Assembly (NCBI RefSeq): GCF_054482525.1 | Contig: NZ_CM137006.1 | Direction: 5' to 3' (one strand) | DNA length: 64,000 bases | Shown: one piece after another, positions 1 through 64,000 of the stretch | Numbering within the stretch: the first letter of the stretch is position 1 | Layout of the letters: each line of letters opens with the position of its first letter | Program-made: the position numbers and the translations under genes | The notes under the pieces: model-generated | What the model was told of the DNA's origin: nothing | The model's input: only the letters and a program-made list of their open reading frames with translations | Database searches by the model: none

Positions 1-225
1 AAAGGTATTCCGGGCGTACCAATGGAACAACTGTGTATCCTGCTGGTGCTGTCTATCGGTATCATGGGCTGTCTGACGCCGTATGCAACCGGTCCTGGGG
101 TGATTATTTACGGCTGTGGCTATGTGAAATCAAAAGATTACTGGCGTCTTGGCGCAATCTTCGGGGTGATTTACATCTCTATGCTGCTGTTGGTTGGCTG
201 GCCGATTCTCGCCATGTGGAACTAA
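1..225 (+). CDS. citT: C-terminal fragment of a membrane transporter, probably citrate/succinate antiporter CitT (5' end outside window)
   Basis: Open frame from position 1 to stop at 225, hydrophobic C-terminus; position next to rna matches the K-12 map as I recall it. Confidence 0.5.
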   Translation, partial: KGIPGVPMEQLCILLVLSIGIMGCLTPYATGPGVIIYGCGYVKSKDYWRLGAIFGVIYISMLLLVGWPILAMWN

Positions 226-255
226 TACGTTCGTCAAACGCTGAATAAATCATCA

Positions 256-292
256 CGCCCGCCAGGTAAGCCCACCTGGCGGGCTTTTTTAT
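256..292 (+). terminator. Rho-independent terminator downstream of citT fragment
   Basis: GC-rich inverted repeat cgcccgccaggt / acctggcgggc followed by TTTTTT. Confidence 0.5.
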
Positions 293-338
293 GATTTAAT
301 AGATAGTATTCAGTATATGTATGAGTTCCACACCCATT

Positions 339-1145
339 ATGAAAGCATTCTGGCGTAACGCCGCGTTGCTCGCGGTTTCTCTGCTTCCCTTCTCTTCTGC
401 CAACGCCGTGGCGTTGCAGGCAAAACAGTATGGCGATTTTGATCGCTATGTCCTGGCCCTCTCCTGGCAAACCGGATTTTGCCAGAGTCAACACGATCGA
501 AATCGTAACGAACGAGATGAATGTCGCCTGCAAACCGAAACGACCAACAAAGCTGATTTTCTGACCGTACATGGTCTGTGGCCAGGATTGCCTAAATCGG
601 TTGCTGCCCGTGGTGTTGATGAACGCCGCTGGATGCGCTTCGGTTGCGCTACCCGCCCAATCCCGAATCTACCAGAAGCGCGCGCCAGCCGAATGTGTTC
701 ATCGCCGGAAACTGGGTTATCGCTGGAAACGGCAGCTAAACTAAGTGAAGTCATGCCAGGAGCTGGCGGACGTTCCTGCCTGGAACGCTACGAATATGCC
801 AAACACGGTGCCTGCTTTGGTTTTGATCCAGACGCATACTTCGGCACGATGGTACGCCTGAATCAAGAAATTAAAGAGAGCGAAGCCGGAAAATTCCTTG
901 CGGATAACTACGGTAAAACAGTGAGCCGCCGTGACTTTGACGCCGCCTTTGCCAAAAGCTGGGGAAAAGAGAACGTGAAAGCAGTTAAGCTAACATGCCA
1001 GGGTAACCCTGCGTATTTGACTGAAATTCAGATCTCGATCAAAGCTGACGCCATCAACGCTCCGCTTTCTGCCAACTCATTCTTGCCACAACCACACCCA
1101 GGCAACTGTGGCAAAACCTTTGTGATTGATAAAGCAGGTTATTAA
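339..1145 (+). CDS. rna: Ribonuclease I (periplasmic RNase T2 family)
   Basis: ORF 321-1145; start set at MKAFWRNAALLAVSLL (signal peptide) to give 268 aa, matching RNase I as I recall it. Confidence 0.9.
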   Translation: MKAFWRNAALLAVSLLPFSSANAVALQAKQYGDFDRYVLALSWQTGFCQSQHDRNRNERDECRLQTETTNKADFLTVHGLWPGLPKSVAARGVDERRWMRFGCATRPIPNLPEARASRMCSSPETGLSLETAAKLSEVMPGAGGRSCLERYEYAKHGACFGFDPDAYFGTMVRLNQEIKESEAGKFLADNYGKTVSRRDFDAAFAKSWGKENVKAVKLTCQGNPAYLTEIQISIKADAINAPLSANSFLPQPHPGNCGKTFVIDKAGY

Positions 1146-1291
1146 TCCTCTGATTTACAAAAGACGCTAATTCGTCTTCCATAAACCATGACGATTAAGA
1201 TTTATACATAATGCGCTGCATTGAGGAATTCCCTGAATGTGACGCAAATCACTTCAAAGAGTGAGCAACAGTCAGTATCATCATGTGAGTT

Positions 1292-1328
1292 AAACCCTCG
1301 CCGCCTGACGGTGAGGGTTTTCTTTTGG
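1292..1328 (+). terminator. Candidate rho-independent terminator after rna
   Basis: Hairpin ccctcgccg...cggtgaggg followed by tttcttttggg. Confidence 0.4.
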
Positions 1329-1374
1329 GTATGTTTATCTGCGACACTCGCAGTACCGACGACATGGAGTAAAA

Positions 1375-1785
1375 ATGTCCAGACCAACTATCATCATTAA
1401 CGACCTGGATGCCGAACGCATCGATATTCTGCTGGAGCAACCCGCCTATGCTGGTTTGCCAATCGCCGACGCGTTAAACGCAGAGTTGGATCGCGCCCAA
1501 ATGTGTTCGCCAGAAGAGATGCCACACGACGTGGTGACAATGAACAGCCGGGTTAAATTCCGCAATCTTAGCGATGGCGAAGTGCGTGTGCGCACGCTGG
1601 TGTATCCGGCAAAAATGACCGATAGCAATACTCAGCTTTCCGTTATGGCTCCGGTAGGTGCCGCACTGCTGGGGCTGCGCGTTGGCGATTCCATTCACTG
1701 GGAACTTCCGGGCGGCGTTGCAACCCACCTTGAAGTGCTGGAACTCGAATACCAGCCAGAAGCTGCTGGCGACTACCTGCTTTAA
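1375..1785 (+). CDS. rnk: Regulator of nucleoside diphosphate kinase (GreA/GreB-like C-terminal domain)
   Basis: 136-aa [25 protein letters not shown]...; matches Rnk. Confidence 0.9.
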
Positions 1786-2140
1786 TCCCATCTGCACAAG
1801 CGATAACTCGCTTTGCCCAGAGGATGCACTCGCATCCTCTTTCCGCTCAAATATCAACCAGATTTATCATTTTGCTCTTAAGCGCAGCATTCTAATCTGA
1901 ACTGGTTATTCATCTGCGGAACCTCATATGAGCGAAGCTCTCGGTATCACTGCATTTTATATATTCATAGCCGCAATTATTGTTGCTGCAGTGCTATACC
2001 TTGAACAACGCTGGTAGCGCCTGGTTTTATTTATTTTCCAGCTCAATAGCAAATTCAGATCAAATCAGCCTCGCAAATCATAGATTCATAACCAATAATG
2101 TGCTGTTATGTATACATGCAAAAACAAGGAGAGAATGCTT

Positions 2141-2569
2141 ATGTACAAAACAATCATCATGCCAGTGGATGTTTTCGAAATGGAATTGAGCGACAAAGCG
2201 GTTCGCCACGCTGAATTCCTCGCCCAGGATGACGGAGTTATTAATCTACTTCACGTACTACCGGGGTCAGCCAGCCTGAGCCTGCACCGTTTTGCCGCTG
2301 ATGTGCGTCGTTTTGAAGAGCATCTGCAACATGAAGCAGAAGAACGTCTGCAAACGATGGTCAGCCACTTCACCATCGATCCTTCCCGCATTAAGCAACA
2401 TGTCCGTTTTGGTAGTGTGCGGGATGAAGTTAACGAGTTAGCGAAAGAACTTGATGCAGATGTAGTAGTGATTGGTTCGCGCAACCCATCGATTTCGACC
2501 CATCTGTTAGGTTCTAACGCCTCAAGCGTTATCCGCCACGCCAATCTGCCGGTGCTGGTTGTGCGTTAA
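2141..2569 (+). CDS. uspG: Universal stress protein G
   Basis: ORF 2108-2569; start at [11 protein letters not shown] gives 142 aa, preceded by aaggagaga RBS. Confidence 0.9.
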
Positions 2570-2585
2570 TTGCCAGAATAAATAT

Positions 2586-2661
2586 CCCGCCCTGCCCGGA
2601 GCCATCCCGGCGGGGCTTTTTATTGCCATAAAAAAGCCGCCAGGTTTGACCCCGGCGGCTA
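2586..2661. terminator. Bidirectional terminator region between convergent uspG and ahpF
   Basis: Two GC-rich hairpins (cccggagccatcccggcgggg + TTTTTATT; on minus strand agccgccgggg...cctggcggc + TTTTTT). Confidence 0.45.
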
Positions 2662-2689
2662 AGCAATTGCAGGTGAATCTTACTTCTTC

Positions 2690-4255
2690 TTATGCAGTTT
2701 TGGTGCGAATCAGGTAGTCAAAAGCACTCAGAGAGGCTTTGGCACCTTCGCCAGTGGCGATGATGATCTGCTTGTACGGAACCGTCGTACAGTCACCCGC
2801 TGCGAACACGCCTTTCACGTTGGTTTCGCATTTCGCATCAATGATAATCTCGCCCATGCGGTTACGTTCGACTGCGCCTTCGAGCCAGTTGGTGTTCGGC
2901 AGCAGACCAATCTGCACGAAAATACCGGCCAGTTCGATGTTGTGAATATCGCCGCTGACACGATCTCGATATTCCAGACCAATGACTTTGCTGCCGTCGC
3001 CTTTCACTTCCGTAGTTTGCGCATTCAGAATAATGTCGACGTTTTTCAGGCTGCGCAGTTTGTCCTGCAGAACCTGGTCGGCTTTCATTTCTGGCGCAAA
3101 TTCCAGCAGCGTTACGTGCTCAACGATACCCGCCAGGTCGATTGCCGCTTCCACGCCGGAGTTACCGCCGCCGATAACCGCTACGCGTTTGCCTTTAAAC
3201 AGCGGGCCGTCGCAGTGCGGGCAGTAGGTCACGCCTTTGGTGCGATACTGATCTTCGCCCGGAACGTTCATGTTGCGCCATTTTGCACCGGTCGCCACGA
3301 TAATGCTGCGTGCTTTCAGTACCGCGCCAGAAGCTGTTTCAATCTGATGCAGACCACCTTCAACCGCTGCCGGGATCAGTTTGCTGGCGCTCTGGCTGTC
3401 GATCACATCAACGTCGTATTCATCAACGTGAACTTTCAGCGCTCCTGCCAGCTTCTGCCCTTCAGTCTTCGGTACAGAAATGTAGTTTTCGATATCAACG
3501 GTATCGAGGATCTGACCACCAAAACGTTCGCCCATCAGACCAGTACGGATGCCTTTACGTGCGGAGTAAATTGCTGCCGCTGCACCCGCTGGGCCGGAAC
3601 CGACGATTAATACGTCATAAGCATCACGCTTGTTCAGCTCTTCTGCCGCACGTTTTTCCGCGCCAGTATCAATTTTGGCGACGATTTCAGTCAACGTCAT
3701 GCGACCCTGACCAAACTCTTTCCCGTTTACGAATACTGCCGGAACGCCCATCACGTTGCGATCGGTGATTTCGTTCTGGAAGGTACCTCCGTCAATTGCA
3801 GTGTGCTTGATGCGCGGGTTCAGTACGCTCATCAGGTTCAGCGCCTGCACCACATCCGGGCAGTTGTGGCAAGAGAGCGAGTAATAGGTTTCGAATTCAA
3901 AATCACCGTCAATATGGCGAATCTGCTCCAGCAGAGACTGCGCTTCTTTCGACGGATGACCACCGGTCCACAACAACGCCAGTACCAGCGAGGTAAACTC
4001 GTGGCCCAGCGGGGAACCTGCAAAACGTGGCCCCTGGTTAGAACCTGGGTTGGTGATCAGGAAAGACGGCTTACGCACCGGCAAGCTGTTATCTTCTTTA
4101 AAGGTGACTTTGTCTGACAGTTCTGCGATTTCAGCCAACAGTTCCTTGATTTCTGCCGATTTAGCGCTGTCATCCAGCGTGGCAATTAACTCAACAGGCT
4201 TGGTCAATTTCTCAAGGTAAGCCTTGAGTTGAGTTTTCATATTTGTGTCGAGCAT
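2690..4255 (-). CDS. ahpF: Alkyl hydroperoxide reductase subunit F (flavoprotein disulfide reductase)
   Basis: ORF 2690-4285; start at [17 protein letters not shown] gives 521 aa; paired-cysteine and FAD/NAD motifs (GSGPAG, CPHCDG). Confidence 0.95.
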
Positions 4256-4425
4256 GTTTATCTCCTGGGCTTTAAACATCATCATGCAAGCGGCCTCTGC
4301 GGCTACCTGGATGCAGCTTGCATCATGGTGCGGGGAAGAAAATCGGGTGCCGCAGCACCCGAAGAATTAGGTGAATTTCCGAAGTATTTCGCGCCGGAGT
4401 TGGTAGCGCGAAAGACGAAGGAAAT

Positions 4426-4989
4426 TTAGATTTTACCAACCAGGTCCAGAGACGGAGCCAGAGTTGCTTCACCTTCTTTCCATTTAGCCGGGCAAACTTC
4501 ACCTGGGTGAGAAGCTACGTACTGTGCTGCTTTGATTTTACGCAGCAGGTCAGACGCGTCACGGCCAATGCCTTCAGCAGTAACTTCGATTGCCTGGATG
4601 ATACCCTGCGGGTCAACAACGAAGGTCGCACGGTCAGCCAGACCTTCATCTTCACGCATGTTGTCGAAGTTACGGGTCAGGGCGCCAGTCGGGTCGCCGA
4701 TCATCGCATATTTGATTTTAGCGATGGTTTCAGAGCTGCTGTGCCATGCTTTGTGGGTGAAGTGAGTATCGGTAGATACTGCGTATACGTCTACGCCCAG
4801 TTTCTGCAGTTCTTCGTAGTGGTCAGCAACGTCACCCAGTTCGGTCGGGCATACGAAAGTAAAGTCAGCCGGGTAGAAGAAGAAGACGCTCCAGCGGCCT
4901 TCGGTATCTTTTTCGGTGATTTCGATGAATTCGCCGTTTTTGAATGCCTGGTTTTTAAAAGGTTTAATTTTGGTGTTAATCAAGGACAT
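4426..4989 (-). CDS. ahpC: Alkyl hydroperoxide reductase subunit C (2-Cys peroxiredoxin)
   Basis: 187-aa [24 protein letters not shown]...FTFVCPTE... classical AhpC. Confidence 0.95.
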
Positions 4990-5360
4990 CTATACTTCCT
5001 CCGTGTTTTCGATGAGATGTAAGGTAACCAATTTTTGCCGATTCGGCTAATGCGTTTCCATTATCAAATCGATAAGTTTTACCTTACAACCTTCGTAAGA
5101 CAACTTTGTGAACTTTGCACCGCCAGCGGCGATAAAAAGTAAAATGGCCCCCTTTCCAGGTGACCGTGTAATCTGAACTACCCTTTGGTATCTTCAGCGC
5201 CTGCCTGCAGGCTGAGGTGTTGCCCTTACAAATGCAACAACGACATGGATTACAACACCCTCATAAACAAAGGGCAATCACCTGATCTAAGCTCTTACCT
5301 ATGGCAGTGATAGGTTATGCCTTTTACCCGACTTTTGCACTGACTGAAAAGGACAAATTA

Positions 5361-6107
5361 ATGTTAAAAAAGATACTTTTACTGGCTCTGCTTCCTGCAA
5401 TCGCCTTCGCAGAGGAACTTCCTGATCCAGTAAAAGCGATTGAAAAACAGGGTATTACGATCATCAAAACATTCGATGCTCCCGGAGGAATGAAAGGTTA
5501 TCTCGGAAAGTATCAGGATATGGGCGTCACCATCTACCTGACTCCAGATGGTAAGCACGCTATCTCCGGTTACATGTACAACGAGAAAGGTGAAAACCTG
5601 AGTAACACACTTATCGAAAAAGAAATTTACGCACCAGCCGGACGCGAAATGTGGCAACGGATGGAACAATCCCACTGGCTCCTCGACGGTAAAAAAGACG
5701 CGCCGGTCATTGTCTACGTCTTCGCCGATCCGTTCTGCCCATATTGTAAACAGTTCTGGCAGCAGGCTCGCCCGTGGGTTGATTCTGGCAAAGTGCAATT
5801 AAGAACATTGTTGGTTGGCGTTATCAAGCCAGAAAGCCCGGCGACAGCAGCGGCAATTCTTGCCGCCAAAGATCCCGCAAAAACCTGGCAAGAATATGAA
5901 GCCTCTGGTGGCAAGCTTAAGCTAAACGTGCCTGCAAACGTAAGTACAGAGCAAATGAAAGTGTTAAGCGACAACGAAAAACTGATGGACGATCTGGGGG
6001 CAAATGTCACACCAGCTATCTACTACATGAGTAAGGAAAATACGCTGCAACAGGCCGTGGGGTTGCCCGATCAGAAAACGCTTAATATCATTATGGGGAA
6101 TAAATAA
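5361..6107 (+). CDS. dsbG: Periplasmic thiol:disulfide interchange protein DsbG
   Basis: ORF 5301-6107; start at [17 protein letters not shown] (signal peptide) gives 248 aa; CPYC active site present. Confidence 0.9.
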
Positions 6108-6314
6108 AAGATAATTCATGGATGGTTGAAATATATCCCTGTTTTTCAACCATCCTAAAAAAGCATGAATTGCTCGCTCTGCCCTAAGTGGCTGTGCTAT
6201 TTTAGAAAAACTTAACTCTGAGTTAAGCAAAAAAACATAATACAAATAAATACAACAGCAACATTATTGAACAAATGAATGATTTATAGAAGAGATAATA
6301 TAACGGAGTATGTT

Positions 6315-7217
6315 ATGGCGAATCTTTATGACCTAAAAAAATTTGATCTGAATTTACTGGTCATATTTGAGTGCATTTATCAACACCTCAGCATTAGCAA
6401 AGCAGCAGAATCATTATATATAACGCCATCTGCCGTTAGTCAGTCGTTACAACGTTTACGTGCGCAATTTAATGACCCGTTATTCATTCGCTCAGGGAAA
6501 GGTATCGCGCCGACTACGACAGGGTTAAATCTGCATCATCATCTTGAGAAAAATCTCAGAGGCATTGAACAAACGATCAATATTGTTAATAAGTCTGAGC
6601 TGAAGAAAAATTTTATTATCTACGGCCCTCAGCTTATTTCTTGTACTAATAACAACATGCTAATCCGCTGTCTTAGACAAGATACTTCAATCGATATAGA
6701 ATGCCATGACATACTGCTTTCAGCTGAAAATGCCGAAGAACTGTTGGTTCAACGCAAAACTGACCTGGCAATTACACTACAACCAGTAATTAGCCGCTCT
6801 GTCATCTGCATGCCGTTACATACTATTCGCAATTCTCTTATATGTAGCAATAAACATCCTCGTATTACCGATACCAGTAACTATGAACAAATTATCGCCG
6901 AAGAATTCACCTTGTTGATATCTAAATCAGCAGGGATTGACGAAATTCAAATGGACATAGATGAACGTTTTATGAACCGTAAAGTTTCATTTCGCAGTTC
7001 TTCTTTGTTGACGATAATTAATAGTATTTCTGTTACTGACTTATTGGGCATTGTGCCCACCGAACTGTACGATTTACATCGTGATTTTTTGAAGTTACAA
7101 GAGATAAAACTGGAACGACCACTTCCTGCGGTTAAACTTTATATTTCCTATAACAAGGCTTCGTTGAACAACCTTGTCTTCTCACGATTCATAGATCGTT
7201 TAAATGATAGCTTCTGA
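6315..7217 (+). CDS. ybdO: LysR-family transcriptional regulator YbdO (very AT-rich gene)
   Basis: ORF 6279-7217; N-terminal HTH (LNLLVIFECIYQHLSISKAAESLYITPSAVSQSLQRLR); start at MANLYDL gives 300 aa. Confidence 0.8.
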   Translation: MANLYDLKKFDLNLLVIFECIYQHLSISKAAESLYITPSAVSQSLQRLRAQFNDPLFIRSGKGIAPTTTGLNLHHHLEKNLRGIEQTINIVNKSELKKNFIIYGPQLISCTNNNMLIRCLRQDTSIDIECHDILLSAENAEELLVQRKTDLAITLQPVISRSVICMPLHTIRNSLICSNKHPRITDTSNYEQIIAEEFTLLISKSAGIDEIQMDIDERFMNRKVSFRSSSLLTIINSISVTDLLGIVPTELYDLHRDFLKLQEIKLERPLPAVKLYISYNKASLNNLVFSRFIDRLNDSF

Positions 7218-7363
7218 TTTATTACCACTGATAAATGTTATATTACGCATCAATTGATTCATTGTGTGAATATAAAATAATGTGCTCTATCTTGCTTCGT
7301 TTACCCTATAATTAGCGGATTCATCTCACGAGTCACCCCGTAACGTTCAGAGAGCGTTTTCAG

Positions 7364-8584
7364 ATGTCTATTTATAAAATTCCTCTTCCGCTCAATATTC
7401 TGGAAGCTGCACGAGAGCGTATTACCTGGACACTCAACACCCTACCCCGCGTTTGTGTCTCATTTTCTGGCGGCAAAGACTCTGGTTTAATGCTGCATCT
7501 GACAGCCGAACTTGCCCGACAAATGGGCAAAAAAATCTGCGTTTTGTTTATCGACTGGGAGGCGCAATTCTCTTGCACCATTAACTATGTTCAGTCCCTG
7601 CGCGAGTTGTACACCGATGTCATCGAAGAGTTTTACTGGGTTGCGCTCCCGCTTACAACGCAAAATTCCCTATCACAATACCAACCCGAATGGCAGTGCT
7701 GGGAACCTGATGTCGAATGGGTACGTCAGCCTCCGCAAGATGCGATAACCGATCCTGACTTTTTCTCCTTTTACCAGCCAGGCATGACCTTCGAACAATT
7801 TGTGCGTGAGTTTGCCGAATGGTTTTCGCAAAAACGTCCGGCGGCGATGATGATCGGCATCCGTGCGGATGAGTCCTACAACCGTTTTGTCGCCATCGCC
7901 AGTTTAAATAAACAACGTTTTGCCGATGATAAGCCCTGGACTACTGCCGCACCAGGCGGTCATAGCTGGTACATTTACCCCATCTACGACTGGAAAGTCG
8001 CTGATATCTGGACCTGGTATGCTAGCCATCAACGCCTCTGTAACCCACTGTATAATATAATGTATCAGGCAGGCGTTCCTCTACGTCATATGCGAATTTG
8101 CGAACCTTTTGGTCCGGAACAACGGCAAGGATTATGGCTCTATCACGTTATCGAACCGGATCGCTGGGCTGCTATGTGCGCACGAGTCAGCGGGGTAAAA
8201 AGTGGCGGCATTTACGCCGGACATGACAACCATTTTTATGGTCATCGGAAAATCCTCAAGCCCGAACATTTAGACTGGCAGGAGTATGCATTATTGCTAC
8301 TCAACAGCATGCCGGAGAAAACATCTGAGCATTATCGCAATAAAATCGCCATTTATTTGCACTGGTATCAGAAAAAAGGCATCGAGGTTCCACAAACCCA
8401 GCAAGGGGACATTGGCGCGAAAGATATCCCCTCCTGGCGGCGAATATGCAAAGTTTTACTCAATAACGATTACTGGTGTCGGGCATTATCATTTAGCCCG
8501 ACCAAAGCGAAGAACTATCAGCGTTATAACGAACGAATAAAAGGAAAACGTCAGGAATGGGGGATACTATGCAACAACGATTAA
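7364..8584 (+). CDS. ybdN: PAPS-reductase-like PP-loop ATP pyrophosphatase family protein YbdN (IbrA-like)
   Basis: 406-aa ORF with PP-loop motif SFSGGKDSGLML near N-terminus. Confidence 0.85.
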   Translation: MSIYKIPLPLNILEAARERITWTLNTLPRVCVSFSGGKDSGLMLHLTAELARQMGKKICVLFIDWEAQFSCTINYVQSLRELYTDVIEEFYWVALPLTTQNSLSQYQPEWQCWEPDVEWVRQPPQDAITDPDFFSFYQPGMTFEQFVREFAEWFSQKRPAAMMIGIRADESYNRFVAIASLNKQRFADDKPWTTAAPGGHSWYIYPIYDWKVADIWTWYASHQRLCNPLYNIMYQAGVPLRHMRICEPFGPEQRQGLWLYHVIEPDRWAAMCARVSGVKSGGIYAGHDNHFYGHRKILKPEHLDWQEYALLLLNSMPEKTSEHYRNKIAIYLHWYQKKGIEVPQTQQGDIGAKDIPSWRRICKVLLNNDYWCRALSFSPTKAKNYQRYNERIKGKRQEWGILCNND

Positions 8585-9186
8585 CGCAGGATTTAACCCA
8601 ATTTCTCGCCAGCTTGCCGGAAGACGATCGCATCAAAGCGATTAATGAAATCCGCATGGCGATCCATCAGGTTAGCCCCTTTCGAGAAGAGCCAGTGGAT
8701 TGCGTTCTGTGGGTTAAAAACAGCCAACTTATGCCTAATGATTACAACCCAAACAACGTGGCACCACCCGAAAAAAAACTGCTGAAAAAATCCATTGAAA
8801 TAGATGGTTTTACCCAACCCATTGTGGTCACGCATACGGATAAAAATGCCCTGGAAATCGTGGATGGTTTTCACCGCCATGAAATTGGTAAAGGCTCATC
8901 ATCGTTAAAATTACGCTTAAAAGGTTATTTGCCGGTGACCTGTCTGGAAGGTACGCGTAATCAACGCATCGCCGCGACTATTCGTCATAACCGCGCTCGT
9001 GGTCGCCACCAAATCACTGCCATGTCCGAAATTGTTCGTGAACTCAGCCAGTTGGGATGGGACGATCATAAAATCGGCAAAGAGCTGGGAATGGACAGCG
9101 ACGAAGTGCTGCGCCTGAAGCAAATTAACGGCCTGCAAGAACTGTTTGCCGACCGTCAATTTTCCCGCGCCTGGACGGTTAAATAA
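8557..9186 (+). CDS. ybdM: ParB-like nuclease domain protein YbdM (IbrB-like)
   Basis: 209-aa ORF overlapping the ybdN 3' end by 28 bp; ParB/Spo0J-like N-terminal region by family recollection. Confidence 0.8.
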   Translation: MGDTMQQRLTQDLTQFLASLPEDDRIKAINEIRMAIHQVSPFREEPVDCVLWVKNSQLMPNDYNPNNVAPPEKKLLKKSIEIDGFTQPIVVTHTDKNALEIVDGFHRHEIGKGSSSLKLRLKGYLPVTCLEGTRNQRIAATIRHNRARGRHQITAMSEIVRELSQLGWDDHKIGKELGMDSDEVLRLKQINGLQELFADRQFSRAWTVK

Positions 9187-10347
9187 CTACAGCTGGCGCA
9201 GGCGTTCAGCTGCTGCCAGCAACGTCGATTCCTTCTTGGCAAAACAGAGACGAATCAGTTTATGGGGGAAGGGATCGGCGCAAAACACCGACAGCGGAAT
9301 CGCCGCTACACCGTGCTCCCGCGTCAGCCACTGGCAAAACTCAACGTCATCCAGCGAAGAAACCGCGCTGTAATCCACCAGCAAAAAGTAAGTGCCTTCG
9401 CACGGTAAAATCTCCAGCCGACTCTCACTTAAGGCATTCACCAGAATATCGCGTTTCTGGCGATAAAAGTCCGGTAACGCAAGATAATGCTCAGGTTCTG
9501 CACGTAGCATATCCGCAAGTGCCAGCTGTGCCGGGGTATTCACCGAAAAGGTCAGATACTGGTGTACCTTGCGAATTTCAGCGCTGATGGGCGCTGGCGC
9601 AACGCAATAACCCACTTTCCAGCCGGTCATATGATAGGTCTTGCCAAATGAAGAAACTGCCACCGCCCGCTCACGCAGCTGCGGATGCGCCTGCACGCTG
9701 GCATGGCCCTGTTGTGAAAAGTTGATGTGCTCGTAAACTTCATCGCTAATGACAAAAATCTCGTGCCCGGCAATTGCCTGCCACAAAGCGGCGAAATCAG
9801 CCTGCTGCCAGACAGTTGCACTGGGGTTATGCGGGGTGTTGAGGATCACCAGTCGGGTGCGCTCGCTTAACAATGCGGCAAATTCCTGCCAGTCCACGCG
9901 AAAATGCGGTGGTTGCAGTGCAATACGTTTCACTATTCCCCCCGAAAGCGCGATGGCGGGCGCGTAACTGTCATAGCTGGGATCAAAGCAGATCACTTCA
10001 TCACCATTGCGCACCAATGCGGTAATCGCTGCATATAACGCTTCCGTCGCCCCTGCCGTTACGGTGATATCACTATCGGCATCCGGTTGATAGCCATACA
10101 GACGTTCCGTTTTCTGAGCAATCGCCTCGCGCAAGGCCTGCACGCCAGTCATAGGCGCGTATTGGTTTGCCCCCTGGTCAACATGGTACGCCAGCCGCTC
10201 CTGCAAATAGCGCGGACCATCAAAATCAGGAAAGCCTTGCGACAGGTTAATCGCCTGGTGTTGCTGCGCCAGCGCGCTCATCTGGGTGAAAATAGTGGTG
10301 CCAAGTTGTGGAAGTTTGCTTTGTGGAATCAGAGGGTTATTTGTCAT
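9187..10347 (-). CDS. ybdL: PLP-dependent methionine aminotransferase YbdL
   Basis: 386-aa ORF, aminotransferase class I features (SFGKTYHMTGWKVGY lysine motif). Confidence 0.9.
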   Translation of the reverse strand: MTNNPLIPQSKLPQLGTTIFTQMSALAQQHQAINLSQGFPDFDGPRYLQERLAYHVDQGANQYAPMTGVQALREAIAQKTERLYGYQPDADSDITVTAGATEALYAAITALVRNGDEVICFDPSYDSYAPAIALSGGIVKRIALQPPHFRVDWQEFAALLSERTRLVILNTPHNPSATVWQQADFAALWQAIAGHEIFVISDEVYEHINFSQQGHASVQAHPQLRERAVAVSSFGKTYHMTGWKVGYCVAPAPISAEIRKVHQYLTFSVNTPAQLALADMLRAEPEHYLALPDFYRQKRDILVNALSESRLEILPCEGTYFLLVDYSAVSSLDDVEFCQWLTREHGVAAIPLSVFCADPFPHKLIRLCFAKKESTLLAAAERLRQL

Positions 10348-10456
10348 TTTTTATTGTGCCTGACGAAGTTGCGTGTTGAAGGCACTATAACACGATGCTA
10401 GTATTTGGCAATCAAGACGTTTAGATGTCTAAATAAAACAATAGGGACAACACAAC

Positions 10457-11545
10457 ATGCCTCACAATCCTATCCGCGTGGTCGTCGGCCCGGCTAACTA
10501 CTTTTCACATCCAGGAAGTTTCAATCACCTGCACGATTTTTTCACTGATGAACAACTTTCTCGCGCGGTGTGGATCTACGGCGAACGCGCCATTGCTGCG
10601 GCGCAAACAAAACTTCCGCCAGCGTTTGAACTGCCAGGGGCAAAGCATATTTTGTTTCGCGGCCATTGCAGCGAAAGCGATGTACAACAACTGGCGGCTG
10701 AGTCCGGTGACGATCGCAGCGTGGTGATTGGCGTCGGCGGCGGCGCACTGCTCGACACCGCGAAAGCCCTCGCCCGCCGTCTCGGTCTGCCGTTTGTTGC
10801 CGTTCCGACGATCGCCGCCACCTGCGCCGCCTGGACACCGCTCTCCGTCTGGTATAACGATGCCGGACAGGCGCTGCATTATGAGATTTTCGACGACGCC
10901 AATTTTATGGTGCTGGTGGAACCGGAGATTATCCTCAATGCGCCGCAAGAATATCTGCTGGCGGGGATCGGTGACACGCTGGCGAAATGGTATGAAGCGG
11001 TGGTGCTGGCTCCGCAACCAGAAACGTTGCCGCTAACCGTGCGGCTAGGGATCAATAATGCGCAGGCTATTCGCGACGTCTTGTTAAACAGTAGCGAACA
11101 GGCGCTGAGCGATCAGCAAAATCACCAGTTAACGCAATCATTTTGCGATGTGGTGGATGCGATTATCGCCGGAGGTGGAATGGTCGGTGGTCTGGGCGAT
11201 CGTTTTACGCGTGTGGCGGCGGCCCATGCCGTGCATAACGGTCTAACCGTGCTGCCGCAAACCGAGAAGTTTCTTCACGGCACCAAAGTCGCCTACGGAA
11301 TTCTGGTGCAAAGCGCCTTGCTGGGTCAGGATGATGTGCTGGCGCAATTAACTGGAGCGTATCAGCGTTTTCATCTGCCGACTACGCTGGCGGAGCTGGA
11401 AGTGGATATCAATAATCAGGCGGAGATCGACAAAGTGATTGCCCACACCTTGCGTCCGGTGGAATCCATTCATTACCTGCCGGTCACGCTGACACCGGAT
11501 ACGTTGCGTGCAGCGTTCGAAAAAGTGGAATCGTTTAAAGCCTGA
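10457..11545 (+). CDS. ybdH: Iron-containing alcohol dehydrogenase family protein (hydroxycarboxylate dehydrogenase YbdH/HcxA)
   Basis: 362-aa ORF with GVGGGALLDTAKA glycerol-dehydrogenase-like motif. Confidence 0.9.
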   Translation: MPHNPIRVVVGPANYFSHPGSFNHLHDFFTDEQLSRAVWIYGERAIAAAQTKLPPAFELPGAKHILFRGHCSESDVQQLAAESGDDRSVVIGVGGGALLDTAKALARRLGLPFVAVPTIAATCAAWTPLSVWYNDAGQALHYEIFDDANFMVLVEPEIILNAPQEYLLAGIGDTLAKWYEAVVLAPQPETLPLTVRLGINNAQAIRDVLLNSSEQALSDQQNHQLTQSFCDVVDAIIAGGGMVGGLGDRFTRVAAAHAVHNGLTVLPQTEKFLHGTKVAYGILVQSALLGQDDVLAQLTGAYQRFHLPTTLAELEVDINNQAEIDKVIAHTLRPVESIHYLPVTLTPDTLRAAFEKVESFKA

Positions 11546-11554
11546 CGTACATAT

Positions 11555-11752
11555 TTAGCAGCAGCGCGCGCCGCCTTTTCCACCGTAGCGCGCGTCCTGC
11601 CGCTCACGGAAAAACTCCTCGTAGGTCATCGGCGTTTGATCGGGATGGTTAACCCGCATATGTTCGACATAGTTGTCGTAATCAGGCATACCAATCATCA
11701 GTTTCGCCGCCTGACCTAAATATTTTCCGGCTTTTGCCAGTGAATCAAACAT
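11555..11752 (-). CDS. ybdD: Small DUF466-family protein YbdD (partner of CstA)
   Basis: 65-aa ORF immediately downstream of cstA on the same strand. Confidence 0.85.
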
Positions 11753-11864
11753 CTAAACCTCCGGTAATACAAATGCCCTCCTGAATTAAGAGGGCTTAAT
11801 TGCTATCAACACGCTCGGGCTGAGAGTAAGGGGAACGCTCAGCACATCCCCCCTCACTCTGACT

Positions 11865-13970
11865 TTAGTGCGCGCCTTTCGCCTGCGCCACGATCTCTTC
11901 GACATTTTCCGGCATCGGCTCATATGGCGTTTCTTTCGCCGTTGGCTTCGGCTCTTTCAATGCCGCCAGTGCCGTCTTAATCGAGAACAGCGCCAGAACC
12001 ACCACGACCACCATAAAGAAGATGGTTAACCCGGCATCAAGACGGTTGTTGAATACCAGTTGCGCCAGCTGTGACTCAGTATACTGCGACGGAATATTGC
12101 CGCTGTCGATCATTGCCTGGAACTTATTAGCAATCGCCAGGAAGCCGACTTTCGCATCCGGGCTAAACGCTTTCTGCCAGCCTGCGGTCAGGGTACAAAT
12201 CAGCAGCCAGGCCGTTGGTACCAGCGCCACCCAGGCGTAACGTTGACGTTTCATTTTGAACAGCACCACAGCACAGAGCATCAGCGCCATCCCTGCCAGC
12301 ATCTGGTTGGCAATACCAAACAGCGGCCACAAGGTGTTAATACCGCCCAGCGGATCGACCACACCCTGATGGAGGAAGTAGCCCCACGCCAGTACGCACA
12401 GCGCCGTTGCCAGCAGGTTAGCAGGCAGTGAATCGGTCCGTTTCAGGCCCGGAGACACCACGCCCAGCAGATCCTGCAACATAAAGCGCGCGGCACGCGT
12501 ACCTGCATCCACCGCCGTCAGAATAAACAGTGCTTCAAACAGAATGGCGAAGTGATACCAGAACGCCACATCCATCATGCCGCCCAGCGCACCGTGCAGA
12601 ATGTAGGCCATCCCCACCGCCAGGGTCGGCGCACCGCCCGCACGGGAAATGATCGACTGTTCACCCACTTCGCTGGCAATCTGGTTTAGCGTATCTGGTG
12701 TAATGCTAAATCCCCAGCTACTCACCACCTGCGCGGCAGAAGCGACTACATCCGCCGTCCCTGCAGGAGCCAGCACCGCCATCGGGCTGTTCATGGCGAA
12801 GTACACACCTGGATCGATGATACAGGCGGAAACCAGCGCCATAATCGCCACGAAGGATTCCATCAACATCCCACCGTAGCCGATAAAGCACGCCTGCCCT
12901 TCGTTCGCCAGCATCTTCGGCGTGGTGCCGGAAGAGATCAGCGCATGGAAGCCAGACACCGCGCCACAGGCGATGGTGATAAACAGGAACGGGAACAGGT
13001 TACCGGTCCATACCGGGCCAGTGCCATCGACAAATTTAGTTAGCGCAGGCATGGTCAGCGTCGGGCGCATAATCAAAATGCCCACCGCCAGACCGACGAT
13101 AGTCCCGATTTTCAGGAAGGTAGAGAGGTAGTCACGCGGAGCCAGCAGCAACCACACCGGCAGCACCGCCGCCACAAAACCGTAACCCACCAGCATCCAG
13201 GTCAGCTGCACGCCGGTAAAGTCAAAGTACGGTGCCCAGGTCGGACTTTCTGCCACCCAGCCGCCAGAGATAATGGCGAAAATCAGGAACACCAGGCCGA
13301 TGACCGACACTTCGCCAATACGCCCCGGACGCAGATAGCGCAGATAGATCCCCATAAACAGCGCCAGCGGAATGGTGAACGCAACGGTATACGTTCCCCA
13401 CGGGCTATGAGTCAGGGCTTTCACCACGATCATCGCCAGTACTGCAAGGATAATGACCATGATCATAAAGCAGGCCACCAGCGCTATCACCCCGGCGGTT
13501 GGCCCCATCTCTTCTTTGACCAGCTCACCCAGCGAGCGACCGTCACGGCGCGTAGAAACAAACAGCACCATGAAATCCTGCACCGCACCGGCGAGAACCA
13601 CCCCGGCGAGCAGCCAGATCATCCCCGGCAGGTAGCCCATTTGCGCTGCCAGCACCGGCCCAACCAGCGGACCTGCTCCGGCAATGGCCGCAAAATGGTG
13701 ACCGAACAGCACTTTCTTGTCCGTCGGCACATAGTCCAGCCCGTCGTTATGGCGCACCGCTGGCGTCATACGCGTCGGGTCAACCGCCAGCACATTTTTG
13801 GCGATATACAGGCCATAAAAACGGTAGGCGATCAGATAGATACAGACCGACGCCACCACAATCCACAGCGCGTTGATCTGTTCCCCACGATTTAAAGCAA
13901 TGTATCCCAGAGCAAATGCTCCCATTACAGAGAGCACTGTCCAGACGAGGTATTTCCCTGATTTGTTCAT
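11865..13970 (-). CDS. cstA: Carbon starvation protein A (peptide/pyruvate transporter)
   Basis: 701-aa polytopic membrane ORF MNKSGKYLVWTVLSVMGAFALGYIALNRGEQINALWIV... Confidence 0.95.
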   Translation of the reverse strand: MNKSGKYLVWTVLSVMGAFALGYIALNRGEQINALWIVVASVCIYLIAYRFYGLYIAKNVLAVDPTRMTPAVRHNDGLDYVPTDKKVLFGHHFAAIAGAGPLVGPVLAAQMGYLPGMIWLLAGVVLAGAVQDFMVLFVSTRRDGRSLGELVKEEMGPTAGVIALVACFMIMVIILAVLAMIVVKALTHSPWGTYTVAFTIPLALFMGIYLRYLRPGRIGEVSVIGLVFLIFAIISGGWVAESPTWAPYFDFTGVQLTWMLVGYGFVAAVLPVWLLLAPRDYLSTFLKIGTIVGLAVGILIMRPTLTMPALTKFVDGTGPVWTGNLFPFLFITIACGAVSGFHALISSGTTPKMLANEGQACFIGYGGMLMESFVAIMALVSACIIDPGVYFAMNSPMAVLAPAGTADVVASAAQVVSSWGFSITPDTLNQIASEVGEQSIISRAGGAPTLAVGMAYILHGALGGMMDVAFWYHFAILFEALFILTAVDAGTRAARFMLQDLLGVVSPGLKRTDSLPANLLATALCVLAWGYFLHQGVVDPLGGINTLWPLFGIANQMLAGMALMLCAVVLFKMKRQRYAWVALVPTAWLLICTLTAGWQKAFSPDAKVGFLAIANKFQAMIDSGNIPSQYTESQLAQLVFNNRLDAGLTIFFMVVVVVLALFSIKTALAALKEPKPTAKETPYEPMPENVEEIVAQAKGAH

Positions 13971-14150
13971 AGTTGTTATCCGTGTGCGTGTCCATAGAGA
14001 TGTTACATTTTGTTTCTATAACATCTTTGTACAATTTAACAACACAGCAACCATGTAAATCGGAGTTGAAACCAATATTTAACTTAACAATGTTAACTCG
14101 ATCACTCCGTTAACCGAGTTTTCCTGCAATCTCATTTAATTCTGTCGGGC

Positions 14151-15312
<1,162 letters not shown>

Positions 15313-15313
<1 letters not shown>

Positions 15314-16170
15314 TATTTCACCTCGCGGGAAAGTAGCTTCCACCAGGCGTCGATGGTCGGGTTTTTCGCCAGCATGACAAAGTCGATATCGCCATGCACT
15401 TTGCGCCAGCGCGCCGCCAGCGCCATCATCCGCACCGAATCCAGACCGTAGTCGATCAGGTTGTCGTCATCGAACGGTTCATCGGACTCGTCCAGCAACG
15501 GCAGGATCACCTCACGCAGCGCCGCTTTGCTGGCGGGGATAGGTGCTGGCAGTAATTCTTCGGTCATCACCACCCGGCCAGAACGTCCGGCCACATATTT
15601 CAGCGACATCAAATGCTCGTCACGGCTGAAATCGGCCAGCGCATCCGCCACCATAAACGGTTTAATATCGCGCATAAATGCGTCGGTTGCGGTGGTCATA
15701 CAGCCAATGTGGGCATATACCCCGGTAATAATCAGCTGGTTACGTCCACTCTCTTTGAGCATTTGCTCCAGCGGAGAACGATGAAACGCGCTGTAGCGCC
15801 ACTTCACCAGCACCGTGTCGTCGGCATCTGGCGTCAGGCGATCCACCACCTTTTGCTGTTCCGGCGAGCGGGTCAGGCCCGGCCCCCACATATCATTCAA
15901 CAGCGCCCGATCTTCATCGCTCTGCTCTTTCGGCTGGGCGGTGTAATAAACCGGGATATTGTGCTGTTTGCAGTAGTCGCGCAGCGCAGCAATATTCGCG
16001 ATCACCTGCTCCATCATCGGGCAGTTCTCGCCCCAGAAGCTGACAAAATAGTCCTGCATATCATGGATTAACAACGCGGCACGTTGCGGTTCAAAGGCCC
16101 AGTCGACTTTATTCTTAGGAATATCGTGAGACTCCGGCAGTGCGTAAGCCTGTAATTTTGGAATAGCCAT
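15313..16170 (-). CDS. entB: Isochorismatase / aryl carrier protein EntB
   Basis: 285-aa ORF MAIPKLQAYALPESHDIPKNKVDWAFEP..., C-terminal carrier domain with LGLDSVRMM. Confidence 0.95.
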
Positions 16171-16183
16171 CGTGTTCTCTCCT

Positions 16184-17794
16184 TCAGGCTGATGTGCGTG
16201 ACGCCAGCCACTGACGTAATTGTTTTTTATCGACTTTCCCGACCGCCGTCAGCGGAAGTGAATCCACACACTCCACGCGATCCGGTAATTTAAATTCGGC
16301 AATACCCTGTTCACGCAGGAAACGACGCACCTGCACCGCGCGCAGCGGCTCTTTTACCACCAGATAAGCACAGCTTTTTTCGCCCATCAGCTCATCTTCC
16401 ATGCTCACCAGTGCGGCATAGATCACCGCCGGATGGCGCAGCAGCAGGTTTTCGATCTCTTCGGCAGCGATCTTCTCGCCGCCACGGTTGATCTGATCTT
16501 TCTCGCGCCCCTGCACGGTGATGTAACCCTCTGGATCAATAGAGATCAGATCGCCGGAACAGTAAAAACCGTTGTCATCAAAGGCACTGGCATTGTGCTG
16601 CGGACTTTTGTAATAGCCACGGAAGGTGTACGGCCCGCGCGTCATCAGGCGTCCGACTTCCCCTTGCGGCAGTGGATTTCCTTCGGCATCGGCAACCCAC
16701 ACTTCATCGTCCGGGCACATTGGGTAACCCTGGGTATGGATAATTTTCTCCGCGCTATCATCAAGACGGGTGTAGTTCACCAGCCCTTCCGCCATGCCAA
16801 ACACCTGCTGCAACTGGCAGCCAATCTCAGCGGGAATACGCGCCGCAAGCGTGGCAGAAAGACGTGCGCCGCCGACCTGTAACAGTTTCAGCGAGGCAAG
16901 CTGCGCCCGGCTTTCGCCTTCGGTCAGCGCCTGCAACCACAGGCTGACTGCCGGCGGCACCAGCGCGGTAACGTTAATCTGATGTTTTTCAATCAATGGG
17001 AAGCAAAGCGTGGCGCTGGGGTCGGCCGCCAGAACAACCGTTCCTCCGGCAAGAAAGACGCCCAGCGATCCTGGCGAACTCATGGCGTAGTTATGAGCCG
17101 CCGGGATCGCGCACAGGTAGCGTGTCTGTTGTGTGAACTGACAAATCTCGACGCTACGACGCACGCTGTAGTAGTAGTCGTTATGAGTGCGCGGGATCAG
17201 TTTCGGTGTGCCGGTGGTGCCGCCGGAAAGCTGGAAATAGGCCACTTCATCAGCAGGTGACGGCGTGGCAGTAAAATCCTCAGCCGGATGGTTAATCGCA
17301 TCCTGCAAATTATGCTCACCGCTGTCGTTGTGCAGTTGCACCACGCGAATGGAGGAATGCTCTGCAACAAATGTATTGAGGAAATCATCCCCGCTAAACA
17401 GCGCATGCTGGCGATCGGCAATCAGTAACGCCGGTTCAATCTGGCTGGCATAGGCGTTCAGTTCACTACGCTGATGGCTGAACAGCGCCAGCACCGGCGC
17501 AACGCCCAGCTTCAGCAGCGCGAAAAAGGTAATATACAATTCAGCGACGTTACCCAGCTGTACCAGCGCGGTTTCACCAGGTTTAATGCCCTGGCGGCGC
17601 AAACTACAGGCGAGGTTATCCGCCGCCCGATTCAGCTCCCGGTAACTCAACTGCCGCTCGCCGTCGATGACCGCGATGCTGTCGCTTGCGGCATGACGGG
17701 TCAGAATGTCGGTCAGCGGCAAATCCTGCCAGTAGCCTTTTTCCCGATAGCGACGGGCAAACTCTTCCGGCCAGCGGGTGAATGGAATGCTCAT
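16184..17794 (-). CDS. entE: 2,3-dihydroxybenzoate-AMP ligase EntE
   Basis: ORF 16184-17800; start at [22 protein letters not shown] gives 536 aa; adenylation motifs. Confidence 0.95.
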
Positions 17795-17803
17795 CCTCAC
17801 TCC

Positions 17804-18979
<1,176 letters not shown>

Positions 18980-19006
18980 ATCATCCTCCACAAAATGATA
19001 AAGGCT

Positions 19007-19030
19007 TTAATAATGATTATCATTTATATT
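19007..19030. promoter_or_regulatory. Candidate Fur box in entC/fepB divergent promoter region
   Basis: ataatgattatcatttat resembles the Fur consensus GATAATGATAATCATTATC. Confidence 0.5.
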
Positions 19031-19167
19031 TTCGGTCGCTAACCTAAAAGCAAACGCGCACTATGTCAACTCTTGAGGTAACGCAATCTGCAACTCGGGG
19101 TTGCATCTGGTTGTGGTTACAATGAAAATGAGAAGCATTAACTTCATTAATAACAGGAAGCTGACTT

Positions 19168-20124
19168 GTGAGACTCGCCCCGCTCTACCGCAACGCCCTT
19201 CTATTAACAGGACTTTTGCTTTCAGGAATAGTCGCAGTTCAGGCCGCCGACTGGCCGCGTCAGATTACTGACAGCCGGGGCACTCATACCCTGGAAAGCC
19301 AGCCGCAGCGTATTGTTTCCACCAGCGTCACCCTGACCGGCTCACTGCTGGCGATTGATGCTCCGGTGATTGCCAGCGGCGCGACCACGCCGAATAACCG
19401 CGTCGCGGATGACCAGGGCTTTTTACGCCAGTGGAGCAAGGTGGCGAAAGAACGCAAACTGCAACGGCTCTATATCGGCGAACCGAGCGCCGAAGCCGTT
19501 GCCGCGCAAATGCCGGATCTGATTTTAATTAGCGCAACTGGCGGGGATTCGGCGCTGGCGCTGTACGATCAGCTTTCTACCATCGCCCCAACATTAATCA
19601 TCAATTACGACGACAAAAGCTGGCAGGCGCTGTTAACGCAACTTGGCGAAATTACCGGGCATGAGAAACAAGCGGCAGAGCGGATTGCACAGTTTGATAA
19701 GCAACTGGCGGCGGCGAAAGAGCAAATCAAATTACCGCCGCAGCCGGTCACTGCCATTGTCTATACCGCCGCTGCACACAGTGCCAATCTCTGGACGCCG
19801 GAATCAGCACAAGGGCAGATGCTGGAACAACTCGGCTTTACGTTGGCGAAATTGCCCGCAGGGTTAAACGCCAGCCAAAGCCAGGGCAAACGTCATGATA
19901 TCGTTCAGCTTGGTGGGGAAAATCTGGCTGCAGGGTTAAATGGCGAGTCACTATTCCTGTTCGCCGGTGATCAGAAAGATGCCGATGCTATTTATGCTAA
20001 TCCGCTGCTCGCGCACCTGCCTGCAGTACAAAACAAGCAGGTTTATGCGCTGGGAACCGAGACGTTCCGACTGGATTACTACAGCGCCATGCAAGTGCTG
20101 GAACGACTTAAGGCGCTGTTTTAA
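19168..20124 (+). CDS. fepB: Periplasmic ferric-enterobactin binding protein FepB
   Basis: 318-aa ORF (GTG start) with signal peptide; gene context. Confidence 0.95.
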
Positions 20125-20127
20125 GCA

Positions 20128-21378
20128 TTAACTGTCGGACGCTGTCACCTGCGGCGGCGTCTGGCGAAAACGTCGCAACTCCACCAGCACCAGCAATAAC
20201 AACACACCGATAATCAACAAACCAAAACCGCTCGCGCTTGCGGAAGCAACCGGTGTCATCATCGCTCCCAGACCGCCTAACAGCGCCGCACCTATGGCAT
20301 CGCCCGTCACGTTTTGCGCCGTCCACAAACCGTTAATCCGCCCTAACATCGCTTCCGGGGTTTGCGTTTGCAGCATTGTGTATTGCAGCAACGAGCTGAC
20401 CGCGCTCAGCCAGCCGAATAGCGCCAGACAAATCACGCCTAAAATCCACATCGGCATCAGGCCAAACAGCCCAATGGCGAGGAACGATCCCAGCGTGGAG
20501 AGCAGCATCAATAACCCTGGTCGCGCGCTATGTGCCAGCTTCCCGCTGGTTAACGCGCCAATAGCCGCGCCGAGCGGGATCGCCGCATAGAGAAAACCAA
20601 TCTGTGCCGCCGACATCTGCCAGTTGTCAGCCAGCGCCGGATACAGTACCCGCACCGCGCTCGCCATCGTCAATAAACCACCCAGCAGCGCAATCCCTCC
20701 CACCAGCGGGCTGGCGAGCAGAAAACGAAATCCTGCCAGTAATGATTTCAACGGATGCTCACGCGGCTGAGGTGGCGGTGGCAACGCCGGAAGGCTTAAT
20801 AACGGCAGCAAGGTAATAAACGTGCCCGCCGCCGCCAGCCCGTAGTTCCAGGCTACGCCGCCGGTCGCCAGCAATAAACCGCCAATCATGGGCGAAATCA
20901 CCGACCCCAGGCGCACGGTCAACATGGTGATCGCCCCGGCCTGCATTAAGTTTTCACGCCCTACCAGTGCAGGTGTCGCCGCCAGTAGCGCCGTAACGCC
21001 AAGTGATGCGAAAAAACCATCCCATAAACCAAGTAAATAGATTGCCAACAATGACGGCTCCGGCAGCAGTGCATTAAGGCACAGTCCAATGAAGCCAATG
21101 CCACAGGTGCCGCGCGCCAGCAAAATCACTTTTTTGCGTTCATAGCGATCCGCCAGCACACCGCCGACCATCAGGCCAACAAACATCGCGCCGCCGGTCA
21201 GCGTCACCGAAAGCCCCACCTGCCAGGTAGAATGCGTCATCATCTGGATCTGCACCGGCACCGCGACGCCGAGCAAACCCAGAGACACAATTGAGATAAA
21301 ACGAGCGAGGAATACTGCGCGAAACGCCGGGTGCGTTTTCAACAGGCTGAGGTTAAGCAGCCAGGATTGTTTATTCAT
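20128..21378 (-). CDS. entS: Enterobactin exporter EntS (MFS)
   Basis: 416-aa polytopic membrane [33 protein letters not shown]... Confidence 0.95.
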
Positions 21379-21451
21379 TACAATGCCTTGCCATCAAATA
21401 TTTTAAATACCTATTCTTAGGCTGCACATGCTAACATATCCAAATAAGATC

Positions 21452-21476
21452 GATAACGATAATTAATTTCATTATC
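21452..21476. promoter_or_regulatory. Candidate Fur box in entS/fepD divergent promoter region
   Basis: gataacgataattaatttcattatc is Fur-box-like, immediately upstream of fepD. Confidence 0.5.
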
Positions 21477-21488
21477 ATGGAAGTTCGT

Positions 21489-22493
21489 ATGTCTGGTTCT
21501 GTTGCCGGGACACGCGCCATTGCCGTGCCCGGATTGCTGTTCTTACTGATTATCGCGACGGCATTAAGCCTGCTCATTGGGGCAAAATCACTCCCCGCTT
21601 CCGTAGTGCTGGAGGCCATCTCCGGCACCTGCCAGAGCGCCGACTGCACCATCGTGCTCGACGCGCGACTGCCGCGCACCCTTGCCGGTTTACTGGCCGG
21701 CGGTGCGCTTGGGCTTGCAGGGGCGCTGATGCAAACCCTCACCCGAAACCCACTTGCCGACCCCGGCTTGCTTGGTGTGAACGCCGGAGCCAGCTTTGCC
21801 ATTGTGCTGGGCGCGGCGCTGTTTGGTTACTCATCCGCGCAGGAACAACTGGCGATGGCCTTCGCCGGGGCGCTGGTGGCCTCGTTGATTGTTGCCTTTA
21901 CCGGCAGCCAGGGCGGCGGGCAGTTAAGTCCGGTGCGTTTAACCCTGGCGGGCGTGGCGCTGGCGGCGGTGCTGGAAGGGCTGACCAGTGGTATCGCCCT
22001 GCTTAATCCCGACGTCTACGATCAACTGCGTTTCTGGCAAGCCGGTTCGCTGGATATTCGCAATTTACACACCTTAAAAGTGGTGCTGATCCCGGTGCTT
22101 ACCGCCGGAGCAACTGCGCTATTACTGAGCCGCTCGCTGAACAGTTTAAGCCTTGGCAGTGACACCGCGACGGCGCTGGGCAGTCGCGTAGCACGCACAC
22201 AGTTGATTGGCCTACTGGCGATTACCGTGCTTTGTGGTAGTGCGACGGCGGTAGTTGGCCCGATTGCTTTTATTGGCCTGATGATGCCGCACATGGCGCG
22301 CTGGCTGGTAGGTGCCGATCATCGCTGGTCGCTGCCCGTCACGCTACTCGCTACCCCTGCCCTGCTGCTGTTTGCCGATATCATCGGGCGGGTAATTGTG
22401 CCCGGCGAACTGCGCGTTTCTGTAGTCAGTGCCTTTATTGGCGCACCGGTGCTGATCTTCCTCGTGCGACGTAAAACGCGAGGTGGCGCATGA
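21489..22493 (+). CDS. fepD: Ferric-enterobactin ABC transporter permease FepD
   Basis: ORF 21477-22493; start at MSGSVAGTRAIAVPGLL gives 334 aa; FecCD family. Confidence 0.9.
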   Translation: MSGSVAGTRAIAVPGLLFLLIIATALSLLIGAKSLPASVVLEAISGTCQSADCTIVLDARLPRTLAGLLAGGALGLAGALMQTLTRNPLADPGLLGVNAGASFAIVLGAALFGYSSAQEQLAMAFAGALVASLIVAFTGSQGGGQLSPVRLTLAGVALAAVLEGLTSGIALLNPDVYDQLRFWQAGSLDIRNLHTLKVVLIPVLTAGATALLLSRSLNSLSLGSDTATALGSRVARTQLIGLLAITVLCGSATAVVGPIAFIGLMMPHMARWLVGADHRWSLPVTLLATPALLLFADIIGRVIVPGELRVSVVSAFIGAPVLIFLVRRKTRGGA

Positions 22494-23482
22494 TTTACGT
22501 CTCTCGCCGATTAATCATCACCTGTTTGCTGCTAATTACCGCCTGTGTGGTTGCAGGTATCTGGGGATTACGCAGCGGTACCGTCACGCTGGAAACTTCG
22601 CAGGTATTCGCCGCGTTGATGGGCGACACGCCGCGCAGTATGACGATGGTGGTCACCGAATGGCGTTTACCACGCGTGCTGATGGCGCTGTTGATTGGCG
22701 CGGCGCTGGGCGTCAGCGGCGCGATTTTTCAGTCGCTGATGCGTAACCCGCTCGGCAGCCCTGACGTAATGGGCTTTAACACCGGGGCGTGGAGCGGCGT
22801 GCTGGTGGCGATGGTGCTGTTTGGTCAGGACCTGACGGCTATTGCCCTGGCAGCAATGGCGGGGGGCATTATCACTTCGCTGTTGGTCTGGCTGCTTGCC
22901 TGGCGTAACGGCATCGACACCTTTCGGTTGATTATTATCGGCATCGGCGTTCGCGCCATGCTGGTGGCCTTTAATACCTGGCTGTTGCTGAAAGCGTCTT
23001 TAGAAACGGCGCTAACAGCGGGTTTGTGGAATGCCGGATCGCTCAACGGCCTGACGTGGGCAAAAACCTCGCCTTCCGCACCCATCATTATATTGATGCT
23101 CATTGCCGCCGCCTTACTGGTACGCCGGATGCGCTTGCTGGAAATGGGCGATGATACCGCGTGTGCGCTGGGCGTCAGCGTCGAACGTTCGCGTCTGTTA
23201 ATGATGCTGGTTGCAGTGGTGCTTACCGCTGCGGCAACAGCGCTTGCCGGGCCGATTTCCTTTATTGCTTTAGTCGCGCCGCACATTGCCCGACGCATTA
23301 GCGGCACCGCTCGCTGGGGGCTGACCCAGGCGGCGCTGTGCGGGGCGTTGTTACTGCTGGCGGCCGATCTCTGCGCCCAACAACTGTTTATGCCGTATCA
23401 ACTTCCGGTTGGCGTCGTTACCGTCAGCCTCGGCGGTATTTACCTTATCGTCTTGTTAATTCAGGAGTCTCGCAAAAAATGA
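22490..23482 (+). CDS. fepG: Ferric-enterobactin ABC transporter permease FepG
   Basis: 330-aa ORF overlapping fepD stop; FecCD family. Confidence 0.95.
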   Translation: MIYVSRRLIITCLLLITACVVAGIWGLRSGTVTLETSQVFAALMGDTPRSMTMVVTEWRLPRVLMALLIGAALGVSGAIFQSLMRNPLGSPDVMGFNTGAWSGVLVAMVLFGQDLTAIALAAMAGGIITSLLVWLLAWRNGIDTFRLIIIGIGVRAMLVAFNTWLLLKASLETALTAGLWNAGSLNGLTWAKTSPSAPIIILMLIAAALLVRRMRLLEMGDDTACALGVSVERSRLLMMLVAVVLTAAATALAGPISFIALVAPHIARRISGTARWGLTQAALCGALLLLAADLCAQQLFMPYQLPVGVVTVSLGGIYLIVLLIQESRKK

Positions 23483-24294
23483 CCGAATCAGTAGCCCGTT
23501 TGCGTGGCGAACAGTTAACCCTCGGATATGGCAAATATACCGTTGCGGAAAATCTGACTGTAGAAATACCTGATGGTCACTTCACGGCAATTATCGGGCC
23601 AAATGGCTGCGGTAAATCCACGTTACTGCGTACCTTAAGCCGCCTGATGACGCCTGCTCACGGGCATGTCTGGCTGGATGGTGAGCACATTCAACATTAC
23701 GCCAGTAAAGAGGTTGCACGCCGGATTGGCCTGTTGGCGCAAAACGCCACCACGCCGGGAGATATCACCGTGCAGGAGCTGGTGGCGCGTGGGCGTTACC
23801 CGCATCAACCGCTGTTTACCCGCTGGCGCAAAGAAGATGAAGAGGCCGTCACAAAAGCGATGCAGGCCACGGGAATCACCCATCTGGCGGATCAAAGCGT
23901 GGATACCCTTTCTGGCGGACAACGCCAGCGAGCGTGGATAGCAATGGTGCTGGCCCAGGAAACGGCAATTATGCTGCTCGATGAACCAACGACCTGGCTG
24001 GATATCAGTCATCAGATTGATTTGCTGGAACTGTTAAGCGAACTGAACCGCGAGAAAGGCTATACCCTGGCGGCGGTGCTGCACGATCTTAATCAGGCCT
24101 GTCGTTACGCCAGCCATTTGATTGCATTGCGGGAAGGGAAAATTGTTGCTCAGGGAGCGCCGAAGGAGATTGTCACTGCTGAATTGATCGAGCGCATTTA
24201 TGGTCTGCGCTGCATGATTATTGACGATCCGGTAGCCGGAACTCCGCTCGTGGTGCCGCTCGGACGAACGGCACCTTCAACTGCCAAGATTTAA
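23479..24294 (+). CDS. fepC: Ferric-enterobactin ABC transporter ATPase FepC
   Basis: Start at MTESVARLRGEQLTLGYG (overlaps fepG stop, ATGA); Walker A GPNGCGKST and signature LSGGQRQR. Confidence 0.95.
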   Translation: MTESVARLRGEQLTLGYGKYTVAENLTVEIPDGHFTAIIGPNGCGKSTLLRTLSRLMTPAHGHVWLDGEHIQHYASKEVARRIGLLAQNATTPGDITVQELVARGRYPHQPLFTRWRKEDEEAVTKAMQATGITHLADQSVDTLSGGQRQRAWIAMVLAQETAIMLLDEPTTWLDISHQIDLLELLSELNREKGYTLAAVLHDLNQACRYASHLIALREGKIVAQGAPKEIVTAELIERIYGLRCMIIDDPVAGTPLVVPLGRTAPSTAKI

Positions 24295-25424
24295 ACTAAG
24301 TGCTCTTCCATCACGGCATCCTGTTTTCTGGATGCCATCGCATAGCGCAACAGCACGCCACCACAAGCCACCATCCCGCCGATCATCGCAGAAAGGATCA
24401 CAATAATCGCCTTACCCGGACCGTCTTTTTTCACTGGCAATGACGGGCTTAACTGATATTTAAACGGCGTAAAATTCACATCGTTGATATTTGCTTTTGT
24501 TAACTGCTCAACAAGATACTGACGATTACGTAATTCACCGTTCAGTTCCGCAACGTCAGTGACCGCTTTTTCAATTTCCAGTTTGCGTTCAATACCGTCT
24601 GCGCCGAGAGAAATAGAGAAATCGGGGTCATCTTTAACGGCCTGACCATTACTGTAAACGGGCTTTTTAATTCCTGCCGCGTTGGCAATGTCGAGTGAAT
24701 AATTGAGGCGCTGAATGTTTGCATCAAGTTGATTTTTCGTTTTAATGCGATCCTGAGCCAGTTTTTCTTTTTCAAACTGGGTTTTGATCTCCAGTTTATT
24801 ACGGACGTTTTCTATCGACTCTTTCACCACCAACGCAGAGATATAATCGATATACCCGCTCAAAACGGTCTGCGCCTCTTCGCTGGTTGGCGCGGTAAAA
24901 CTTAGCGTCCAGGAGGTATACAGTGACGGTTCATCTTTTTTCTTACTGGCATTGTCATCAACCGCTTTCATTTTTTCGCTCAATGCGACAATTGCGCGAT
25001 GCAAATCCAGTTCGTCGATTTTCGCCTCTTTTAATTGGTCCATCACATAAGGTGTTGAGCGCAGGTACTCTTCCAGCAAGCTAACCGACTGAAACTTCTT
25101 GATAAACAGGTTAAATGCTTCTGTACGATCAATTTTGATATCCAGATCCAGCACACGAAGCTTAGTGAATGTTTTCTCAAGCGCCTGCCACTGAACAGGT
25201 TCTGGAGGTGTGACAACCGCCGCGCTGGTCCATTTTTGCGGCAGGATGAAAGAGATCAGTAAACCTGCGCAGGCAAACGCAAAAACGACCGCCATGACCG
25301 TTTTTTTGGCTCGCCATAAAACTTCAATTAGATTAAGTAAATCAATTTCATTATTACTGGGCGACGCCAGAGGATACTCGGGAAAATGAGCGTCGCTTCC
25401 CTGTTTAATATTCAGTGATGACAT
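24291..25424 (-). CDS. fepE: Polysaccharide co-polymerase (Wzz-like) FepE
   Basis: 377-aa ORF with N- and C-terminal TM segments; comparatively AT-rich. Confidence 0.9.
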   Translation of the reverse strand: MSSLNIKQGSDAHFPEYPLASPSNNEIDLLNLIEVLWRAKKTVMAVVFAFACAGLLISFILPQKWTSAAVVTPPEPVQWQALEKTFTKLRVLDLDIKIDRTEAFNLFIKKFQSVSLLEEYLRSTPYVMDQLKEAKIDELDLHRAIVALSEKMKAVDDNASKKKDEPSLYTSWTLSFTAPTSEEAQTVLSGYIDYISALVVKESIENVRNKLEIKTQFEKEKLAQDRIKTKNQLDANIQRLNYSLDIANAAGIKKPVYSNGQAVKDDPDFSISLGADGIERKLEIEKAVTDVAELNGELRNRQYLVEQLTKANINDVNFTPFKYQLSPSLPVKKDGPGKAIIVILSAMIGGMVACGGVLLRYAMASRKQDAVMEEHLV

Positions 25425-25639
25425 GGGGTATAACCTGAAAATGAGTCCAATAGGGGAAAATCTCCACGGCGCTCACTTTACCAGTTGGTGAGAATTATCC
25501 GAAGCTGAAGTTTGTAAATTCCTTCCACTGAATGCAACATTCACTCTATTTAAGAGAAATATCCACCAAACTTATAAATTAAATAAATGATAAACCCATA
25601 ATCATTTCCTGTAATTATAGGTTTATGGATAATATTAAT

Positions 25640-28600
25640 TTACCTGTTTAGCGTAGCGCGAATAATCGGCCCAATTTTTTCAAACGCCCCTGGAGAGATA
25701 ATATCCACATGCGCACAATCCTGACGATAGATATCCAGCTCCGCAATCCACGGCGACCAGGCGCGTTCGGGATTCATACCTTCCTGAAGTGTGCGTTCAG
25801 CAACAAACAGCGTCGCTTTACCTTCAAACGGTACGCTATGAGCAGTCGTCAGCAGGCGCACAGCATCAGCGTAGTTGCCTTCAATGGTGGTAAACAACTC
25901 CGTTGAAGTACTTCCCTGTTGTGCCGCCAGGAAGGCCTCGCGCTCGCGGTTAATCTCCGCCAGCACTTCCGGGTCCAGGCCATTAGCCTCTTTTTCCTGC
26001 CAGTTTTGCGTTTCTGGCGGCCAGGTATCCAGCAAGCCAAGAAATGCCACCTGTTCACCACGGGCACGCAGCCGCGCCGCAATACCCTGCGCCAGCGTAC
26101 CGCCCAGCGAATACCCCAGCAGGTAATAAGGGCCGTGCGGTTGTTGTTCAAGTAACGTTGCCAGATGCGCTTCGCAGACTTCATCCAGATTTGCCGCGGT
26201 CTGCATGGGGCCATTGGGGCGCGGCGACTGAATGCCGATAATAGACCATTGTGGATCGAGATAACGCGAGAGCACGCTGAACTGCCAGGCAAAACCGGAC
26301 GCAGGATGGAAACAAAACAGCGTCGGGCCATTACCTTCACGCAACGGCAGAATGGTTTCGAATCCCATGCGCCGGGAGCTGTCCTCGTCACCATCAATAA
26401 TCGTTGCCAGTTTGGCGACGGTTGATGCGACCATCACCTGCCCCGGCGTCACCTGACGGGCAAACTGCCGACTTAACTGCGCTGCCAATTTCATTGCCAG
26501 TAGCGAATGACCACCAAGCGCGAAGAAGTCAGCATCGGCATCCTGCACGTCACAACCCAGCAACGACGCGAATGCCGCAGCGATAATCGTTTCACTGCCC
26601 GCTTTCGGCGCACGCCCCGGCGCTTGTGCTTTCAGTTCAGGCAACGGTAAGGCTTTGCGATCCAGCTTGCCGTTGGCGCTAAGCGGCAACTGCGGAAGTT
26701 GCAGCAGAACCACGGGCACCATATGCGGTGGCAATGTTTCGCGCAACTGCGCCTGCAATGCAGTGGTATCCAACGGCAGGCCCGATTGCGACACCAGATA
26801 GCCCACCAACTGACGCGCATCACCACCAGTGGCTGCCGCCTGGTTAATCACACAGGCGTGGGTAACGGCCTGTTCGACATCCGGCAGCGCCTGCATCACG
26901 CGATCAATTTCGCCTAGTTCGATACGCTGCCCGCGAATTTTTAGCTGATCGTCACTGCGCCCGAGGTACTCCACTGCGCCGTTATCCAGCCAGCGGGCAA
27001 CGTCTCCGGTACGGTACATCCGTTCACCTGGGGCAAAAGGATCGGCAATAAAGCGACTGGCGGTCAGATCGGGTCGTCCCAGATACCCCTGCGCCAGTTG
27101 AATACCGGTGAGATAGAGATCACCCGCCACACCTGGCGGCACCGGATGCATCATCGCATCAAGAATACGCAGGCCCGTATTCCACACCGGATAACCAATC
27201 GGCACACTGCTACCGCGCACCTGTGCCAGTTCCTCGCCAAAAGCCGGATACCAGCTGACATCTACCGCCGCTTCCGTCGGGCCATATAGATTATGCAACG
27301 GCACGCTGGTTAACTGTTGCCATTCGCGGCATAAATCAGCGGGTAAGGCCTCACCACTACAGAAAACCTGTTTCAACGTCGCGCAATTCTGACGAGCGGT
27401 TTGCGGAGTCAGCGATGCAACAAATGCCGCCAGCATCGACGGCACAAAGTGCGTGGTCGTTACGCCATATTCGGCAAAGAATTGCTGCATAGCGAGCGGG
27501 TCGCGGTGCGCTTCCGGTTCAGCCATCACCAGTTTAGCCCCGGCAATAAACGGCCAGAAAAACTCCCACACCGAGACATCAAAACTGCACGGCGTTTTTT
27601 GGGCAACGATATCTTCGCCTGTAAGCGGGTAGTGGTTTTGCATCCAAAGCAGGCGGTTAACGATAGCCGTCTGCCCGACCATTACCCCTTTCGGCCTGCC
27701 GGTGGAGCCAGAGGTAAAGATGATATAAGCCGTGTGGTGCGGTTGTGAAAGTTGCAGCGGCGCACTGCCCTGCGGTGTAAGCGGGGCGTTATAGCAAAGG
27801 CTGGTTAAATCTGGAACATCGGCAAAGCGCGGCAGTTGATCGTCGGTGGTGATTAACAGCGACGGACGCGCATCTTCCAGCATCATTTTCAGGCGATCGT
27901 CCGGATAGCCGGTATCCAGCGGTAACCAGGCCGCACCTGTTTCAACAATCGCATGTAGTGCCAGAGTCAAAAAGACCGAGCGCGGTAGCGCCACCGCCAC
28001 GCTGTCGCCTGGTTTAACGCCGCGCTCACGCAGCAGATTCGCCAGCGCCACCACCTGCTCGCGCATTTCCCGATAGCTGAACAGGTAACGCGCATCTGCC
28101 AGCGCCGGAGCATCCGGTGTTTTTGCCGCTTGTTCTGCCACCAGCGCGCTCAGCGTGGTTTCTGGAATCTCAACCTGAGTGGCGTTGATCTGCGCCAGCT
28201 GCACATATTCACCTGGCAGCATAATATCGACATCGCCGCACAACAGCGCCGGATCCGCGGCGAACTGGGCAATCAGCATTTTCAGGCGTTCAGCATGTTG
28301 AATTAACGTTGGCTCATCGTAACGCTGTTTATTGGCGAGGATCTCAATACTCAAATCACCGTGTTCATCCGGGAACAGGGCCAGTTCAAGGTCATTAACC
28401 GGACCGGTTGCCAGGGTATGGGTTTGCGCCTGAACACCAGGAATATCCAGTTGGTAATCAAATACCTTGATATTGAGTACCGGACCAAACAGCGGTTCAT
28501 CACCTGCCGCTCGCCCGCTGTCACGGACAATTTGTTCGGCATCGTAACGTTGATGACGACGCATTTTTTTCAGTTGTGCTGCCAGTCGGGTTGCCAGTTG

Positions 28601-29521
28601 CGGCAGCGTTTCTTGCGCCGCAATGTGAATACCCAACGGCAAAACGTTGAGCACGGGTCCGGTAGCCGTCAGCGCCGCCGAGCCCAGTCGACGCATAAAG
28701 ATAAATCCGGCAGCGTAGTCCATGCGGTTGCACAATCGCCCCAGCCACAAGGCTGCCAACGCAAGTGCTAAATCGGTACGCTGCACACCTGAAAGTTGCG
28801 TAGCCAGCTGGCGGAATTCCCCGTCGGTAAATTCCAGTTTCAGGCGTAGAATATCTGCCGAGGCGCTGCGCCCCGGTAAAGGTGCCGGAGAAAGTGACGC
28901 GGGCGGCGGCAATTGACGACGCTGTTCCGCCCAGAATGCCGCATCACGCTGCCAGGCTTCGCTTTCGCGGTATTGCTGGTACTCTTCCACTACATCAGCG
29001 AAAGGCGTAAACGGCGAAGCAGGCGTTGGTTCGCCACGCAGCCATGCGCAGTAAATATTGGCGATCTGGCGGGTAATGGCTGGGAAACTGAAGCCATCGA
29101 CCAGCAAATGGTGATAACGCTGATACCAGTACCAGCGGTTATCCGCCACCTGTATCAACTGATGAAAGACCAGTGGTTTACCGCTATCGACGCGCAGATC
29201 TTGTTGCAAATCTGCCTGCATTAATGCCCGCGCAGTACCGTGCGGATCAATGTTGGTTCGCAGGTCGATAATTTCTGGCAGTTCGAACGTCAGCGCATCA
29301 TCGACCCACTGCCAGACTTCGCCGTTATCTTCCGTAAAACACATCCGCAGCGTATCTGCTTGCGCTAATCCGGCAACCACCGCGCGGGCCAGTAATGGCG
29401 CATCAACCTCTCCGGTTAACTCAACGTAATGCGCCACGCTCCAGGCGGAGGGTAAATCCGACAGTTTTTCTGCCATCCAGATGCCGGGCTGTGCGGCGAC
29501 CAAAGGTAAATGCTGGCTCAT
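25640..29521 (-). CDS. entF: Enterobactin non-ribosomal peptide synthetase EntF (C-A-PCP-TE)
   Basis: ORF 25640-29659; start at MSQHLPLVAAQPGIWMAEKL gives 1293 aa; carrier motif GGHSLLAM, thioesterase GYSLGG. Confidence 0.95.
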   Translation of the reverse strand: MSQHLPLVAAQPGIWMAEKLSDLPSAWSVAHYVELTGEVDAPLLARAVVAGLAQADTLRMCFTEDNGEVWQWVDDALTFELPEIIDLRTNIDPHGTARALMQADLQQDLRVDSGKPLVFHQLIQVADNRWYWYQRYHHLLVDGFSFPAITRQIANIYCAWLRGEPTPASPFTPFADVVEEYQQYRESEAWQRDAAFWAEQRRQLPPPASLSPAPLPGRSASADILRLKLEFTDGEFRQLATQLSGVQRTDLALALAALWLGRLCNRMDYAAGFIFMRRLGSAALTATGPVLNVLPLGIHIAAQETLPQLATRLAAQLKKMRRHQRYDAEQIVRDSGRAAGDEPLFGPVLNIKVFDYQLDIPGVQAQTHTLATGPVNDLELALFPDEHGDLSIEILANKQRYDEPTLIQHAERLKMLIAQFAADPALLCGDVDIMLPGEYVQLAQINATQVEIPETTLSALVAEQAAKTPDAPALADARYLFSYREMREQVVALANLLRERGVKPGDSVAVALPRSVFLTLALHAIVETGAAWLPLDTGYPDDRLKMMLEDARPSLLITTDDQLPRFADVPDLTSLCYNAPLTPQGSAPLQLSQPHHTAYIIFTSGSTGRPKGVMVGQTAIVNRLLWMQNHYPLTGEDIVAQKTPCSFDVSVWEFFWPFIAGAKLVMAEPEAHRDPLAMQQFFAEYGVTTTHFVPSMLAAFVASLTPQTARQNCATLKQVFCSGEALPADLCREWQQLTSVPLHNLYGPTEAAVDVSWYPAFGEELAQVRGSSVPIGYPVWNTGLRILDAMMHPVPPGVAGDLYLTGIQLAQGYLGRPDLTASRFIADPFAPGERMYRTGDVARWLDNGAVEYLGRSDDQLKIRGQRIELGEIDRVMQALPDVEQAVTHACVINQAAATGGDARQLVGYLVSQSGLPLDTTALQAQLRETLPPHMVPVVLLQLPQLPLSANGKLDRKALPLPELKAQAPGRAPKAGSETIIAAAFASLLGCDVQDADADFFALGGHSLLAMKLAAQLSRQFARQVTPGQVMVASTVAKLATIIDGDEDSSRRMGFETILPLREGNGPTLFCFHPASGFAWQFSVLSRYLDPQWSIIGIQSPRPNGPMQTAANLDEVCEAHLATLLEQQPHGPYYLLGYSLGGTLAQGIAARLRARGEQVAFLGLLDTWPPETQNWQEKEANGLDPEVLAEINREREAFLAAQQGSTSTELFTTIEGNYADAVRLLTTAHSVPFEGKATLFVAERTLQEGMNPERAWSPWIAELDIYRQDCAHVDIISPGAFEKIGPIIRATLNR

Positions 29522-29736
29522 TGCGCCTCCTGCAACTGGGTGAAATTCGACGGTGTCAGAGTACGCCAGTGGGCTTCCAGCCACTGCTGGCAGGACGCCT
29601 GTGACTGCGGCTGACACACAACGTCCCAGCCTGCCGGTAAGGCGCATTGTTGCGGCCACAGACTGAATTGCCCCTGCGCATTGCGCAAAATGTAAAACGC
29701 TCCCTGCGGATCATCGAAGGGATTACTGAATGCCAT
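29518..29736 (-). CDS. ybdZ: MbtH-like protein YbdZ
   Basis: Start at MAFSNPFDDPQGAFYILRNAQGQFSLWP (72 aa); stop overlaps entF start. Confidence 0.9.
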   Translation of the reverse strand: MAFSNPFDDPQGAFYILRNAQGQFSLWPQQCALPAGWDVVCQPQSQASCQQWLEAHWRTLTPSNFTQLQEAQ

Positions 29737-29738
29737 AT

Positions 29739-30941
29739 TCAACTCCTGTCATGGAAAAGTGGTTGCCAGAGGTCGATTAGCCCCTGCATCAAGCCACCGC
29801 GCCAACAAAGCGCATCATGTCCGCCGTCAACCTGACGCCAGAAAATGGATTCTTTTATGGGGTGTAATTGCGCATACAGCGCCTGATTGGCCCGCATAAT
29901 CATCGGCTCGCGAATACCCGCTTCCAGCACAATGCGCAGACCTTCGGCGCTAACTTCACCAGCTTTAAGTTGCTCAAGTAAAACACCTTCTTGCTGCCCG
30001 CCCCGATGCGGCCACCAGTACGATCCTGACTGGCTTAATACACAGCCAAAGCGTTCAGGCCAGTGCAGTCCGGCATACAGCGCGGAAAGCCCACCAAAAC
30101 TCTGCCCGGCGACCACGGTGCGATCGGCGCGATCGTTAAAAGGGGCAATAGCTTTCACCAGGGGTAATAACTCTTGCTGTACTGCCAGCCAGAAATCCGC
30201 ATTACACGGCAGTTCGTGGGCGCGGTGCGTGGTGTCGATAGCGTCGATCAACACATACACGGCGGGAGGAAGTTGCCGACGATGGGTCAGCGAAGTTAGC
30301 GCAGGCCAGACGGGCATACTTTGCGCCCAAAATTCGCCATCGAGCAAAACTGCCAGCGGGCGTTCTTCTGCTGTTGCATCGCCGGTGGTAAAAATCCATA
30401 CACGGCGTGAATTTTTCAACCGTTCACTTTTCCAGATAATTTCTTTGGCAGGCGTTTCTGGCGCTTGCGGACAATTCCAACCCGGTTGTAGGGGCGCTTG
30501 CGGCATTTCGAGTGCAGAAACAGCGTGCCCTCGCCCGCCTTTCCAGCTTTGTGGATTCAGCGGATCGGCTATCGCCTGGGGTAATAGTTTTCGCCAGCCT
30601 TCGCGTAATTCGAGGCGATCGGGGGATGGTGCAGAAAAAATGTCATCGCGTTCAGTAGGAATAAAGCAGTAGCTGCCGCGCCAGTTGGCATTGAGTTGTG
30701 TCGTCCACTGCCAAACATCGGTTCCTGCAATTCGCTGCATCGACTGGGGCTGGCTGTTCTGATGGTGATCGGTCACACCAGTGATGTAGACCCATACGCG
30801 CTTTATCGTCGAGTATTCTTCAGAACCTTGGGGATCACGCCACCAGAAAGTGACCTCAAACATTTCGTCATTCAGACGCTGCCATTCCGGGCCATGTTTC
30901 GACTGCCACCAGCTCTCACTTCCTACTTTTAACGCCGTCAC
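29739..30941 (-). CDS. fes: Ferric enterobactin esterase Fes
   Basis: 400-aa ORF with alpha/beta hydrolase C-terminal domain (GQSFGG). Confidence 0.9.
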   Translation of the reverse strand: MTALKVGSESWWQSKHGPEWQRLNDEMFEVTFWWRDPQGSEEYSTIKRVWVYITGVTDHHQNSQPQSMQRIAGTDVWQWTTQLNANWRGSYCFIPTERDDIFSAPSPDRLELREGWRKLLPQAIADPLNPQSWKGGRGHAVSALEMPQAPLQPGWNCPQAPETPAKEIIWKSERLKNSRRVWIFTTGDATAEERPLAVLLDGEFWAQSMPVWPALTSLTHRRQLPPAVYVLIDAIDTTHRAHELPCNADFWLAVQQELLPLVKAIAPFNDRADRTVVAGQSFGGLSALYAGLHWPERFGCVLSQSGSYWWPHRGGQQEGVLLEQLKAGEVSAEGLRIVLEAGIREPMIMRANQALYAQLHPIKESIFWRQVDGGHDALCWRGGLMQGLIDLWQPLFHDRS

Positions 30942-30993
30942 ACCATAACCCCATGTTTACTGTGCAATTTTTCATTGATTGCAGAAATATATT

Positions 30994-31012
30994 GATAATA
31001 TTATTGATAACT
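30994..31012. promoter_or_regulatory. Fur box in fes/fepA bidirectional promoter region
   Basis: gataatattattgataact in the AT-rich divergent intergenic region. Confidence 0.55.
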
Positions 31013-31183
31013 ATTTGCATTTGCAATAGCGTAATGGCGCGCCGTGGGAAGCGCGGACATTAATTAACCAACTGCACTGCGTGTCTTTCAGGATCAAAGG
31101 TTTTCGCGGTAGCGGGATGCGTCGTGTTGATGACGACCATGCCCGACAGTTGCAATTCGTGGCAAAAATGCAGGAATAAAACA

Positions 31184-33424
31184 ATGAACAAGAAGATTCA
31201 TTCCCTGGCCTTGTTGGTCAATCTGGGGATTTATGGGGTAGCACAGGCACAAGAGCCAACCGATACTCCTGTTTCACATGACGATACCATTGTCGTTACC
31301 GCCGCCGAGCAGAACTTGCAGGCGCCTGGCGTTTCGACCATCACCGCAGATGAAATCCGCAAAAACCCGGTTGCCCGCGATGTGTCGGAGATCATCCGTA
31401 CCATGCCAGGCGTTAACCTGACCGGTAACTCCACCAGTGGTCAGCGTGGGAATAACCGACAGATTGATATTCGCGGCATGGGTCCGGAAAACACGCTGAT
31501 TTTGATTGACGGTAAACCGGTAAGCAGCCGTAACTCGGTGCGTCAGGGCTGGCGTGGCGAGCGCGATACCCGTGGTGATACCTCCTGGGTGCCACCTGAA
31601 ATGATTGAACGTATTGAAGTTCTGCGTGGTCCGGCAGCTGCGCGTTATGGCAACGGCGCGGCGGGCGGCGTGGTTAACATCATTACCAAAAAAGGCAGCG
31701 GTGAGTGGCACGGCTCCTGGGACGCTTATTTCAATGCGCCAGAACATAAAGAGGAAGGTGCCACCAAACGCACTAACTTTAGCCTCACCGGTCCGCTGGG
31801 CGACGAATTCAGCTTCCGCTTGTATGGCAACCTCGACAAAACTCAGGCTGACGCGTGGGATATCAACCAGGGCCATCAGTCCGCGCGTGCCGGAACGTAT
31901 GCCACGACGTTACCAGCCGGGCGCGAAGGGGTAATTAACAAAGATATTAATGGCGTGGTGCGCTGGGACTTCGCGCCTCTGCAATCACTCGAACTGGAAG
32001 CGGGCTACAGCCGCCAGGGTAACCTGTATGCGGGCGACACCCAGAACACCAACTCTGACTCCTATACCCGCTCGAAATATGGCGATGAAACCAACCGTCT
32101 GTATCGCCAGAACTACTCGCTGACATGGAACGGCGGCTGGGATAACGGCGTGACCACCAGCAACTGGGTGCAGTACGAACACACCCGTAACTCGCGTATT
32201 CCGGAAGGTCTGGCGGGCGGTACCGAAGGGAAATTTAACGAAAAAGCGACACAGGATTTCGTCGATATCGATCTCGATGACGTGATGCTGCACAGCGAAG
32301 TTAACCTGCCGATTGATTTCCTCGTTAACCAGACGCTGACGCTGGGTACGGAGTGGAATCAGCAGCGGATGAAGGATTTAAGTTCCAACACCCAGGCGCT
32401 CACTGGGACGAATACCGGCGGTGCTATTGATGGCGTGAGTGCCACCGACCGTAGCCCGTATTCAAAAGCAGAAATTTTCTCGCTATTTGCCGAAAACAAT
32501 ATGGAGCTGACTGACAGCACCATCGTAACGCCGGGGCTGCGTTTCGATCATCACAGCATTGTTGGCAATAACTGGAGTCCGGCGCTGAACATCTCGCAAG
32601 GTTTAGGCGATGACTTCACGCTGAAAATGGGCATTGCCCGTGCTTATAAAGCGCCGAGTCTGTACCAGACTAACCCGAACTACATTCTCTACAGTAAAGG
32701 TCAGGGCTGCTATGCCAGCGCGGGCGGCTGCTATCTGCAAGGTAATGATGACCTGAAAGCAGAAACCAGCATCAACAAAGAGATTGGTCTGGAGTTCAAA
32801 CGCGACGGCTGGCTGGCGGGCGTCACCTGGTTCCGTAACGATTATCGCAATAAGATTGAAGCGGGCTATGTGGCTGTAGGGCAAAACGCAGTCGGCACCG
32901 ATCTCTATCAGTGGGATAACGTACCGAAAGCGGTGGTTGAAGGTCTGGAAGGATCGTTAAACGTACCGGTTAGCGAAACGGTGATGTGGACCAATAACAT
33001 CACTTATATGCTGAAGAGTGAAAACAAAACCACGGGCGACCGTTTGTCGATCATCCCGGAGTATACGTTGAACTCAACGCTGAGCTGGCAGGCACGGGAA
33101 GATTTGTCGATGCAAACAACCTTCACCTGGTACGGCAAGCAGCAGCCGAAGAAGTACAACTATAAAGGTCAGCCAGCGGTTGGACCGGAAACCAAAGAAA
33201 TCAGCCCGTACAGCATTGTTGGCCTGAGCGCGACCTGGGATGTAACGAAGAATGTCAGTCTGACCGGCGGCGTGGACAACCTGTTCGACAAACGTTTGTG
33301 GCGTGCGGGTAATGCCCAGACCACAGGCGATCTGGCAGGAGCCAACTATATCGCCGGTGCCGGGGCATATACCTATAACGAGCCGGGACGTACGTGGTAT
33401 ATGAGCATTAATACTCACTTCTGA
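31184..33424 (+). CDS. fepA: TonB-dependent ferric-enterobactin outer-membrane receptor FepA
   Basis: ORF 31124-33424; start at MNKKIHSLALLVNLGIYGVAQA gives 746 aa; TonB box DTIVVTA, C-terminal F. Confidence 0.95.
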   Translation: MNKKIHSLALLVNLGIYGVAQAQEPTDTPVSHDDTIVVTAAEQNLQAPGVSTITADEIRKNPVARDVSEIIRTMPGVNLTGNSTSGQRGNNRQIDIRGMGPENTLILIDGKPVSSRNSVRQGWRGERDTRGDTSWVPPEMIERIEVLRGPAAARYGNGAAGGVVNIITKKGSGEWHGSWDAYFNAPEHKEEGATKRTNFSLTGPLGDEFSFRLYGNLDKTQADAWDINQGHQSARAGTYATTLPAGREGVINKDINGVVRWDFAPLQSLELEAGYSRQGNLYAGDTQNTNSDSYTRSKYGDETNRLYRQNYSLTWNGGWDNGVTTSNWVQYEHTRNSRIPEGLAGGTEGKFNEKATQDFVDIDLDDVMLHSEVNLPIDFLVNQTLTLGTEWNQQRMKDLSSNTQALTGTNTGGAIDGVSATDRSPYSKAEIFSLFAENNMELTDSTIVTPGLRFDHHSIVGNNWSPALNISQGLGDDFTLKMGIARAYKAPSLYQTNPNYILYSKGQGCYASAGGCYLQGNDDLKAETSINKEIGLEFKRDGWLAGVTWFRNDYRNKIEAGYVAVGQNAVGTDLYQWDNVPKAVVEGLEGSLNVPVSETVMWTNNITYMLKSENKTTGDRLSIIPEYTLNSTLSWQAREDLSMQTTFTWYGKQQPKKYNYKGQPAVGPETKEISPYSIVGLSATWDVTKNVSLTGGVDNLFDKRLWRAGNAQTTGDLAGANYIAGAGAYTYNEPGRTWYMSINTHF

Positions 33425-33463
33425 TGCTAACGTCAGATTGTTGACAAAGTGCGCGTCGTTCAT

Positions 33464-33562
33464 GCCGGATGCGGCGTGAACGCCTTATCCGGCCTACAAA
33501 AATCTTGCCAATTCAATATATTGCAGGACCACGTAGGCCTGATAAGCGTAGCGCATCAGGCA
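33464..33562. repeat. REP/BIME palindromic units
   Basis: gccggatgcggcgtgaacgccttatccggcctac and inverted partner gtaggcctgataagcgtagcgcatcaggc. Confidence 0.7.
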
Positions 33563-33598
33563 GTTTTGTGTTTGTCATCATTCTCTAATATGGTCGAC

Positions 33599-34219
33599 AT
33601 GAAAACTACGCATACCGCCCTCCCCTTTGCAGGACATACGCTGCATTTTGTTGAGTTTGATCCGGCGAGTTTTCGCGAGCAGGATTTACTCTGGCTGCCG
33701 CACTACGCGCAACTGCAACACGCTGGACGTAAACGTAAAACAGAGCATTTAGCCGGACGGATCGCTGCAGTTTATGCGCTGCGGGAATATGGCTATAAAT
33801 GTGTGCCCGCAATCGGCGAGCTACGCCAACCTGTGTGGCCTGCGGAGGTATACGGCAGTATTAGCCACTGTGGGGCTACGGCATTAGCCGTGGTATCTCG
33901 TCAACCGATTGGCATTGATATCGAAGAGATTTTCTCTGTACAAACCGCAAGAGAATTGACAAACAACATTATTACACCAGCAGAACACGAGCGACTCGCA
34001 GAATGCGGTTTAACCTTTTCTCTGGCGCTGACACTGGCATTTTCCGCCAAAGAGAGCGCATTTAAGGCAAGCAAGATACAGGCCACTCAAGGTTTTCTGG
34101 ATTATCAGATAATTAGCTGGAATAAACAGCAGATCATCATTCGACTAGAGGATGAGCAGTTTGCTGTGCACTGGCAGATAAAAGAAAAAATAGTCATAAC
34201 GCTGTGCCAACACGATTAA
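33599..34219 (+). CDS. entD: Phosphopantetheinyl transferase EntD
   Basis: ORF 33449-34219; start at MKTTHTALPFAGHTLHF (alternative MVDM 9 bp upstream) gives ~206 aa. Confidence 0.9.
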   Translation: MKTTHTALPFAGHTLHFVEFDPASFREQDLLWLPHYAQLQHAGRKRKTEHLAGRIAAVYALREYGYKCVPAIGELRQPVWPAEVYGSISHCGATALAVVSRQPIGIDIEEIFSVQTARELTNNIITPAEHERLAECGLTFSLALTLAFSAKESAFKASKIQATQGFLDYQIISWNKQQIIIRLEDEQFAVHWQIKEKIVITLCQHD

Positions 34220-34329
34220 TTGACAACATCTGGTACGATTCGCCCGCAGCCATCACTGACCACGGGCGAAAGTGTAAAGCAGGTGCCTTACCATCCTGAC
34301 CTGACAACCGGATATGCGGGGATTACTCC

Positions 34330-35668
34330 CATAAGCGCTAACTTAAGGGTTGAACCATCTGAAGAATGCGACGCCTCGGTGCCTCGTTAAGACGATGCCT
34401 CGCGTTCTTCAATTGCGTTTTGTAGGCTGTCAGGGATACTGTCCCACGAATGGCCACCTGTAAGCTCCAGATGACCATTTTTGTTATTCTCCACAACGAG
34501 TTAGTTCTTCTTTTCGGATCCGGCACTTCTGGGGGGGAAATCCAGCGATGGCTGGATTATGTCGTCAATTAAAAATGCGGCGAGTAGATTAGCAAATATC
34601 CACGCTTTCGCGAGTTCAGGTTCCTTTGCACGCAAAGCATCCAGGTGCAGCAAACTTTTGAGCCGCTTAAAAGCCAGTTCAATTTGCCATCGCAGACGGT
34701 AACAATCAGCCACTTGCTCTGCTGAATATTCATCTTCCGGTAATGATGTTAGCAATAGCACATGGCCCGCTGCTTCCAGCGTTTCCGCCTGAACTACTCG
34801 TCCTTTTCGACGATTCTCGCTGAGCAGTCGGGTTTTACTGATTAATGCTTTTTCGGGAGGAAGTGATACGGCAATGAGACGTGCCGGAAAGGGAGCTCCG
34901 GCTTTTTTATTACCTGAATTGCCTATCATTACAGTGGTTTCACCGTTCTTACCGCAATCCAGCCCGCGCAGAAAACCCATCATGTCAAAGCGCATTCCTT
35001 CTGCAGTTAACCAGCGCAATCCTCGCCAGTGAACCCGGACGATATAATCAGCTTCTCCAAAAGCAAGTGAGCGGATACATTCGGGACGCGAACCGAATCC
35101 CCGGTCAGCAATGCGTATCTCGTCTGCCGTTTGCGCAAATCGGTCCAGCCGTTCAGCGTCTCTGCTGTCGGTTAGCTCAAAATCAGTGAACTGACAGGTA
35201 TGAGGATCATATCCCATATGTAGTCGCCATTCAGCGCTGCCGCCCCCGGGCGCACTGATTGCTGTTCCATCGACAAGACGCAATCTCTTTCCGCTTGTAC
35301 AACCCGTAACTGCGGCGCGTACAGCAAGTGTTTGTGCGGCAAGTATGCCAAACCAGTCGGCGGCATTCCGCAGCCGCTTCAGGAGAGCCACGTCAGATAA
35401 TGTTGCAACGTCATGGAGCTGAGCCCATGCAGTGACTTCACGTAATGACATCCCCCCGGGGCCGTAAGCCAGCCCCAGACGTAGCAGAGTTGCAGCATCA
35501 CGAATTTCGCGGCGGCGGGTTAGAGCCCCGGCATTACGTGCCGAAGTATCCAGTTCTTCGGGCTTACCAATATGGGCCAGAATTGCTGACCAGTTATCGT
35601 GAGAGTAATTCATCGGCACGTTAAATCATATCAGGCGTAATACCACAACCCTTAAGTTAGCGCTTATG
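34330..35668 (-). mobile_element. IS186 (IS4 family), copy 1, transposase on minus strand
   Basis: ~1.34 kb bounded by 23-bp inverted repeats CATAAGCGCTAACTTAAGGGTTG; flanked by ~10-11 bp direct repeat GGATTACTCC (34319-34329 / 35669-35679). Confidence 0.9.
34501..35619 (-). CDS. insL: IS186 transposase
   Basis: 372-aa ORF MPMNYSHDNWSAILAHIGKPEELD..., identical in protein sequence to the ORF at 36231-37349. Confidence 0.95.
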   Translation of the reverse strand: MPMNYSHDNWSAILAHIGKPEELDTSARNAGALTRRREIRDAATLLRLGLAYGPGGMSLREVTAWAQLHDVATLSDVALLKRLRNAADWFGILAAQTLAVRAAVTGCTSGKRLRLVDGTAISAPGGGSAEWRLHMGYDPHTCQFTDFELTDSRDAERLDRFAQTADEIRIADRGFGSRPECIRSLAFGEADYIVRVHWRGLRWLTAEGMRFDMMGFLRGLDCGKNGETTVMIGNSGNKKAGAPFPARLIAVSLPPEKALISKTRLLSENRRKGRVVQAETLEAAGHVLLLTSLPEDEYSAEQVADCYRLRWQIELAFKRLKSLLHLDALRAKEPELAKAWIFANLLAAFLIDDIIQPSLDFPPRSAGSEKKN

Positions 35669-35689
35669 GGATTACTCCCCGCACAACGG

Positions 35690-35842
35690 CTACTTCTTCG
35701 GTTCGTAAGCGAGAACAGCCTTAAACTCAATATTACGTTCCTTCACCGTAAACTCACACAGCGAGTCGCGGACCAGAAGCGTAAATCCCAGCACCGTTAA
35801 ACACAGCACTATGACTGCCACAAGGGCATATTTCGTCAGCAT
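35690..35842 (-). CDS. Hok-family type I toxin, paralog 1
   Basis: 50 aa [50 protein letters not shown]; single TM helix plus conserved C-terminal Hok signature. Confidence 0.85.
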
Positions 35843-35987
35843 GTTTATATTGCCTCCATGCGAAGAAGGGACTACCATCCGAGTTGTTGAGGTTCGGAGT
35901 GGCAGCCCCAGGATTGATAGAAATATCTCCTGGGGCTTCATCTTTCCAGACCTCAGAGTAAACCTGAAACCGGAAAGCTTCAGGCAC
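35754..35987 (-). CDS. Candidate mok-like overlapping frame (modulator of hok translation), copy 1
   Basis: ORF in another frame that starts upstream of hok and ends inside it, as in hok/mok/sok modules; true start uncertain. Confidence 0.35.
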
Positions 35988-36180
35988 CCGCTGTTATCTT
36001 ACCCTTCCTTAGCAAAATAACTGTTTATTTATACAGCTAGTCCTGTTTCGGACTTCTGTTGGCAACACTCGTTATTGCTCGTAAAACGACATCGCCCGCA
36101 GCCATTGCTGACCGCGGGCGAAAGTGTAAAGCAGGTGCCTTACCACCCTGACCTGACAACCGGATATGCGGGGATTACTC

Positions 36181-37520
36181 CCATAAGCGCTAACTTAAGG
36201 GTTGTGGTATTACGCCTGATATGATTTAACGTGCCGATGAATTACTCTCACGATAACTGGTCAGCAATTCTGGCCCATATTGGTAAGCCCGAAGAACTGG
36301 ATACTTCGGCACGTAATGCCGGGGCTCTAACCCGCCGCCGCGAAATTCGTGATGCTGCAACTCTGCTACGTCTGGGGCTGGCTTACGGCCCCGGGGGGAT
36401 GTCATTACGTGAAGTCACTGCATGGGCTCAGCTCCATGACGTTGCAACATTATCTGACGTGGCTCTCCTGAAGCGGCTGCGGAATGCCGCCGACTGGTTT
36501 GGCATACTTGCCGCACAAACACTTGCTGTACGCGCCGCAGTTACGGGTTGTACAAGCGGAAAGAGATTGCGTCTTGTCGATGGAACAGCAATCAGTGCGC
36601 CCGGGGGCGGCAGCGCTGAATGGCGACTACATATGGGATATGATCCTCATACCTGTCAGTTCACTGATTTTGAGCTAACCGACAGCAGAGACGCTGAACG
36701 GCTGGACCGATTTGCGCAAACGGCAGACGAGATACGCATTGCTGACCGGGGATTCGGTTCGCGTCCCGAATGTATCCGCTCACTTGCTTTTGGAGAAGCT
36801 GATTATATCGTCCGGGTTCACTGGCGAGGATTGCGCTGGTTAACTGCAGAAGGAATGCGCTTTGACATGATGGGTTTTCTGCGCGGGCTGGATTGCGGTA
36901 AGAACGGTGAAACCACTGTAATGATAGGCAATTCAGGTAATAAAAAAGCCGGAGCTCCCTTTCCGGCACGTCTCATTGCCGTATCACTTCCTCCCGAAAA
37001 AGCATTAATCAGTAAAACCCGACTGCTCAGCGAGAATCGTCGAAAAGGACGAGTAGTTCAGGCGGAAACGCTGGAAGCAGCGGGCCATGTGCTATTGCTA
37101 ACATCATTACCGGAAGATGAATATTCAGCAGAGCAAGTGGCTGATTGTTACCGTCTGCGATGGCAAATTGAACTGGCTTTTAAGCGGCTCAAAAGTTTGC
37201 TGCACCTGGATGCTTTGCGTGCAAAGGAACCTGAACTCGCGAAAGCGTGGATATTTGCTAATCTACTCGCCGCATTTTTAATTGACGACATAATCCAGCC
37301 ATCGCTGGATTTCCCCCCCAGAAGTGCCGGATCCGAAAAGAAGAACTAACTCGTTGTGGAGAATAACAAAAATGGTCATCTGGAGCTTACAGGTGGCCAT
37401 TCGTGGGACAGTATCCCTGACAGCCTACAAAACGCAATTGAAGAACGCGAGGCATCGTCTTAACGAGGCACCGAGGCGTCGCATTCTTCAGATGGTTCAA
37501 CCCTTAAGTTAGCGCTTATG
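36181..37520 (+). mobile_element. IS186, copy 2, transposase on plus strand (inverted relative to copy 1)
   Basis: Same 23-bp terminal inverted repeats; interior is the reverse complement of copy 1; flanked by GGATTACTCC direct repeat (36170-36180 / 37521-37531). Confidence 0.9.
36231..37349 (+). CDS. insL: IS186 transposase
   Basis: 372-aa ORF identical to the copy at 34501-35619. Confidence 0.95.
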   Translation: MPMNYSHDNWSAILAHIGKPEELDTSARNAGALTRRREIRDAATLLRLGLAYGPGGMSLREVTAWAQLHDVATLSDVALLKRLRNAADWFGILAAQTLAVRAAVTGCTSGKRLRLVDGTAISAPGGGSAEWRLHMGYDPHTCQFTDFELTDSRDAERLDRFAQTADEIRIADRGFGSRPECIRSLAFGEADYIVRVHWRGLRWLTAEGMRFDMMGFLRGLDCGKNGETTVMIGNSGNKKAGAPFPARLIAVSLPPEKALISKTRLLSENRRKGRVVQAETLEAAGHVLLLTSLPEDEYSAEQVADCYRLRWQIELAFKRLKSLLHLDALRAKEPELAKAWIFANLLAAFLIDDIIQPSLDFPPRSAGSEKKN

Positions 37521-37541
37521 GGATTACTCCCCGCACAACGG

Positions 37542-37694
37542 CTACTTCTTCGGTTCGTAAGCGAGAACAGCCTTAAACTCAATATTACGTTCCTTCACCG
37601 TAAACTCACACAGCGAGTCTCCGACCAGAAGCGTAAATCCCAGCACCGTCAAACACAGCACTATGACTGCCGCAAGGGCATATTTCGTCAGCAT
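37542..37694 (-). CDS. hokE: Hok-family type I toxin, paralog 2 (probably the hokE equivalent next to ybdK)
   Basis: 50 aa [50 protein letters not shown]; differs from paralog 1 at two residues (V8A, R25G). Confidence 0.8.
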
Positions 37695-37794
37695 GTTTAT
37701 ATTGCCTCCATGCGAAGAAGGGACTACCATCCAAATTGTTTGGGTTTGGAGTGGCAGCCCCAGGGTTGATAGAAATATCGTCCTGGGGCTTCAT
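37606..37794 (-). CDS. Candidate mok-like overlapping frame, copy 2
   Basis: Out-of-frame ORF overlapping the 5' part of hok paralog 2. Confidence 0.35.
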
Positions 37795-38125
37795 CTTTCC
37801 AGACCTCAGAGTAAACCTGAAACCGGAAAGCTTCAGGCACCCGCCGTTATCTTACCCTTCCTTAGCAAAATGGCTGTTTATTTATACAGTAAGTCCTGTT
37901 TCGGACTTCTCAATCCTCATTTGATCAACTGAAGCTGAACCCGTTTTTTTCTGCATGCCTCAATCGTCAAAATTCTTCGCCACCAGTCCGCACTGCCATA
38001 ACTTGTCATATTGCAAAATGTAGCCAATTTGCTTCAGTCACCATCATCAAAAAAAAACATTCCAGAACTTCCGCATCTCGCCCAGTCGCTCCCACTTCTA
38101 TACTGAATAGAAAACGCCAACATAA

Positions 38126-39253
<1,128 letters not shown>

Positions 39254-39318
39254 GCCGGGAATTGCCTTACAGAAGAATATCCCTGACAATGGTGTTTTAA
39301 CTTACATTTAACAATGTT

Positions 39319-39567
39319 ATGAAACACCCTTTAGAAACCTTGACCACCGCAGCAGGCATTTTGCTGATGGCTTTCCTTTCTTGCCTGCTGCTGCCCGCCC
39401 CCGCACTGGGGCTGACGCTGGCACAAAAACTGGTGACCATGTTCCATCTGATGGATCTTAGCCAGCTTTACACTTTATTGTTTTGTCTGTGGTTTTTAGT
39501 GCTGGGCGCTATTGAGTATTTTGTTCTGCGCTTTATCTGGCGACGCTGGTTCTCGCTGGCGGATTAA
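39319..39567 (+). CDS. ybdJ: Small inner-membrane protein YbdJ (DUF1158)
   Basis: 82-aa two-TM ORF; context. Confidence 0.8.
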
Positions 39568-39631
39568 ACGTCGATTATCGCCGTACTTCGCGGCATACTT
39601 TGCTTATTCTCCTTCGCCTAAAGGAACGTTT

Positions 39632-40000
39632 ATGGATAAGCAATCACTGCGCGAAACGGCGAAACGCCTGGCCCTTGAGTTACCCTTTGTCGAGCTTTGC
39701 TGGCCTTTTGGCCCGGAGTTCGATGTTTTTAAAATTGGCGGCAAGATTTTTATGCTGTCGTCGGAGCTGCGCGGCGTCCCCTTTATCAATCTGAAGTCCG
39801 ATCCACAAAAATCCCTGTTAAATCAGCAAATATACCCGAGCATCAAGCCAGGGTATCACATGAATAAAAAGCACTGGATTTCAGTGTATCCCGGCGAGGA
39901 AATCTCCGAAGCGTTACTTCGCGATCTGATCAACGATTCGTGGAATCTGGTGGTTGATGGTCTGGCTAAACGCGATCAAAAAAGAGTGCGTCCAGGCTAA
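39632..40000 (+). CDS. ybdF: YbdF (DUF419 family)
   Basis: ORF 39512-40000; start at [19 protein letters not shown] gives 122 aa. Confidence 0.85.
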
Positions 40001-40093
40001 AGCGGAAATCTATAGCGCATTTTTCTCGCTTACCATTTCTCGTTGAACCTTGTAATCTGCTGGCACGCAAAATTACTTTCACATGGAGTCTTT

Positions 40094-40747
40094 ATGGATA
40101 TCATTTCTGTCGCCTTAAAGCGTCATTCCACTAAGGCATTTGATGCCAGCAAAAAACTTACCCCGGAACAGGCCGAGCAGATCAAAACTCTCCTGCAATA
40201 CAGCCCATCCAGCACCAACTCCCAGCCATGGCATTTTATTGTTGCCAGCACGGAAGAAGGTAAAGCGCGTGTTGCCAAATCCGCTGCCGATAATTACGTG
40301 TTCAACGAGCGTAAAATACTTGATGCCTCGCACGTCGTGGTGTTCTGTGCAAAAACCGCGATGGACGATGCCTGGCTGAAGCTGGTTGTTGACCAGGAAG
40401 ATGCCGATGGCCGCTTTGCCACGCCGGAAGCGAAAGCCGCGAACGATAAAGGTCGCAAGTTCTTCGCCGATATGCACCGTAAAGATCTGCATGATGATGC
40501 GCAGTGGATGGCAAAACAGGTTTATCTCAACGTCGGTAACTTCCTGCTCGGCGTGGCGGCTCTGGGTCTGGACGCGGTGCCCATCGAAGGTTTTGACGCC
40601 GCCATCCTCGATGAAGAATTTGGTCTGAAAGAGAAAGGCTACACCAGTCTGGTGGTTGTTCCGGTAGGTCATCACAGCGTTGAAGATTTTAACGCTACGC
40701 TGCCGAAATCTCGTCTGCCGCAAAACATCACCTTAACCGAAGTGTAA
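40094..40747 (+). CDS. nfsB: Oxygen-insensitive NAD(P)H nitroreductase NfsB
   Basis: ORF 40043-40747; start at [17 protein letters not shown] gives 217 aa. Confidence 0.95.
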
Positions 40748-40756
40748 TTCTCTCTT

Positions 40757-40781
40757 GCCGGGCATCTGCCCGGCTATTTCC
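40757..40781 (+). terminator. Candidate terminator after nfsB
   Basis: Hairpin gccgggcatctgcccggc followed by T-rich tatttcc. Confidence 0.4.
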
Positions 40782-40806
40782 CCTCAGATTCTCCTGATTT
40801 GCATAA

Positions 40807-42102
<1,296 letters not shown>

Positions 42103-42103
42103 T

Positions 42104-42143
42104 TAAAAAAACCGCTCTCATCGAATGGATGAGAGCGGTTTCG
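42104..42143. terminator. Bidirectional rho-independent terminator between convergent mscM and pheP
   Basis: AAAAAAA-ccgctctcatc-gaatg-gatgagagcgg-TTTCGG perfect hairpin. Confidence 0.6.
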
Positions 42144-42182
42144 GATGGTTGACATCATTTTGTCGGATACGGCGCGAATGCC

Positions 42183-43559
42183 TTATTTCCGACGCAGCGT
42201 TTTAAACGCTACAAACAGGAATACAATCCACACTGGCAGCAGAATCGCTGACAAGCGCATATCATCCATCGTGCACATCAGCAGCAAAATCATGCCGAGG
42301 AAGGCGATGCAAAGATAGTTGCCGAACGGATAGAGCAGCGCCTTAAACTGTGTTTCACGTCCCTGACGTCGCATCGCCGCGCGAAAACGCAGATGCGCCA
42401 GGCAGATCATAATCCAGTTCAATAGCAGCGTTGCTACCACCAGCGCCATCAGCAGACCAAACGCTTTTTGCGGCAGCAGATAGTTGATTAACACCACCAG
42501 CGAAGTGATGGCTCCGGAAAGCATCAGCGAGTTAATCGGCACGCCGCGACGGCTGACGCGAGTCAAAAACTTCGGCGCATTACCCTGCACAGAAAGGCCA
42601 AACAGCATGCGGCTGTTAGAGTAAACCCCGCTGTTATACACCGATAATGATGCTACCAGAATGACGAAGTTCAGCGCAGAAGCCACCACGTTGCTGTCGA
42701 GATTATGGAAAATCATCACAAACGGGCTACTGTTGGATTTCACTTCCACCCACGGATAGAGTGCCAGTAAAACCACCAGTGAACCGATGTAAAACAGCAG
42801 GATGCGATACACCACCTGATTCACTGCTTTAGGGATGCTTTTTTCCGGAGCGCGCGCTTCAGCGGCAGTAATCCCAATCAGCTCCAGCCCGCCGAAGGAG
42901 AACATAATCACCGCCAGCGACAAAATCAGCCCATTCCAGCCGGTGGCAAAAAAACCACCGTAGCGCCAGAGGTTATCGATACTGGCTTTCTCGCCGCCGT
43001 GACCAGAAAACAGCAGCCACAGACCAAAGCCGATCATGCCGATGATCGCCAGCACTTTAATCAGCGCAAACCAGAACTCGGTTTCGCCATATAAGCGCAC
43101 GTTCACCAGGTTAACGGCGTTGATGATAATAAAGAAGGCGGCAGCCCAAATCCACGTTGGAACATCCGGGAACCAGTACTGCATATAGATGCCCGCAGCG
43201 GTCAGCTCTGCCATTCCCACCAGCACGAACATTACCCAGTAGTTCCAGCCAGAGAGGAAGCCCGCAAACGGTCCCCAGTATTTATAGGCAAAGTGGGCAA
43301 ATGAACCGGATACCGGCTCCTCAACCACCATTTCGCCAAGCTGGCGCATAATCAGGAAAGCGATGATCCCGGCGACGCCGTAGCCCAGCAATACAGCCGG
43401 ACCCGCCATCTGAATCGCCGGGCCAATGCCAAGAAACAGACCAGTACCAATTGCGCCACCCAGCGCAATCAGTTGAATATGACGGTTATGTAATCCGCGA
43501 TGAAGCGTCGGCTCTTGATTCGACGCAGTATCTTCCGATACGGTTGACGCGTTTTTCAC
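42183..43559 (-). CDS. pheP: Phenylalanine-specific permease PheP (APC family)
   Basis: ORF 42183-43595; GTG start at (V)KNASTVSEDTASNQEPTLHRGL gives 458 aa. Confidence 0.95.
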   Translation of the reverse strand: MKNASTVSEDTASNQEPTLHRGLHNRHIQLIALGGAIGTGLFLGIGPAIQMAGPAVLLGYGVAGIIAFLIMRQLGEMVVEEPVSGSFAHFAYKYWGPFAGFLSGWNYWVMFVLVGMAELTAAGIYMQYWFPDVPTWIWAAAFFIIINAVNLVNVRLYGETEFWFALIKVLAIIGMIGFGLWLLFSGHGGEKASIDNLWRYGGFFATGWNGLILSLAVIMFSFGGLELIGITAAEARAPEKSIPKAVNQVVYRILLFYIGSLVVLLALYPWVEVKSNSSPFVMIFHNLDSNVVASALNFVILVASLSVYNSGVYSNSRMLFGLSVQGNAPKFLTRVSRRGVPINSLMLSGAITSLVVLINYLLPQKAFGLLMALVVATLLLNWIMICLAHLRFRAAMRRQGRETQFKALLYPFGNYLCIAFLGMILLLMCTMDDMRLSAILLPVWIVFLFVAFKTLRRK

Positions 43560-43660
43560 GCCTTTCCCCTGTGTGTCTTTTTTGTTGAGGGGCACCTTTT
43601 AACATTTAGTGCCCATCGTCGCAAGACACAATCCACACGGTTAAACCGGGTATCCTGCTT

Positions 43661-46600
43661 TTATTTCCGTACCCGATGTCGGTGCAGCCACATCAGCTTA
43701 TACGCCGCCGGGATAATAAACAGCGACAGCAAAGGCGCGGTGATCATGCCGCCAATCATCGGCGCGGCAATCCGGCTCATCACCTCTGATCCTGCCCCCG
43801 TTCCCCACAGAATCGGCAGCAGACCAGCGATAATCACCGCCACCGTCATCGCTTTCGGGCGCACGCGCAGGACCGCGCCGTGATACAACGCCTCATCCAG
43901 CTTCTGCTCGCTGAATGTTTGCGGATTATTCAACGACGGCTCGGCCTCTATGGCGTGACGTAAATACATCAGCATCACCACGCCAAATTCGGCGGCGACC
44001 CCGGCAAGGGCAATAAAACCGGTGCCCGTCGCCACGGAAAGATGAAAGCCCATCCACCACAGCAACCAGATGCCGCCCACCAGCGCAAACGGTACGCTGC
44101 TGATAATCAGCAACGCTTCGCCCACCCGACGGAACGCCAAATACAACAGCACGAAGATGATCATCAACGTCATCGGCACCATGAGTTTCAGCTTATGGTT
44201 GGCGCGTTCCAGTAGCTCGAACTGCCCGGAGAATGCCACGCTGGTGCCCGGTTTTAACTGCACTTTTTCAGCTATCGCTTTTTGCAGATCGTGAACCACC
44301 GACACCATGTCACGATCGCGGGCATCGATATAAATCCAGCTCGTCGGGCGCGCATTCTCGGTTTTCAGCATCGACGGTCCGGTAGAGACTTTAACGTCGG
44401 CCACGTCTGCCAGGGTGATTTGCTGCTTCATCGGCGTCAGGATCGGCAACTGGCGCAGTGCCTGCGGACTATCGCGCCAGCTTTGCGGATAACGCAGATT
44501 AATTGGATAACGGGCAATCCCTTCCACCGTTTCGCCAACCATCGCCCCGCCCACCGCAGAAGTCACAAACAACTGCACATCCGCCACCGTCATACCGTAA
44601 CGCGCGGCTTTTTCACGGTTAATCTCAACGTTGATATAGCGCCCACCTTCCAGACGCTCGGCAAGCGCAGAAGCTACGCCTGGCACCGTTCGCGCCACTT
44701 CTTCAATTTGCTCCGCCATCGCGTCGATATCCGCCAGCACAGTGCCGGAAACTTTAATGCCGATGGGGCTTTTAATGCCAGTCGAGAGCATATCGATACG
44801 GTTACGAATTGGCGGCACCCACAGATTCGCCAGCCCCGGCAGCCGCACGGTGTTATCCAGTTCCTCGATGATTTTGTCCATCGTCATGCCTGGCCGCCAC
44901 TGATCTTGTGGCTTAAGCTGGATGGTCGTTTCTACCATCTCCAGCGGAGCAGAATCGGTGGCGGTTTCCGCTTTCCCGGTTTTGCCAAATACCCGCGCCA
45001 CTTCAGGTACGCTCATAATCAGCTTGTCGGTTTTTTGCAGCATACTCGCCGCCTCTGCTGCGGAAATCCCCGGCAGCGTCGATGGCATATACAACAAGTC
45101 GCCTTCATTGATCTGCGGTAAAAATTCCCCGCCAACTTTATTGAGCGGCCAGAGAACCGTCAGCACCGAAAGCGCCGCCACCAGCAGCGTGGTTTTCGGC
45201 CAGTGCAGTACTTTCAGCAACAGCGGATGATAAACACGAATCAAAAAGCGATTGAGCGGGTTACTGCTTTCCGGCGGAATTTTGCCACGGATCCAGTAGC
45301 CCATCAGGATAGGGATCACTACGATCGCCAGCAGCGCCGCACCCGCCATCGCATACGTTTTGGTGAACGCCAGCGGGCCAAACAGATGCCCTTCCTGCCC
45401 TTCCAGGGTGAAGATCGGGATAAACGACAACGTGATAATCAGCAGACTGATAAACAGCGCCGGCCCCACTTCAACAGATGCATCGGTGATCACCTGCCAG
45501 CGCGTTTTATTATCCAGCGTGGCGTCAGGATGCTGGTGCTGCCACTCTTCCAGCCGTTTATGTGCATTCTCGATCATGACGATAGCGGCATCGACCATCG
45601 CCCCGACGGCAATCGCAATACCGCCCAGCGACATAATATTGGCGTTCAGTCCCTGAAAGTGCATGACAATAAAAGCAATACACAACCCCAGCGGCAACGA
45701 AATAATCGCCACCAGCGCCGAGCGCACATGCCAGAGAAACAGCGCACAGACTACCGCCACCACAATAAACTCTTCCAGCAACTTGCCGCTGAGGTTGTCG
45801 ATGGCGCGGTCAATGAGCTGGCTGCGATCGTATGTTGTAACTATCTCCACGCCTTCCGGCAGACTGCTTTTCAGCGTTTCCAGTTTGTCTTTCACGGCGG
45901 CGATCACTTCTCGGGCGTTTTTGCCGGAGCGCAGGATCACCACCCCGCCCGCCACTTCGCCTTCGCCGTTCAGTTCGGCAATGCCCCGGCGCATCTCCGG
46001 GCCAATCTGGACCTTCGCAACATCGCGCAGATAAACGGGCACGCCATTTTCACTGGCTTTTAAAACGATGTGATTAAAGTCGTCGAGCGTTTGCAGATAG
46101 CCGCTGGCGCGCACCATATATTCCGCTTCCGCCAGTTCGATCGACGAACCGCCCGCTTCCTGGTTTGAAGCATCCAGCGCGCTTTTTACTTCGGCGAGAC
46201 TGATGCCATATTGCGCCAGGCGCTGAGGATCGATAACCACCTGATACTCTTTCACCACACCGCCTACCGACGCCACTTCCGCAACGTCAGGAATGGTTTT
46301 CAGCTCATATTTGAGAAACCAGTCCTGCAATGAGCGTAAATCGGCAAGATCGTGCTTACCGCTGCGATCCACCAGTGCATATTCATAGATCCAGCCAACA
46401 CCCGTGGCATCTGGCCCCAGCTCGGCGCTGACTCCCGCAGGCAGCTTACCCTGTACCTGGTTGAGGTACTCCAGCACCCGCGAGCGCGCCCAGTATGGAT
46501 CGGTGCCATCTTCGAAAATGACATACACATAAGAGTCGCCAAACTGCGAGAAACCGCGCACAGTCTTCGCGCCAGGCACCGACAACATAGTGGTGGTTAG

Positions 46601-46804
46601 CGGATAAGTCACCTGATTTTCAACGATTTGCGGTGCCTGACCGGGATAGCTGGTTTTAATAATCACCTGCACATCGGAGAGATCCGGCAGCGCATCCACT
46701 GGCGTGTTAATGATGGTCCAGGTGCCCCAGATACTCAGAAACAACGCGCCCATCAGCACCAGAAAACGGTTCGCCACCGAGCGACGAATAATCCATTCAA
46801 TCAT
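43661..46804 (-). CDS. cusA: Cu(I)/Ag(I) efflux RND transporter CusA
   Basis: 1047-aa [30 protein letters not shown]...; RND family. Confidence 0.95.
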
Positions 46805-46815
46805 TGGTTATTCCC

Positions 46816-48039
46816 TCAATGCGCATGGGTAGCACTTTCAGAGCGCATCCGCTCCAGTGCGCCAGAAATATTGGCTTCGGAATCAATCAGGAACAGGCCG
46901 CTGGAAACCACCTTTTCACCTTCCGCCAGACCAGAGCGTAATGCGGTGACGCCTTGCGATGCCTGGAAAACGGCAACGCGTTTCGGTACAAAGCGCCCGT
47001 CGGCATCAACGGTAATCACCCGCTGTTCGCTGCCGGTATCAATCAGCGCTTGTGACGGAATGAGCAGCATCGGTTCGCTGGCGGTGTTGAGTTGCAACCA
47101 GGCGTTCATTCCCGGCTTTAGCGCCTCGTCGGTGTTGTCGACTTCCAGGCGCAGCTGCAGCGTGCGGGTTGCGGCATCCACGCCGGGTAGCAGCGTCCAT
47201 TTGCGGATGGTGAGTGTTTTATCAGGTCGCGCCGGAACGGTGAGCGTAAACTGCGAGGCATCTTTCACCAGCCAGGCGATGGACTCCGGGATCGCGGCAG
47301 TGATCCACACCGGGTCCATACCCTGAATTTTCGCGACCACGTTATCTTTGGCGATATTCATTCCCGCGCGCAGATCAAACGCGGTGATCACGCCATCAAT
47401 GGGCGCTTTGAGCGTAAAGCGAGTCTGTATTTTTTGCGTGGCGATCAGGCGGCGAATATCCGCCTCCGGCATTCCCGCCAGTCGCAGTCGCTCAAGAATG
47501 CCTTCAGTCTGGGTCGCCGTACCGCCGGTTTCGCGCAGCAGTAAATACTCACTCTGCGCTTCCACCCAGTCGGGAATGGTCAGGTCGAGAAGCGGTGTGC
47601 CCTTTTGCACTTTATCGCCCACGGTAAGCGGATACACCTTGTCGATAAACCCGGCAGCGCGAGCCTGCACAATGGCATACTGATACTCGTTGTAACTGAC
47701 ATTCGCCGGGAAACTCTGGGCAAAAGTCAGCGGTCCGCGCGTGACGGTAGCCGTTTTCACCCCCAGATTCTGCGTCTGGGTCGGGTCAATGCGTACACCA
47801 GACGCAGAACTCTCTTCATCGGCATATTTCGGCACCAGATCCATATCCATAAACGGCGATTTACCTGGTTTATCGAACCGCGTATTGGGATACATCGGGT
47901 CGTACCAGAATAAGATTTTACGTTCTGCGGTCGGCGTTTTTTCTGCGGGCGGTTCAGCCTTTGCAAACCAGGTAAAACCTGCCGCAGAAATAATACCGCC
48001 CGCGATCATGCTGCCGATAATAAGCGCGATTTTTTTCAT
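46816..48039 (-). CDS. cusB: Cu/Ag efflux membrane fusion protein CusB
   Basis: 407-aa ORF with N-terminal anchor; follows cusF. Confidence 0.95.
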   Translation of the reverse strand: MKKIALIIGSMIAGGIISAAGFTWFAKAEPPAEKTPTAERKILFWYDPMYPNTRFDKPGKSPFMDMDLVPKYADEESSASGVRIDPTQTQNLGVKTATVTRGPLTFAQSFPANVSYNEYQYAIVQARAAGFIDKVYPLTVGDKVQKGTPLLDLTIPDWVEAQSEYLLLRETGGTATQTEGILERLRLAGMPEADIRRLIATQKIQTRFTLKAPIDGVITAFDLRAGMNIAKDNVVAKIQGMDPVWITAAIPESIAWLVKDASQFTLTVPARPDKTLTIRKWTLLPGVDAATRTLQLRLEVDNTDEALKPGMNAWLQLNTASEPMLLIPSQALIDTGSEQRVITVDADGRFVPKRVAVFQASQGVTALRSGLAEGEKVVSSGLFLIDSEANISGALERMRSESATHAH

Positions 48040-48054
48040 CTCATTAAACCTGGG

Positions 48055-48387
48055 TTACTGGCTGACTTTAATATCCTGTAATAAAGAAAGGTTGCCCTGC
48101 TGGACAAAATTAAACGCCACTTTGTCGCCGGTTTTAATTTCACTCATTTTCGTCTGCGGGGTGATGGTAAAGCGCATGGTCATCTCCGGCCAGTTCACGG
48201 CAGCAATCGGATCGTGATGGATGGTGATTTTTTTGCTTTCCAGATCAATACCTTTTACCACGCCAGTGGCGCTAATAACCTGTGGTTGTGCTTCGCTCAT
48301 GGTTTCATGATGATGTTCGTTAGCCTGGGCATTAAAGCCAATAACAGTAAACAGACTGAACATTACGACTTGCAGTGCTTTTTTCAT
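48055..48387 (-). CDS. cusF: Periplasmic copper chaperone CusF
   Basis: 110-aa ORF with signal peptide and metal-binding H/M/W residues. Confidence 0.95.
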   Translation of the reverse strand: MKKALQVVMFSLFTVIGFNAQANEHHHETMSEAQPQVISATGVVKGIDLESKKITIHHDPIAAVNWPEMTMRFTITPQTKMSEIKTGDKVAFNFVQQGNLSLLQDIKVSQ

Positions 48388-48408
48388 TTATTCTCTCCTG
48401 GAGTTAAA

Positions 48409-48535
48409 AGTCATACTCTAAATAATTCGAGTTGCAGGAAGGCGACAAGCGAGTGAGTCCCCAGGAGCTTACATAAGTAAGTGACTGGGGTGAGCGAACG
48501 CAGACGCAGCACATGCAACTTGAAGTATGACGAGT
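48409..48535. repeat. ERIC/IRU element (enterobacterial repetitive intergenic consensus, ~127 bp)
   Basis: Core gagtccccaggagcttacataagtaagtgactggggtgagcgaacgcag with inverted termini aagtcatactc / gtatgacgag, between cusC and cusF. Confidence 0.7.
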
Positions 48536-48544
48536 ATATTGCTG

Positions 48545-49918
48545 TCAACCGCCACCAAGTGCGGCATATAAAGAAATTTCGTTAACCTGACGGGCATAAT
48601 TCAGGTCAAGTAAAGTTTGTCGGGTTGCAAATAAAGAACGTTCGGCATCCAGCACTTCCAGATAGCTTACTGCGCCGTGCTGATATAATGCCCGCGCCCG
48701 TTGCAAAGTAATTTGCAGCGACGCCAGATAACGCTGCTGGGCGCTGATTTGATCGTTCAGGCTTTGACGTAATGCCAGCGCATCTGCCACTTCTTTAAAG
48801 GCGTTCTGGATTTTCTGTTCATAATTCACCACCGATTGCTGCTGGCGAATTTCGGCGATATCCAGATTGGCCTGGTTGCGTCCGGCATTAAAAATGGGGA
48901 TCTCAATTTTAGGAATAAAATTCCACATCCCGCTGCTGGCGTTAAATAATGACGACAGATCGCTGCTGGCGGTTGATATTCCGCTGGTCAGGCTTATAGA
49001 TGGGAAAAATGCCGCGCGTGCGGCCCCAATATTGGCATTAGCCGCCATTAACGCGTGTTCAGCTTCCATAATATCCGGGCGCTGCAATAAGATTTGCGAC
49101 GACAAGCCCGCCGGTAATTTAACGCTTTGCAGGCTGTCGCTGTTTACTGTCTGCGCTTGCGGCAGCTTGCCGTAGCTTCCCAATAACAGTTGCAATGCAT
49201 TATTCGCCTGCGCCAGTTCCCCCTGACGTTTAGCGATGTCGCTGCGGGTACTTTCAATCACCCCGCGAGCCTGTTCCAGCGCCAGAACATTGCTGCTACC
49301 TGTCAACAGTTGTTTTTCGACAAACGCATATGACTGCTGATAATTACGCAGCGTTTCTTCGGCGATTTGCAATTGCGCATACGCCAGCTGCTGATTGAAA
49401 TAGCTTTGCGCGACATTAGAAACCAGCAGAATATGCACCGCGCGCTGGGCTTCCTCAGTGGCTAAATAATTTTGGCGCTCGGCTTCGCTCATGTTCTTTA
49501 AGCGACCGAAAAAATCGAGATCAAAGCTGGCGTTAAGGCCAGTCGAGAACTCCCGCGTCGTGGCTGAATCGCCTTTAAGATTGCCGCTCCAGCTGCCGCT
49601 GCCCTCGCCATTGAGCTGTGGGTAGCGGTCGGCATCGGTCAGACGATATTGCGCCCGCGCTTCCTGCACTTTCAGCGTCGCCATGCGCAAATCCCGGTTA
49701 TTCACCAGCGCCTCGCTAATCAGCGTCTTCACCTGATTATCAACAAAAAAGGTGCGCCAGCCCGCGTTCTGGTAGTTATCTGCTGCGTTAACCAGGCCGT
49801 TCTGGTTGAGTGAGAACTGCTGCGGCACGGGCATTGCCGGGCGCTGATAATCCGGTGCCAGTGAACAACCGGTTAGCGCAAGGGCCACACAAAATGGCAG
49901 AAGTTTACAAGGAGACAT
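48545..49918 (-). CDS. cusC: Outer-membrane efflux lipoprotein CusC (TolC family)
   Basis: 457-aa ORF with lipobox LALTGCSLAP. Confidence 0.95.
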   Translation of the reverse strand: MSPCKLLPFCVALALTGCSLAPDYQRPAMPVPQQFSLNQNGLVNAADNYQNAGWRTFFVDNQVKTLISEALVNNRDLRMATLKVQEARAQYRLTDADRYPQLNGEGSGSWSGNLKGDSATTREFSTGLNASFDLDFFGRLKNMSEAERQNYLATEEAQRAVHILLVSNVAQSYFNQQLAYAQLQIAEETLRNYQQSYAFVEKQLLTGSSNVLALEQARGVIESTRSDIAKRQGELAQANNALQLLLGSYGKLPQAQTVNSDSLQSVKLPAGLSSQILLQRPDIMEAEHALMAANANIGAARAAFFPSISLTSGISTASSDLSSLFNASSGMWNFIPKIEIPIFNAGRNQANLDIAEIRQQQSVVNYEQKIQNAFKEVADALALRQSLNDQISAQQRYLASLQITLQRARALYQHGAVSYLEVLDAERSLFATRQTLLDLNYARQVNEISLYAALGGG

Positions 49919-49987
49919 AGGCTCATAATTTCTGGTGATTTTATGCCGCCAACTTTACTCGCCAGGCTCTGATTTTCCGGTGACAGG

Positions 49988-50009
49988 AAAATGACAAAAT
50001 TGTCATTTT
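49988..50009. promoter_or_regulatory. CusR box (perfect palindrome) in cusC/cusR divergent promoter region
   Basis: AAAATGACAAAATTGTCATTTT, an exact inverted repeat; matches the CusR recognition sequence as I recall it. Confidence 0.65.
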
Positions 50010-50074
50010 GCCAATAAGCGATTGCCATCTGATCCCGCTACTCTAGAATTGCCCGGGCAACATGCGGAGGAAAT

Positions 50075-50758
50075 ATGAAACTGTTGATTGTCGAAGATGA
50101 AAAGAAAACCGGAGAATACTTGACCAAAGGGTTAACCGAAGCCGGTTTTGTGGTCGATTTGGCCGACAACGGGCTGAATGGCTACCATCTGGCGATGACC
50201 GGTGATTATGACCTGATAATCCTCGATATTATGCTGCCGGACGTGAACGGCTGGGATATCGTGCGCATGTTGCGCTCCGCCAATAAAGGGATGCCGATTC
50301 TGTTGCTTACCGCGCTTGGCACCATTGAACATCGCGTCAAGGGGCTGGAGTTGGGGGCAGATGACTACCTGGTGAAGCCGTTCGCTTTTGCTGAACTGCT
50401 GGCGCGGGTGCGCACTCTACTGCGGCGCGGGGCGGCGGTGATTATCGAAAGTCAGTTTCAGGTTGCCGATCTGATGGTCGATCTCGTCAGCCGCAAAGTC
50501 ACCCGCAGCGGTACGCGCATCACTCTGACCAGTAAAGAGTTTACTCTGCTGGAGTTTTTCCTTCGCCATCAGGGCGAAGTGCTGCCCCGCTCGCTTATCG
50601 CCTCGCAGGTATGGGACATGAATTTTGACAGCGATACCAACGCTATTGATGTGGCGGTGAAGCGGCTACGCGGCAAAATCGACAACGACTTTGAGCCGAA
50701 GCTAATTCAGACCGTGCGCGGCGTGGGTTACATGCTTGAGGTGCCGGATGGTCAGTAA
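50075..50758 (+). CDS. cusR: Copper-responsive response regulator CusR (OmpR family)
   Basis: 227-aa [23 protein letters not shown]... with receiver and winged-helix domains. Confidence 0.95.
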
Positions 50759-52190
50759 GCCATTTCAGCGCCCGTTTTCGCTGGCAACCCGCCTGACCTT
50801 TTTTATCAGCCTGGCCACCATCGCGGCTTTTTTCGCCTTTGCATGGATCATGATCCACTCAGTAAAAGTGCATTTTGCCGAGCAGGATATTAATGATTTA
50901 AAAGAAATTAGCGCCACCCTTGAACGGGTACTTAATCATCCTGACGAGACGCAAGCCCGACGCTTAATGACGCTGGAAGATATCGTCAGTGGTTATTCCA
51001 ATGTGTTGATTTCCCTGGCAGATAGCCACGGTAAAACGGTGTATCACTCCCCCGGTGCGCCGGATATCCGTGAGTTTACGCGTGACGCCATACCCGATAA
51101 AGACACGCGGGGCGGCGAGGTGTATCTCCTTTCCGGCCCGACGATTATGATGCCAGGGCACGGTCACGGGCATATGGAACACAGCAACTGGCGGATGATT
51201 AACTTGCCAGTTGGCCCGTTGGTGGACGGCAAACCGATTTATACGCTTTACATCGCGCTTTCGATCGATTTTCATCTTCATTACATAAATGATTTGATGA
51301 ATAAACTTATTATGACCGCATCGATCATCAGCATCCTGATCGTCTTTATCGTGCTATTGGCGGTACATAAAGGTCACTCGCCGATCCGCAGCGTCAGCCG
51401 TCAAATCCAGAACATTACCTCGAAAGATCTAGACGTTCGCCTTGACCCGCAGACCGTGCCGATTGAGCTGGAACAGTTGGTACTGTCGTTCAACCATATG
51501 ATCGAGCGTATTGAGGATGTCTTTACCCGCCAGTCCAATTTCTCAGCGGATATCGCCCACGAAATTCGTACACCAATTACGAATCTCATAACGCAAACCG
51601 AAATCGCCCTCAGCCAGTCGCGCAGCCAGAAGGAACTGGAAGATGTGCTCTACTCTAATCTCGAAGAGCTGACGCGAATGGCGAAAATGGTCAGCGATAT
51701 GCTGTTTCTCGCTCAGGCCGATAACAACCAGTTAATCCCCGAAAAGAAAATGCTCAACCTGGCGGATGAAATCGGCAAAGTGTTCGATTTTTTCGAGGCG
51801 CTAGCGGAAGATCGCGGCGTGGAACTGCGGTTTGTTGGCGACAAGTGTCAGGTCGCGGGCGATCCGCTGATGCTGCGTCGGGCGTTAAGCAACCTGCTTT
51901 CTAATGCCCTGCGTTATACGCCCCCCGGAGAGGCAATTGTAGTGCGCTGCCAGACGGTCGATCACCAGGTGCAAATTACCGTCGAAAACCCCGGTACGCC
52001 CATTGAGCCCGAACACTTACCGCGATTGTTTGACCGTTTCTATCGCGTTGACCCCTCCCGCCAGCGAAAAGGTGAAGGTAGCGGTATTGGCCTGGCGATA
52101 GTGAAATCGATTGTTGTCGCACATAAAGGCACGGTTGCCGTAACGTCAGATGCGCGGGGAACAAGGTTTATTATCACATTACCCGCTTAA
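50748..52190 (+). CDS. cusS: Copper sensor histidine kinase CusS
   Basis: ORF 50736-52190; start at [16 protein letters not shown] gives 480 aa; H-box [10 protein letters not shown]. Confidence 0.9.
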
Positions 52191-52339
52191 TTATTCAGCA
52201 AACGGCAACTTTTATAACCAGTGTAAAAATAACGTGCCGCAATAGTCATACCTATTAATGATAAAAAGCTGTCACAATTCATAAAAAACCTTAATATACG
52301 CCACCCTAAACATAACCAGCGTTAATGTAAGGTTTTTGT

Positions 52340-54576
52340 GTGGACTGGCTTCTTGATGTTTTTGCTACCTGGCTCTACGGCTTAAAAGTAATCGCGATAA
52401 CGTTAGCGGTCATCATGTTCATCAGCGGGCTGGACGATTTTTTTATTGATGTCGTCTACTGGGTACGCCGCATTAAACGCAAGTTGAGTGTTTATCGCCG
52501 CTACCCGCGAATGAGTTACCGCGAACTGTATAAACCAGATGAAAAACCGTTAGCGATTATGGTTCCGGCGTGGAATGAAACGGGCGTCATCGGCAATATG
52601 GCCGAGCTGGCGGCGACCACGCTCGACTATGAAAACTATCATATCTTTGTTGGCACCTACCCCAACGACCCCGATACTCAGCGTGATGTTGACGAAGTGT
52701 GCGCTCGCTTCCCAAACGTGCATAAGGTAGTCTGCGCGCGTCCTGGCCCCACCAGCAAAGCCGACTGCCTGAACAACGTGCTGGACGCCATCACCCAGTT
52801 TGAGCGTAGCGCCAATTTCGCATTTGCTGGTTTTATTCTGCATGACGCCGAAGATGTGATTTCACCGATGGAATTGCGTCTGTTCAACTATCTGGTCGAG
52901 CGTAAAGATCTGATTCAGATCCCGGTGTACCCATTCGAACGCGAATGGACGCACTTCACCAGCATGACTTACATTGATGAGTTTTCAGAACTGCATGGCA
53001 AAGATGTTCCGGTGCGTGAAGCCCTTGCCGGACAGGTGCCCAGCGCAGGCGTCGGCACCTGTTTCAGCCGCCGCGCCGTGACCGCACTGTTAGCTGACGG
53101 TGACGGTATTGCTTTCGACGTGCAGAGTCTTACTGAAGATTACGACATTGGTTTCCGCCTGAAAGAAAAAGGTATGACGGAAATTTTTGTCCGTTTTCCG
53201 GTGGTGGACGAAGCCAAAGAACGCGAGCAGCGTAAATTTTTACAGCACGCGCGGACGTCAAACATGATCTGCGTGCGCGAATATTTCCCCGATACCTTTT
53301 CGACTGCGGTTCGACAAAAATCTCGCTGGATCATCGGCATTGTTTTCCAGGGCTTTAAAACCCACAAATGGACCTCCAGTCTGACGCTGAACTACTTTCT
53401 CTGGCGCGACCGCAAAGGGGCAATCAGTAACTTTGTCAGCTTCCTCGCGATGCTGGTGATGATCCAGCTTTTGCTGTTGCTGGTGTATGAAAGTTTGTGG
53501 CCCGATGCCTGGCATTTCCTTTCTATTTTCAGCGGCAGCGCATGGTTAATGACTCTGCTGTGGCTAAACTTTGGCTTGATGATTAACCGCATCGTGCAGC
53601 GGGTGATTTTCGTTACTGGCTACTACGGCCTGACGCAGGGGCTGCTATCTGTCCTGCGTCTTTTCTGGGGCAACCTGATTAACTTCATGGCCAACTGGCG
53701 CGCGTTAAAACAGGTACTTCAACACGGCGATCCACGTCGCGTCGCGTGGGATAAAACAACGCATGACTTCCCCAGCGTGACTGGCGATACCCGCTCGTTG
53801 CGTCCGTTAGGTCAAATCCTGCTGGAAAATCAGGTCATCACTGAAGAACAACTCGATACAGCACTGCGTAATCGCGTCGAAGGTCTACGCCTGGGCGGTT
53901 CAATGCTGATGCAGGGGCTGATTAGCGCCGAACAGCTGGCACAGGCGCTGGCAGAGCAAAACGGCGTGGCGTGGGAATCCATCGACGCCTGGCAGATCCC
54001 GTCCTCGCTGATTGCCGAAATGCCGGCCTCCGTGGCGCTGCATTATGCAGTGCTGCCGCTGCGTCTGGAAAATGATGTGTTAATTGTCGGCAGTGAAGAT
54101 GGTATTGACCCGGTTTCGCTGGCAGCCCTGACGCGTAAAGTCGGACGCAAAGTGCGTTACGTCATTGTTCTGCGGGACAAATTGTCACGGGGTTACGTCA
54201 CTGGTATGCACGCCGACGCGGTCACGATCCGCGGGCAATGTTGTACAATGCGGTTCAGCATCAGTGGCTCACGGAACAGCAGGCCGGTGAAATCTGGCGG
54301 CAATATGTGCCGCATCAGTTCCTGTTCGCCGAAATACTGACCACGCTCGGTCATATTAATCGTTCAGCAATTAACGTGTTGTTATTGCGCCATGAACGCA
54401 GTTCTCTGCCGCTCGGCAAGTTTTTGGTCACCGAAGGCGTTATCAGCCAGGAAACGTTGGATCGCGTCCTGACAATTCAACGCGAATTACAAGTTTCGAT
54501 GCAATCACTATTACTCAAAGCAGGTTTAAACACAGAACAGGTTGCGCAACTGGAGTCCGAAAATGAAGGAGAATAA
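52340..54576 (+). pseudogene. nfrB: nfrB (glycosyltransferase with C-terminal MshEN-like c-di-GMP-binding region, phage N4 susceptibility), interrupted by a frameshift
   Basis: 666-aa frame ends at 54340 in Cys/Ser-rich read-through; a second frame (protein-like from about 54238 to 54576) carries a further MshEN-like motif LPLGKFLVTEGVISQETLDRVL. Total span is 2237 nt, one base short of 745 codons plus stop. Confidence 0.65.
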
Positions 54577-57535
54577 CCTTAATCGCGTCATCGGATGGTC
54601 TGGTTTACTGCTGACGTCTTTATTGAGTACCAGCGCACTCGCAGACAATATCGGCACCAGCGCAGAAGAGCTGGGGCTGAGCGATTATCGCCATTTTGTT
54701 ATTTATCCCCGTCTCGACAAGGCGCTGAAGGCACAGAAAAATAACGACGAAGCAACCGCCATCCGCGAATTTGAATATATACACCAGCAGGTGCCGGATA
54801 ATATTCCGCTAACTTTATACCTTGCGGAAGCCTATCGCCATTTTGGTCATGATGCCCGGGCGCGGCTGTTGCTTGAGGATCAACTGAAACGTCACCCAGG
54901 AGATGCCCGACTTGAGCGCAGTCTGGCGGCTATTCCAGTTGAAGTGAAAAGCGTTACGACTGTTGAAGAACTGCTTGCCCAGCAAAAAGCGTGCGACGCT
55001 GCGCCGACCCTGCGTTGTCGCAGTGAAGTTGGGCAGAATGCCCTGCGGCTGGCACAATTACCTGTCGCCAGAGCGCAACTGAACGATGCGACGTTTGCTG
55101 CATCGCCGGAAGGAAAAACGCTGCGAACCGATCTGCTGCAACGCGCAATCTACCTGAAACAATGGTCCCAGGCAGATACGCTATACAATGAAGCACGCCA
55201 GCAGAACACATTAAGCGCGGCAGAACGCCGCCAGTGGTTTGATGTGCTTCTTGCCGGGCAGCTGGACGATCGGATCCTGGCGCTGCAATCACAGGGGATC
55301 TTCACCGATCCTCAGTCATATATTACTTACGCGACCGCGCTGGCTTATCGTGGCGAAAAAGCACGCCTCCAGCGTTATCTCATTGAAAATACTCCGCTAT
55401 TTACCACGGACGCACAAGAGAAAAGTTGGCTCTATCTGTTATCTAAATACAGCGGCAACCCCGTTCAGGAGTTGGCGAATTATACGGTACAGTTTGCCGA
55501 CAACCGCCAGTATGTTGTTGGCGCGACGCTACCGGTGCTGTTAAAAGAAGGTCAGTACGACGCAGCGCAAAAACTGCTCGCCACCCTCCCCGCCAATGAA
55601 ATGCTTGAGGAGCGTTATACCGTTAGCGTAGCGACCCATAACAAGGCTGAAGCTCTGCGTCTGGCACGATTGCTGTATCAGCAAGAACCGGCAAATCTTA
55701 CCCGCCTGGATCAACTGACCTGGCAACTGATGCAGAACGAGCAGTCACGCGAAGCTGCCGATTTATTGCTGCAACGCTATCCTTTCCAGGGCGATGCGCG
55801 TGTCAGCCAGACTTTAATGGCGCGACTGGCGTCTCTGCTGGAAAGTCATCCTTACCTGGCAACGCCGGCGAAGGTGGCGATTTTATCGAAACCCTTACCG
55901 CTGGCGGAGCAACGTCAGTGGCAAAGTCAGTTGCCGGGTATTGCAGATAATTGCCCGGCAATAGTTCGCTTGCTGGGCGATATGTCGCCTTCCTACGATG
56001 CCGCCGCCTGGAACCGTCTGGCAAAGTGTTATCGGGACACGCTACCCGGTGTGGCGTTGTATGCATGGCTTCAGGCCGAACAACGACAACCGAACGCCTG
56101 GCAACATCGTGCGGTAGCCTATCAGGCGTATCAGGTTGAGGACTACGCCACCGCACTGGCGGCCTGGCAGAAAATCAGTCTTCACGACATGAGCAATGAG
56201 GATCTGCTTGCTGCTGCCAATACCGCCCAGGCGGCAGGAAATGGTGCGGCTCGCGATCGCTGGCTTCAGCAGGCAGAACAACGTGGGCTGGGAAACAATG
56301 CCCTCTACTGGTGGCTGCATGCGCAACGTTACATTCCTGGTCAGCCGGAACTCGCACTGAACGATCTCACGCGCTCAATCAATATTGCGCCTTCTGCCAA
56401 CGCTTACGTTGCGCGGGCGACAATTTATCGCCAACGTCATAATGTCCCGGCGGCGGTGAGTGATTTGCGCGCCGCTCTGGAACTGGAACCGAATAATAGC
56501 AACACCCAGGCAGCGCTCGGTTACGCCTTGTGGGATAGCGGTGATATCGCACAGTCGCGGGAAATGCTCGAACAGGCGCATAAAGGGCTACCGGACGATC
56601 CGGCACTTATCCGACAACTGGCCTACGTGAACCAGCGTCTGGATGACATGCCTGCGACGCAGCACTACGCCCGGCTGGTGATTGATGACATTGATAATCA
56701 GGCGCTGATAACCCCACTGACCCCAGAGCAAAATCAGCAACGCTTCAATTTCCGCCGTCTGCATGAGGAGGTCGGTCGCCGCTGGACGTTCAGTTTCGAT
56801 TCTTCTATCGGCTTGCGTTCCGGCGCAATGAGTACCGCTAACAATAATGTCGGCGGCGCAGCGCCAGGGAAAAGCTATCGTAGCTACGGGCAACTGGAAG
56901 CCGAGTACCGTATCGGACGCAATATGCTGCTGGAAGGCGACCTGCTCTCAGTTTATAGCCGCGTCTTTGCCGATACCGGTGAAAACGGGGTGATGATGCC
57001 GGTGAAAAATCCGATGTCCGGCACCGGTCTGCGCTGGAAGCCGCTGCGCGATCAGATCGTTTTCCTCGCCGTCGAACAGCAGTTGCCGCTGAACGGGCAA
57101 AATGGCGCATCCGATACCATGCTGCGCGCCAGCGCCTCATTCTTTAATGGCGGCAAATACAGCGACGAATGGCACCCGAACGGTTCAGGCTGGTTTGCCC
57201 AAAACCTGTACCTCGATGCGGCGCAATATGTCCGCCAGGATATTCAGGCGTGGACGGCAGATTATCGCGTAAGCTGGCATCAGAAGGTGGCGAACGGACA
57301 GACTATTGAGCCTTACGCTCACGTTCAGGACAACGGTTATCGTGATAAAGGCACTCAGGGCGCGCAGCTTGGCGGTGTCGGGGTCCGCTGGAATATCTGG
57401 ACCGGCGAGACGCACTACGACGCCTGGCCGCACAAACTCAGTCTCGGCATCGAATATCAACATACCTTTAAGGCGATTAATCAACGTAACGGAGAGCGCA
57501 ACAACGCGTTTCTCACCATTGGAGTGCACTGGTAA
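54563..57535 (+). CDS. nfrA: Outer-membrane protein NfrA (phage N4 receptor, TPR-containing)
   Basis: ORF 54542-57535; start at MKENNLNRVIGWSGLLL gives 990 aa; start overlaps the nfrB frame-B stop. Confidence 0.9.
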   Translation: MKENNLNRVIGWSGLLLTSLLSTSALADNIGTSAEELGLSDYRHFVIYPRLDKALKAQKNNDEATAIREFEYIHQQVPDNIPLTLYLAEAYRHFGHDARARLLLEDQLKRHPGDARLERSLAAIPVEVKSVTTVEELLAQQKACDAAPTLRCRSEVGQNALRLAQLPVARAQLNDATFAASPEGKTLRTDLLQRAIYLKQWSQADTLYNEARQQNTLSAAERRQWFDVLLAGQLDDRILALQSQGIFTDPQSYITYATALAYRGEKARLQRYLIENTPLFTTDAQEKSWLYLLSKYSGNPVQELANYTVQFADNRQYVVGATLPVLLKEGQYDAAQKLLATLPANEMLEERYTVSVATHNKAEALRLARLLYQQEPANLTRLDQLTWQLMQNEQSREAADLLLQRYPFQGDARVSQTLMARLASLLESHPYLATPAKVAILSKPLPLAEQRQWQSQLPGIADNCPAIVRLLGDMSPSYDAAAWNRLAKCYRDTLPGVALYAWLQAEQRQPNAWQHRAVAYQAYQVEDYATALAAWQKISLHDMSNEDLLAAANTAQAAGNGAARDRWLQQAEQRGLGNNALYWWLHAQRYIPGQPELALNDLTRSINIAPSANAYVARATIYRQRHNVPAAVSDLRAALELEPNNSNTQAALGYALWDSGDIAQSREMLEQAHKGLPDDPALIRQLAYVNQRLDDMPATQHYARLVIDDIDNQALITPLTPEQNQQRFNFRRLHEEVGRRWTFSFDSSIGLRSGAMSTANNNVGGAAPGKSYRSYGQLEAEYRIGRNMLLEGDLLSVYSRVFADTGENGVMMPVKNPMSGTGLRWKPLRDQIVFLAVEQQLPLNGQNGASDTMLRASASFFNGGKYSDEWHPNGSGWFAQNLYLDAAQYVRQDIQAWTADYRVSWHQKVANGQTIEPYAHVQDNGYRDKGTQGAQLGGVGVRWNIWTGETHYDAWPHKLSLGIEYQHTFKAINQRNGERNNAFLTIGVHW

Positions 57536-58426
57536 ATGCGTAAGTTCATTTTCGTATTGCTGACACTGCTTTTGGTCAGCCCTTTTTCCTTTGCGATGAA
57601 AGGTATTATCTGGCAGCCACAAAACCGTGATAGTCAGGTTACCGATACCCAGTGGCAGGGGCTGATGAGTCAGTTACGTTTGCAAGGCTTCGATACCCTG
57701 GTTTTGCAATGGACCCGTTACGGCGATGCATTCACCCAGCCAGAACAGCGCGCGTTATTGTTTAAGCGTGCCGCAGCTGCGCAACAGGCTGGCCTGAAGC
57801 TGATTGTCGGGCTGAATGCCGATCCGGAATTTTTTATGCACCAGAAACAGTCATCCGCGGCGCTGGAAAGCTATCTTAACCGCCTGCTGGCTGCCGATCT
57901 CCAGCAAGCCAGATTATGGAGCGCCGTACCTGGCGTAACGCCGGATGGCTGGTACATCAGCGCGGAAATTGACGACCTGAACTGGCGCAGCGAAGCCGCC
58001 CGTCAGCCTTTGCTGACATGGTTAAACAACGCGCAGCGGTTGATTAGCGATGTTTCAGCAAAACCGGTTTATATCAGTAGTTTTTTCGCCGGAAACATGT
58101 CGCCCGATGGCTATCGCCAACTGCTGGAACACGTTAAAACAACCGGCGTTAATGTCTGGGTACAGGATGGCAGCGGCGTGAATAAACTTACCGCTGAACA
58201 GCGTGAACGTTATCTACAGGCCAGCGCCGATTGCCAAAGTTCCGCCCCTGCCAGCGGCATTGTTTATGAACTGTTTGTCGCCGGCAAAGGCAAAACCTTT
58301 ACAGCGAAACCGAAACCGGATGCAGAGATCGCCTCGCTGTTAGCGAAACGTTCCTCTTGCGGTAAAGACACGCTCTATTTCTCTCTGCGCTATTTGCCCG
58401 TTGCGCACGGCATTCTCGAGTATTAA
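57536..58426 (+). CDS. ybcH: Uncharacterised periplasmic/lipoprotein-like protein YbcH
   Basis: 296-aa ORF with signal peptide directly after nfrA. Confidence 0.85.
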   Translation: MRKFIFVLLTLLLVSPFSFAMKGIIWQPQNRDSQVTDTQWQGLMSQLRLQGFDTLVLQWTRYGDAFTQPEQRALLFKRAAAAQQAGLKLIVGLNADPEFFMHQKQSSAALESYLNRLLAADLQQARLWSAVPGVTPDGWYISAEIDDLNWRSEAARQPLLTWLNNAQRLISDVSAKPVYISSFFAGNMSPDGYRQLLEHVKTTGVNVWVQDGSGVNKLTAEQRERYLQASADCQSSAPASGIVYELFVAGKGKTFTAKPKPDAEIASLLAKRSSCGKDTLYFSLRYLPVAHGILEY

Positions 58427-58608
58427 ATCTCCTCCAGGTAAGTCGGGTACGACCTGGCTTACCTCTTTCGCTCTCGTCAGAATTCCATCAAGATTAATTG
58501 CTAAAAAGCGTGCTAAAGAAAGAAGATCGTTATCGGCGAACGGGCCGATCACTCATGCAGGAAGCATAGATCCTTTGAGCGGAGTTTCTGATATCTGAGG
58601 AGTGCGAA

Positions 58609-59370
58609 ATGCAATTGAGCAGTAGTGAACCTTGCGTGGTGATCCTGACCGAAAAAGAGGTAGAGGTAAGCGTTAATAACCATGCTACGTTTACCCTTCC
58701 GAAAAACTACCTGGCCGCCTTCGCGTGCAACAATAACGTCATTGAACTCTCAACGTTAAATCACGTATTAATCACCCACATCAACCGTAACATCATCAAC
58801 GATTATCTGTTGTTTTTAAATAAGAACTTAACCTGCGTAAAGCCCTGGTCGCGGCTGGCAACCCCGGTTATCGCTTGTCATAGCCGTACACCGGAAGTGT
58901 TCCGGCTAGCCGCCAACCACAGCAAGCAGCAACCCAGCAAACCCTGCGAAGCGGAGTTGACGCGCGCATTGCTTTTTACCGTATTGTCTAACTTTCTTGA
59001 GCAATCGCGGTTTATTGCCCTACTGATGTATATCTTACGCAGTAGCGTCCGCGACAGCGTCTGCCGCATTATTCAAAGCGATATTCAGCATTACTGGAAT
59101 CTGCGAATTGTCGCCAGTTCGCTATGTTTAAGCCCCAGCCTGCTCAAAAAGAAATTAAAAAACGAAAATACCAGCTATAGCCAGATTGTCACAGAGTGTC
59201 GTATGCGTTACGCCGTACAGATGTTATTGATGGATAACAAAAATATCACTCAGGTAGCGCAATTATGTGGCTATAGCAGCACGTCGTACTTTATCTCTGT
59301 TTTTAAGGCGTTTTACGGCCTGACACCGTTGAATTATCTCGCCAAACAGCGACAAAAAGTGATGTGGTGA
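58609..59370 (+). CDS. envY: AraC-family transcriptional regulator EnvY
   Basis: 253-aa ORF with C-terminal AraC HTH (ITQVAQLCGYSSTSYFISVFKAFYGLTP). Confidence 0.85.
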   Translation: MQLSSSEPCVVILTEKEVEVSVNNHATFTLPKNYLAAFACNNNVIELSTLNHVLITHINRNIINDYLLFLNKNLTCVKPWSRLATPVIACHSRTPEVFRLAANHSKQQPSKPCEAELTRALLFTVLSNFLEQSRFIALLMYILRSSVRDSVCRIIQSDIQHYWNLRIVASSLCLSPSLLKKKLKNENTSYSQIVTECRMRYAVQMLLMDNKNITQVAQLCGYSSTSYFISVFKAFYGLTPLNYLAKQRQKVMW

Positions 59371-59415
59371 AGGGCAAAGCGGAAACAGATAAGACGGGCA
59401 TAAATGAAGAAGAAA

Positions 59416-59492
59416 TGGCGCGCCCTGCAGGATTCGAACCTGCGGCCCACGACTTAGAAGGTCGTTGCTCTATCCAACTGAGCTAAGGGCGC
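59416..59492 (-). tRNA. argU: tRNA-Arg (anticodon UCU), argU-type
   Basis: Minus-strand 77 nt GCGCCCTTAGCTCAGTTGGATAGAGCAACGACCTTCTAAGTCGTGGGCCGCAGGTTCGAATCCTGCAGGGCGCGCCA: cloverleaf, TPsiC loop GGTTCGAATCC, anticodon loop CUUCUAA, encoded CCA. Confidence 0.9.
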
Positions 59493-59734
59493 GTTGATAC
59501 CGCAATGCGGTGTAATCGCGTGAATTATACGGTCAACCCTTGCTGAGTCAATGGCTTTTGATCTGTTTGCTGAACAAGTGAACGACCGCGTCTGATTTTC
59601 TGATTTATTTCGCTATAGCGGCAAACAAACGTACACCGCTGCGCGTCTGAATCAAGAAAACCCGTATTTTCATGTATCAAAGTACAATTTCCCGCCCTAA
59701 CGGAAAATTGTCCGATCCTATGAGACTGGTAACT

Positions 59735-60367
59735 ATGAAACCAACGTCGGTGATCATTATGGATACTCATCCTATCATCAGAATGTCTATTGAAGTTCTG
59801 TTGCAAAAAAACAGTGAATTGCAAATTGTCCTGAAAACGGATGATTATCGCATAACCATCGATTATCTCCGAACCCGTCCTGTTGATTTAATCATTATGG
59901 ATATAGACTTGCCCGGAACAGACGGTTTTACCTTCCTGAAAAGGATCAAACAAATCCAGAGCACAGTGAAAGTATTATTTTTATCATCGAAATCAGAATG
60001 CTTTTATGCTGGCAGAGCGATACAAGCTGGTGCTAACGGTTTTGTCAGTAAATGCAATGATCAGAATGATATTTTTCACGCCGTTCAGATGATCCTCTCC
60101 GGATACACTTTTTTCCCCAGCGAAACGCTCAACTATATAAAAAGCAATAAATGCAGTACGAATAGTTCAACGGTCACGGTGCTATCTAATCGTGAAGTGA
60201 CCATATTACGTTATCTGGTTAGCGGATTATCCAATAAAGAAATTGCCGATAAGTTATTACTTAGCAATAAAACAGTTAGTGCGCATAAATCTAATATTTA
60301 TCGCAAGCTAGGTTTGCATTCAATTGTAGAGCTTATCGACTACGCCAAATTATATGAATTAATATAA
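59735..60367 (+). CDS. fimZ: LuxR/FixJ-family response regulator FimZ
   Basis: ORF 59672-60367; start at MKPTSVIIMDTHPIIRMSIEVLL gives 210 aa; receiver domain plus LuxR HTH. Confidence 0.9.
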   Translation: MKPTSVIIMDTHPIIRMSIEVLLQKNSELQIVLKTDDYRITIDYLRTRPVDLIIMDIDLPGTDGFTFLKRIKQIQSTVKVLFLSSKSECFYAGRAIQAGANGFVSKCNDQNDIFHAVQMILSGYTFFPSETLNYIKSNKCSTNSSTVTVLSNREVTILRYLVSGLSNKEIADKLLLSNKTVSAHKSNIYRKLGLHSIVELIDYAKLYELI

Positions 60368-60369
60368 TA

Positions 60370-60885
60370 TTAATTATAATTGATCATAAATATCGCATCC
60401 GCTTTCGCCACACCTGGCTGAACACCGCTGGCTAACGCTCGATAATTGGCAAAAAAGTTTAGTGTGACATTGCCATTTGCATCTACTTCCTCAGTCGGGC
60501 TCGCCTCCCCCAGTGCGAGCCGGGAGCGATCGCTATTACGTAATTCGATGGCGACGGTTTGTGCCATTGCGGGATCATCCAAAGCCAGCAGGTTGGCATC
60601 AGCTGCCGGCGTTCCCGTAAATAAAATCGCAACTGAACCCGGAGGACATCCCTCCAGCCGCAGGCTAAAAGGGACGAGTGCCGTGGTATCGCCAGCGCTC
60701 AGTAATTGTGTCGTAGGCCATCTGCCTAAATCTACCGTCTTATCCTTATCCGCTGTGTTTACGGTACAGGAGAAATCAACAACGTTACCGTGCAAATTGA
60801 TATTAATCGTTCCTAAAGGGTCAACTGCCCATCCACTGGAACTCCACAGTAGCCCGCAGAAACAGCTAAAGAGTACTCTTCTCAT
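60370..60885 (-). CDS. sfmF: Fimbrial-like minor subunit SfmF
   Basis: ORF 60370-61080; start at MRRVLFSCFCGLLWSSSGWA (signal peptide) gives 171 aa. Confidence 0.85.
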   Translation of the reverse strand: MRRVLFSCFCGLLWSSSGWAVDPLGTININLHGNVVDFSCTVNTADKDKTVDLGRWPTTQLLSAGDTTALVPFSLRLEGCPPGSVAILFTGTPAADANLLALDDPAMAQTVAIELRNSDRSRLALGEASPTEEVDANGNVTLNFFANYRALASGVQPGVAKADAIFMINYN

Positions 60886-60895
60886 TCTCCGTACC

Positions 60896-61903
60896 TCATT
60901 GATAATCGACGCGTAAATACCCCAGCGCGCTAAACGGCCCTTCGGTCGGTTTTTGACCGGTAATACTGATAGGCCAGGCGCGAAGTGTGACATTGGCTGC
61001 CGCAGCTGCATCCAGACGGAAAGGAATAACGCTATTGAGATCGTTAGGCGTGATCGGCGTATCGTTCTGATCGGCCACAATAAAACCTAAATCCTGATTG
61101 TCCGACACCATCGCCTGACCAGAAACGGCACTGGCTTCCAGACGCATTGTTAAATAAGCCTGCGCAGCAACATTCGTACATTTGATCGCAATGCTCTTGG
61201 TTTGCGGCATGACACCAGCTGGTCGATTCCCCGGCCCTGCCGCACTAAATAACGATGCGCCGATATCACCAAAATCAAATTCAACAATTTGCCCGGCATT
61301 TAATTCGCAGTTTTGCGGTACTTCAACCCGGCCCCCAAAACTAATGGTATAAACAGGTGTAACCAACGGATCGTTAGGCGTTGATGTCACATACACGGTA
61401 AACATCACCTGTCTGGGGATCTCCACCATGTTAATAAAGGGACGAATAACCTTTAAACGAAATATCAAACGAGAATCCATCACCCCGAACGGAAGGTTTT
61501 GCGAAACGTTAGGATCTGTTCCCATACGAATATAATTTTGCGGGGGGAATTGAATATCCATCACGCTATCAACCAGACTCATCGCACCTAATAGATAATC
61601 ATTTAATTGCATATATTTATAATTATCGATAGTTTCCTGAACAATAAAGTTGGTGACATAACTACGGTATGTATAATTCACCAGCGTGCCGGGTGGACAA
61701 ATTGCTGACACACCTACCCAGCCGGATTTTTCCGGTAAAACAACAATCTGGCCTGGCTGGTTATTGGTGCTATTAAAGACATTTGAGAGATCATAGTGTT
61801 CATCTTCTGCTACGCCAGTACTATTTGCACAAACAGTAGCCCAGGATATGTTTGCCAGACACAAACATGCCATTGCCAATAATAATCTGCAGATTATCTT
61901 CAT
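60896..61903 (-). CDS. sfmH: Fimbrial adhesin-like protein SfmH (FimH-like)
   Basis: 335-aa ORF with signal peptide; sits between usher and sfmF. Confidence 0.85.
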   Translation of the reverse strand: MKIICRLLLAMACLCLANISWATVCANSTGVAEDEHYDLSNVFNSTNNQPGQIVVLPEKSGWVGVSAICPPGTLVNYTYRSYVTNFIVQETIDNYKYMQLNDYLLGAMSLVDSVMDIQFPPQNYIRMGTDPNVSQNLPFGVMDSRLIFRLKVIRPFINMVEIPRQVMFTVYVTSTPNDPLVTPVYTISFGGRVEVPQNCELNAGQIVEFDFGDIGASLFSAAGPGNRPAGVMPQTKSIAIKCTNVAAQAYLTMRLEASAVSGQAMVSDNQDLGFIVADQNDTPITPNDLNSVIPFRLDAAAAANVTLRAWPISITGQKPTEGPFSALGYLRVDYQ

Positions 61904-61915
61904 TGATAATTTCCT

Positions 61916-64000
61916 TTATGAGCCAGGATGTGTGCAAACTGCCGAAATAACAGTGACGGCTTGCTGTAAGCTTTGCTTCGGCAATACATAGTGCGCAATG
62001 CAGCGTGAGTTCGCGCCGTCTCCCCACTGAACCAGTAATTCACCAGACAATGGCGCACCGCTTAAATAAACTTGCCCGTCATCACCCACCATACTGGTTA
62101 TTCCGGTACTGTTTTCCCGTACCAGTGATCCAAACGGCACCGGTTTTCCGCCCTGGGTAACGGTAATGAGCGCCCGCACGCCTATGCGGGTATCAAAATT
62201 GGCACGAACCAACGCGCCTTGCGTCGGCACAACGCTGCTAATATTTTTTTCAACATCGATGGAATTCCCCATCGTATTGGTATCAAGCGCGATACGGTTA
62301 TACCGATAAACCGTGGCATACGGCATCACCGCATAGCCGCGCCAGTCGGTTAAAATGCCAGTTTGATTTTCAATGCGTACACCGCCTGCGCCAGGCGCTT
62401 TAATCAAAACATTGGTATCCCCTAAAGGCTGGCTCAGCGTTATGCCATTTTCATGTCCGACCACACCGCCAGACAGCTGCCAGTTAACGTCATGTTGATC
62501 GCGGTCGTAGTTATACCCGACCCCCAGCGTACCGTAAGCGGCCTGCCAGTTTGCCGTGGCGCTGCCCGTATACCCATTATTCGAGGTATCGCCCTGGCTT
62601 ACGTGATAACTCAGGTTGTGGCCTTCCAGTAAGGTCCCACCAACGCCTGCCAGCCAGCTATTTTGCCCGTTGCTGTTACGGTTGGCGTTAAAGGAGGCAT
62701 AAGCGCGGTCGAGCGCATTTTCCCGGGTGTAGCGACGTTTGGTCAGAACATTGAAAGGCACTGAAACATTAAGTCCGACAATACGTTCGTTATCGGGGAT
62801 CCCTACAGATTCATTCCACGAAAATGAGAGTGAATAACTGATGCCAACCCAGCTGCTGGTATACCCCACCTGATACCAGGTATCTGAATCCGAAGTATTC
62901 CAGTATTTTTGATGGGTACCAGAAATATAAAGCGAGCCAAAGTCATTAAGTGATTGTGAAATATTTAACTGTAAACGGTCTTTACGACTAAAGCGTAAAT
63001 TGTGGTAATTCACGATTATCGGTTCATCGCGATGCTCACCGTCATAATCGTAATCATATTCGTACCCCTCCATTCGACGATACGCAACATCATCAAGGGT
63101 ATAAAAACCTTGTGTCGAATAGCGGTAACCCATTAACTGAAAATTGGTGCCGAAAGTGTTCATTGATTTCGCATAGAGGAAGCGAATGGAATCCCCCTCA
63201 TGACGACTGTCGTCGGCTAACTGACTGCGCGCATGCGTTACATCCAGCGACACTGCGCCCCAGTTCCCGAGATTGCGCCCCAGCCCTAATAAAAAGGCGG
63301 TGTAATTGGCAGATAATTGCGTCCCGCCGTAGGCAGTAAATTCCTGTGGTAAACCGCCGAGTGCCGTGCCCTGAAAAAAGAAAGGCGACGATTGCTGACT
63401 ATTACCGCTACGAAAATCGCCCGCCGTCAGGTCAAATTTGAAACGCCCTTCGCGTTGTAAAATCGGCACTGTTGAATACGGAATTGTATAATTCTGCTGA
63501 TTGCCATCGCGCTCGTCGATGGTGACATCCAGATCGCCATTTGAAGATGTCGGGTGCAAATCTGTAATTTCAAAAGCGCCGGGGGAAACATAGCTTTGAT
63601 AGATAATAAAACCATTTTGCCGAATCGTTAGCTGGGCCGCCGTACGGGCAATCCCACGTACCGTTGGGGCAAACCCTTGCTGGCTATCAGGATACATATT
63701 ATCGGAAGAATAAAGCCGTACACCACGAAATCCAACGCCATCGAAAATATCACTTCCTGTATTGCCGTCTCCCATTACCAGTTCACTTTTCAGCGGAATA
63801 ATGGCGCGCTGTACCCAGGTGCCAATATTATTCCACTGTTCTGAATGATATCCATTTCCGCGAAAATAGTTCCAGGAACCATTGTTGCGTAAACGCCACG
63901 GGCCAATATTAATCCCGCTGAGCTCACTAAAAAAATAGCTATCGTTACCATTACCTCTGTTACCGGTGAAATTATAATTCAGGAGTAAAGCAGGAATACC
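61916..64000 (-). CDS. sfmD: Fimbrial outer-membrane usher SfmD (3' part; 5' end beyond window)
   Basis: Open frame running to the window edge; usher family by recollection (FimD-like); C-terminal paired cysteines. Confidence 0.85.

Follow-up and report, generated by a model that had tools for sequence, protein, structure and literature searches.

The locus described here lies near the start of a 64,000-nucleotide stretch of DNA (NCBI RefSeq assembly GCF_054482525.1, contig NZ_CM137006.1), hereafter called the window. Its first 6 kb carry the gene order citT' - rna - rnk - spacer - uspG - ahpF, ahpC - dsbG, with ahpF and ahpC on the opposite strand (Table 1). The same sequence is present in Escherichia coli PCN033, with 100% identity across the 1351 bp that surround the spacer. 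As stated in the original prediction, the stop codon of rnk (1785) and the start codon of uspG (2141) are separated by a gap of only 355 bp. The prediction also stated that the dehydrogenase gene ybdR, which in K-12 sits in this gap, appears to be missing here. Both points are borne out by alignment to the uspG-rnk region of K-12 MG1655, where the interval reads rnk - yldA - ybdR - uspG with ybdR (1239 bp) on the opposite strand; the window spacer is without ybdR, and its positions 1847-2122 have no counterpart in K-12. The outcome that would have contradicted the prediction, the same 355-bp spacer in K-12, was not seen in the MG1655 alignment. Upstream of rnk, the Rfam model of the cis-regulatory rnk_leader element (RF01771) matches the window at 1221-1329 on the plus strand with 124.9 bits, against a gathering score of 50.

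Table 1. Genes and sequence features in and around the rnk-uspG spacer (positions in the window).
Feature	Position	Strand	Remarks
rnk CDS	1375-1785	+	Context; matches K-12 without mismatch over 1400-1842
rnk-uspG spacer	1786-2140		355 bp
rnk terminator-like hairpin, AGAGGATGC-ACTC-GCATCCTCT	1819-1840	+	Stem 1819-1827/1832-1840, then TT
Short cassette (leader, yldA and uspG upstream region)	1847-2122		276 bp; GC 37.7%
Conserved leader block, AAATATCAACCAGATTTATCATT	1849-1872	+	From the alignment of Escherichia and Citrobacter short forms
-10-like TATCAT	1865-1870		Within the conserved leader block; hand-picked candidate
Weak Shine-Dalgarno GGA	1918-1920	+	7 nt before the yldA ATG
yldA CDS	1928-2017	+	29 codons plus TAG; RefSeq WP_001287361.1; predicted single-pass small membrane protein
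yldA-uspG spacer	2018-2140	+	AT-rich, unstructured
Putative uspG -10, TAATGT	2096-2101		Hand-picked candidate
uspG Shine-Dalgarno AAGGAGA	2127-2133
uspG CDS	2141-2569	+	DNA 93.9% identical to K-12 uspG

Within the spacer, the 29-codon hydrophobic open reading frame (ORF) of the original prediction was confirmed, together with its single predicted transmembrane helix and its weak GGA Shine-Dalgarno sequence. The product, MSEALGITAFYIFIAAIIVAAVLYLEQRW, has a best 19-residue Kyte-Doolittle mean of 2.67 (residues 5-23), a value that fits one transmembrane helix. RefSeq names it "small membrane protein YldA" (WP_001287361.1) and annotates it in PCN033, CFT073, IAI39, and every other listed genome of the short type. 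On the NCBIfam equivalog model for YldA (NF041476), it scores 59 bits over its full length (1-29 of 29), above the cut-off of 45. On the Pfam YldA-like model (PF23689), it stays below the gathering threshold (22.9 bits vs. 27, E = 9e-5). The K-12 allele (MAEAFYILIGFLIMAAIIVMAVLYLENHS) reaches 73.6 bits on the Pfam model, which appears to be centred on K-12-like sequences. The K-12 protein has been detected by means of a chromosomal epitope tag and immunoblotting (VanOrsdel et al., 2018, Table 1; PMC6001520). The mini-ORF is thus the already known, annotated gene yldA. The original prediction had described it as a possible but unproven small membrane protein; the small membrane protein stands, and "unproven" gives way to the RefSeq annotation, the NF041476 match, and the detection of the K-12 allele.

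As K-12 also carries yldA, between rnk and ybdR, the gene is not confined to the short spacer. The K-12 protein (b4734-class; NF041476, PF23689) is likewise 29 residues long and is encoded at the same place, immediately behind the rnk terminator and in the same orientation. Both alleles start with M-x-E, contain one hydrophobic helix, end in AVLYLE followed by polar residues, and pass the NCBIfam equivalog model. They differ, however, at almost half of their positions, with 15 of 29 residues identical (52%), and their DNA, the leader included, is unalignable. The surroundings differ too: K-12 yldA converges on ybdR, a pair that has been listed as a convergent "excludon" (PMC12288877), whereas in the window the next gene is uspG on the same strand. 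Protein synthesis has been demonstrated for the K-12 allele only. A PDB search returned no relative.

The conservation of yldA was assessed in 80 loci around rnk fetched from species representatives of the Enterobacteriaceae. A YldA homologue occurs in 36 loci, the window and K-12 included, and in all 36, spread over about ten genera, the gene has 29 codons and lies on the rnk strand. Its distance from rnk is nearly constant (about 140 nt), with a leader of 126-147 nt in 34 of the 36. In an alignment of the 33 distinct protein sequences, the invariant positions are M1, E3, A21, V22, L25, and E26; of these, A21, V22, and L25 are each encoded by three or four different codons across the 36 loci. 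The synonymous bias for which a check had been proposed is also present, the mean pN/pS being 0.39 in frame, as against 1.25 and 1.43 when the frame is shifted. Between the window and E. albertii, yldA differs at seven synonymous and no non-synonymous sites.

An ATG-initiated ORF of at least 29 codons is found in 69% of shuffles of the spacer; its length alone is therefore within chance, and it is conservation that validates yldA. This frequency, the weak Shine-Dalgarno sequence, and the sub-threshold Pfam score of the window allele are what one would expect if the mini-ORF had arisen by chance or were conserved as an RNA or DNA element and not as a protein. Such an origin is hardly credible, however, in view of the fixed length in 36 loci of about ten genera, the use of up to four codons for invariant amino acids, the frame-specific substitution pattern, the detectable protein from the homologous K-12 ORF, and the lack of both an Rfam match and a significant fold; at the level of sequence evolution, it can be regarded as already refuted. 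On the evidence of these alignments, yldA is a real protein-coding gene under frame-specific purifying selection. The hydrophobic peptide was also considered as a type I toxin, a reading that was set aside: yldA keeps its synteny and shows vertical conservation, its K-12 allele is expressed during growth in rich medium, and no antisense RNA signal was seen.

A possible pointer to the function of YldA comes from YoaI, a 34-residue, PhoB-regulated small protein of the inner membrane that binds and stimulates the sensor kinase EnvZ (PMC11429745, PMC12648545). The window YldA scores 30 bits on the NCBIfam model of YoaI (NF041475; E = 4e-7), below the cut-off of 45, and comparison of a YldA profile with YoaI in hhalign gave a probability of 91.7% (E = 7.7e-7). 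Judged by these scores, YldA is a distant relative of YoaI and not a member of its family. The two proteins are collinear over 27 residues, with the conserved Glu near the N-terminus and a C-terminal (L/I)ER, and both are single-helix small membrane proteins, YldA by prediction. They differ in locus, and the likeness is largely hydrophobic. Caution is in order, as the similarity resides mostly in the hydrophobic helix, where composition inflates scores. Tentatively, YldA would be inserted as a single inner-membrane helix, with the conserved C-terminal AVLYLE(R/Q)(H/R)W end lying at the membrane surface. By analogy with YoaI and EnvZ, it might modulate a larger membrane protein, although confidence in this is likewise low.

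The terminator-like hairpin predicted after rnk was confirmed by folding as a GC-rich stem of 9 bp with the loop ACTC, and it forms the left edge of the variable segment. Measured against the rule for intrinsic (Rho-independent) terminators, it has a short U run (UUUCC) and failed on the T run in the terminator scan. With only three U residues after the hairpin and no terminator call, read-through into yldA is possible. The core of the hairpin, GAGGATGC-N4-GCATCCTC (1820-1839), occurs once in the 64-kb window and is matched exactly in 48 of the 83 loci fetched, whether yldA follows or not. From Escherichia to Kosakonia, the stem letters are invariant and the loop varies, with no covariation. 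Such invariance is odd for a plain terminator and hints at a sequence-specific role, perhaps as a palindrome bound by a protein or as an anchor for recombination. In C. amalonaticus AUH_CA_2023_1 (L018, 5445-5627), the hairpin is present twice (5445 and 5608), and the approximately 140 bp inserted between the copies stretch the rnk-yldA leader to 310 nt.

Downstream of the hairpin, the leader block AAATATCAACCAGATTTATCATT is nearly invariant between the Escherichia and Citrobacter short forms and surpasses even the coding sequence of yldA in conservation. It might serve as the promoter of yldA or be bound by a regulator. A consensus promoter scan of 1700-2700 yielded no promoter for yldA or uspG, and an Rfam search of the spacer returned no family, only sub-threshold chance matches. 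A G-rich element at the Shine-Dalgarno position (GGA, GGGA, or GGGGA) is kept in the 36 loci. The full rnk-yldA leader folds with z = -5.6, a value owed to two hairpins at the 3' end of rnk. A leader structure sequestering the Shine-Dalgarno sequence was considered and rejected, the local folds at the yldA start being no better than shuffles (z = -0.3 in the window, -1.3 in K-12, and +0.5 in Enterobacter).

Neither the scan nor folding revealed a terminator after yldA. Since no terminator or stable structure lies between the two genes, cotranscription of yldA with uspG is plausible in the short form, where it may occur (low confidence); in K-12 it is impossible, as ybdR lies between the two genes and points towards yldA. 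The last 80 bp or so before uspG are common to all ybdR-less Escherichia and Citrobacter loci, are faintly recognizable in Kluyvera, and are present in no ybdR-bearing locus.

A separate feature of the leader was seen in nine Enterobacter-type loci (L026, L030, L035, L042, L044, L045, L050, L056, and L057), in which the direct repeat CTTAAT-N5-CTTAAT occurs as an exact match, 26-28 nt ahead of the start of yldA (for example, L044, 5508-5524). This repeat, which has the form of a PmrA/BasR box, suggests a genus-specific regulation of yldA. It does not account for the window, being absent from Escherichia leaders.

The relationship between the window and K-12 changes abruptly at the edges of the short cassette. 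In a blastn comparison, homology is confined to 1-1846 (98.7%) and 2123-4012 (97.3%), and the 276 bp in between show no DNA similarity to the 1611 bp that K-12 has in their place, which comprise the leader, yldA, ybdR, and the ybdR-uspG intergenic region. Even at a word size of 7, only chance 8-10-mers were found across the variable segment. The left breakpoint is sharp: there are no mismatches from 1400 to 1842, and similarity ends at 1846, right after the hairpin. On the right side, K-12 homology resumes at 2123, some 18 nt short of the uspG start, and continues into a patchy uspG, with 17 differences over 2121-2205, 14 over 2391-2485, almost no divergence between these two patches, and about 1-2% thereafter. 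In the second of these patches, the genome labelled "E. coli" SCPM-O-B-8794 (L004) sides with K-12; as its rnk is only 95.6% identical to that of E. coli, this genome probably represents a cryptic Escherichia lineage. Between the yldA alleles of the window and K-12, synonymous sites are saturated (pS 0.80, pN 0.36), next to an rnk that is 100% identical.

At the level of the alignment, the two forms are not related by simple deletion. The original prediction had offered a lineage-specific absence or a deletion scar, and it is the second of these that fails: the segment has no similarity to K-12, and a tblastn search with YbdR uncovered no remnant of ybdR in the spacer (best E = 0.99). Descent from a K-12-like ancestor that simply lost ybdR, with the spacer as the scar, would predict that K-12 can still be aligned over yldA, its leader, and the region upstream of uspG, but the 276 and 1611 bp share nothing, and the 52% identity of the yldA alleles, with saturated synonymous sites beside an identical rnk, is equally hard to reconcile with it. 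The uspG-proximal region, moreover, belongs to a sequence class of ybdR-less genera only. Still, an ancestor bearing ybdR is conceivable, as the divergence of K-12 ybdR from that of Salmonella looks vertical, and plain ybdR deletions are seen elsewhere, namely in E. coli HH97, in two independent Enterobacter cases, and in Citrobacter L019. For the window, such a deletion is very improbable; a recent one is largely refuted, and at most a very ancient, pre-Escherichia deletion in a different cassette lineage would fit.

The deletions known from other genomes illustrate what a scar looks like. In E. coli HH97 (L083, NZ_CP116409.1, 2577-2921), ybdR was deleted in a K-12-type background with K-12-type flanks, leaving a read-through yldA of 141 nt and a frameshifted ybdR fragment of 192 nt annotated as a pseudogene. 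Enterobacter asburiae TN152 (L056) and Lelliottia nimipressuralis strain 51 (L057) are 89-93% identical to the ybdR-bearing locus of E. sichuanensis (L044), from which they differ by separate clean gaps of 1261 and 1290 bp, with flanks alignable on both sides, and Citrobacter L019 keeps a uspG upstream region of the ybdR type. Like the window, HH97, TN152, L. nimipressuralis strain 51, and Citrobacter HRGM_0066 have rnk-yldA-uspG without an intact ybdR. Unlike the window, they retain ybdR fragments or the ybdR-type uspG upstream region, or both, and align with ybdR-bearing relatives across a clean gap; in the window, neither residual ybdR nor flanks alignable with a ybdR-bearing relative were found. 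From these cases, we infer that ybdR has also been lost repeatedly by plain deletion.

Among 5426 complete E. coli genomes, the short form (at least 80% of the spacer covered) is present in 1816, and the K-12 segment with ybdR in 3605. The ybdR-less form thus accounts for about one third, and nearly all other genomes have the K-12 form, the two together comprising 5421 genomes. E. coli genomes outside the first group match only the first 61 bp of the spacer, that is, the region of the rnk 3' hairpin. The short form is carried by CFT073, PCN033, IAI39, and BEN2908, and the ybdR form by K-12, the BL21-derived C41, and strains of the O157:H7, O111, O121, and O26 types. CFT073 belongs to phylogroup B2, PCN033 to D, and IAI39 to F; the phylogroup split is drawn from a handful of such reference strains. 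Beyond E. coli, the Escherichia sampled were E. albertii and two divergent lineages, all of which have the short form. The lineage-specific absence of the original prediction is accordingly upheld, for the B2, D, and F strains tested and for the other Escherichia. A literature search returned no paper linking ybdR with phylogroups. All in all, the comparisons make it quite probable that the interval is a ybdR-less allele of a dimorphic rnk-uspG locus and carries a functional copy of yldA.

Both cassettes have relatives outside E. coli. Identity to the short cassette is 93.5% and 91.7% in the two divergent Escherichia lineages and 85.7% in E. albertii; in some Citrobacter, the portion made up of leader and yldA reaches about 72%. 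The leader and YldA of K-12 resemble those of C. koseri, C. sedlakii, and the C. amalonaticus-AUH type. In the 5' patch of uspG, K-12 shares its states with Salmonella, C. sedlakii, and Citrobacter L019, and the window with other Escherichia and Citrobacter R56. Among the fetched loci, all four combinations of presence and absence of yldA and ybdR occur. K-12 ybdR is 81% identical to Salmonella ybdR in DNA, a divergence similar to that of the flanking genes (rnk 82%, uspG 78-80%), so that the K-12 cassette, too, seems to date back to the split between E. coli and Salmonella. A homologue search with YbdR for a donor of this cassette found nothing between E. coli and Salmonella, the best YbdR outside E. 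coli being 91% identical; matches of 94-96%, examined as donor candidates, turned out to come from ordinary E. coli carrying indels or start-site variants.

From these comparisons, both architectures appear to be old across the Enterobacteriaceae, and the short form is, tentatively, the older state in Escherichia. The polarity, with the short form ancestral and the K-12 form derived, follows from parsimony on the Escherichia sample only. Under this reading, the K-12 form, with its leader, different yldA allele, ybdR, and different uspG upstream region, would have replaced the short form in the ancestor of phylogroups A, B1, and E by homologous recombination, with crossovers at the invariant rnk terminator and inside uspG. 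A different history would be a long-lived balanced polymorphism, in which both cassettes have coexisted since before the split of Escherichia, Citrobacter, and Salmonella, or have been exchanged repeatedly, with no single replacement. The occurrence of each cassette class in at least two genera, diverged to the extent expected between genera, would suit such a history, as would the difference in yldA class between two genomes labelled C. amalonaticus (L014 and L018) and the mosaic patches in uspG. Yet diversity inside each E. coli form is 98.3-100%, ordinary for the E. coli core genome, the tested reference strains divide cleanly by phylogroup, and only the short form is seen in the three other Escherichia lineages sampled. 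These three observations fit one switch better than a maintained polymorphism, which we consider rather unlikely.

The gene yldA and the common ybdR-less allele are already known; what is mildly new is that the two E. coli forms differ not by an indel but, probably, by the replacement of a whole cassette long ago. With an annotated small gene that has experimental support and an accessory ybdR that is commonly absent, the locus carries little weight as a discovery. More instructive is that a plausible "deletion", read off the map of K-12, turned out to be an allelic replacement, and that the locus offers a clear example of a 29-codon gene strongly validated by comparative sequence alone. In the uropathogenic and extraintestinal lineages (B2, D, and F), both the YldA isoform and the uspG upstream region differ from those of laboratory K-12, and data on small proteins or UspG regulation from K-12 should be extrapolated to these strains with caution. 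A bolder reading, which for now seems doubtful, is that two ancient cassettes recurring in Escherichia, Citrobacter, and Salmonella are swapped by way of the rnk terminator palindrome and rewire a stress response through different YldA isoforms and different control regions of the stress protein UspG in B2, D, and F as against A, B1, and E. If this were true, the polymorphism would go beyond the gain or loss of a dehydrogenase and would alter how these lineages of E. coli respond to stress.

Follow-up and report, generated by a model that had tools for sequence, protein, structure and literature searches.

An inverted repeat between ahpC and ahpF very probably encodes a conserved RNase III hairpin, in a spacer shared with a terminator-type hairpin and an ERIC element

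We report that an inverted repeat in the spacer between ahpC and ahpF very probably encodes an RNA hairpin of the ahpCF mRNA that is a substrate of RNase III. The repeat lies in a 64,000-nt stretch of DNA, analyzed here as a whole and called the window. Its hairpin, which we name H3, is real, functional and conserved, and was already described in E. coli K-12 in 2017; the element itself therefore brings no new biology. What is new is the sorting of the spacer into three modules, their taxonomic range and the identification of the hairpin that is the likely attenuator. An inverted-repeat finder, folding and a terminator scan resolve the spacer into three hairpins (H1, H2 and H3) rather than one, which we take to be, respectively, an ERIC element that varies, a terminator-type hairpin conserved in structure and an RNase III hairpin conserved in sequence. 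AhpC and AhpF, two of the most abundant E. coli proteins, form a decamer and a dimer that assemble together, an arrangement that calls for unequal expression from one operon, and H3 would be part of how this inequality arises post-transcriptionally.

The ahpCF operon is on the minus strand of the window, in a dsbG / ahpC / ahpF / uspG locus of Escherichia type. In E. coli genomes, DNA 100% identical to the ahpC of the window carries the annotation ahpC, and PGAP, on identical E. coli sequences, begins ahpF with the same ATG (MLDT); the ahpC stop at 4426 and the ahpF ATG at 4255 are where a previous reading of this DNA, made from the sequence only, had put them. A 281-nt query that covers the spacer matches 5422 of 5426 complete genomes, and its identity to many E. 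coli chromosomes is 100%. The features discussed below are, in the order of transcription:

4426-4989, minus strand: ahpC coding sequence, 187 aa, with its TAA stop codon at 4428-4426 (from the list of open reading frames).
4374-4426, minus strand: H1, an internally deleted ERIC (IRU) element of 53 nt, with arms at 4374-4394 and 4406-4426.
4333-4362, minus strand: H2, a stem-loop UCGGGUGC-UGCG-GCACCCGA (4362-4343) followed by UUUUCUUCCC (4342-4333), found by the terminator scan.
4276-4331, minus strand: H3, an RNA hairpin of ~20 pairs and very probable RNase III substrate, from the repeat finder and folds.
4316-4327, minus strand: core of the H3 5' arm, CAUGAUGCAAGC in the mRNA, with 10/18 columns of the extended arm invariant in 12 genomes.
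4293-4314, minus strand: the two conserved pairs 4314:4293 and 4313:4294 and the variable apex that they enclose, from an alignment of 13 orthologues.
4313, minus strand: equivalent of MG1655 position 639695, the point of maximal RNase III-dependent read depletion, placed by an exact 61-nt context match.
4280-4291, minus strand: core of the H3 3' arm, GCUUGCAUGAUG in the mRNA, with 14/18 columns of the extended arm invariant in 12 genomes.
4262-4266, minus strand: ahpF Shine-Dalgarno sequence AGGAG, read from the sequence and left unpaired by H3 in folds.
2690-4255, minus strand: ahpF coding sequence, 521 aa, with its ATG start codon at 4255-4253.

The inverted repeat that had been noticed in the spacer is confirmed. 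On the plus strand its arms are CATCATGCAAGC at 4280-4291 and GCTTGCATCATG at 4316-4327, 12 nt each and complementary at 11 of 12 positions, the single mismatch being a G.G on the transcript strand. Between the arm cores lie 24 nt (4292-4315), 16 of which (67%) are G or C, so that the description of this segment as GC-rich stands while the length of ~22 bp given with it does not, a trivial discrepancy from a quoted string that took in 2 nt of arm. With its flanks, the repeat extends to 21-nt arms at 4277-4297 and 4310-4330 that are 81% complementary. Folding of the minus-strand transcript, the check suggested at the time, turns 4334-4274 into a hairpin of ~20 pairs at -23.0 kcal/mol (z = -2.55; as good a fold in 2 of 200 shuffles), which is retained in the centroid structure of a 201-nt context. 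The 20 pairs of the stem, ~two helical turns, are interrupted only by 1x1 mismatches; the base is rich in A/U, carries G.G and C.A mismatches and is followed by the tail UUUAAAG. The base ends 9 nt upstream of the ahpF Shine-Dalgarno sequence and the core of the 3' arm 13 nt upstream, and the folds predict that H3 does not sequester this sequence. The 5' arm can also pair with the sequence just 3' of it, as ACCAUGAUGCA-AGC-UGCAUCCAGGU (4305-4329, minus strand; 11-nt arms, 82% complementary), an alternative hairpin that could form first in transcription, ahead of synthesis of the 3' arm, and whose UGCAU segment is nearly invariant across species.

RNase III-dependent depletion of reads at this site, cleavage in vitro and an effect on ahpC half-life are all documented in the literature. 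Comparing RNA-seq coverage between the wild type and an rnc deletion, Gordon, Cameron and Pfleger (2017; mBio 8:e00128-17, PMC5371410) list an RNase III site, "Intergenic (ahpC-ahpF)", in Table 1 and Table S1 at MG1655 position 639695, a coordinate of limited resolution since the reads, mapped to NC_000913.3, were unstranded 2x100 reads. The ratio of delta-rnc to wild-type reads at this position is ~900 in both replicates (3598 versus 4 reads), the second strongest among the new RNase III sites of that study (PMC5371410). The 61-nt context of 639695 is identical to positions 4343-4283 of the window, which places the coordinate at 4313, inside H3 and three nucleotides past the core of its 5' arm. 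The published site and H3 are thus the same element; the K-12 site has a 127-nt ERIC element upstream and the window's strain one of 53 nt, and nothing essential differs. An in vitro transcript of the ahpFC region was a substrate for purified RNase III (cleavage scored "Y"), and the site was checked by 5' RACE (PMC5371410). The template of this assay spanned H1, H2 and H3, so that localization of the cleavage to H3 rests on the RNA-seq coordinate. The half-life of ahpC mRNA is ~14 min in the wild type and ~6 min in delta-rnc while that of ahpF is unchanged, and the authors proposed that cleavage leaves a 3' hairpin on ahpC that blocks exonucleases (PMC5371410). A later review counts ahpC among the positively regulated RNase III targets, with a mechanism that was not elucidated (PMC9032294). 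The sequence-only reading had offered a processing hairpin as one of two alternatives and had named, as grounds for dropping it, that no processing site maps to the repeat: a published RNase III site does map there, contradicting those grounds, and together with the in vitro cleavage and the half-life effect it supports the processing alternative. The literature searched yielded nothing usable on this spacer in the way of Term-seq, Rend-seq, terminator or ahpC-only transcript data, and in the RtcAB paper ahpC appears only as a deletion mutant.

The geometry of H3 is that of an RNase III substrate. Its ~20 pairs over ~two helical turns agree with the length of double strand that Gordon et al. 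call for, at least 22 nt (PMC5371410), and its stem is as long as double cleavage requires (at least ~20-22 paired positions). An independent report of RNase III sites at nucleotide resolution (Altuvia et al., 2018; PMC6212723) recovers 9/10 Gordon targets and describes an enzyme that tells substrates apart by base-pair identity at defined stem positions; the two positions between its staggered cuts, which leave 2-nt 3' overhangs, are usually paired and include at least one G-C. Two such positions can be proposed in H3: pair 4314:4293 (alignment columns 33/60) is GC in 13/13 orthologues and pair 4313:4294 (columns 34/59) is CG in 11/13, and both coincide with the mapped RNase III coordinate. 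These would be the pairs between the two cuts, and the apex that they enclose would be the excised fragment.

Conservation was assessed on ahpC loci from species-representative genomes, whose spacers were inspected. Across 12 Enterobacteriaceae genomes, 24/36 columns of the H3 arms are invariant and mean pairwise identity is 0.86 and 0.93 in the two arms. In the same 12 genomes, invariant four-fold synonymous sites number 11/80 in ahpC and 8/47 in ahpF (19/127 in total), with identities of 0.63 and 0.60, and the flanking spacer has an identity of 0.56-0.58. By this comparison, the H3 arms are under strong purifying selection. The hairpin folds alike in 13/13 orthologues and both its G.G and its C.A mismatches are invariant, and no compensatory double change was found at any of the 13 consensus pairs in these 13 orthologues: one pair alternates between C-G and U-G, five cells of the alignment are broken pairs, and the rare substitutions in the arms break pairs. 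Comparative support for the structure itself is thus weak, and what is conserved in H3 is the sequence and not the pairing alone. The preference of RNase III for base-pair identity can explain such conservation of sequence rather than pairing. The apex varies freely, E. coli included. In the Klebsiella/Citrobacter-type hairpins the apex forms a mini-stem of its own, UUCAGG-NNN-CCUGAA (loci L008, L093, L106, L154, L162 and L206, the last from K. pneumoniae); one lineage has UUCAGA...CCUGAA, with a broken pair, and C. werkmanii (L008) has UUCAGA...UCUGAA, in which it is restored. No other change in the hairpin looks compensatory, and the E. coli form does not have this one.

It is this conservation of the arms that makes H3 more than a chance repeat. 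Taken as an inverted repeat alone, it is unexceptional and not beyond chance: with 12-nt arms, at most one mismatch and a spacer of 3-40 nt, the window contains 18 inverted repeats, against a mean of 5.2 expected by chance from 10 composition-matched first-order Markov simulations. Other repeats of the same quality are found for instance at 255-286, 1292-1320, 5376-5436, 6119-6156, 25590-25626 and 63791-63838. One could see in H3 a chance palindrome, about five of such quality being expected per 64 kb, or a functionless remnant of a mobile repeat (REP- or MITE-like), the adjoining H1 being a true mobile ERIC element with presence/absence polymorphism. We regard this as practically negligible, the arms being far more conserved than synonymous sites and H3 being single-copy: E. 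coli genomes have it at a median of 1 place, and the window has a single site. H2 and H3 are moreover identical in the five E. coli spacers aligned, K-12 included, while the ERIC element varies. A repeat family was likewise considered for H3 and rejected, since each genome has one copy of the hairpin and this copy is tied to the ahpF context.

Conservation of the sequence rather than of the pairing would also suit a palindrome acting at the DNA level, bound by a dimeric regulator or belonging to an internal ahpF promoter, and both strands of H3 fold equally well, but as those of any palindrome would. Such a role is exceedingly improbable: the promoter scan finds no sigma-70-like site on the minus strand of the spacer, half-sites 24 bp apart across a spacer that varies from 18 to 30 nt are a poor fit to a dimeric DNA-binding protein, and for an explanation of the element the published RNase III data suffice.

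The alternative offered alongside the processing hairpin was an attenuator, and here a distinction between H2 and H3 is needed. H2, 12 nt upstream of H3, has an 8-bp stem with 6 G-C pairs, a 4-nt loop and the tail UUUUCUU; it folds at -16.6 kcal/mol (z -4.3; 0/200 shuffles fold as well) and is the only element of the spacer that the terminator scan lists on the mRNA strand. It thereby has the anatomy of an intrinsic terminator, a G+C-rich stem with a short loop and an immediate U-tract, and this anatomy is conserved. H2 folds in 24/24 Enterobacterales spacers with a located core, one further spacer having no recognizable core, and shows compensatory changes at four positions (C-G/U-A; G-C/C-G/A-U; U-A/C-G/G-C; A-U/U-A). 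It is nearly universal in Enterobacterales, including the ~70-nt spacers of Pantoea, Providencia, Brenneria, Arsenophonus and Erwinia. H2 is thus likely a partial terminator and 3' stabilizer of the ahpC mRNA. Because it combines terminator anatomy with compensatory changes, the attenuator role fits H2 rather than H3, and H2 is likely the better candidate for the attenuator that had been proposed.

That H3 itself is an intrinsic terminator stopping some polymerases before ahpF would agree with the presence of a stable hairpin between two cistrons and with the 4-6 U that follow H3 in a few species, such as RIT691 and Leclercia (GUUUUUUAAG). We nonetheless consider it very improbable. The base of H3 is A/U-rich and mismatched, only UUU follows in the window, and the hairpin is absent from the terminator scan and lacks the anatomy just described, so the attenuator alternative fails for the repeat to which it had been attached. 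A canonical terminator-type hairpin conserved with covariation stands 12 nt upstream, and the 3598 reads across the site in delta-rnc imply that many transcripts read through. Among known systems, intra-operon terminators and attenuators that set subunit stoichiometry resemble H2 in anatomy and position, as read from the sequence, and their outcome, more ahpC than ahpF message, is the one that the sequence-only reading had proposed; H3 is unlike them, in that no G+C-rich stem is directly followed by a U-tract.

With H3 as an RNase III substrate and H2 as a putative terminator, the fate of the ahpCF transcript can be outlined, although we infer the precise sites of cleavage, termination at H2, trimming back to it and the consequence for the protein ratio. 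Some polymerases would stop at H2, and the transcripts that read through it would fold H3. RNase III would then cut both strands high in the stem, near 4314:4293 and 4313:4294, removing the apex and uncoupling the two cistrons. The ahpC fragment would be trimmed back to H2, which would shield its 3' end and give a longer-lived ahpC mRNA, and the ahpF fragment would begin ~37 nt before the ATG with an unstructured leader. Processing at H3 and partial termination at H2 may together bring AhpC (a decamer) into excess over AhpF (a dimer).

Such an arrangement is reminiscent of the classical intercistronic RNase III hairpins of phage T7 early mRNA (R1.1, for instance), the rpsO-pnp leader and metY-nusA-infB, which like H3 span ~two turns in a polycistronic RNA and are cut into separately stable products. 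In the T7 paradigm, the 3' hairpin left by cleavage stabilizes the upstream message (PMC9032294). The ahpC signal would differ from the T7 type in that its protective 3' hairpin is, by our reading, the separate and pre-existing H2 and not the cut stem. In pnp, cleavage destabilizes the downstream message, whereas in ahpCF the upstream message is stabilized and the downstream one unaffected (PMC5371410).

Could H3 instead act mainly on translation of ahpF, by hiding, in the uncut mRNA, an A/U-rich standby region (GCUUGCAUGAUGAUGUUU) immediately 5' of the Shine-Dalgarno sequence, which RNase III cleavage would set free to activate translation? The distance from the end of the arm to the ahpF ATG is fixed at 22-24 nt in 65/66 variants of the hairpin (described below), the 3' arm is its most conserved segment (14/18 invariant columns), and there is a precedent in adhE, where RNase III cleavage unmasks the ribosome binding site (as cited in PMC5371410). 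In folds, however, H3 pairs with neither the Shine-Dalgarno sequence nor the start codon, and ahpF mRNA stability is unchanged in delta-rnc. The one helix that encloses the Shine-Dalgarno sequence, 7 bp of AUGUUUA/UAAACAU, appears only in the minimum free energy fold, is absent from the centroid structure and is not conserved in other species, and was rejected. Control of translation is therefore an unlikely main function, though a translational role could add to the stability effect. Two coding readings of the arms were also discarded. A small ORF in the 5' arm (MMQAASR*) shifts in length and frame between species, through an indel at CAAGC-GCAU, and comes without a Shine-Dalgarno sequence. 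In E. coli, three AUGs of the 3' arm share the ahpF reading frame (4256-4285, minus strand), and the ORF lister adds 10 residues to AhpF on their account; in most other species a UAA follows after four codons, and PGAP starts the protein at MLDT.

Coming back to H3 as an RNase III substrate, its invariant mismatches, the lack of compensatory changes and arms far more constrained than synonymous sites suggest that something beyond generic RNase III recognition might read this RNA, be it a protein or small RNA that tunes cleavage or a role of the 3' arm as a leader. We put this forward as a tentative idea that is probably not correct, if less remote than the rival readings discussed above. Under oxidative stress, an additional reader of this kind would tune cleavage and with it the AhpC:AhpF ratio; a freed 3'-arm leader would act in ahpF translation.

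Our findings on taxonomic range, on the absence of covariation and on a separate conserved H2 go beyond the report of Gordon et al. H3 is present in Escherichia, Salmonella (S. enterica), Klebsiella (K. pneumoniae), Raoultella, Citrobacter, Enterobacter, Leclercia and Superficieibacter, and among the spacers compared it is an additional module found only in core Enterobacteriaceae. When metagenomes were scanned with a pattern of the arms, 113 of 120 matches lay directly upstream of an ahpF-type start, the rest being chance matches. Pooled with the genome loci, the metagenome matches yield 66 unique variants, which are 60-67 nt long and have medians of 21 pairs and -22.3 for dG; the arms of the metagenome set are fixed by the search pattern, and it therefore says nothing of arm conservation or covariation.

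Spacers with and without H3 also differ slightly in the sequence that follows H2, as in E. coli (UUUUCUU) and Arsenophonus, which lacks H3 (UUUUUUU). The longest uninterrupted T run after the H2 stem averages 3.6 where H3 is present and 5.3 where it is absent (p = 0.044), a weak signal from spacers L005-L025 and L046, with runs anchored at the stem, an uncorrected p value and species that are not independent. The total T count after the stem does not differ between species with and without H3 (p = 0.53). Core Enterobacteriaceae could have inserted the H3 module after an ancestral terminator, with a later weakening of that terminator's U-run. If so, the insertion of H3 shifted the uncoupling of the two cistrons from termination towards processing.

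The first base of the third hairpin, H1, is also the last of the ahpC stop codon; the hairpin folds at a dG of -19.8 (z -6.35). E. coli spacers come in three length forms, and every difference between them lies within H1. The K-12 allele carries 74 extra nt internally, for 127 nt in all (K-12 locus L004, 160-286), and this insert matches the ERIC-PCR primers ERIC1R at 20/22 positions and ERIC2 at 21/22, in the expected arrangement. The H1 of the window has the same ends as the K-12 allele and a 74-nt internal deletion, and a third E. coli allele is 42 nt shorter than that of the window, with almost none of the ERIC element left. Since the K-12 insert matches both primers, H1 can be assigned by sequence to the ERIC elements, with an internal deletion in the window's strain. 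In Salmonella, Raoultella, Citrobacter werkmanii and others this place is taken by full ERIC copies, and in K. pneumoniae and RIT691 by different GC-rich palindromes instead. H1 thus behaves as ERIC / IRU repeats do, being an ERIC copy with presence, absence and internal-deletion alleles; H3 is unlike them: it has a single copy, is fixed in the spacers examined and occurs nowhere but upstream of ahpF.

A scan of 3900-5400 against Rfam (E <= 10) placed no family on the spacer, and weak matches to SNORD98 and Mu-gpT-DE were dismissed as noise. Outside the spacer, the scan returned a match to the enterobacterial small RNA family STnc70 at 5134-5227 on the minus strand (44.1 bits, for a gathering score of 40; E = 3e-7). 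The match lies in the divergent intergenic region between dsbG and ahpC, 145-238 nt upstream of the ahpC start, and spans model positions 1-149 in only 94 nt.

Follow-up and report, generated by a model that had tools for sequence, protein, structure and literature searches.

Two palindromic units of the REP type lie in the short interval between fepA and entD, which according to the literature form a Fur-regulated operon in which both genes are co-induced. What kind of element is this, how long has it been part of the junction, and what could it do there? A sequence-only reading of the window (the whole 64,000-nt stretch of DNA analyzed here) had suggested that the units may insulate weak entD expression from strong fepA transcription. 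In this work, the element is recognized with practical certainty as a BIME-1 (also RIP or RIB), i.e. it is an already known kind of element and a textbook, ordinary instance of it. For the whole statement, namely that this BIME-1 in addition stabilizes the fepA mRNA and acts as an attenuator before entD, our confidence is moderate.

Gene context of the fepA-entD junction

Gene annotation was taken from RefSeq, transferred by coordinates from the 100% identical locus of strain 1190, and from K-12. The two coding sequences and the parts of the repeat between them are as follows.

31184-33424, + strand: fepA coding sequence (ferric enterobactin outer-membrane receptor), upstream gene of the operon; ORF list and RefSeq annotation transferred from strain 1190
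33433-33463, no strand assigned: left flank motif of the BIME-1, TCAGATTGTTGACAAAGTGCGCGTCGTTCAT; alignment with the katE/chbG, satP/mog, yfiE/srmB and mscS/fbaA copies
33464-33497, + strand: Y-type palindromic unit (REP) with CTAC at its end; pattern scan, fold and paralogue alignment
33498-33532, + strand: L linker of the BIME-1, 35 nt, with an IHF-consensus-like site inside; Rfam RF02751, IHF pattern scan and alignment
33533-33561, - strand: Z1-type palindromic unit (REP), inverted relative to Y, its + strand starting with GTAG; pattern scan, fold and alignment
33562-33585, no strand assigned: right flank motif of the BIME-1, AGTTTTGTGTTTGTCATCATTCTC; alignment and the sequence itself
33599-34219, + strand: entD coding sequence (phosphopantetheinyl transferase), downstream gene; ORF list and RefSeq annotation

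Because fepA and entD are both located on the + strand, the earlier description of the pair as "convergent-side" is wrong; the genes are co-directional and belong to one operon. The divergent gene fes lies upstream of fepA (ORF list and RefSeq annotation). The spacer between fepA and entD comprises 174 bp, and a second in-frame ATG for entD is found at 33590, the annotated one being that at 33599. An ORF of 256 aa (33449-34219) that runs through the BIME was rejected, since it results mechanically from extending entD to a GTG further upstream. REP units ahead of entD were reportedly noted already when this gene was sequenced for the first time. The K-12 RefSeq record lists no repeat feature in the fepA-entD spacer, and literature searches on fepA/entD with REP yielded no paper describing a REP or BIME at this place.

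In the window, entD is followed by a pair of IS186 copies in inverted orientation, located at 34315-35683 (- strand) and 36167-37535 (+ strand). They are 1369 bp long, 99.7% identical to each other and each contain an ORF for a 372-aa transposase. Beside them lie two tandem hokE/sokE modules with Rfam sok matches at 35834-35989 and 37686-37842. Strain 1190, the closest one at fepA-entD, has both hokE copies without IS186 there, and K-12 has one hokE and one IS186. Further Rfam matches at gathering score in the window are an rnk leader (1221-1329, + strand), the sRNA STnc70 (5134-5227, - strand) and a tRNA gene (59419-59492, - strand).

Anatomy of the repeat and assignment to BIME-1

A pattern scan of the window identified GCCGGATGCGGCGTGAACGCCTTATCCGGCCTAC at 33464-33497 on the + strand as a Y unit. 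The second unit, GTAGGCCTGATAAGCGTAGCGCATCAGGC at 33533-33561, is the reverse complement of GCCTGATGCGCTACGCTTATCAGGCCTAC. The tails of the two units, CTTATCCGGCCTAC and GTAGGCCTGATAAG, are mutually inverted copies, and each unit is an imperfect palindrome. The palindromes quoted in the sequence-only reading as REP units in opposite orientation are present exactly where it had placed them, and their location between the fepA stop and the entD start was confirmed, as both lie wholly inside the 174-bp spacer. The Y unit starts 39 nt past the fepA stop codon, which ends at 33424, and the Z1 unit ends 37 nt ahead of the annotated entD ATG.

Homology among the copies of the repeat found at different loci (see below) extends by about 31 nt to the left (33433-33463) and by about 24 nt to the right (33562-33585) of the paired units, and the left flank motif is partly complementary to the right one. 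The full element including its flanks therefore reaches from about 33433 to about 33585. It measures about 153 bp, in agreement with the 140 bp quoted for BIME-1, and takes up nearly the whole spacer, so that no more than 8 nt behind the fepA stop and 13 nt in front of the entD ATG are left free. Of the range originally given for the BIME, 33464-33562, the start holds, whereas the end falls one base beyond the Z1 unit and the repeat itself is larger. Inside the linker, an IHF pattern scan detected the IHF-like site ATTCAATATATTG at 33511-33523, with one mismatch to WATCAANNNNTTR. Read in the sense of fepA transcription, the right flank motif provides a T-rich run, AGTTTTGTGTTTGT, immediately behind the Z1 hairpin.

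In published definitions, the REP sequences of E. coli fall into the types y, z1 and z2, a REP or PU being an imperfect palindrome of about 30-40 nt with GTAG/CTAC at its foot and a stem containing a mismatch. BIME-1 consists of one z1 and one y unit in inverted orientation, occurs as a single copy and has a long conserved L linker in which an IHF site is frequent, whereas BIME-2 is a tandem array of y and z2 units with short linkers. BIME-1, RIP and RIB have been known since the early 1990s (Gilson et al. 1991; Boccard and Prentki 1993; Oppenheim et al. 1993, as summarized in PMC3333891 and PMC2817692). Both units at fepA-entD have CTAC/GTAG feet and internal stem mismatches, and they are extragenic, repeated and dispersed. 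Exactly one Y and one Z1 unit are present, inverted and without tandem amplification, and they are joined by a long conserved L linker containing the IHF-consensus-like sequence. The assignment of the second unit to Z1 relies partly on what we take to be the consensus of the short units and also on its near-identity to the second unit of five other Y-L-Z1 copies. The class named in the sequence-only reading, a BIME of paired REP units, was correct; the sub-family and the full extent are added here. A BIME-2 or gyrase site was rejected, since unit type, linker and copy number (one Y/Z1 pair with a long L linker) are wrong for it.

When the window was shuffled 100 times with its dinucleotides preserved, neither the Y nor the Z1 pattern turned up, even with three mismatches allowed. 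A Hamming scan permitting up to 22% mismatches revealed no further Y or Z1 unit in the 64 kb, so that the BIME-1 at fepA-entD is the sole recognizable Y/Z1 REP within positions 1-64000. With 355 REP loci annotated per E. coli genome, several would be expected in 64 kb as compared to the one that was found.

Other copies of the element in the genome

For searches of complete genomes, a 61-nt core composed of the 35-nt linker and 13 nt of the tail of each PU was used. Megablast with this core retrieves the orthologous site only, once per genome, and thereby falsely suggests that the sequence is unique; in a sensitive search mode, the same core is found at a median of at least 35 places per E. 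coli genome. A 98-nt consensus-style Y-L-Z1 query detected full-length copies at other loci with 90-96% identity and a median of at least 40 matches per genome. With a 451-bp query containing both units, at least 206,943 matches were obtained in 5425 genomes, the median again being at least 40 per genome.

Six paralogous loci (katE/chbG, satP/mog, yfiE/srmB, mscS/fbaA, metJ/yiiX and gyrB/yidB) were retrieved, and the first four of them were aligned with the fepA-entD copy. In these five copies, the Y unit is identical and the linker core TTCAATATATTGCA is invariant. Every column of the Z1 unit is invariant as well with the exception of one, where the katE/chbG copy has a substitution. At other loci, BIME-1 occurs in either orientation relative to transcription, so that the family as such implies no orientation-specific function.

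At four of the six retrieved loci (katE/chbG, satP/mog, yfiE/srmB and mscS/fbaA), the BIME-1 of about 150 bp is bracketed by direct repeats specific to the locus. These are 19-25 nt long (about 40 nt in L094) and 84-100% identical, and each of them is itself a G+C-rich, terminator-like hairpin. In the retrieved sequences they are located as follows.

L088: 1151-1170 and 1325-1344
L091: 1152-1170 and 1324-1342
L092: 1146-1170 and 1322-1346
L094: 1136-1171 and 1303-1339

For katE/chbG, an empty site is present in NZ_CP062853.1 (L100:151-350), which looks exactly as predicted, with one copy of the hairpin and 174 bp less. The arrangement looks like a target-site duplication of the hairpin upon insertion of BIME-1, though the empty site may also have arisen by deletion between the repeats. 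No bracketing direct repeats were found at fepA/entD, metJ/yiiX and gyrB/yidB.

Conservation within Escherichia

A comparison with other E. coli genomes had been proposed as a check on the element, and it bears out its general presence: the core of the fepA-entD copy is found in 5337 of 5426 complete genomes and is missing from 89 (about 1.6%), and at least 80% of the 451-bp locus is present in 5345 genomes. In seven diverse E. coli (K-12, O157:H7, O111:H8, CE10, ST131, a yak isolate and the window), the spacer has a constant length of 174 bp, and the Y and Z1 units are invariant.

For a survey of species, FepA was used as the query with one genome per species, and entD was then located downstream. 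A spacer of 173-174 bp with BIME-1 is present in E. coli, E. albertii, E. whittamii and two further Escherichia sp., and the Y unit is unchanged in the representatives of these five species. Between the window and E. albertii, the spacer differs at 9 of 174 nt, as compared to about 43 differences expected from the third positions of synonymous codons in the flanking genes, which are 73-76% identical to E. albertii (P = 4e-12). The BIME-1 at fepA-entD is far more conserved than the adjacent synonymous sites (5% versus about 25% divergence). It predates the split of E. coli and E. albertii, and both its age and its near-fixation are unusual for a BIME-1.

In ST131 and a related strain, the annotated entD comprises 660 bp as compared to 621 bp with an unchanged start (L007:400-651; L093:1336-1995), so that its product is longer at the C-terminus. 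In L093, a transketolase-family gene follows entD in place of hokE; the context 3' of entD thus differs among lineages.

The same junction in other genera

No BIME-1 is present in the fepA-entD spacer of Citrobacter, Salmonella, Klebsiella, Kluyvera, Enterobacter, Lelliottia, Buttiauxella and others. Absence from close relatives with the same ratio of fepA to entD expression had been named as the observation that would speak against the insulation idea. The absence as such is real, in Citrobacter, Salmonella, Klebsiella, Enterobacter and others, and the site is occupied there by other hairpins. Most spacers outside Escherichia are 40-70 nt long and contain a G+C-rich hairpin of the CCCTCTCC-loop-GGAGAGGG type, which is unrelated to the BIME-1; in some Enterobacter and Lelliottia, palindromic units of a different family are found, either one or several in tandem. 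Examples of the stretches following the FepA match among L012 to L087 are these.

L012: 3793-3842
L036: 3751-4042
L039: 3751-4026
L074: 3751-4243

In Enterobacter, Lelliottia, Pseudenterobacter and Huaxiibacter, the spacer hairpin is expanded to 2-4 tandem units, which consist of a terminator-like hairpin (AAAACGGCAACC...GGTTGCCGTTTTT) and a repeat with a tail of the GGGTGAGGG type. We take the repeats with this tail to resemble 'boxC'.

Among the 72 enterobacterial spacers with entD located downstream, all fold with -17 kcal/mol or less, and 71 have a z score below -2 relative to mononucleotide shuffles. The presence of a stable hairpin at the junction in every relative supports a role of the structure as such. 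The universal hairpins may also simply mark a favored landing site of palindromic repeats.

Predicted RNA structure and proposed function

RNA folding of positions 33425-33600 (176 nt, i.e. the spacer and the first two bases of entD) predicts -64.7 kcal/mol with z = -5.3. The predicted hairpins of the Y and Z1 units have -21.3 and -12.9 kcal/mol, respectively, and a long Y:Z1 hairpin comprising the whole BIME is predicted at -44.8 kcal/mol. A scan for consensus terminators did not flag the element, because the loop and an internal mismatch fall outside the rules of the scan. The run AGTTTTGTGTTTGT is located directly 3' of the Z1 hairpin. Most REPs lack a poly-U tract, with few exceptions.

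According to the literature, REP hairpins block 3'-to-5' exonucleases and can be partial Rho-dependent terminators, and REPs set the stable 3' ends of Rho-terminated transcripts. Throughout the genome, tandem gene pairs containing a REP show a raised ratio of upstream to downstream expression with a wide, context-dependent scatter; REP effects depend on context and are sometimes absent. REP325 between yjdM and yjdN has been described as a stabilizer and partial Rho-dependent terminator (bioRxiv 10.64898/2026.03.23.713779).

As part of the operon transcript, the BIME-1 forms the 3' untranslated region of fepA and, at the same time, the 5' leader of entD, and it most likely acts through the RNA. 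The transcript would fold either as two REP hairpins or as one long Y:Z1 hairpin, followed by the U-rich tract. The hairpin or hairpins would block 3'-to-5' exonucleases and in this way stabilize the fepA part of the message, and partial termination or attenuation would reduce the read-through into entD. Abundant FepA and scarce EntD could thus be obtained from one promoter. Such a stabilizer and attenuator role is plausible and would be the substance of the insulation proposed earlier. Since the copy is unusually old and nearly fixed and a hairpin is located at the junction in every enterobacterial relative, fepA-entD should be a convenient natural test case for the tuning of expression ratios within operons by REPs.

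As to how the present situation may have arisen, we tentatively consider that the fepA-entD copy is a domesticated mobile repeat, which in the ancestor shared by the sampled Escherichia lineages took the place of the short hairpin kept by all other Enterobacteriaceae and has since been under purifying selection as an operon stabilizer or attenuator; we regard this as possible rather than probable. If true, it would be a natural example of a REP-family repeat functionally replacing an intercistronic RNA element.

Alternative explanations

The strong conservation could also come from family-wide constraint or gene conversion and not from a role at the locus. Such forces would be at work if the repeat is a selfish or neutral BIME-1, which landed in the Escherichia ancestor, is harmless and has no function between fepA and entD, its sequence being maintained by recognition through the REP-associated transposase or by gene conversion among the at least 35 copies per genome. 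Because the Y unit is identical across the paralogues, family-level constraint could indeed account for its conservation. For the linker, locus-specific variants are kept in the orthologues (TGCCAATTC as compared to TGCAAATTC in the paralogues), so that homogenization is incomplete. In the literature, BIMEs are proposed to be mobile but non-autonomous, with TnpA-REP/RAYT acting on them, and BIME-1 copies are often present in one strain and absent from another, a behavior also apparent from the filled and exactly empty sites at katE/chbG. Unlike such polymorphic BIME-1s, the fepA-entD copy occurs in 5337 of the 5426 genomes and is older than the split of E. coli and E. albertii. Finally, the lack of BIME-1 at this junction in other genera agrees with a neutral element, whereas the presence of some stable hairpin there in every relative argues against it. 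Overall, we judge a selfish or neutral repeat to be the less likely reading, yet a serious rival.

Three further explanations, an architectural role of the DNA, an independent sRNA and stalling of ribosomes, are all less likely. The first of them supposes that IHF on the linker, alone or together with gyrase at the REPs, would set up a local barrier of an architectural or topological kind downstream of fepA/fes, a region of strong and divergent transcription. The IHF-like site at 33511-33523 is part of the linker that is invariant among the copies, and the literature reports binding of IHF to the inter-REP sequence of BIME-1 and of gyrase to BIMEs. IHF binding to the fepA-entD linker is inferred from this property of the family. 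The sequence-only reading had attributed binding of both proteins to REP/BIME elements in general; for IHF, binding has been published for the BIME-1 linker, and for gyrase the statement needs refining, as high affinity belongs to BIME-2 and is reported to be greater there than for BIME-1. Furthermore, a recent study found neither REP-dependent compaction of the nucleoid nor REP-REP contacts. The junction hairpins of the other genera are plain and have no IHF-like linker, which speaks for a function of the hairpin itself. We consider a barrier at the DNA level improbable.

The linker might instead encode a discrete small RNA, as RF02751 (ES036, CssrF) matches positions 33499-33540, i.e. the linker and the start of the Z1 unit, with 42.2 bits as compared to a gathering score of 37.6. 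This model matches the linker of every BIME-1 copy tested and reaches higher scores elsewhere (47-60 bits at katE/chbG, satP/mog, yfiE/srmB and mscS/fbaA, the best one being katE/chbG with 59.8). The matches to Rfam RF02751 in the retrieved loci are located at the following positions.

L088, L091, L092 and L094: 1235-1277 in each
L011: 3825-3866

The ES036 model thus describes the repeat and not a gene specific to fepA-entD, and RF02751 apparently represents a DNA repeat found at many places and not one individual sRNA gene. The predicted hairpin of the linker alone is weak (-5.9 kcal/mol), and a consensus scan detected no promoter-like site in 33000-34300. An independent sRNA gene was rejected, the Rfam model being the BIME-1 linker, and a discrete small RNA from this linker is highly improbable. 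An entD promoter inside the element was likewise rejected, as there is no consensus match.

Lowering of FepA translation by a REP that stalls terminating ribosomes, which is said to have been described by Liang, Rudd and Deutscher in 2015 for REPs within about 15 nt of a stop codon, shares with the fepA-entD element only the general position 3' of a stop codon and was rejected as highly improbable, since the first hairpin lies 39 nt past the fepA stop, outside that limit, and FepA is an abundantly made protein.

Comparison with known systems

With BIME-2, i.e. the Y/Z2 arrays of high gyrase affinity, the fepA-entD element shares the Y unit and the alternating orientation. It differs from them in that its second unit is a short Z1, its linker is a long L and a single pair is present. 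Regarding RF02751, the fepA-entD linker scores above the gathering threshold of ES036 (CssrF), and the model is common to all BIME-1 linkers tested.

The hairpins of other Enterobacteriaceae occupy the same position as the BIME-1, each providing a stable RNA stem-loop directly between fepA and entD. Their sequences are unrelated, and most of them are single and short, are found in spacers of 40-70 nt and lack a linker of the IHF type.

The closest functional parallels are malE-malF, where Newbury et al. reportedly described the intercistronic REP as a stabilizer in 1987, and REP325. As at fepA-entD, REP hairpins separate two genes of one operon there, the upstream gene being expressed more highly and the downstream gene weakly, and the dual action proposed here, exonuclease block and partial termination, would be alike. 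REP325 is an array of 12 Y/Z2 units of the BIME-2 type, whereas fepA-entD has a BIME-1 of two units. At malE-malF and REP325 the function has been measured; at fepA-entD we infer it from the sequence and from analogy.

When compared to the BIME-1/RIP/RIB elements of E. coli, the fepA-entD element has the same Y and inverted Z1 units, the same L linker with an IHF-type site and the same single-copy, extragenic arrangement, and likewise measures about 140-150 bp with its flanks and lies just past the 3' end of a gene. There is no structural difference. The copy at fepA-entD lacks the flanking direct repeat seen at four of the six other BIME-1 loci examined, and it is located within an operon and not at the end of a transcription unit. 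Whereas many BIME-1 copies are present in some strains and absent from others, the one between fepA and entD is nearly fixed and common to the sampled Escherichia.

Follow-up and report, generated by a model that had tools for sequence, protein, structure and literature searches.

A tandem hokE/sokE array of Escherichia coli with IS186 in opposite orientation in both mRNA 3′ hairpins

The window analysed here, a stretch of 64,000 nt of NZ_CM137006.1, raises the question how two neighbouring units of one toxin-antitoxin locus came to carry the same insertion sequence at the same site but facing in opposite directions. The insertions might have struck two existing paralogs separately, or a single interrupted unit might have been duplicated and one of its insertion sequences inverted thereafter; the initial annotation had considered both routes. 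The answer bears on the age of the array, on the mobility of IS186 and on the fate of the toxin mRNAs.

Organisation of the entD-ybdK interval

The interval between entD and ybdK holds two head-to-tail hokE/sokE units (Table 1). Three pairs of direct repeats (34240–34352/36092–36204, 35646–35927/37498–37779 and 35928–36057/37781–37910), each 96% identical and 1852–1853 nt apart, bear out the original description of two tandem, diverged hok/mok units. When the IS is left out of the alignment, 20 of 469 positions (4.3%) distinguish the two units, one of them a 1-nt indel. Identity outside the IS, which the initial annotation had named as the sign of a recent segmental duplication, is thus absent. 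On the − strand, the 35-nt spacer gives a U-rich tail behind the terminal hairpin of unit 2. The idea that this spacer derives from the 3′ end of entD, and could thus be used to date the duplication, was dropped, as 384 of 5,000 shuffles reached the alignment score.

Table 1. Features of the entD-ybdK interval, in window coordinates
Feature	Position	Strand	Details
entD (enterobactin synthase phosphopantetheinyl transferase)	33599–34219	+	left boundary; PGAP annotation of homologous loci mapped to the window, plus ORF
Unit 1 hok mRNA 3′ segment	34241–34329	−	severed by IS186; terminal hairpin 34239–34270; fbi element AGGCACCU 34281–34288; left half of target hairpin with one TSD copy 34320–34329
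IS186 copy 1	34330–35668	−	1,339 bp; 23-bp terminal inverted repeats
Transposase CDS, copy 1	34501–35613	−	same direction as hok
Segment between the inverted IS186 copies	35669–36181		513 bp; unit 1 body, spacer and unit 2 3′ end
Unit 1 body	35669–36057	−	TSD copy 35669–35678; mok AUG 35941; tac 35982–35989; RF01794 leader match 35834–35989; promoter region reaching 36057
hok1 CDS	35690–35842	−	
sok1 antisense RNA gene (putative)	35886–35945	+	homology to annotated MG1655 sokE
Spacer	36058–36092	n/a	35 nt; peculiar to the tandem array
Unit 2 terminator-like hairpin	36092–36121		
Unit 2 hok mRNA 3′ segment	36093–36181	−	fbi 36133–36140; TSD copy 36172–36181
IS186 copy 2	36182–37520	+	reverse complement of copy 1 without mismatch
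Transposase CDS, copy 2	36237–37349	+	against hok
Unit 2 body	37521–37911	−	TSD copy 37521–37530; RF01794 leader match 37686–37842
hok2 CDS	37542–37694	−	peptide identical to K-12 HokE
mok2	37606–37794		62 codons; frame separate from hok2
sok2 antisense RNA gene (putative)	37738–37798	+	homology to MG1655 sokE
ybdK	38135–39253	+	right boundary of the locus; ORF and homologous-locus annotation

Hok1 matched the Pfam family HOK_GEF (PF01848, E = 3.7e-10), and the two Hok peptides differ, as first noted, at 2 of 50 residues (V8/R25 in Hok1 versus A8/G25 in Hok2). Both leaders matched Rfam RF01794, with 84.0 and 82.4 bits at a gathering score of 59, and homologues of the sokE RNA on the + strand mark a putative sok gene in each unit. 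The mok frame of unit 2 is out of frame with hok; in unit 1, as in hokE of K-12, the mok AUG has come into frame with hok through a 1-nt deletion, which yields an ORF of 83 aa. Scanning the locus for consensus sigma-70 promoters gave no match, so that the hok and sok promoters were located by homology alone.

The two IS186 copies, described at the outset as identical and mutually inverted, proved to be exact reverse complements of 1,339 nt each with perfect 23-bp terminal repeats CATAAGCGCTAACTTAAGGGTTG; the inverted repeat that they form with their adjoining sequence spans 1,369 nt (34315–35683 versus 36167–37535). Their transposase matched Pfam PF01609 DDE_Tnp_1 (E = 3.6e-26), and the element belongs to the IS4 family. 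In agreement with the initial annotation, which had placed each IS 21 bp after a hok stop, in a palindromic site and with a duplication of about 10 bp, the distance from the IS end to the hok stop is 21 nt in both units and the 10-bp duplication GGATTACTCC stands on both sides of both copies, inside GCGGGG-ATTACT-CCCCGC. This target hairpin is conserved and starts 7 nt past the hok stop, in the 3′-UTR. Both duplications are identical because they are the conserved hairpin sequence itself. A repeat search of the window further returned complementary arms of 38 nt (95% complementary) at the IS ends. The IS186 target consensus described by SaiSree in 2001 reportedly reads (G)≥4 N3–6 (C)≥4.

Age of the array and of the insertions

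The survey covered 5,426 complete genomes of E. coli. The tandem junction was found in 404–408 of them (about 7.5%) at 90–100% identity; all matches (n = 413) lie on chromosomes, the number of places per genome being 1 in the median and 2 at most, and a true plasmid carrying the junction was not found in this set. Unit 2 contains IS186 in (+) orientation in up to 73 genomes and in (−) orientation in up to 101, and is therefore occupied in at most 174 of about 404. The oppositely oriented pair within a two-unit array occurs in 53 genomes, among them the O104:H4 outbreak strain of 2011, and three-unit arrays are also present. In either orientation, IS186 interrupts the hokE hairpin in roughly one third of complete E. 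coli genomes. Counted over any hokE unit, the IS is co-oriented with hok in about 1,627 cases and opposite in about 264, rough sizes which are approximate because the similarity tool merges non-collinear matches into one place, so that single-unit genomes contaminate the ≥80% counts obtained with the synthetic junction queries. Exact joint counts of occupancy and orientation states from coverage were abandoned in favour of row-level spans and 18 retrieved loci.

Strains 1190 and MS1685 carry the two units of the window with 0 differences and both hairpins empty, MLI121 carries them with 1 difference and likewise empty, and 55989, which has no IS there, matches the O104:H4 outbreak strain exactly in both units. 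The hairpins of IS-free genomes are uninterrupted, and a comparison of 10 alleles showed no variation in the target hairpin. The IS186 copies of 11 genomes and the window show 0 differences over 1,339 nt, except for CT30, whose three copies all share one private 2-nt variant; the hok-unit flanks around the IS, in contrast, diverge by 2–5% (about 4%). In TUM18780 and ECOCN22, each IS duplicates the hairpin allele of its own unit (GGATTGCTCC versus GGATTACTCC). Since IS-free arrays with identical units exist and the junction is far commoner than the occupancy of unit 2, the comparison of genomes shows the two-unit array to be old and common, with a duplication that evidently precedes the IS insertions. 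The original view that the duplication is not recent is upheld by the presence of the junction in about 404 of 5,426 genomes. Identical IS copies, diverged flanks and unit-specific duplication alleles show, at the level of sequence, that the insertions are recent, independent and recurrent in many lineages in both orientations. Together with the IS-free arrays and the limited occupancy of unit 2, these observations favour the proposal that existing paralogs were struck independently at a hot spot.

MG1655 hokE-IS186B (ybdK/entD) shares with the window the site, the hairpin, the duplication GGATTACTCC and the 1,339-bp IS sequence. Its IS is co-oriented with hok as in unit 1, and its HokE equals Hok2; comparison confirmed, as first noted, that MG1655 has a single hokE-IS186 unit, in contrast to two in the window. 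This unit joins a unit 1-like 3′ end to a mostly unit 2-like body. In MG1655 hokC (gef)-IS186A, located by dnaJ, the IS lies in the homologous hairpin GGCGGGG-ATCACT-CCCCGCC, 22 nt past the stop, with a 10-bp duplication and against hok as in unit 2 of the window; hokC differs by its chromosomal site, its Hok paralog and the loop ATCACT. The IS186 of the window shows 0 differences to IS186B and IS186A over 1,339 nt.

The lon promoter resembles the hokE hairpin as a hot spot: according to PMC3045373, which cites SaiSree, IS186 enters repeatedly at a single G-run/C-run site and in either orientation. At lon, however, a protease promoter is silenced and the insertion is picked up under selection, whereas at hokE the target is an RNA structure, a 3′-UTR hairpin of a toxin mRNA. 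Tandem hok paralogs generated by local duplication, as in the window, are described as hok islets (2–6 copies less than 2 kb apart) in bioRxiv 10.1101/2025.08.07.668861, and E. coli W has multiple hokE (PMC3032704), so more than one copy occurs in non-K-12 strains. Term searches of these two sources returned nothing on IS186 occupancy states of the hokE array.

Origin of the opposite orientations

We consider it very probable that an old two-unit hokE/sokE paralog array suffered separate IS186 hits at each hairpin, by which hok was cut from fbi. The tandem paralogs came first and the IS186 insertions later. Each unit's hairpin, a GGGG-N6-CCCC site of the kind preferred by IS186, would have been struck separately, and each hit would have produced the 10-bp duplication, leaving one IS co-oriented with hok and one opposite. 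In each unit, 1,349 bp thereby separate the 3′ fbi and the terminal hairpin from the hok reading frame and the 5′ leader (tac, mok, sok).

The other route raised initially, tandem duplication of an IS-bearing hokE unit followed by inversion of one IS, is very improbable. It would account for the identity of the IS copies and of the 10-bp duplications in the window, but the shared duplication is merely conserved hairpin sequence, and the units are 4.3% apart while the IS copies differ by 0%. Moreover, the IS-free arrays with identical units in 1190 and MS1685 contradict it, the array is far commoner than its occupancy, and the duplication alleles of other genomes are unit-specific. An assembly artefact, in which a single hok-IS186 unit was expanded or mis-joined, is hardly credible: the general assembly risk of repeats is all that speaks for it, whereas 20 positions separate the units, the 35-nt spacer is unique, and the two-IS architecture recurs in 53 independently assembled complete genomes and the junction in about 404. 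A compound transposon IS186-hok1-IS186 was also rejected. As in Tn5 and Tn10, identical inverted IS arms surround a short invertible segment, but the two IS copies of the window sit in separate hairpins with separate duplications, the outer flanks being halves of two hairpins, and nothing points to a joint move of the pair; the tandem junction is confined to this chromosomal locus, and neither a copy elsewhere nor a true plasmid with the junction was found among the surveyed genomes. A programmed invertible switch of the fim/hin type was rejected, since the inversion has its end points in the IS copies and a recombinase ORF is present neither within the segment nor next to it.

Separate insertion is less straightforward when the orientations are compared. 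All four combinations, (−,+), (+,−), (−,−) and (+,+), were observed. At least 21 candidate rows each of the (−,−) and (+,+) types were present among the best 30, five being confirmed by locus retrieval; as these types are common, the idea of survivorship, by which direct pairs delete the middle so that only inverted pairs are seen, was rejected. One flank haplotype occurs as (−,+) in the window, (+,−) in GPEC403-625, (−,−) in VTB96933v and (0,0) in strain 1190. GPEC403-625 and VTB96933v, like the pair O104:H4 C227-11 and 2009EL-2071, show 0 flank differences in 3,649 nt but have IS copy 1 facing opposite ways, and both copies are inverted between the window and GPEC403-625, whose units are identical. 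O104:H4 2011 (+,−) and 2009EL-2071 (−,−) have identical flanks, the two being separated by only 253 chromosomal SNPs (PMC3486847). The state of the locus varies within one outbreak clone (O104:H4 2009 versus 2011). The opposite orientation of the two IS copies is one of several interchangeable states. With several states on one haplotype, pure re-insertion needs multiple hits within a short time, which counts against the explanation preferred here.

A later change of orientation of one or more genuinely inserted IS186 copies is unlikely, though worth weighing; it could have come about either by recombination of the 23-bp terminal repeats (38 bp with the palindromic target) or by exchange or gene conversion between units. 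The inversions on identical flanks and units listed above would fit such events, as would the complementary 38-nt arms and the flanks of neighbouring units, which are identical for 68 and 128 nt beside the IS. In GPEC403-625, one duplication copy by IS copy 2 is turned into its reverse complement; this looks like the footprint of an interaction of IS ends and indicates that post-insertion events occur there. On the other side, 23–38 bp is near the lower limit of RecA-dependent recombination, and the same haplotypes are known with empty sites, so that fresh insertions are possible. The number of events required is similar to that of re-insertion, and the data do not discriminate between them. 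IS186 is moreover known to insert both ways round at a hot spot, and with appreciable frequency (PMC3045373). A fast multi-state scrambling locus, driven by in-place flipping of IS186 via its palindrome-extended 38-bp ends or by swaps between units, appears quite doubtful. The states of such a locus comprise 0–3 units, each empty or with the IS in either orientation, plus invertible segments.

Separate insertion, our preferred reading, leaves an inverted IS pair that renders the 513-bp middle segment invertible by ordinary homologous recombination. In SW070910, the central segment is inverted with end points in the 1.3-kb IS copies, and both inner TSDs are flipped, reading GGAGTAATCC, as expected for homologous recombination. 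H66, an opposite-strand match in the tandem-junction search, also has the segment inverted.

Consequences for the hok mRNA and for the locus

In an IS-less reconstruction, the 5′ element GGGUGCCU (nt 1–8) pairs with AGGCACCU at nt 353–360, a pairing that is predicted by both minimum-free-energy and consensus folds and is invariant in IS-less alleles. The fbi lies 3′ of the insertion point, and the early suggestion that hok is severed by the IS from a 3′ fold-back element thus holds. In both units of the window, IS186 and the duplication place 1,349 bp between tac and fbi, and neither unit has the two elements in one uninterrupted hok sequence. Presumably, neither unit can form a folded-back, stable full-length hok mRNA, and lacking it, both would be impaired in any role in addiction or killing, a view already put forward for the K-12 loci hokC and hokE. 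IS186A downstream of hokC disrupts fbi, with loss of normal mRNA processing (PMC3562002), and K-12 hok loci are regarded as inactivated by IS elements among other causes (PMC3562002, PMC2654758). Against a loss of function counts that, in K-12, the gef/hokC transcript reportedly continues to be made and controlled with the IS in place (PMC3562002). Transcription of hok in unit 1 would enter the transposase gene on its sense strand. A further possibility, of rather low probability, is that repeated capture of the hok 3′ hairpin by IS186 is selected for toxin disarming.

The arrangement, common and annotated in public genomes, is real but ordinary, because the hairpin is struck repeatedly and in either orientation in about one third of complete genomes. 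The known workings of hok/sok and IS186 are unchanged by these results, and in-place flipping, if true, would add modestly to what is understood of IS elements. The locus provides a clean natural example of how the 14-bp hairpin stem of a toxin mRNA is a very hot target of IS186, so that the same toxin-antitoxin locus has been broken many times independently, including in the O104:H4 lineage after its split from 55989. Short-read assemblies will break or be mis-resolved at the hokE array, and neither copy number nor integrity of hokE can safely be assumed from K-12. Since they change quickly, the occupancy and orientation of IS186 at this site could be used as a marker within clones.

Composition of the hokE/IS186 array

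The initial annotation described two tandem, diverged hok units between entD and ybdK, each carrying IS186, and these are present as described at 34241-36057 and 36093-37911. Their non-IS parts form direct repeats (96% identity, offset 1852-1853 nt), and the IS with its palindromic flanks forms a 1,369-nt inverted repeat, both found in the window by a repeat finder. Stripped of the IS, the units are non-identical (20 of 469 aligned positions differ, including a 1-nt indel); two residue differences between the Hok1 and Hok2 peptides and a distance of 21 nt from hok stop to IS end in both units likewise agree with the initial description.

Both IS copies are 1,339 nt long, have 23-bp perfect terminal repeats, encode a transposase with a DDE domain and are flanked on either side by GGATTACTCC. 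As claimed, they are mutually inverted, being exact reverse complements. No differences from IS186B and IS186A of MG1655 were found, and by this comparison the element is IS186, which prefers targets with a G-run and a C-run. Hok1 matched Pfam HOK_GEF and the Hok2 peptide is identical to K-12 HokE; judged from their sequences, both are HokE. Both leaders matched Rfam RF01794 above the gathering score. Compared with unit 2, unit 1 has lost one nucleotide, which brings its mok start in frame with hok and results in a Mok-Hok ORF, as is likewise the case for hokE of K-12 MG1655; unit 2 kept a separate mok. PGAP annotation of related genomes places a 'hypothetical protein' ORF antisense to the hok leader/sok region; this ORF, opposite hok/mok, is probably spurious.

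Features of the hokE array and other annotated elements of the window
Feature	Position	Strand	Remark
rnk leader	1221-1329	+	Rfam gathering-level match
STnc70 sRNA	5134-5227	-	Rfam gathering-level match
ES036 (CssrF) sRNA	33499-33540	+	just upstream of entD; Rfam gathering-level match
entD end	34219		
Unit 1, 89-nt stretch	34241-34329		
Unit 1, IS186	34330-35668	-	
Unit 1, hok and leader	35669-36057	-	389 nt
Mok-Hok ORF, unit 1	35690-35941	-	83 aa
PGAP antisense ORF, unit 1	35811-36020	+	'frameshifted'
sokE RNA homologue, unit 1	35886-35945		antisense to hok; identified by homology to the annotated sokE RNA
Spacer between units	36058-36092		35 nt
Unit 2, match to 89-nt stretch of unit 1	36093-36181		
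Unit 2, IS186	36182-37520	+	
Unit 2, hok and leader	37521-37911	-	
mok, unit 2	37606-37794	-	62 codons
PGAP antisense ORF, unit 2	37663-37932	+	intact
sokE RNA homologue, unit 2	37738-37798		antisense to hok; identified by homology to the annotated sokE RNA
ybdK start	38135		
tRNA	59419-59492	-	Rfam gathering-level match

No differences separate the window from strains GPEC403-625 and VTB96933v over the stretch from fepA up to and including the two hok units. Thirteen differing sites cluster at 38047-38824, between hok2 and ybdK and in the 5' half of ybdK; this cluster suggests a recombination tract whose start lies immediately to the right of the array. Overall, the window was matched most closely by GPEC856 (NZ_CM142801.1, 3417542-3424632), in whose locus an extra IS21-like ISEc12 (istA/istB) is inserted.

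Distribution and order of events

A 91-nt query with the array-specific spacer in its middle detected the tandem junction in 404-408 of 5,426 complete E. coli genomes, at 90-100% identity and in every case on the chromosome. Continuation of this junction into IS186 (body of unit 1, spacer, 3' end of unit 2, then IS186) occurred in no more than 73 genomes with the IS oriented as in the window and in no more than 101 with the other orientation; therefore, unit 2 is empty in more than half of the arrays. Two oppositely oriented IS186 copies were found in 53 genomes, among them the O104:H4 strains C227-11 and 2011C-3493 as well as O111:H8. Directly oriented pairs are also common, as synthetic queries and fetched loci revealed: with minus denoting co-orientation with hok, VTB96933v and O104:H4 2009EL-2071 are (-,-), TUM18780 and ECOCN22 (+,+). 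CT30, arranged (-,-,+), and 2017-02-2CC carry three hokE units, each with IS186; in the latter, two IS copies of opposite orientation enclose an inverted unit. An uninterrupted entD-hairpin-hok query matched 2,897 genomes. IS186 lies at some hokE unit co-oriented with hok in about 1,600 genomes and opposite in about 260, both numbers being approximate because the search tool joins non-collinear pieces.

A single hokE-like unit is located at about 111.5 kb on two plasmids, NZ_CP110860.1 (113 kb) and NZ_CP137697.1 (129 kb); it shows 96% identity to the unit 1 body, and the tandem junction is absent from both. In CUPS TF 6/1_01, the array with IS186 occurs twice in one assembly (NZ_CP180632.1 and NZ_CP180633.1), on the 4.79-Mb chromosome and on a 277-kb record, which could be explained by an extensive duplication, a second replicon or faulty assembly.

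Units without any difference from units 1 and 2 of the window exist in strains 1190 and MS1685 with both hairpins intact; those of MLI121 differ at one site, and 55989 has the O104:H4 units without IS. All examined IS copies are identical except for a 2-nt variant in CT30, whereas their flanks are 2-5% apart between haplotypes. The sequence flanking the IS reads GGATTGCTCC in unit 1 and GGATTACTCC in unit 2 of both TUM18780 and ECOCN22; thus, each insertion duplicated the hairpin allele of its own unit. The CT30 variant, in which AA replaces GG at IS positions 410-411, is private to this genome and common to all three copies, which occupy different alleles and orientations, and therefore the donor was the genome's own IS186. 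The empty identical units, the IS identity set against flank divergence, the own-allele duplications and the CT30 variant jointly show that the paralogous array formed first and that the IS insertions followed later, separately and recurrently. The proposal of independent hits on pre-existing paralogs is thereby supported.

Orientation of the IS186 copies

One flank haplotype comprises four states, namely the window (-,+), GPEC403-625 (+,-), VTB96933v (-,-) and strain 1190 with both hairpins empty, and O104:H4 isolates of 2011 and 2009, which are 253 chromosomal SNPs apart (PMC3486847), have identical flanks at the locus with the unit 1 IS in opposite orientation. Very frequent re-insertion from empty-site ancestors fits these states. 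The same data would equally agree with reorientation after insertion, either by flipping via the 38-bp palindrome-extended ends or by exchange between units; we consider such reorientation unlikely. A footprint of interaction between IS ends, speaking for post-insertion change, was found in GPEC403-625 (NZ_CM142769.1, locus 3783-5131), where the unit 2 IS is flanked left by GGATTACTCC and right by GGAGTAATCC, the exact reverse complement, whereas in genomes of the identical haplotype both flanks read GGATTACTCC. The right duplication looks like the product of post-insertion conversion or template switching between palindrome-extended IS ends. In SW070910 the inter-IS segment is inverted and both inner duplications are GGAGTAATCC, which is the signature expected of IS-IS homologous recombination. 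The opposite orientation of the window pair is without special meaning.

Predicted effect on hok mRNA and known systems

Folding of the approximately 405-nt mRNA, after removal of the IS and one duplication copy, predicted pairing of nt 1-8 (GGGUGCCU) with AGGCACCU at nt 353-360 and a long GC-rich hairpin closing the 3' end. The hok ORF spans nt 148-300 and the target hairpin GCGGGG-AGUAAU-CCCCGC nt 308-325. Across ten different hokE alleles, the 5'-3' pairing and the target hairpin stem are invariant, and one leader stem shows a compensatory A-U to G-C change. Since the target hairpin lies between the ORF and nt 353-360, the IS separates the ORF from the 3' fold-back (fbi) element in both units, consistent with the cut originally proposed. 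The same lesion was described for K-12 hokC/gef (PMC3562002), and K-12 hok loci are said, in PMC2654758 citing Pedersen and Gerdes 1999, to be inactivated by this class of defect. We infer that function would be lost in both window units.

IS186 just downstream of the ORF in chromosomal hok loci is already established. MG1655 displays on dispersed paralogs what the window displays in tandem: the homologous hairpins of hokE and hokC hold IS186 21-22 nt past the stop, in the direction of hok at hokE and against it at hokC. At the lon-promoter hot spot, IS186 is reported to enter one site in either orientation (PMC3045373); bioRxiv 10.1101/2025.08.07.668861 and PMC3032704 already report tandem hok islets and several hokE copies outside K-12, respectively. 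Every component of the arrangement is already established, and dozens of RefSeq genomes carry annotations of this very two-IS array. The array is neither a compound transposon nor a programmed switch. The finding is thus an ordinary one, and its small remaining interest lies in the speed at which the hokE locus switches state.

Follow-up and report, generated by a model that had tools for sequence, protein, structure and literature searches.

Composite transposons can be built from insertion sequences (ISs) of the IS4 family, as in the case of Tn10 with IS10 and Tn5 with IS50. For IS186, SaiSree et al. reportedly described in 2001 an insertion hot spot at the lon promoter of E. coli B, with a target of the G-run/N/C-run type. 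The closest described counterparts of the locus considered here are found in E. coli K-12, where hokE with IS186B and hokC (gef) with IS186A likewise carry an IS186 just downstream of the hok open reading frame (ORF). IS186 favours GC-rich sites (PMC3903273), and its presence downstream of gef/hokC disrupts a fold-back element (PMC3562002). The present analysis concerns the interval between entD and ybdK in a window of 64,000 nucleotides (the whole stretch of DNA that was analysed; contig NZ_CM137006.1 of the RefSeq assembly GCF_054482525.1). The most probable reading, to which a probability of roughly 85% is assigned, is that two hot-spot insertions of IS186 produced a hokE segment that is passively invertible and mobile as part of a composite, and that no programmed switch is involved.

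The IS186 pair and the interrupted hokE units

The features of the interval, with their positions in the window, are as follows.

34240–34329, minus strand: A1, the 3' end of the hokE-1 unit, severed from its ORF by IS186 copy 1
34320–34329: target-site duplication GGATTACTCC to the left of copy 1, repeated at 35669–35678
34330–35668, minus strand: IS186 copy 1, 1,339 bp, with its transposase ORF at 34501–35619 on the minus strand
35669–36181: segment C, 513 bp between the IS186 copies, the putative invertible piece and composite-transposon passenger
35690–35842, minus strand: ORF of hokE paralog 1, 50 aa, Pfam HOK_GEF (E=3.3e-10), stop 22 bp from the IS186 end
35754–35987, minus strand: mok-like frame of unit 1, 77 aa, beginning upstream of hok and terminating inside it
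35834–35989, minus strand: hok-1 leader and sok-complementary region, Rfam RF01794 (sok) at 84 bits (gathering score 59)
36092–36181, minus strand: A2, the 3' end of the hokE-2 unit, severed by IS186 copy 2, with a terminator-like hairpin at 36092–36121
36182–37520, plus strand: IS186 copy 2, 1,339 bp, with its transposase ORF at 36231–37349 on the plus strand
37521–37530: target-site duplication GGATTACTCC to the right of copy 2, its left counterpart lying at 36172–36181
37521–37910, minus strand: B2, hokE paralog 2, with its ORF at 37542–37694 and its leader/sok region at 37686–37842

Both elements belong to IS186, an insertion sequence of the IS4 family. Their single 372-aa ORF matches the DDE_Tnp_1 transposase domain (E=1.6e-26), the window element is identical to K-12 IS186B at 1339 of 1339 positions, and all four IS ends carry the perfect 23-bp terminal inverted repeat CATAAGCGCTAACTTAAGGGTTG, which occurs four times in the window against zero occurrences by chance. 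When the junctions are read in the sequence, each copy is exactly the other's reverse complement; the copies are oppositely oriented, and their transposase genes face outwards. A repeat search delimited inverted arms at 34315–35683 and 36167–37535, each of 1,369 nt and separated by a spacer of 483 nt; the 15 nt by which each arm extends beyond the IS represent the near-palindromic target, which has two mismatches per end. A sequence-only reading of this DNA had described two identical inverted IS186 copies of ~1.34 kb lying ~510 bp apart, and its coordinates prove right to within one or two bases. The identity of the two copies is uninformative, because intact IS186 copies are identical across strains: zero mismatches to the window copy were found in every intact IS186 examined (12 loci in 11 strains, including K-12), the only exceptions being the frameshifted copies of FDAARGOS_349 (1,338 and 1,335 bp). 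Gene conversion was rejected as an explanation of the identity, as intact copies elsewhere are equally identical.

The two hokE loci are interrupted members of the hok/sok type I toxin-antitoxin family. They display ORFs of ~50 aa of the Hok/Gef type, a mok frame overlapping hok (in unit 1) and sok matches in their leaders; in B2, the 50-aa ORF also matches Pfam HOK_GEF and the Rfam sok match reaches 82.4 bits (gathering score 59). An intact hok mRNA 3' end is absent from both units, as 1,339 bp of IS186 split the 3' part from the ORF. The enclosure of hok paralog 1 with its mok frame and leader, as originally described, agrees with the HOK_GEF match, the ORF list and the Rfam sok match, and segment C additionally contains the cut-off 3' part of the adjacent unit (36092–36181), which that description had omitted. 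The diverged direct repetition of the flanks also holds: A1 and A2 are ~96% identical, as are B1 and B2, with a period of 1,852 bp. In strain PCN033, A1-B1 and A2-B2 are each contiguous without an IS.

Both IS186 copies occupy the same hairpin target, GCGGGG-ATTACT-CCCCGC, located 22 bp past the hok stop codon, and each is bounded by the 10-bp duplication GGATTACTCC within GCGGGGATTACTCCCCGC; the same 10 bp occur singly at the empty sites of PCN033. The intact target folds into a strong hairpin (z = -4.6 and -4.0). With a duplication of ~10 bp in a GC-rich target composed of a G-run, N and a C-run, the hok 3' hairpin matches the known kind of hot spot for IS186 insertion.

Structural variation and inversion among related genomes

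The inverted IS186 pair is present at this locus in 53 of 5,426 complete E. coli genomes, and the interval as a whole is highly variable. It contains one, two or three hokE units and zero, one or two IS186 copies, as well as IS150 insertions in some cases, and all four combinations of IS186 orientation, (-,+), (+,-), (+,+) and (-,-), occur. Three different double-IS states share a common middle segment with zero mismatches. Arrangements were scored from single-piece matches and fetched loci and per-class counts are approximate, with the junction between segment C and IS186 found in plus orientation in 73 genomes and in minus orientation in ~101. The proposal that the interval is a structural-variation hotspot is thereby borne out, with several arrangements and no single fixed one among related genomes. 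As the hokE copy number varies, it is plausible that recombination between the flanks, which are 96% identical, would cause deletions. A prediction that direct-orientation pairs should be absent, having collapsed to a K-12-like single unit, failed: (+,+) pairs are found in TUM18780, ECOCN22 and IPCEC48, and a (-,-) pair exists in VTB96933v.

Evidence for inversion was drawn from related public assemblies rather than from reads of this strain. Over 10,313 bp, SW070910 and SW071620 differ in nothing but the DNA between the IS copies, segment C, which in SW070910 is exactly reverse-complemented relative to SW071620. Similarly, C227-11 and SCPM-O-B-9427 are the same over 10,137 bp, with the segment exactly reverse-complemented in SCPM-O-B-9427. 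Synthetic flipped queries gave single-piece 100% matches in several strains, and the middle segment is flipped in ~9 strains among the 53 inverted-pair assemblies. These two near-identical pairs of relatives exhibit the inversion that had been anticipated for DNA lying between inverted copies. As only about one in six inverted-pair strains is flipped, inversion does not appear to be fast relative to the age of the lineage. Homologous recombination between the IS copies most likely drives the flipping, a mechanism (RecA-dependent as against transposase-mediated) that we infer.

The block at cas3-cysH and the origin of the pair

In two of the 5,426 genomes, strains 20.1 and 118C_1_fosA3, the hok locus that lies between cas3 and cysH has received a 3,191-bp IS186-hokE-IS186 block. 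In strain 20.1, the locus reads IS186(-), reversed segment C and IS186(+), surrounded by the new duplication GGTTTTACCC, and 118C_1_fosA3 has the same structure. The middle part in strain 20.1 is identical at 513 of 513 positions to the segment at its own entD locus and has kept the inner duplications of the entD type. Other genomes contain the reconstructed empty cas3-cysH site uninterrupted and 100% identical; at least 80% coverage was recorded in 2,238, a measure that joins non-collinear pieces and so does not define an arrangement. The new 10-bp duplication around the moved block identifies it as a composite transposon, a behaviour that the sequence-only reading, which had proposed inversion and deletion, had missed. 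In the window itself, the outer ends of the block (34330 and 37520) are intact 23-bp repeats flanking the passenger, and movement of the whole block with a new duplication is documented in the relatives 20.1 and 118C_1_fosA3. Only one such event has been seen (2 of 5,426 genomes), and a plasmid search found no composite core on plasmids. Two other routes to the cas3-cysH copy were rejected. Insertion of a circle of segment C plus IS into a solo IS186 would yield direct rather than inverted IS copies. Two separate insertions around a resident second hok unit are contradicted by the 513/513 match to the entD locus, which includes the linker and the entD-type duplications, and by the contiguous empty site elsewhere.

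It is tempting to regard the IS186-hokE-IS186 block as an active self-targeting composite that homes to the GC hairpins in hok 3' UTRs and thereby shuffles and expands the hok paralogs of E. coli. This idea is speculative, and we tend to doubt it. If it were true, a homing block would carry a toxin gene and set an IS-flanked hok unit next to the one already there.

Assembler choice could account for part of the flipped orientations in public assemblies, because the 513-bp unit lies between 1.3-kb repeats. It is nevertheless unlikely that the structure, or its alternative orientations, is an artefact of repeat resolution. Short reads cannot resolve the orientation of 513 bp enclosed by perfect inverted repeats of 1.3 kb, GPEC403-625 exhibits an odd one-sided reverse-complemented duplication that could be a polishing error, and the aberrant lengths and frameshifts of the FDAARGOS_349 copies point in the same direction. 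However, every junction has a clean 10-bp duplication, the arrangement recurs in 53 independent complete genomes, the ~9 flipped strains come from different studies, two assemblies, one Belgian and one Japanese, contain the cas3-cysH composite, and complete circular chromosomes imply long reads across the 3.2 kb.

The history of the pair can be traced through genomes in which both sites are empty. Such sites are found in PCN033, SCU-102 and 19KM1776, whose IS-less backbone of 2,903 bp is 100.0% identical, while ~27 further genomes match this backbone at 99.5–99.6% and are all IS-free. In PCN033, the flanks and the middle segment are 100% or 99.98% identical and each site has one intact target. 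Empty sites in genomes with an identical backbone indicate that the two insertions were recent and independent; the pair represents two independent hits, one per hok unit, on a target of the known IS186 hot-spot type, a point that had escaped the sequence-only reading. It is very improbable that the pair arose in one event, with an already existing IS186-C-IS186 composite entering a lone hokE unit and creating an apparent tandem. Composite transposition into a hok hairpin does happen, and a lone unit that received the composite in the appropriate orientation would end up with precisely the order A1, IS, B1-linker-A2, IS, B2. Against this, the IS-free tandem, with zero mismatches in the middle and the same flanks, exists in the above three genomes, which places the tandem before the IS copies in this lineage, and the lineage's own target variant GGATTACTCC is found at all four junctions.

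Under the favoured reading of two hot-spot insertions, the entD-ybdK interval contains a tandem of two chromosomal type I toxin-antitoxin units of the hokE/sokE kind, both with a GC-rich hairpin, and IS186 entered each hairpin recently and independently, with a 10-bp duplication each time and opposite orientations arising by chance. Each insertion separates the hok ORF from the 3' portion of its mRNA. The perfect 1,339-bp inverted repeat thus formed has two passive consequences. The 513-bp segment can flip, most likely by homologous recombination between the IS186 copies, and the outer IS186 ends delimit a 3,191-bp composite transposon with hokE-1 that can transpose into the corresponding hairpin at a different hok locus.

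A programmed inversion switch of the fimS or Hin kind, toggling hokE-1 or a neighbouring gene, is barely credible: although both orientations of the segment exist in near-clonal genomes and the segment includes the hok promoter and leader, the interval encodes two DDE transposases, hok and mok and no site-specific recombinase gene, the inverted repeats are entire, recent IS copies that are missing from the closest relatives, the same 1,339 bp adjoin the segment in either orientation, and direct-orientation pairs, which are unable to invert, also occur at the locus. No tyrosine or serine recombinase dedicated to such a switch was found beside short inverted repeats in the interval, nor does the orientation alter the sequence adjoining a promoter or gene, the arms being identical over 1,339 bp. 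Since both arms are identical, the sequence neighbouring hokE-1 is the same for 1.3 kb and flipping should be functionally neutral; there is no sign of regulation by the inversion. A further suggestion, that transposase read-out could affect entD or ybdK, gained no support, as a scan for promoter and terminator consensus sequences found nothing above the shuffled background except the terminator-like hok hairpin in A2.

Comparison with known systems

A toxin 3' UTR whose conserved RNA hairpin doubles as an IS186 landing pad has been hit repeatedly, in both orientations and in every tandem copy, and the resulting IS pairs then invert the DNA they enclose and can move a toxin gene to another hok locus. 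For practical purposes, the interval is treacherous for assembly and variant calling, in that near-identical isolates differ in orientation and copy number, and it also serves as a handy natural marker for IS186 activity.

The resemblance to K-12 is close, with an identical IS (1339/1339) inserted 22 bp past the hok stop, a hairpin target and a duplication that do not differ from those found here, and the same consequence, loss of the 3' fold-back element, would be expected. However, K-12 has a single hokE unit with a single IS, whereas here two tandem units were both hit in opposite orientations, and the pair, unlike the K-12 element, gives rise to a segment that can invert and to a potential composite transposon. 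As at the lon-promoter hot spot, the target is a GC-rich palindromic GGGG-N6-CCCC sequence with recurrent same-site insertions in both orientations; unlike at lon, it is the 3' UTR hairpin of a toxin mRNA, present twice in tandem and also in paralogous hok loci. Like Tn10 and Tn5, the block has inverted IS copies flanking a passenger and moves as a whole with a new target duplication, but what it carries is a truncated hokE locus together with a piece of the neighbouring one, with no resistance gene, and one movement has been seen. The searchable literature yielded no report of an IS186 composite carrying hokE. Finally, as in inversions that homologous recombination produces between inverted IS or rRNA copies of bacterial chromosomes, the reverse-complementation is exact and bounded by long perfect inverted repeats, whereas the segment here is tiny (513 bp) and its inversion apparently without functional effect. 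The locus is a new example of known mechanisms rather than a new mechanism.

Structure of the hokE interval

In the fepA-entD...ybdK context of E. coli, the interval between the end of entD (34219) and the start of ybdK (38135) holds two tandem hokE units. Each unit is split into an A and a B part by an IS186 copy located exactly at the A/B boundary, 22 bp past the hok stop codon.

Parts of the entD-ybdK interval (both IS186 copies delimited by reading the junctions, with a script check)
34240-34329, A1, entD-side part of hokE unit 1
34330-35668, IS186 copy 1, 1,339 bp
35669-36057, B1, other part of hokE unit 1
36058-36091, 34-bp linker between the units
36092-36181, A2, part of hokE unit 2
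36182-37520, IS186 copy 2, 1,339 bp
37521-37910, B2, other part of hokE unit 2

The sequence-only reading had described an inverted pair of identical IS186 copies, and this description is accurate, as a script comparison found the two to be exact reverse complements. Both match K-12 IS186B at 1339/1339 positions, their 372-aa ORFs are DDE transposases, and the window holds four copies of the 23-bp terminal repeat of IS186, where chance predicts none. A repeat search of the window returned inverted arms at 34315-35683 and 36167-37535, together with direct repeats of 96% identity and a period of ~1,852 bp; the 15 nt by which each arm exceeds the IS are near-palindromic target sequence, with two mismatches per end. 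Each copy is flanked by the 10-bp duplication GGATTACTCC.

The B parts carry a 50-aa Hok ORF (Pfam HOK_GEF), an overlapping mok-like frame and leaders matching the Rfam sok family, while the A parts correspond to the 3'-terminal stretch of the hok transcript, with a terminator-like hairpin. The sok matches (RF01794; 35834-35989 and 37686-37842) fall on the hok mRNA strand, and K-12 annotation places sokE antisense to the hokE leader; the match marks the leader or sok-complementary region, not the strand of the antisense RNA. Separately, the fepA-entD spacer at 33453-33540 scores above the gathering threshold for Rfam ES036 and below that for naRNA4, and looks like a REP-type repeat. Regarding the proposed transposase-driven read-out into entD or ybdK, consensus scans found no promoter-like sites and no excess of terminator-like sites over shuffled background.

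Age of the insertions and variation in copy number

Comparison with IS-free relatives shows the two IS186 insertions to be recent and independent in this lineage. PCN033, whose two targets are both uninterrupted and free of IS186, matches the window at 100% identity over 29581-34330 and across the middle segment (35669-36181, 513 bp, containing hokE-1), and at 99.98% over 37520-42530. A reconstructed IS-free backbone (2,903 bp) matched PCN033, SCU-102 and 19KM1776 at 100.0% and ~27 further genomes at 99.5-99.6%, all of them IS-free tandems; the tandem is thus older than the IS copies, both of which are very recent here. GPEC403-625 and VTB96933v have middle segments with no mismatch to the window and a different IS arrangement, namely (+,-) and (-,-) for the orientations of copies 1 and 2 along the locus. 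Other backgrounds show (-,+) (PKF11, 20.1), (+,-) (O104:H4) and (+,+) (TUM18780, ECOCN22, IPCEC48), so that all four combinations are represented, as expected if two hot spots had been struck repeatedly and independently. The junction between the middle segment and IS186 was found in plus orientation in 73 genomes and in minus orientation in ~101, the latter count including some confounded two-piece matches.

Irregular IS186 copies were also observed in two genomes. In GPEC403-625 (comparison locus L014, 4733-6081), the second IS186 has GGATTACTCC on its left and the reverse complement GGAGTAATCC on its right, the flank being otherwise native, which may reflect either gene conversion from the outer flank of the partner copy, acting through the extended inverted repeat, or an error introduced by polishing. 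In O104:H4 FDAARGOS_349 (locus L007), the copies measure 1,338 and 1,335 bp and are annotated as frameshifted, whereas C227-11 of the same clone has intact 1,339-bp copies; homopolymer sequencing errors are the probable cause.

States of the locus in an evenly spaced sample of 59 chromosomes (approximate counts)
IS-free tandem, ~26/59
Single unit without IS, ~10/59
Single unit with IS186 (K-12 type), ~10/59
Variants with IS150, ~8/59
Tandem with one IS186, ~1/59

Three tandem units with three intact IS186 targets at 503-504 bp spacing lie between entD and ybdK in GPEC673 (locus L017, 3687-4871), indicating that the array expands as well as contracts. A copy number of one to three fits unequal exchange between units that share 96% identity, a process which the sequence-only reading had suggested as a route to loss of one unit and which may have run in either direction. 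The single K-12 unit is A1-like toward entD and B2-like toward ybdK, and three histories account for it equally well: IS186 entered a lone unit, two directly oriented IS copies collapsed into one, or the DNA between the B parts was deleted.

Several unrelated genomes, such as M217, H6 and IPCEC48 (locus L013, 5843-7212), have IS150 between ybdK and the hokE nearest to it, often accompanying IS186 in a locus spanning ~5.2 kb; the interval seems to contain a second site of recurrent insertion. In the B-strain derivative BL21(RP) (genome H389), the IS-free query matches only on the fepA-entD side (positions 1-1704), which suggests that the hokE-ybdK side has been deleted or rearranged.

Inversion of the middle segment

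The predicted flip between the inverted IS186 copies is borne out in relatives, and the comparative data likewise support the view of this interval as a structural-variation hotspot. When the region with 35669-36181 reverse-complemented was searched against 5,426 complete E. coli genomes, SW070910, c1-17 and O111:H8 SF26 102-1 matched in one piece at 100% coverage, and 2017-02-2CC matched in one piece to position 4011, its ybdK-side flank being different; the native form was found in 53 genomes at at least 80% coverage. The flipped counterpart of O104:H4 C227-11 (+,-), used as a query, matched SCPM-O-B-9427 in one piece at 100.0%. Further flipped strains are VTB97432v, ZH177, TUM1857 and FCI23, giving ~9 among 53 inverted-pair assemblies, in which some deposited orientations could reflect assembler choice.

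The strongest evidence for inversion comes from two near-identical genome pairs. SW070910 and SW071620, from one wastewater study, are identical over 10,313 bp save for an exactly reverse-complemented 4773-5278, and C227-11 and SCPM-O-B-9427 are identical over 10,137 bp save for an exactly reverse-complemented 4774-5280. The interval encodes no site-specific recombinase and its inverted repeats consist of complete IS copies, which makes homologous recombination the most likely mechanism. Whichever way the segment lies, hokE-1 runs into an identical IS186 end; as the arms do not differ in sequence, flipping is expected to be neutral and not to act as a switch.

A composite block at cas3-cysH and the IS186 target

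In strain 20.1 the flipped query also matches at a second place, in the cas3-cysH interval, where one hok locus is found in many E. coli (comparison genomes; PMC3903273). The order there is a flank ending in GCGG, GGTTTTACCC, IS186(-), the reversed middle segment, IS186(+), GGTTTTACCC, and the other flank beginning with CCGC. Over its 513 bp, the middle shows no difference from the segment at this strain's own entD locus, linker and inner duplications of entD type, GGATTGCTCC, included, and 118C_1_fosA3 is organised alike. With only one GGTTTTACCC, the empty site as reconstructed forms an uninterrupted 100% match in other genomes and reaches at least 80% coverage in 2,238. This arrangement carries the signature of a 3,191-bp composite element that transposed by means of its outer IS186 ends, and the window itself has the (-,+) configuration of the donor. 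It is rare (2/5,426 genomes), and a plasmid search found no composite copy. On NZ_CP110860.1 (111530-112318), NZ_CP137697.1 and CP061260.1, an IS186 end abuts a hokE unit of chromosomal type (789 bp, 97-98% identity); IS186-linked hokE DNA has thus reached a few plasmids, though not as the full composite.

The target of both insertions, GCGGGG-ATTACT-CCCCGC, forms when uninterrupted a strong GC hairpin on the hok mRNA strand (folding z about -4 to -4.6). The underlying cause of the pair is the preference of IS186 for a hairpin conserved across hok 3' UTRs, and the pair arose passively, through two hits, and is no regulatory device. No prior description of a hokE-carrying IS186 composite was found in the searchable literature; the added finding is the transposition of the block as a composite element with hokE, and all mechanisms involved are well known. 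IS186 is described as favouring GC-rich sites, including in the cas3-cysH region (PMC3903273), and its insertion at the equivalent site after gef/hokC is described as disrupting the fold-back element (PMC3562002). In K-12, whose hokE locus is a single unit, IS186 sits at the position that it occupies here.

Follow-up and report, generated by a model that had tools for sequence, protein, structure and literature searches.

We conclude with near certainty that the gap between cusC and cusF in the DNA analysed here (64,000 nt of contig NZ_CM137006.1, NCBI RefSeq assembly GCF_054482525.1; hereafter, the window) holds one copy of the ERIC/IRU/RU-1 repeat, that this copy was inserted once, in an Escherichia lineage, into the TA of the ancestral TAA stop codon of cusC, and that about 30% of E. 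coli (K-12 among them) now carry it, almost always together with a TGG codon of cusC changed to TGA. The block is an ordinary ERIC copy, an element of a known kind at a known position. ERIC, IRU or RU-1 elements of Enterobacteriaceae are reportedly the subject of work by Sharples and Lloyd in 1990, Hulton et al. in 1991, and Wilson and Sharp in 2006. What goes beyond an earlier note on this DNA is the insertion into a stop codon with its linked TGA, the 30/70 polymorphism, and the series of four haplotypes. A role of the element in regulation is plausible, at most at the level of about two-fold, and any effect on expression is probably modest.

Identity and position of the element

The window is E. 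coli DNA (best match strain PCN033, 100% identity). The cusCFBA genes lie on the minus strand, divergent from cusRS on the plus strand, and the features of the locus are collected in Table 1. The gap between cusA and cusB measures 11 nt, and the spacer between cusC and cusF 157 nt (48388-48544). Alignment with alleles that lack the element delimited an ERIC block of 125 bp, which takes up 80% of this spacer and ends 24 nt upstream of the cusF ATG; the cusF Shine-Dalgarno sequence, AGGAGA, lies at 48394-48399.

Table 1. Features of the cus locus in the window.
Feature	Coordinates	Strand	Evidence
cusA, 1047 aa	43661-46804	-	ORF list, annotation
cusB, 407 aa	46816-48039	-	ORF list, annotation
cusF, periplasmic metallochaperone, 110 aa	48055-48387	-	ORF list, annotation, sequence
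TAA in cusC frame, translation end if TGA were TGG	48404-48406	-	translation
ERIC (IRU/RU-1) miniature inverted-repeat element	48412-48536	-	empty-allele alignment; near-identity to ybhI-ybhJ, pgk-fbaA and preT-yeiS copies; sub-threshold V_AS5 match
Terminal inverted repeat, cusF-proximal arm (3' arm in mRNA)	48413-48436	.	inverted repeat I1; motif scan; constrained folds
ERIC core inverted repeat, apical stem-loop of hairpin	48459-48490	.	exact 32-nt match; inverted repeat I2; paired in predicted fold
Terminal inverted repeat, cusC-proximal arm (5' arm in mRNA)	48514-48537	.	inverted repeat I1; basal helix of predicted fold
Relic of ancestral CusC C-terminus: CAG CAA and TA of former TAA, TA being the target dinucleotide of the insertion	48537-48544	-	allele alignment
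Derived cusC stop TGA (ancestral TGG, Trp); CusC 460 to 457 aa	48545-48547	-	alignment; outgroups TGG; 1,602 ERIC-carrying genomes TGA versus 2 TGG
cusC, outer-membrane channel, 457 aa	48545-49918	-	ORF list; annotation of identical loci; PDB 3PIK matches residues 18-457

The earlier note had placed an ERIC element between cusC and cusF, and this is borne out: the 32-nt core CCCCAGGAGCTTACATAAGTAAGTGACTGGGG was matched exactly, once in the window and never in 100 shuffles, and the block is 97-99% identical to dispersed copies. The boundaries proposed there (48409-48535) fall within 1-3 nt of ours. The element was also said there to fill nearly the whole gap; its share is 80%. The core quoted there was found, but in the strand antisense to the mRNA, the operon being on the minus strand.

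We took the defining features of ERIC elements as tabulated in PMC2229807 and PMC3184786. The cus block shows the length (125 bp, against ~127 bp), the core, terminal repeats with a long imperfect hairpin, dispersed copies, and an extragenic site within a transcribed region, between two genes of one operon. Its core forms an inverted repeat with arms at 48459-48472 and 48477-48490, and its 24-nt terminal inverted repeats are 79% complementary. Inside the cusF-proximal arm lies an AU-rich stretch, GAAUUAUUUAG (48418-48428), in which a motif scan placed an RNase E-like motif of the RN|WUU type.

Queried by itself, the element had near-identical counterparts in all complete E. coli genomes; the median number of megablast places was six per genome. 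The ybhI-ybhJ copy matches the cus copy at 127 of 128 positions, and those at pgk-fbaA and preT-yeiS are 97-99% identical to it; the core is invariant among the four loci, and the block common to the copies reads TATACTCG...GAGTAT. A TA target-site duplication is listed as an ERIC feature (PMC2229807 Table 1; PMC3184786). The cus copy is flanked by TA on the left and TG on the right (TG in 1,602 genomes, TA in none); the right flank is also TG for the pgk copy and is TA for the ybhI and preT copies. A scan of the element against Rfam, which has no curated ERIC family, gave only a sub-threshold match to V_AS5 and a match to isrH that was set aside as due to chance.

Distribution of the element in E. 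coli

The E. coli matches to a 751-bp locus query fell into two classes, full length or 125 bp shorter. Haplotypes were counted by searching 5,426 complete E. coli genomes for exact 35-nt junction sequences. The element is present in about 1,604 of them (29.6%), and the site is empty in at least 3,414. The element occurs with TGA in 1,602 genomes and with TGG in two. Empty sites with TGG come in two variants, ...TAATTTTT... (2,444 genomes) and ...TAACTTTT... (968 genomes), and an empty site with TGA was found in two genomes; 408 genomes were left unclassified by the exact junction probes. Carriers include K-12 derivatives and BL21/BLR, and the site is empty in CFT073, ATCC 25922, and O157:H7.

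The empty allele reads GGC GGT TGG CAG CAA TA|A CTTTTAACTCCAGGAGAGAATAA ATG and encodes a CusC of 460 aa that ends in WQQ; around the insertion point, it reads TGG CAG CAA TA|A CTTTTAAC. The occupied allele reads GGC GGT TGA CAG CAA TA[125 bp]A CTTTTAAC..., the sequence after the 125 bp being also given as ACTTTTAAC. The distance from the cusC stop to the cusF start is thus 23 nt in the empty allele and 157 nt with the element. The right junction was ...GAGTATGACTTTT in 1,602 genomes and ...GAGTATAACTTTT in none. Since all 1,602 right junctions carry TG and none TA, a single insertion event is favoured, and independent insertions were ruled out as the cause of the element's occurrence on different flanking haplotypes.

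The cusC-ERIC-cusF block was also found on records classed as plasmids, namely NZ_CP110860.1 (113 kb, strain TSW4848-W1) and three other places. Such records may represent either pieces of chromosome or cus loci that have truly been mobilised.

The cusC stop codon and C-terminus

The insertion point lies within the ancestral stop codon of cusC (TA|A), and nearly all carriers have the TGG to TGA change three codons upstream of it. In the occupied allele, the first nucleotide of the element is 8 nt past the cusC UGA, and the element overlaps the former TAA. Were TGG kept, CusC would be translated for 43 further residues after WQQ, YTRHTSSCMCCVCVRSPQSLTYVSSWGLTRLSPSCNSNYLEYDF, and reach 503 aa. 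The two genomes with the element and TGG are 1919D3 and BHUCD02; PGAP calls cusC a pseudogene in both ("missing C-terminus").

The solved CusC structures (3PIK and relatives) represent the 457-aa K-12 form. K-12 and these structures stand for a minority, derived allele, a point to bear in mind in extrapolating K-12 cus expression or CusC termini to pathogenic lineages such as CFT073 and O157:H7, with a 460-aa CusC and a 23-nt spacer.

Ancestry and order of events

The site is empty in E. whittamii (TGG CAG CAA TAA) and in three Citrobacter species (GGT TGG GCA GAA TAA). As these outgroups all lack the element and have TGG, the empty site with TGG is ancestral. A genome from a cryptic clade, Escherichia sp. 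MOD1-EC7003, has the element with TGA. Its flanks match the window at a uniform 92-98%, identity not changing abruptly at the element, and this evenness gives no support to a recent import into the cryptic clade. Between MOD1-EC7003 and the window, the element differs at one of 125 positions and the adjacent 3' end of cusC by about 6%. A conservation higher than that of the flanks fits either constraint or gene conversion among ERIC copies.

At least two diverged flanking haplotypes harbour the element in E. coli (that of the window and that of K-12), and both also occur with an empty site. Because occupied and empty alleles are thus spread over diverged backgrounds, the element is an old allele that has been shuffled by recombination.

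The order of the insertion and the TGA change can be read in two ways, the rare haplotypes (the element with TGG, the empty site with TGA) being present in two genomes each. An insertion followed by a compensatory TGA would explain why two rare changes lie 8 bp apart. A TGA that arose first, with the element then entering a TAA that was no longer translated, would need no deleterious intermediate; this order is supported by the empty-site TGA genomes 1919D62 and Z1323PEC0010, which are unrelated and have a K-12-type CusC protein together with the linked K-12 marker at 48569. Each order would require one awkward step, be it a crossover inside 8 bp, a loss that was precise although microhomology is lacking, or a chance coincidence. 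Precise excision is an unlikely source of the empty-site TGA alleles, as the ends of the deletion would be without microhomology; recombination or an ancestral intermediate is a possible one. A simple back-mutation as the origin of TGG in 1919D3 is doubtful, as this strain departs from the K-12 type at the linked site 48569 too.

It is conceivable, though improbable in our estimate, that the element destroyed the cusC stop, that TGG to TGA was a selected compensatory nonsense mutation that blocks a 43-residue, five-cysteine tail on an outer-membrane channel, and that the element is kept in about 30% of E. coli and in the cryptic Escherichia clade because its hairpin retunes the CusC:CusF ratio about two-fold. 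If this were true, the four natural haplotypes would form an allelic series in which the function of an ERIC element in E. coli could be tested directly for the first time. Linkage is enough to account for the association with TGA, without any selection for a regulatory role.

Two side observations concern the history of the locus. Strains 1919D3 and 1919D62 come from the same study (swine faeces, Henan) and carry reciprocal rare haplotypes, the element with TGG and the empty site with TGA, with the SNP at 48569 swapped too; such a pattern is expected from reciprocal exchange or from a mix-up of co-sampled strains. The cus locus is also unusually diverse in E. coli: the GTDB species representative is 89-98% identical to window positions 46058-50387 (300-bp bins) and thereby no closer to the window than E. 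whittamii is, which suggests deep, recombining haplotypes.

Predicted RNA structure

In mRNA sense, the predicted fold of the spacer has a free energy of -44.7 kcal/mol, against -33.3 ± 3.5 kcal/mol for shuffled sequences (z = -3.26). The opposite strand, which is not the operon transcript, has a predicted fold of -55.4 kcal/mol (z = -4.76). In a wider context, the predicted helix spans the UGA codon and sequence just past the element. A site scan detected no promoter-like or terminator-like sites within the element, which speaks against an internal promoter or intrinsic terminator there. The predicted cost of opening the cusF initiation region (-18 to +15) is practically the same for the occupied allele (5.96 kcal/mol) and a reconstructed empty one (5.93 kcal/mol), and occlusion of the cusF ribosome-binding site was ruled out on these values.

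A ribosome stopped at the UGA was modelled by forcing at least 12 downstream nucleotides to be single-stranded. In the folds obtained under this footprint, the basal helix melts and the hairpin shifts its register (GUCAUACU/AGUAUGAC), leaving AUUAUUUAG (48418-48426) unpaired next to a GA|AUU motif at 48428-48424. The two registers are predicted to be only ~0.7 kcal/mol apart, and two nucleotides of the shifted one come from the flank (inverted repeat I4).

Expression of the cus genes

RNA densities along the operon were taken from published supplementary tables as counts per nucleotide and scaled to cusC = 1. The values for cusC, cusF, cusB, and cusA were 1:2.0:1.4:0.36 in MG1655, which has the element (2 mM Cu; FPKM ~3,298 for cusC, ~6,657 for cusF, and ~1,184 for cusA), and 1:4.6:2.0:0.50 in CFT073, which lacks it and has the 23-nt spacer (AGXX; DESeq2 baseMean 8,607, 9,539, 14,922, and 9,776, divided by RefSeq gene lengths). 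The cusC/cusF ratio was 2.3-fold higher in MG1655 than in CFT073, the cusA/cusB ratios agreed (0.26 versus 0.25), and cusF/cusB was 1.48 versus 2.35, all in unmatched studies with one dataset per genotype, in which strains, inducers (copper versus the silver-ruthenium AGXX), libraries, and count measures (FPKM versus baseMean) differ, so that an effect of the element cannot be isolated.

All four genes were co-induced in K-12, cusF giving the most abundant RNA of the operon. As cusC RNA was lower than cusF RNA both with and without the element, the basic imbalance is independent of it. The sign of any effect of the element hints at protection of cusC RNA, at less cusF RNA, or at both, and not at the destabilisation of upstream transcripts described for Yersinia. 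In an RNA-seq supplement for BW25113, cus counts were in single digits.

The RNA density of cusA was ~0.25 of that of cusB in both MG1655 and CFT073, a reproducible four-fold drop within the operon that is unrelated to the element. In MG1655, with the ERIC allele, microaerobic growth was accompanied by changes in cusCFBA RNA of log2 -3.4 to -4.8 and by increases of the four proteins of 1.2- to 1.7-fold (PMC8910356, Table 1). The authors of that study regard the mechanism behind this divergence of RNA and protein as post-transcriptional and unknown.

Possible effects on the cus operon

The earlier note had proposed that the element lies within the cusCFBA transcription unit, that it can form a stable hairpin, and that it could set the expression of cusC relative to cusFBA. 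The first two points agree with what we found: no promoter- or terminator-like site was detected in the element, and a long, stable hairpin is predicted in mRNA sense. A comparison of presence and absence across E. coli, which the note had proposed as a check, revealed the polymorphism described above, and its background statement that co-transcribed ERIC elements can alter mRNA stability is found in the literature, in reviews that summarise De Gregorio 2005 (PMC2229807, PMC3184786, PMC10969869). The regulatory proposal found less support: 70% of the genomes do without the element, cusF is predicted to be equally accessible, and cusC RNA is below cusF RNA in both strains.

Our leading explanation, put forward tentatively, is that the element acts as a structured intercistronic spacer that uncouples cusC from cusF and as a barrier to 3' exonucleases, shifting the ratio of the two at most about two-fold. 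Intercistronic REP hairpins are said, after Newbury et al. in 1987, to protect upstream mRNA in this way. From the organisation of the operon, we infer that the element is co-transcribed in the cusCFBA mRNA, where it would form a long hairpin of ~125 nt with the cusC stop codon included in its base. The cusC stop and the cusF start would move from 23 to 157 nt apart and lose their close proximity. The 3' end of the cusC segment would become structured and could hold up 3'-to-5' exonucleases once cleavage had occurred downstream; the predicted fold does place a stable stem-loop 3' of the segment to be protected, as a REP-like barrier requires. The net result would be a shift of the cusC:cusF RNA ratio of ~2-fold towards cusC, brought about neither by a promoter or terminator nor by occlusion of the cusF ribosome-binding site, and the element would be dispensable.

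Nearly as likely as the barrier and uncoupling mechanism, though still short of an even chance, is that the element is a neutral passenger, selfish DNA in a permissive spot with an effect below ~1.5-fold on cus expression or on copper and silver resistance, its frequency of 30% being due to drift, hitch-hiking, and recombination. The absence of the element from 70% of E. coli genomes and from the outgroups points this way, as do the mosaic of four haplotypes on different flanking backgrounds, the unchanged predicted access to cusF initiation, the lack of a detected promoter or terminator, and a cusC RNA level below that of cusF whether or not the element is there. Against neutrality, an intercistronic hairpin of 125 nt and -44.7 kcal/mol should affect decay or coupling to some degree, and cusF:cusC differs 2.3-fold between the one dataset with and the one dataset without the element while cusA:cusB is identical. 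The low divergence of the element from that of MOD1-EC7003 (1/125, against ~6% in the adjacent cusC 3' end) also sits uneasily with neutrality, but gene conversion could explain it too.

An effect in the opposite direction, lowering cusC relative to cusFBA, is unlikely. In the one experimental study of co-transcribed ERIC elements, done in Yersinia (De Gregorio 2005, as summarised in PMC2229807 and PMC10969869), elements adjacent to stop codons are reported to destabilise upstream transcripts, contrary to the barrier model. Applied to cus, ribosomes at the cusC UGA, 8 nt before the element, would melt the basal helix and uncover an AU-rich site for RNase E in the 3' arm, and after cleavage there the cusC segment would be degraded. 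The element does abut the stop codon, in the orientation of the ybhI copy (1 nt past the ybhI TAA) and of the RU-1 fusions that end in NSNYLEY; the modelled footprint of at least 12 nt would shift the register and free the AU-rich stretch beside the GA|AUU motif; and cusC RNA density in MG1655 is half that of cusF. However, cusC:cusF is even lower in CFT073 (1:4.6), so that the imbalance exists without the element, whose apparent effect, if any, is the opposite one. The alternative register is moreover a weak prediction, needing two flanking nucleotides and lying ~0.7 kcal/mol from the original fold, and the A/B orientation was assigned by an indirect comparison.

A lowering of cusFBA by partial termination, by Rho-dependent polarity in a longer untranslated spacer, or by sequestration of the cusF Shine-Dalgarno sequence is very improbable: the spacer does lengthen (23 to 157 nt), the hairpin is followed by UUUU, a local 181-nt fold pairs some Shine-Dalgarno bases with the cusC 3' end, and cusF/cusB is lower in MG1655 than in CFT073, but the element has no terminator-like site and an AU-rich basal stem, opening the cusF initiation region is predicted to cost the same in both alleles, and cusF, cusB, and cusA are strongly induced downstream of the element in K-12, with cusF RNA the highest.

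Comparison with known systems

The cus block shares with the ERIC/IRU/RU-1 family its size, core, terminal repeats, hairpin, near-identical dispersed copies, and transcribed intergenic site. Nothing categorical separates it from the family; its particulars are a place in the former stop codon of the upstream gene and a right flank of TG that does not make a clean TA duplication. A search of the literature for ERIC with cusC/cusF or cusFBA found nothing relevant in a scope that left out De Gregorio 2005 and Wilson and Sharp 2006.

The Rfam family RF02818, V_AS5 (Vibrio RNA AS5), aligns with the cus element end to end (window 48411-48530, model positions 1-129, E = 8.5e-8), but its 43.6 bits fall short of the gathering score (96), and the element is no member by Rfam's own threshold. 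This "antisense RNA" family was probably built on an ERIC-like repeat of Vibrio.

Among the E. coli copies, the one at ybhI-ybhJ is the closest parallel (127/128 identical), with the same orientation to the upstream gene and a start 1-2 nt past the ybhI TAA. It differs from the cus copy in being essentially fixed (present at ≥80% coverage in 5,425 of 5,426 genomes, versus ~30%) and in leaving the upstream stop intact. The other orientation is seen at pgk-fbaA and preT-yeiS, where the upstream stop is 61 and 150 nt away, in contrast to the cus and ybhI copies, which abut stop codons. This contrast matches an orientation rule for Yersinia that the abstract of De Gregorio 2005 is said to contain.

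At three of the four loci, the element is preceded by (A)A(A)TA (the ybhI stop was read in ATCC 25922, retrieved locus 1499-1503), a hint that the preferred target may overlap TAA stop codons. In E. coli B1.H1.39, the preT-yeiS copy holds a 78-bp internal insertion (~1575-1652 of the retrieved locus) with GC-rich palindromes (GGCCCATCCATGGGCC..., GCGGATTT...), inserted at the fixed position in the 5' arm that enlarged ERIC variants also show.

Fusions of RU-1 (ERIC) to the 3' ends of ORFs, in which the frame of the element ends in NSNYLEY, have been described by Delihas (2007, PMC2759123). In the E. carotovora amidase ECA3499 and Y. pestis YPO3245, as in cusC, the normal stop was removed and the same frame of the element (...NSNYLEY) was opened (PMC2759123). 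In cusC, however, the upstream TGA blocks the extension in >99.8% of carriers, and the extended form is encoded in 1919D3 and BHUCD02 only.

ERIC elements serve to type strains all over the world, yet the evidence on their function comes essentially from one Yersinia study. The cus locus offers a clean natural experiment, in that an operon with and without the element is available in thousands of strains, along with two rare intermediate haplotypes. The Y. enterocolitica elements next to stop codons (De Gregorio et al. 2005), in the form in which reviews present them, resemble the cus copy in being co-transcribed, as is probable at cus, in adjoining the upstream stop, and in an AU-rich stretch of the 3' arm that is exposed in the constrained folds. 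The constrained cus fold mirrors the model of an RNase E site unmasked by ribosomes that these reviews (PMC2229807, PMC3184786, PMC10969869) credit to De Gregorio 2005. The lowering of the upstream transcript which they report is, in contrast, unsupported at cus by the crude comparison of MG1655 with CFT073 (1:2.0 versus 1:4.6).

REP hairpins such as that between malE and malF belong to another repeat family, ~35 bp long, GC-rich, and without sequence similarity to ERIC. Work on these intercistronic hairpins reportedly goes back to Higgins in 1982 and Newbury in 1987. What they share with the cus element is a stable hairpin between cistrons that could protect the upstream mRNA from 3' exonucleases, and this likeness provides the working model for the element between cusC and cusF.
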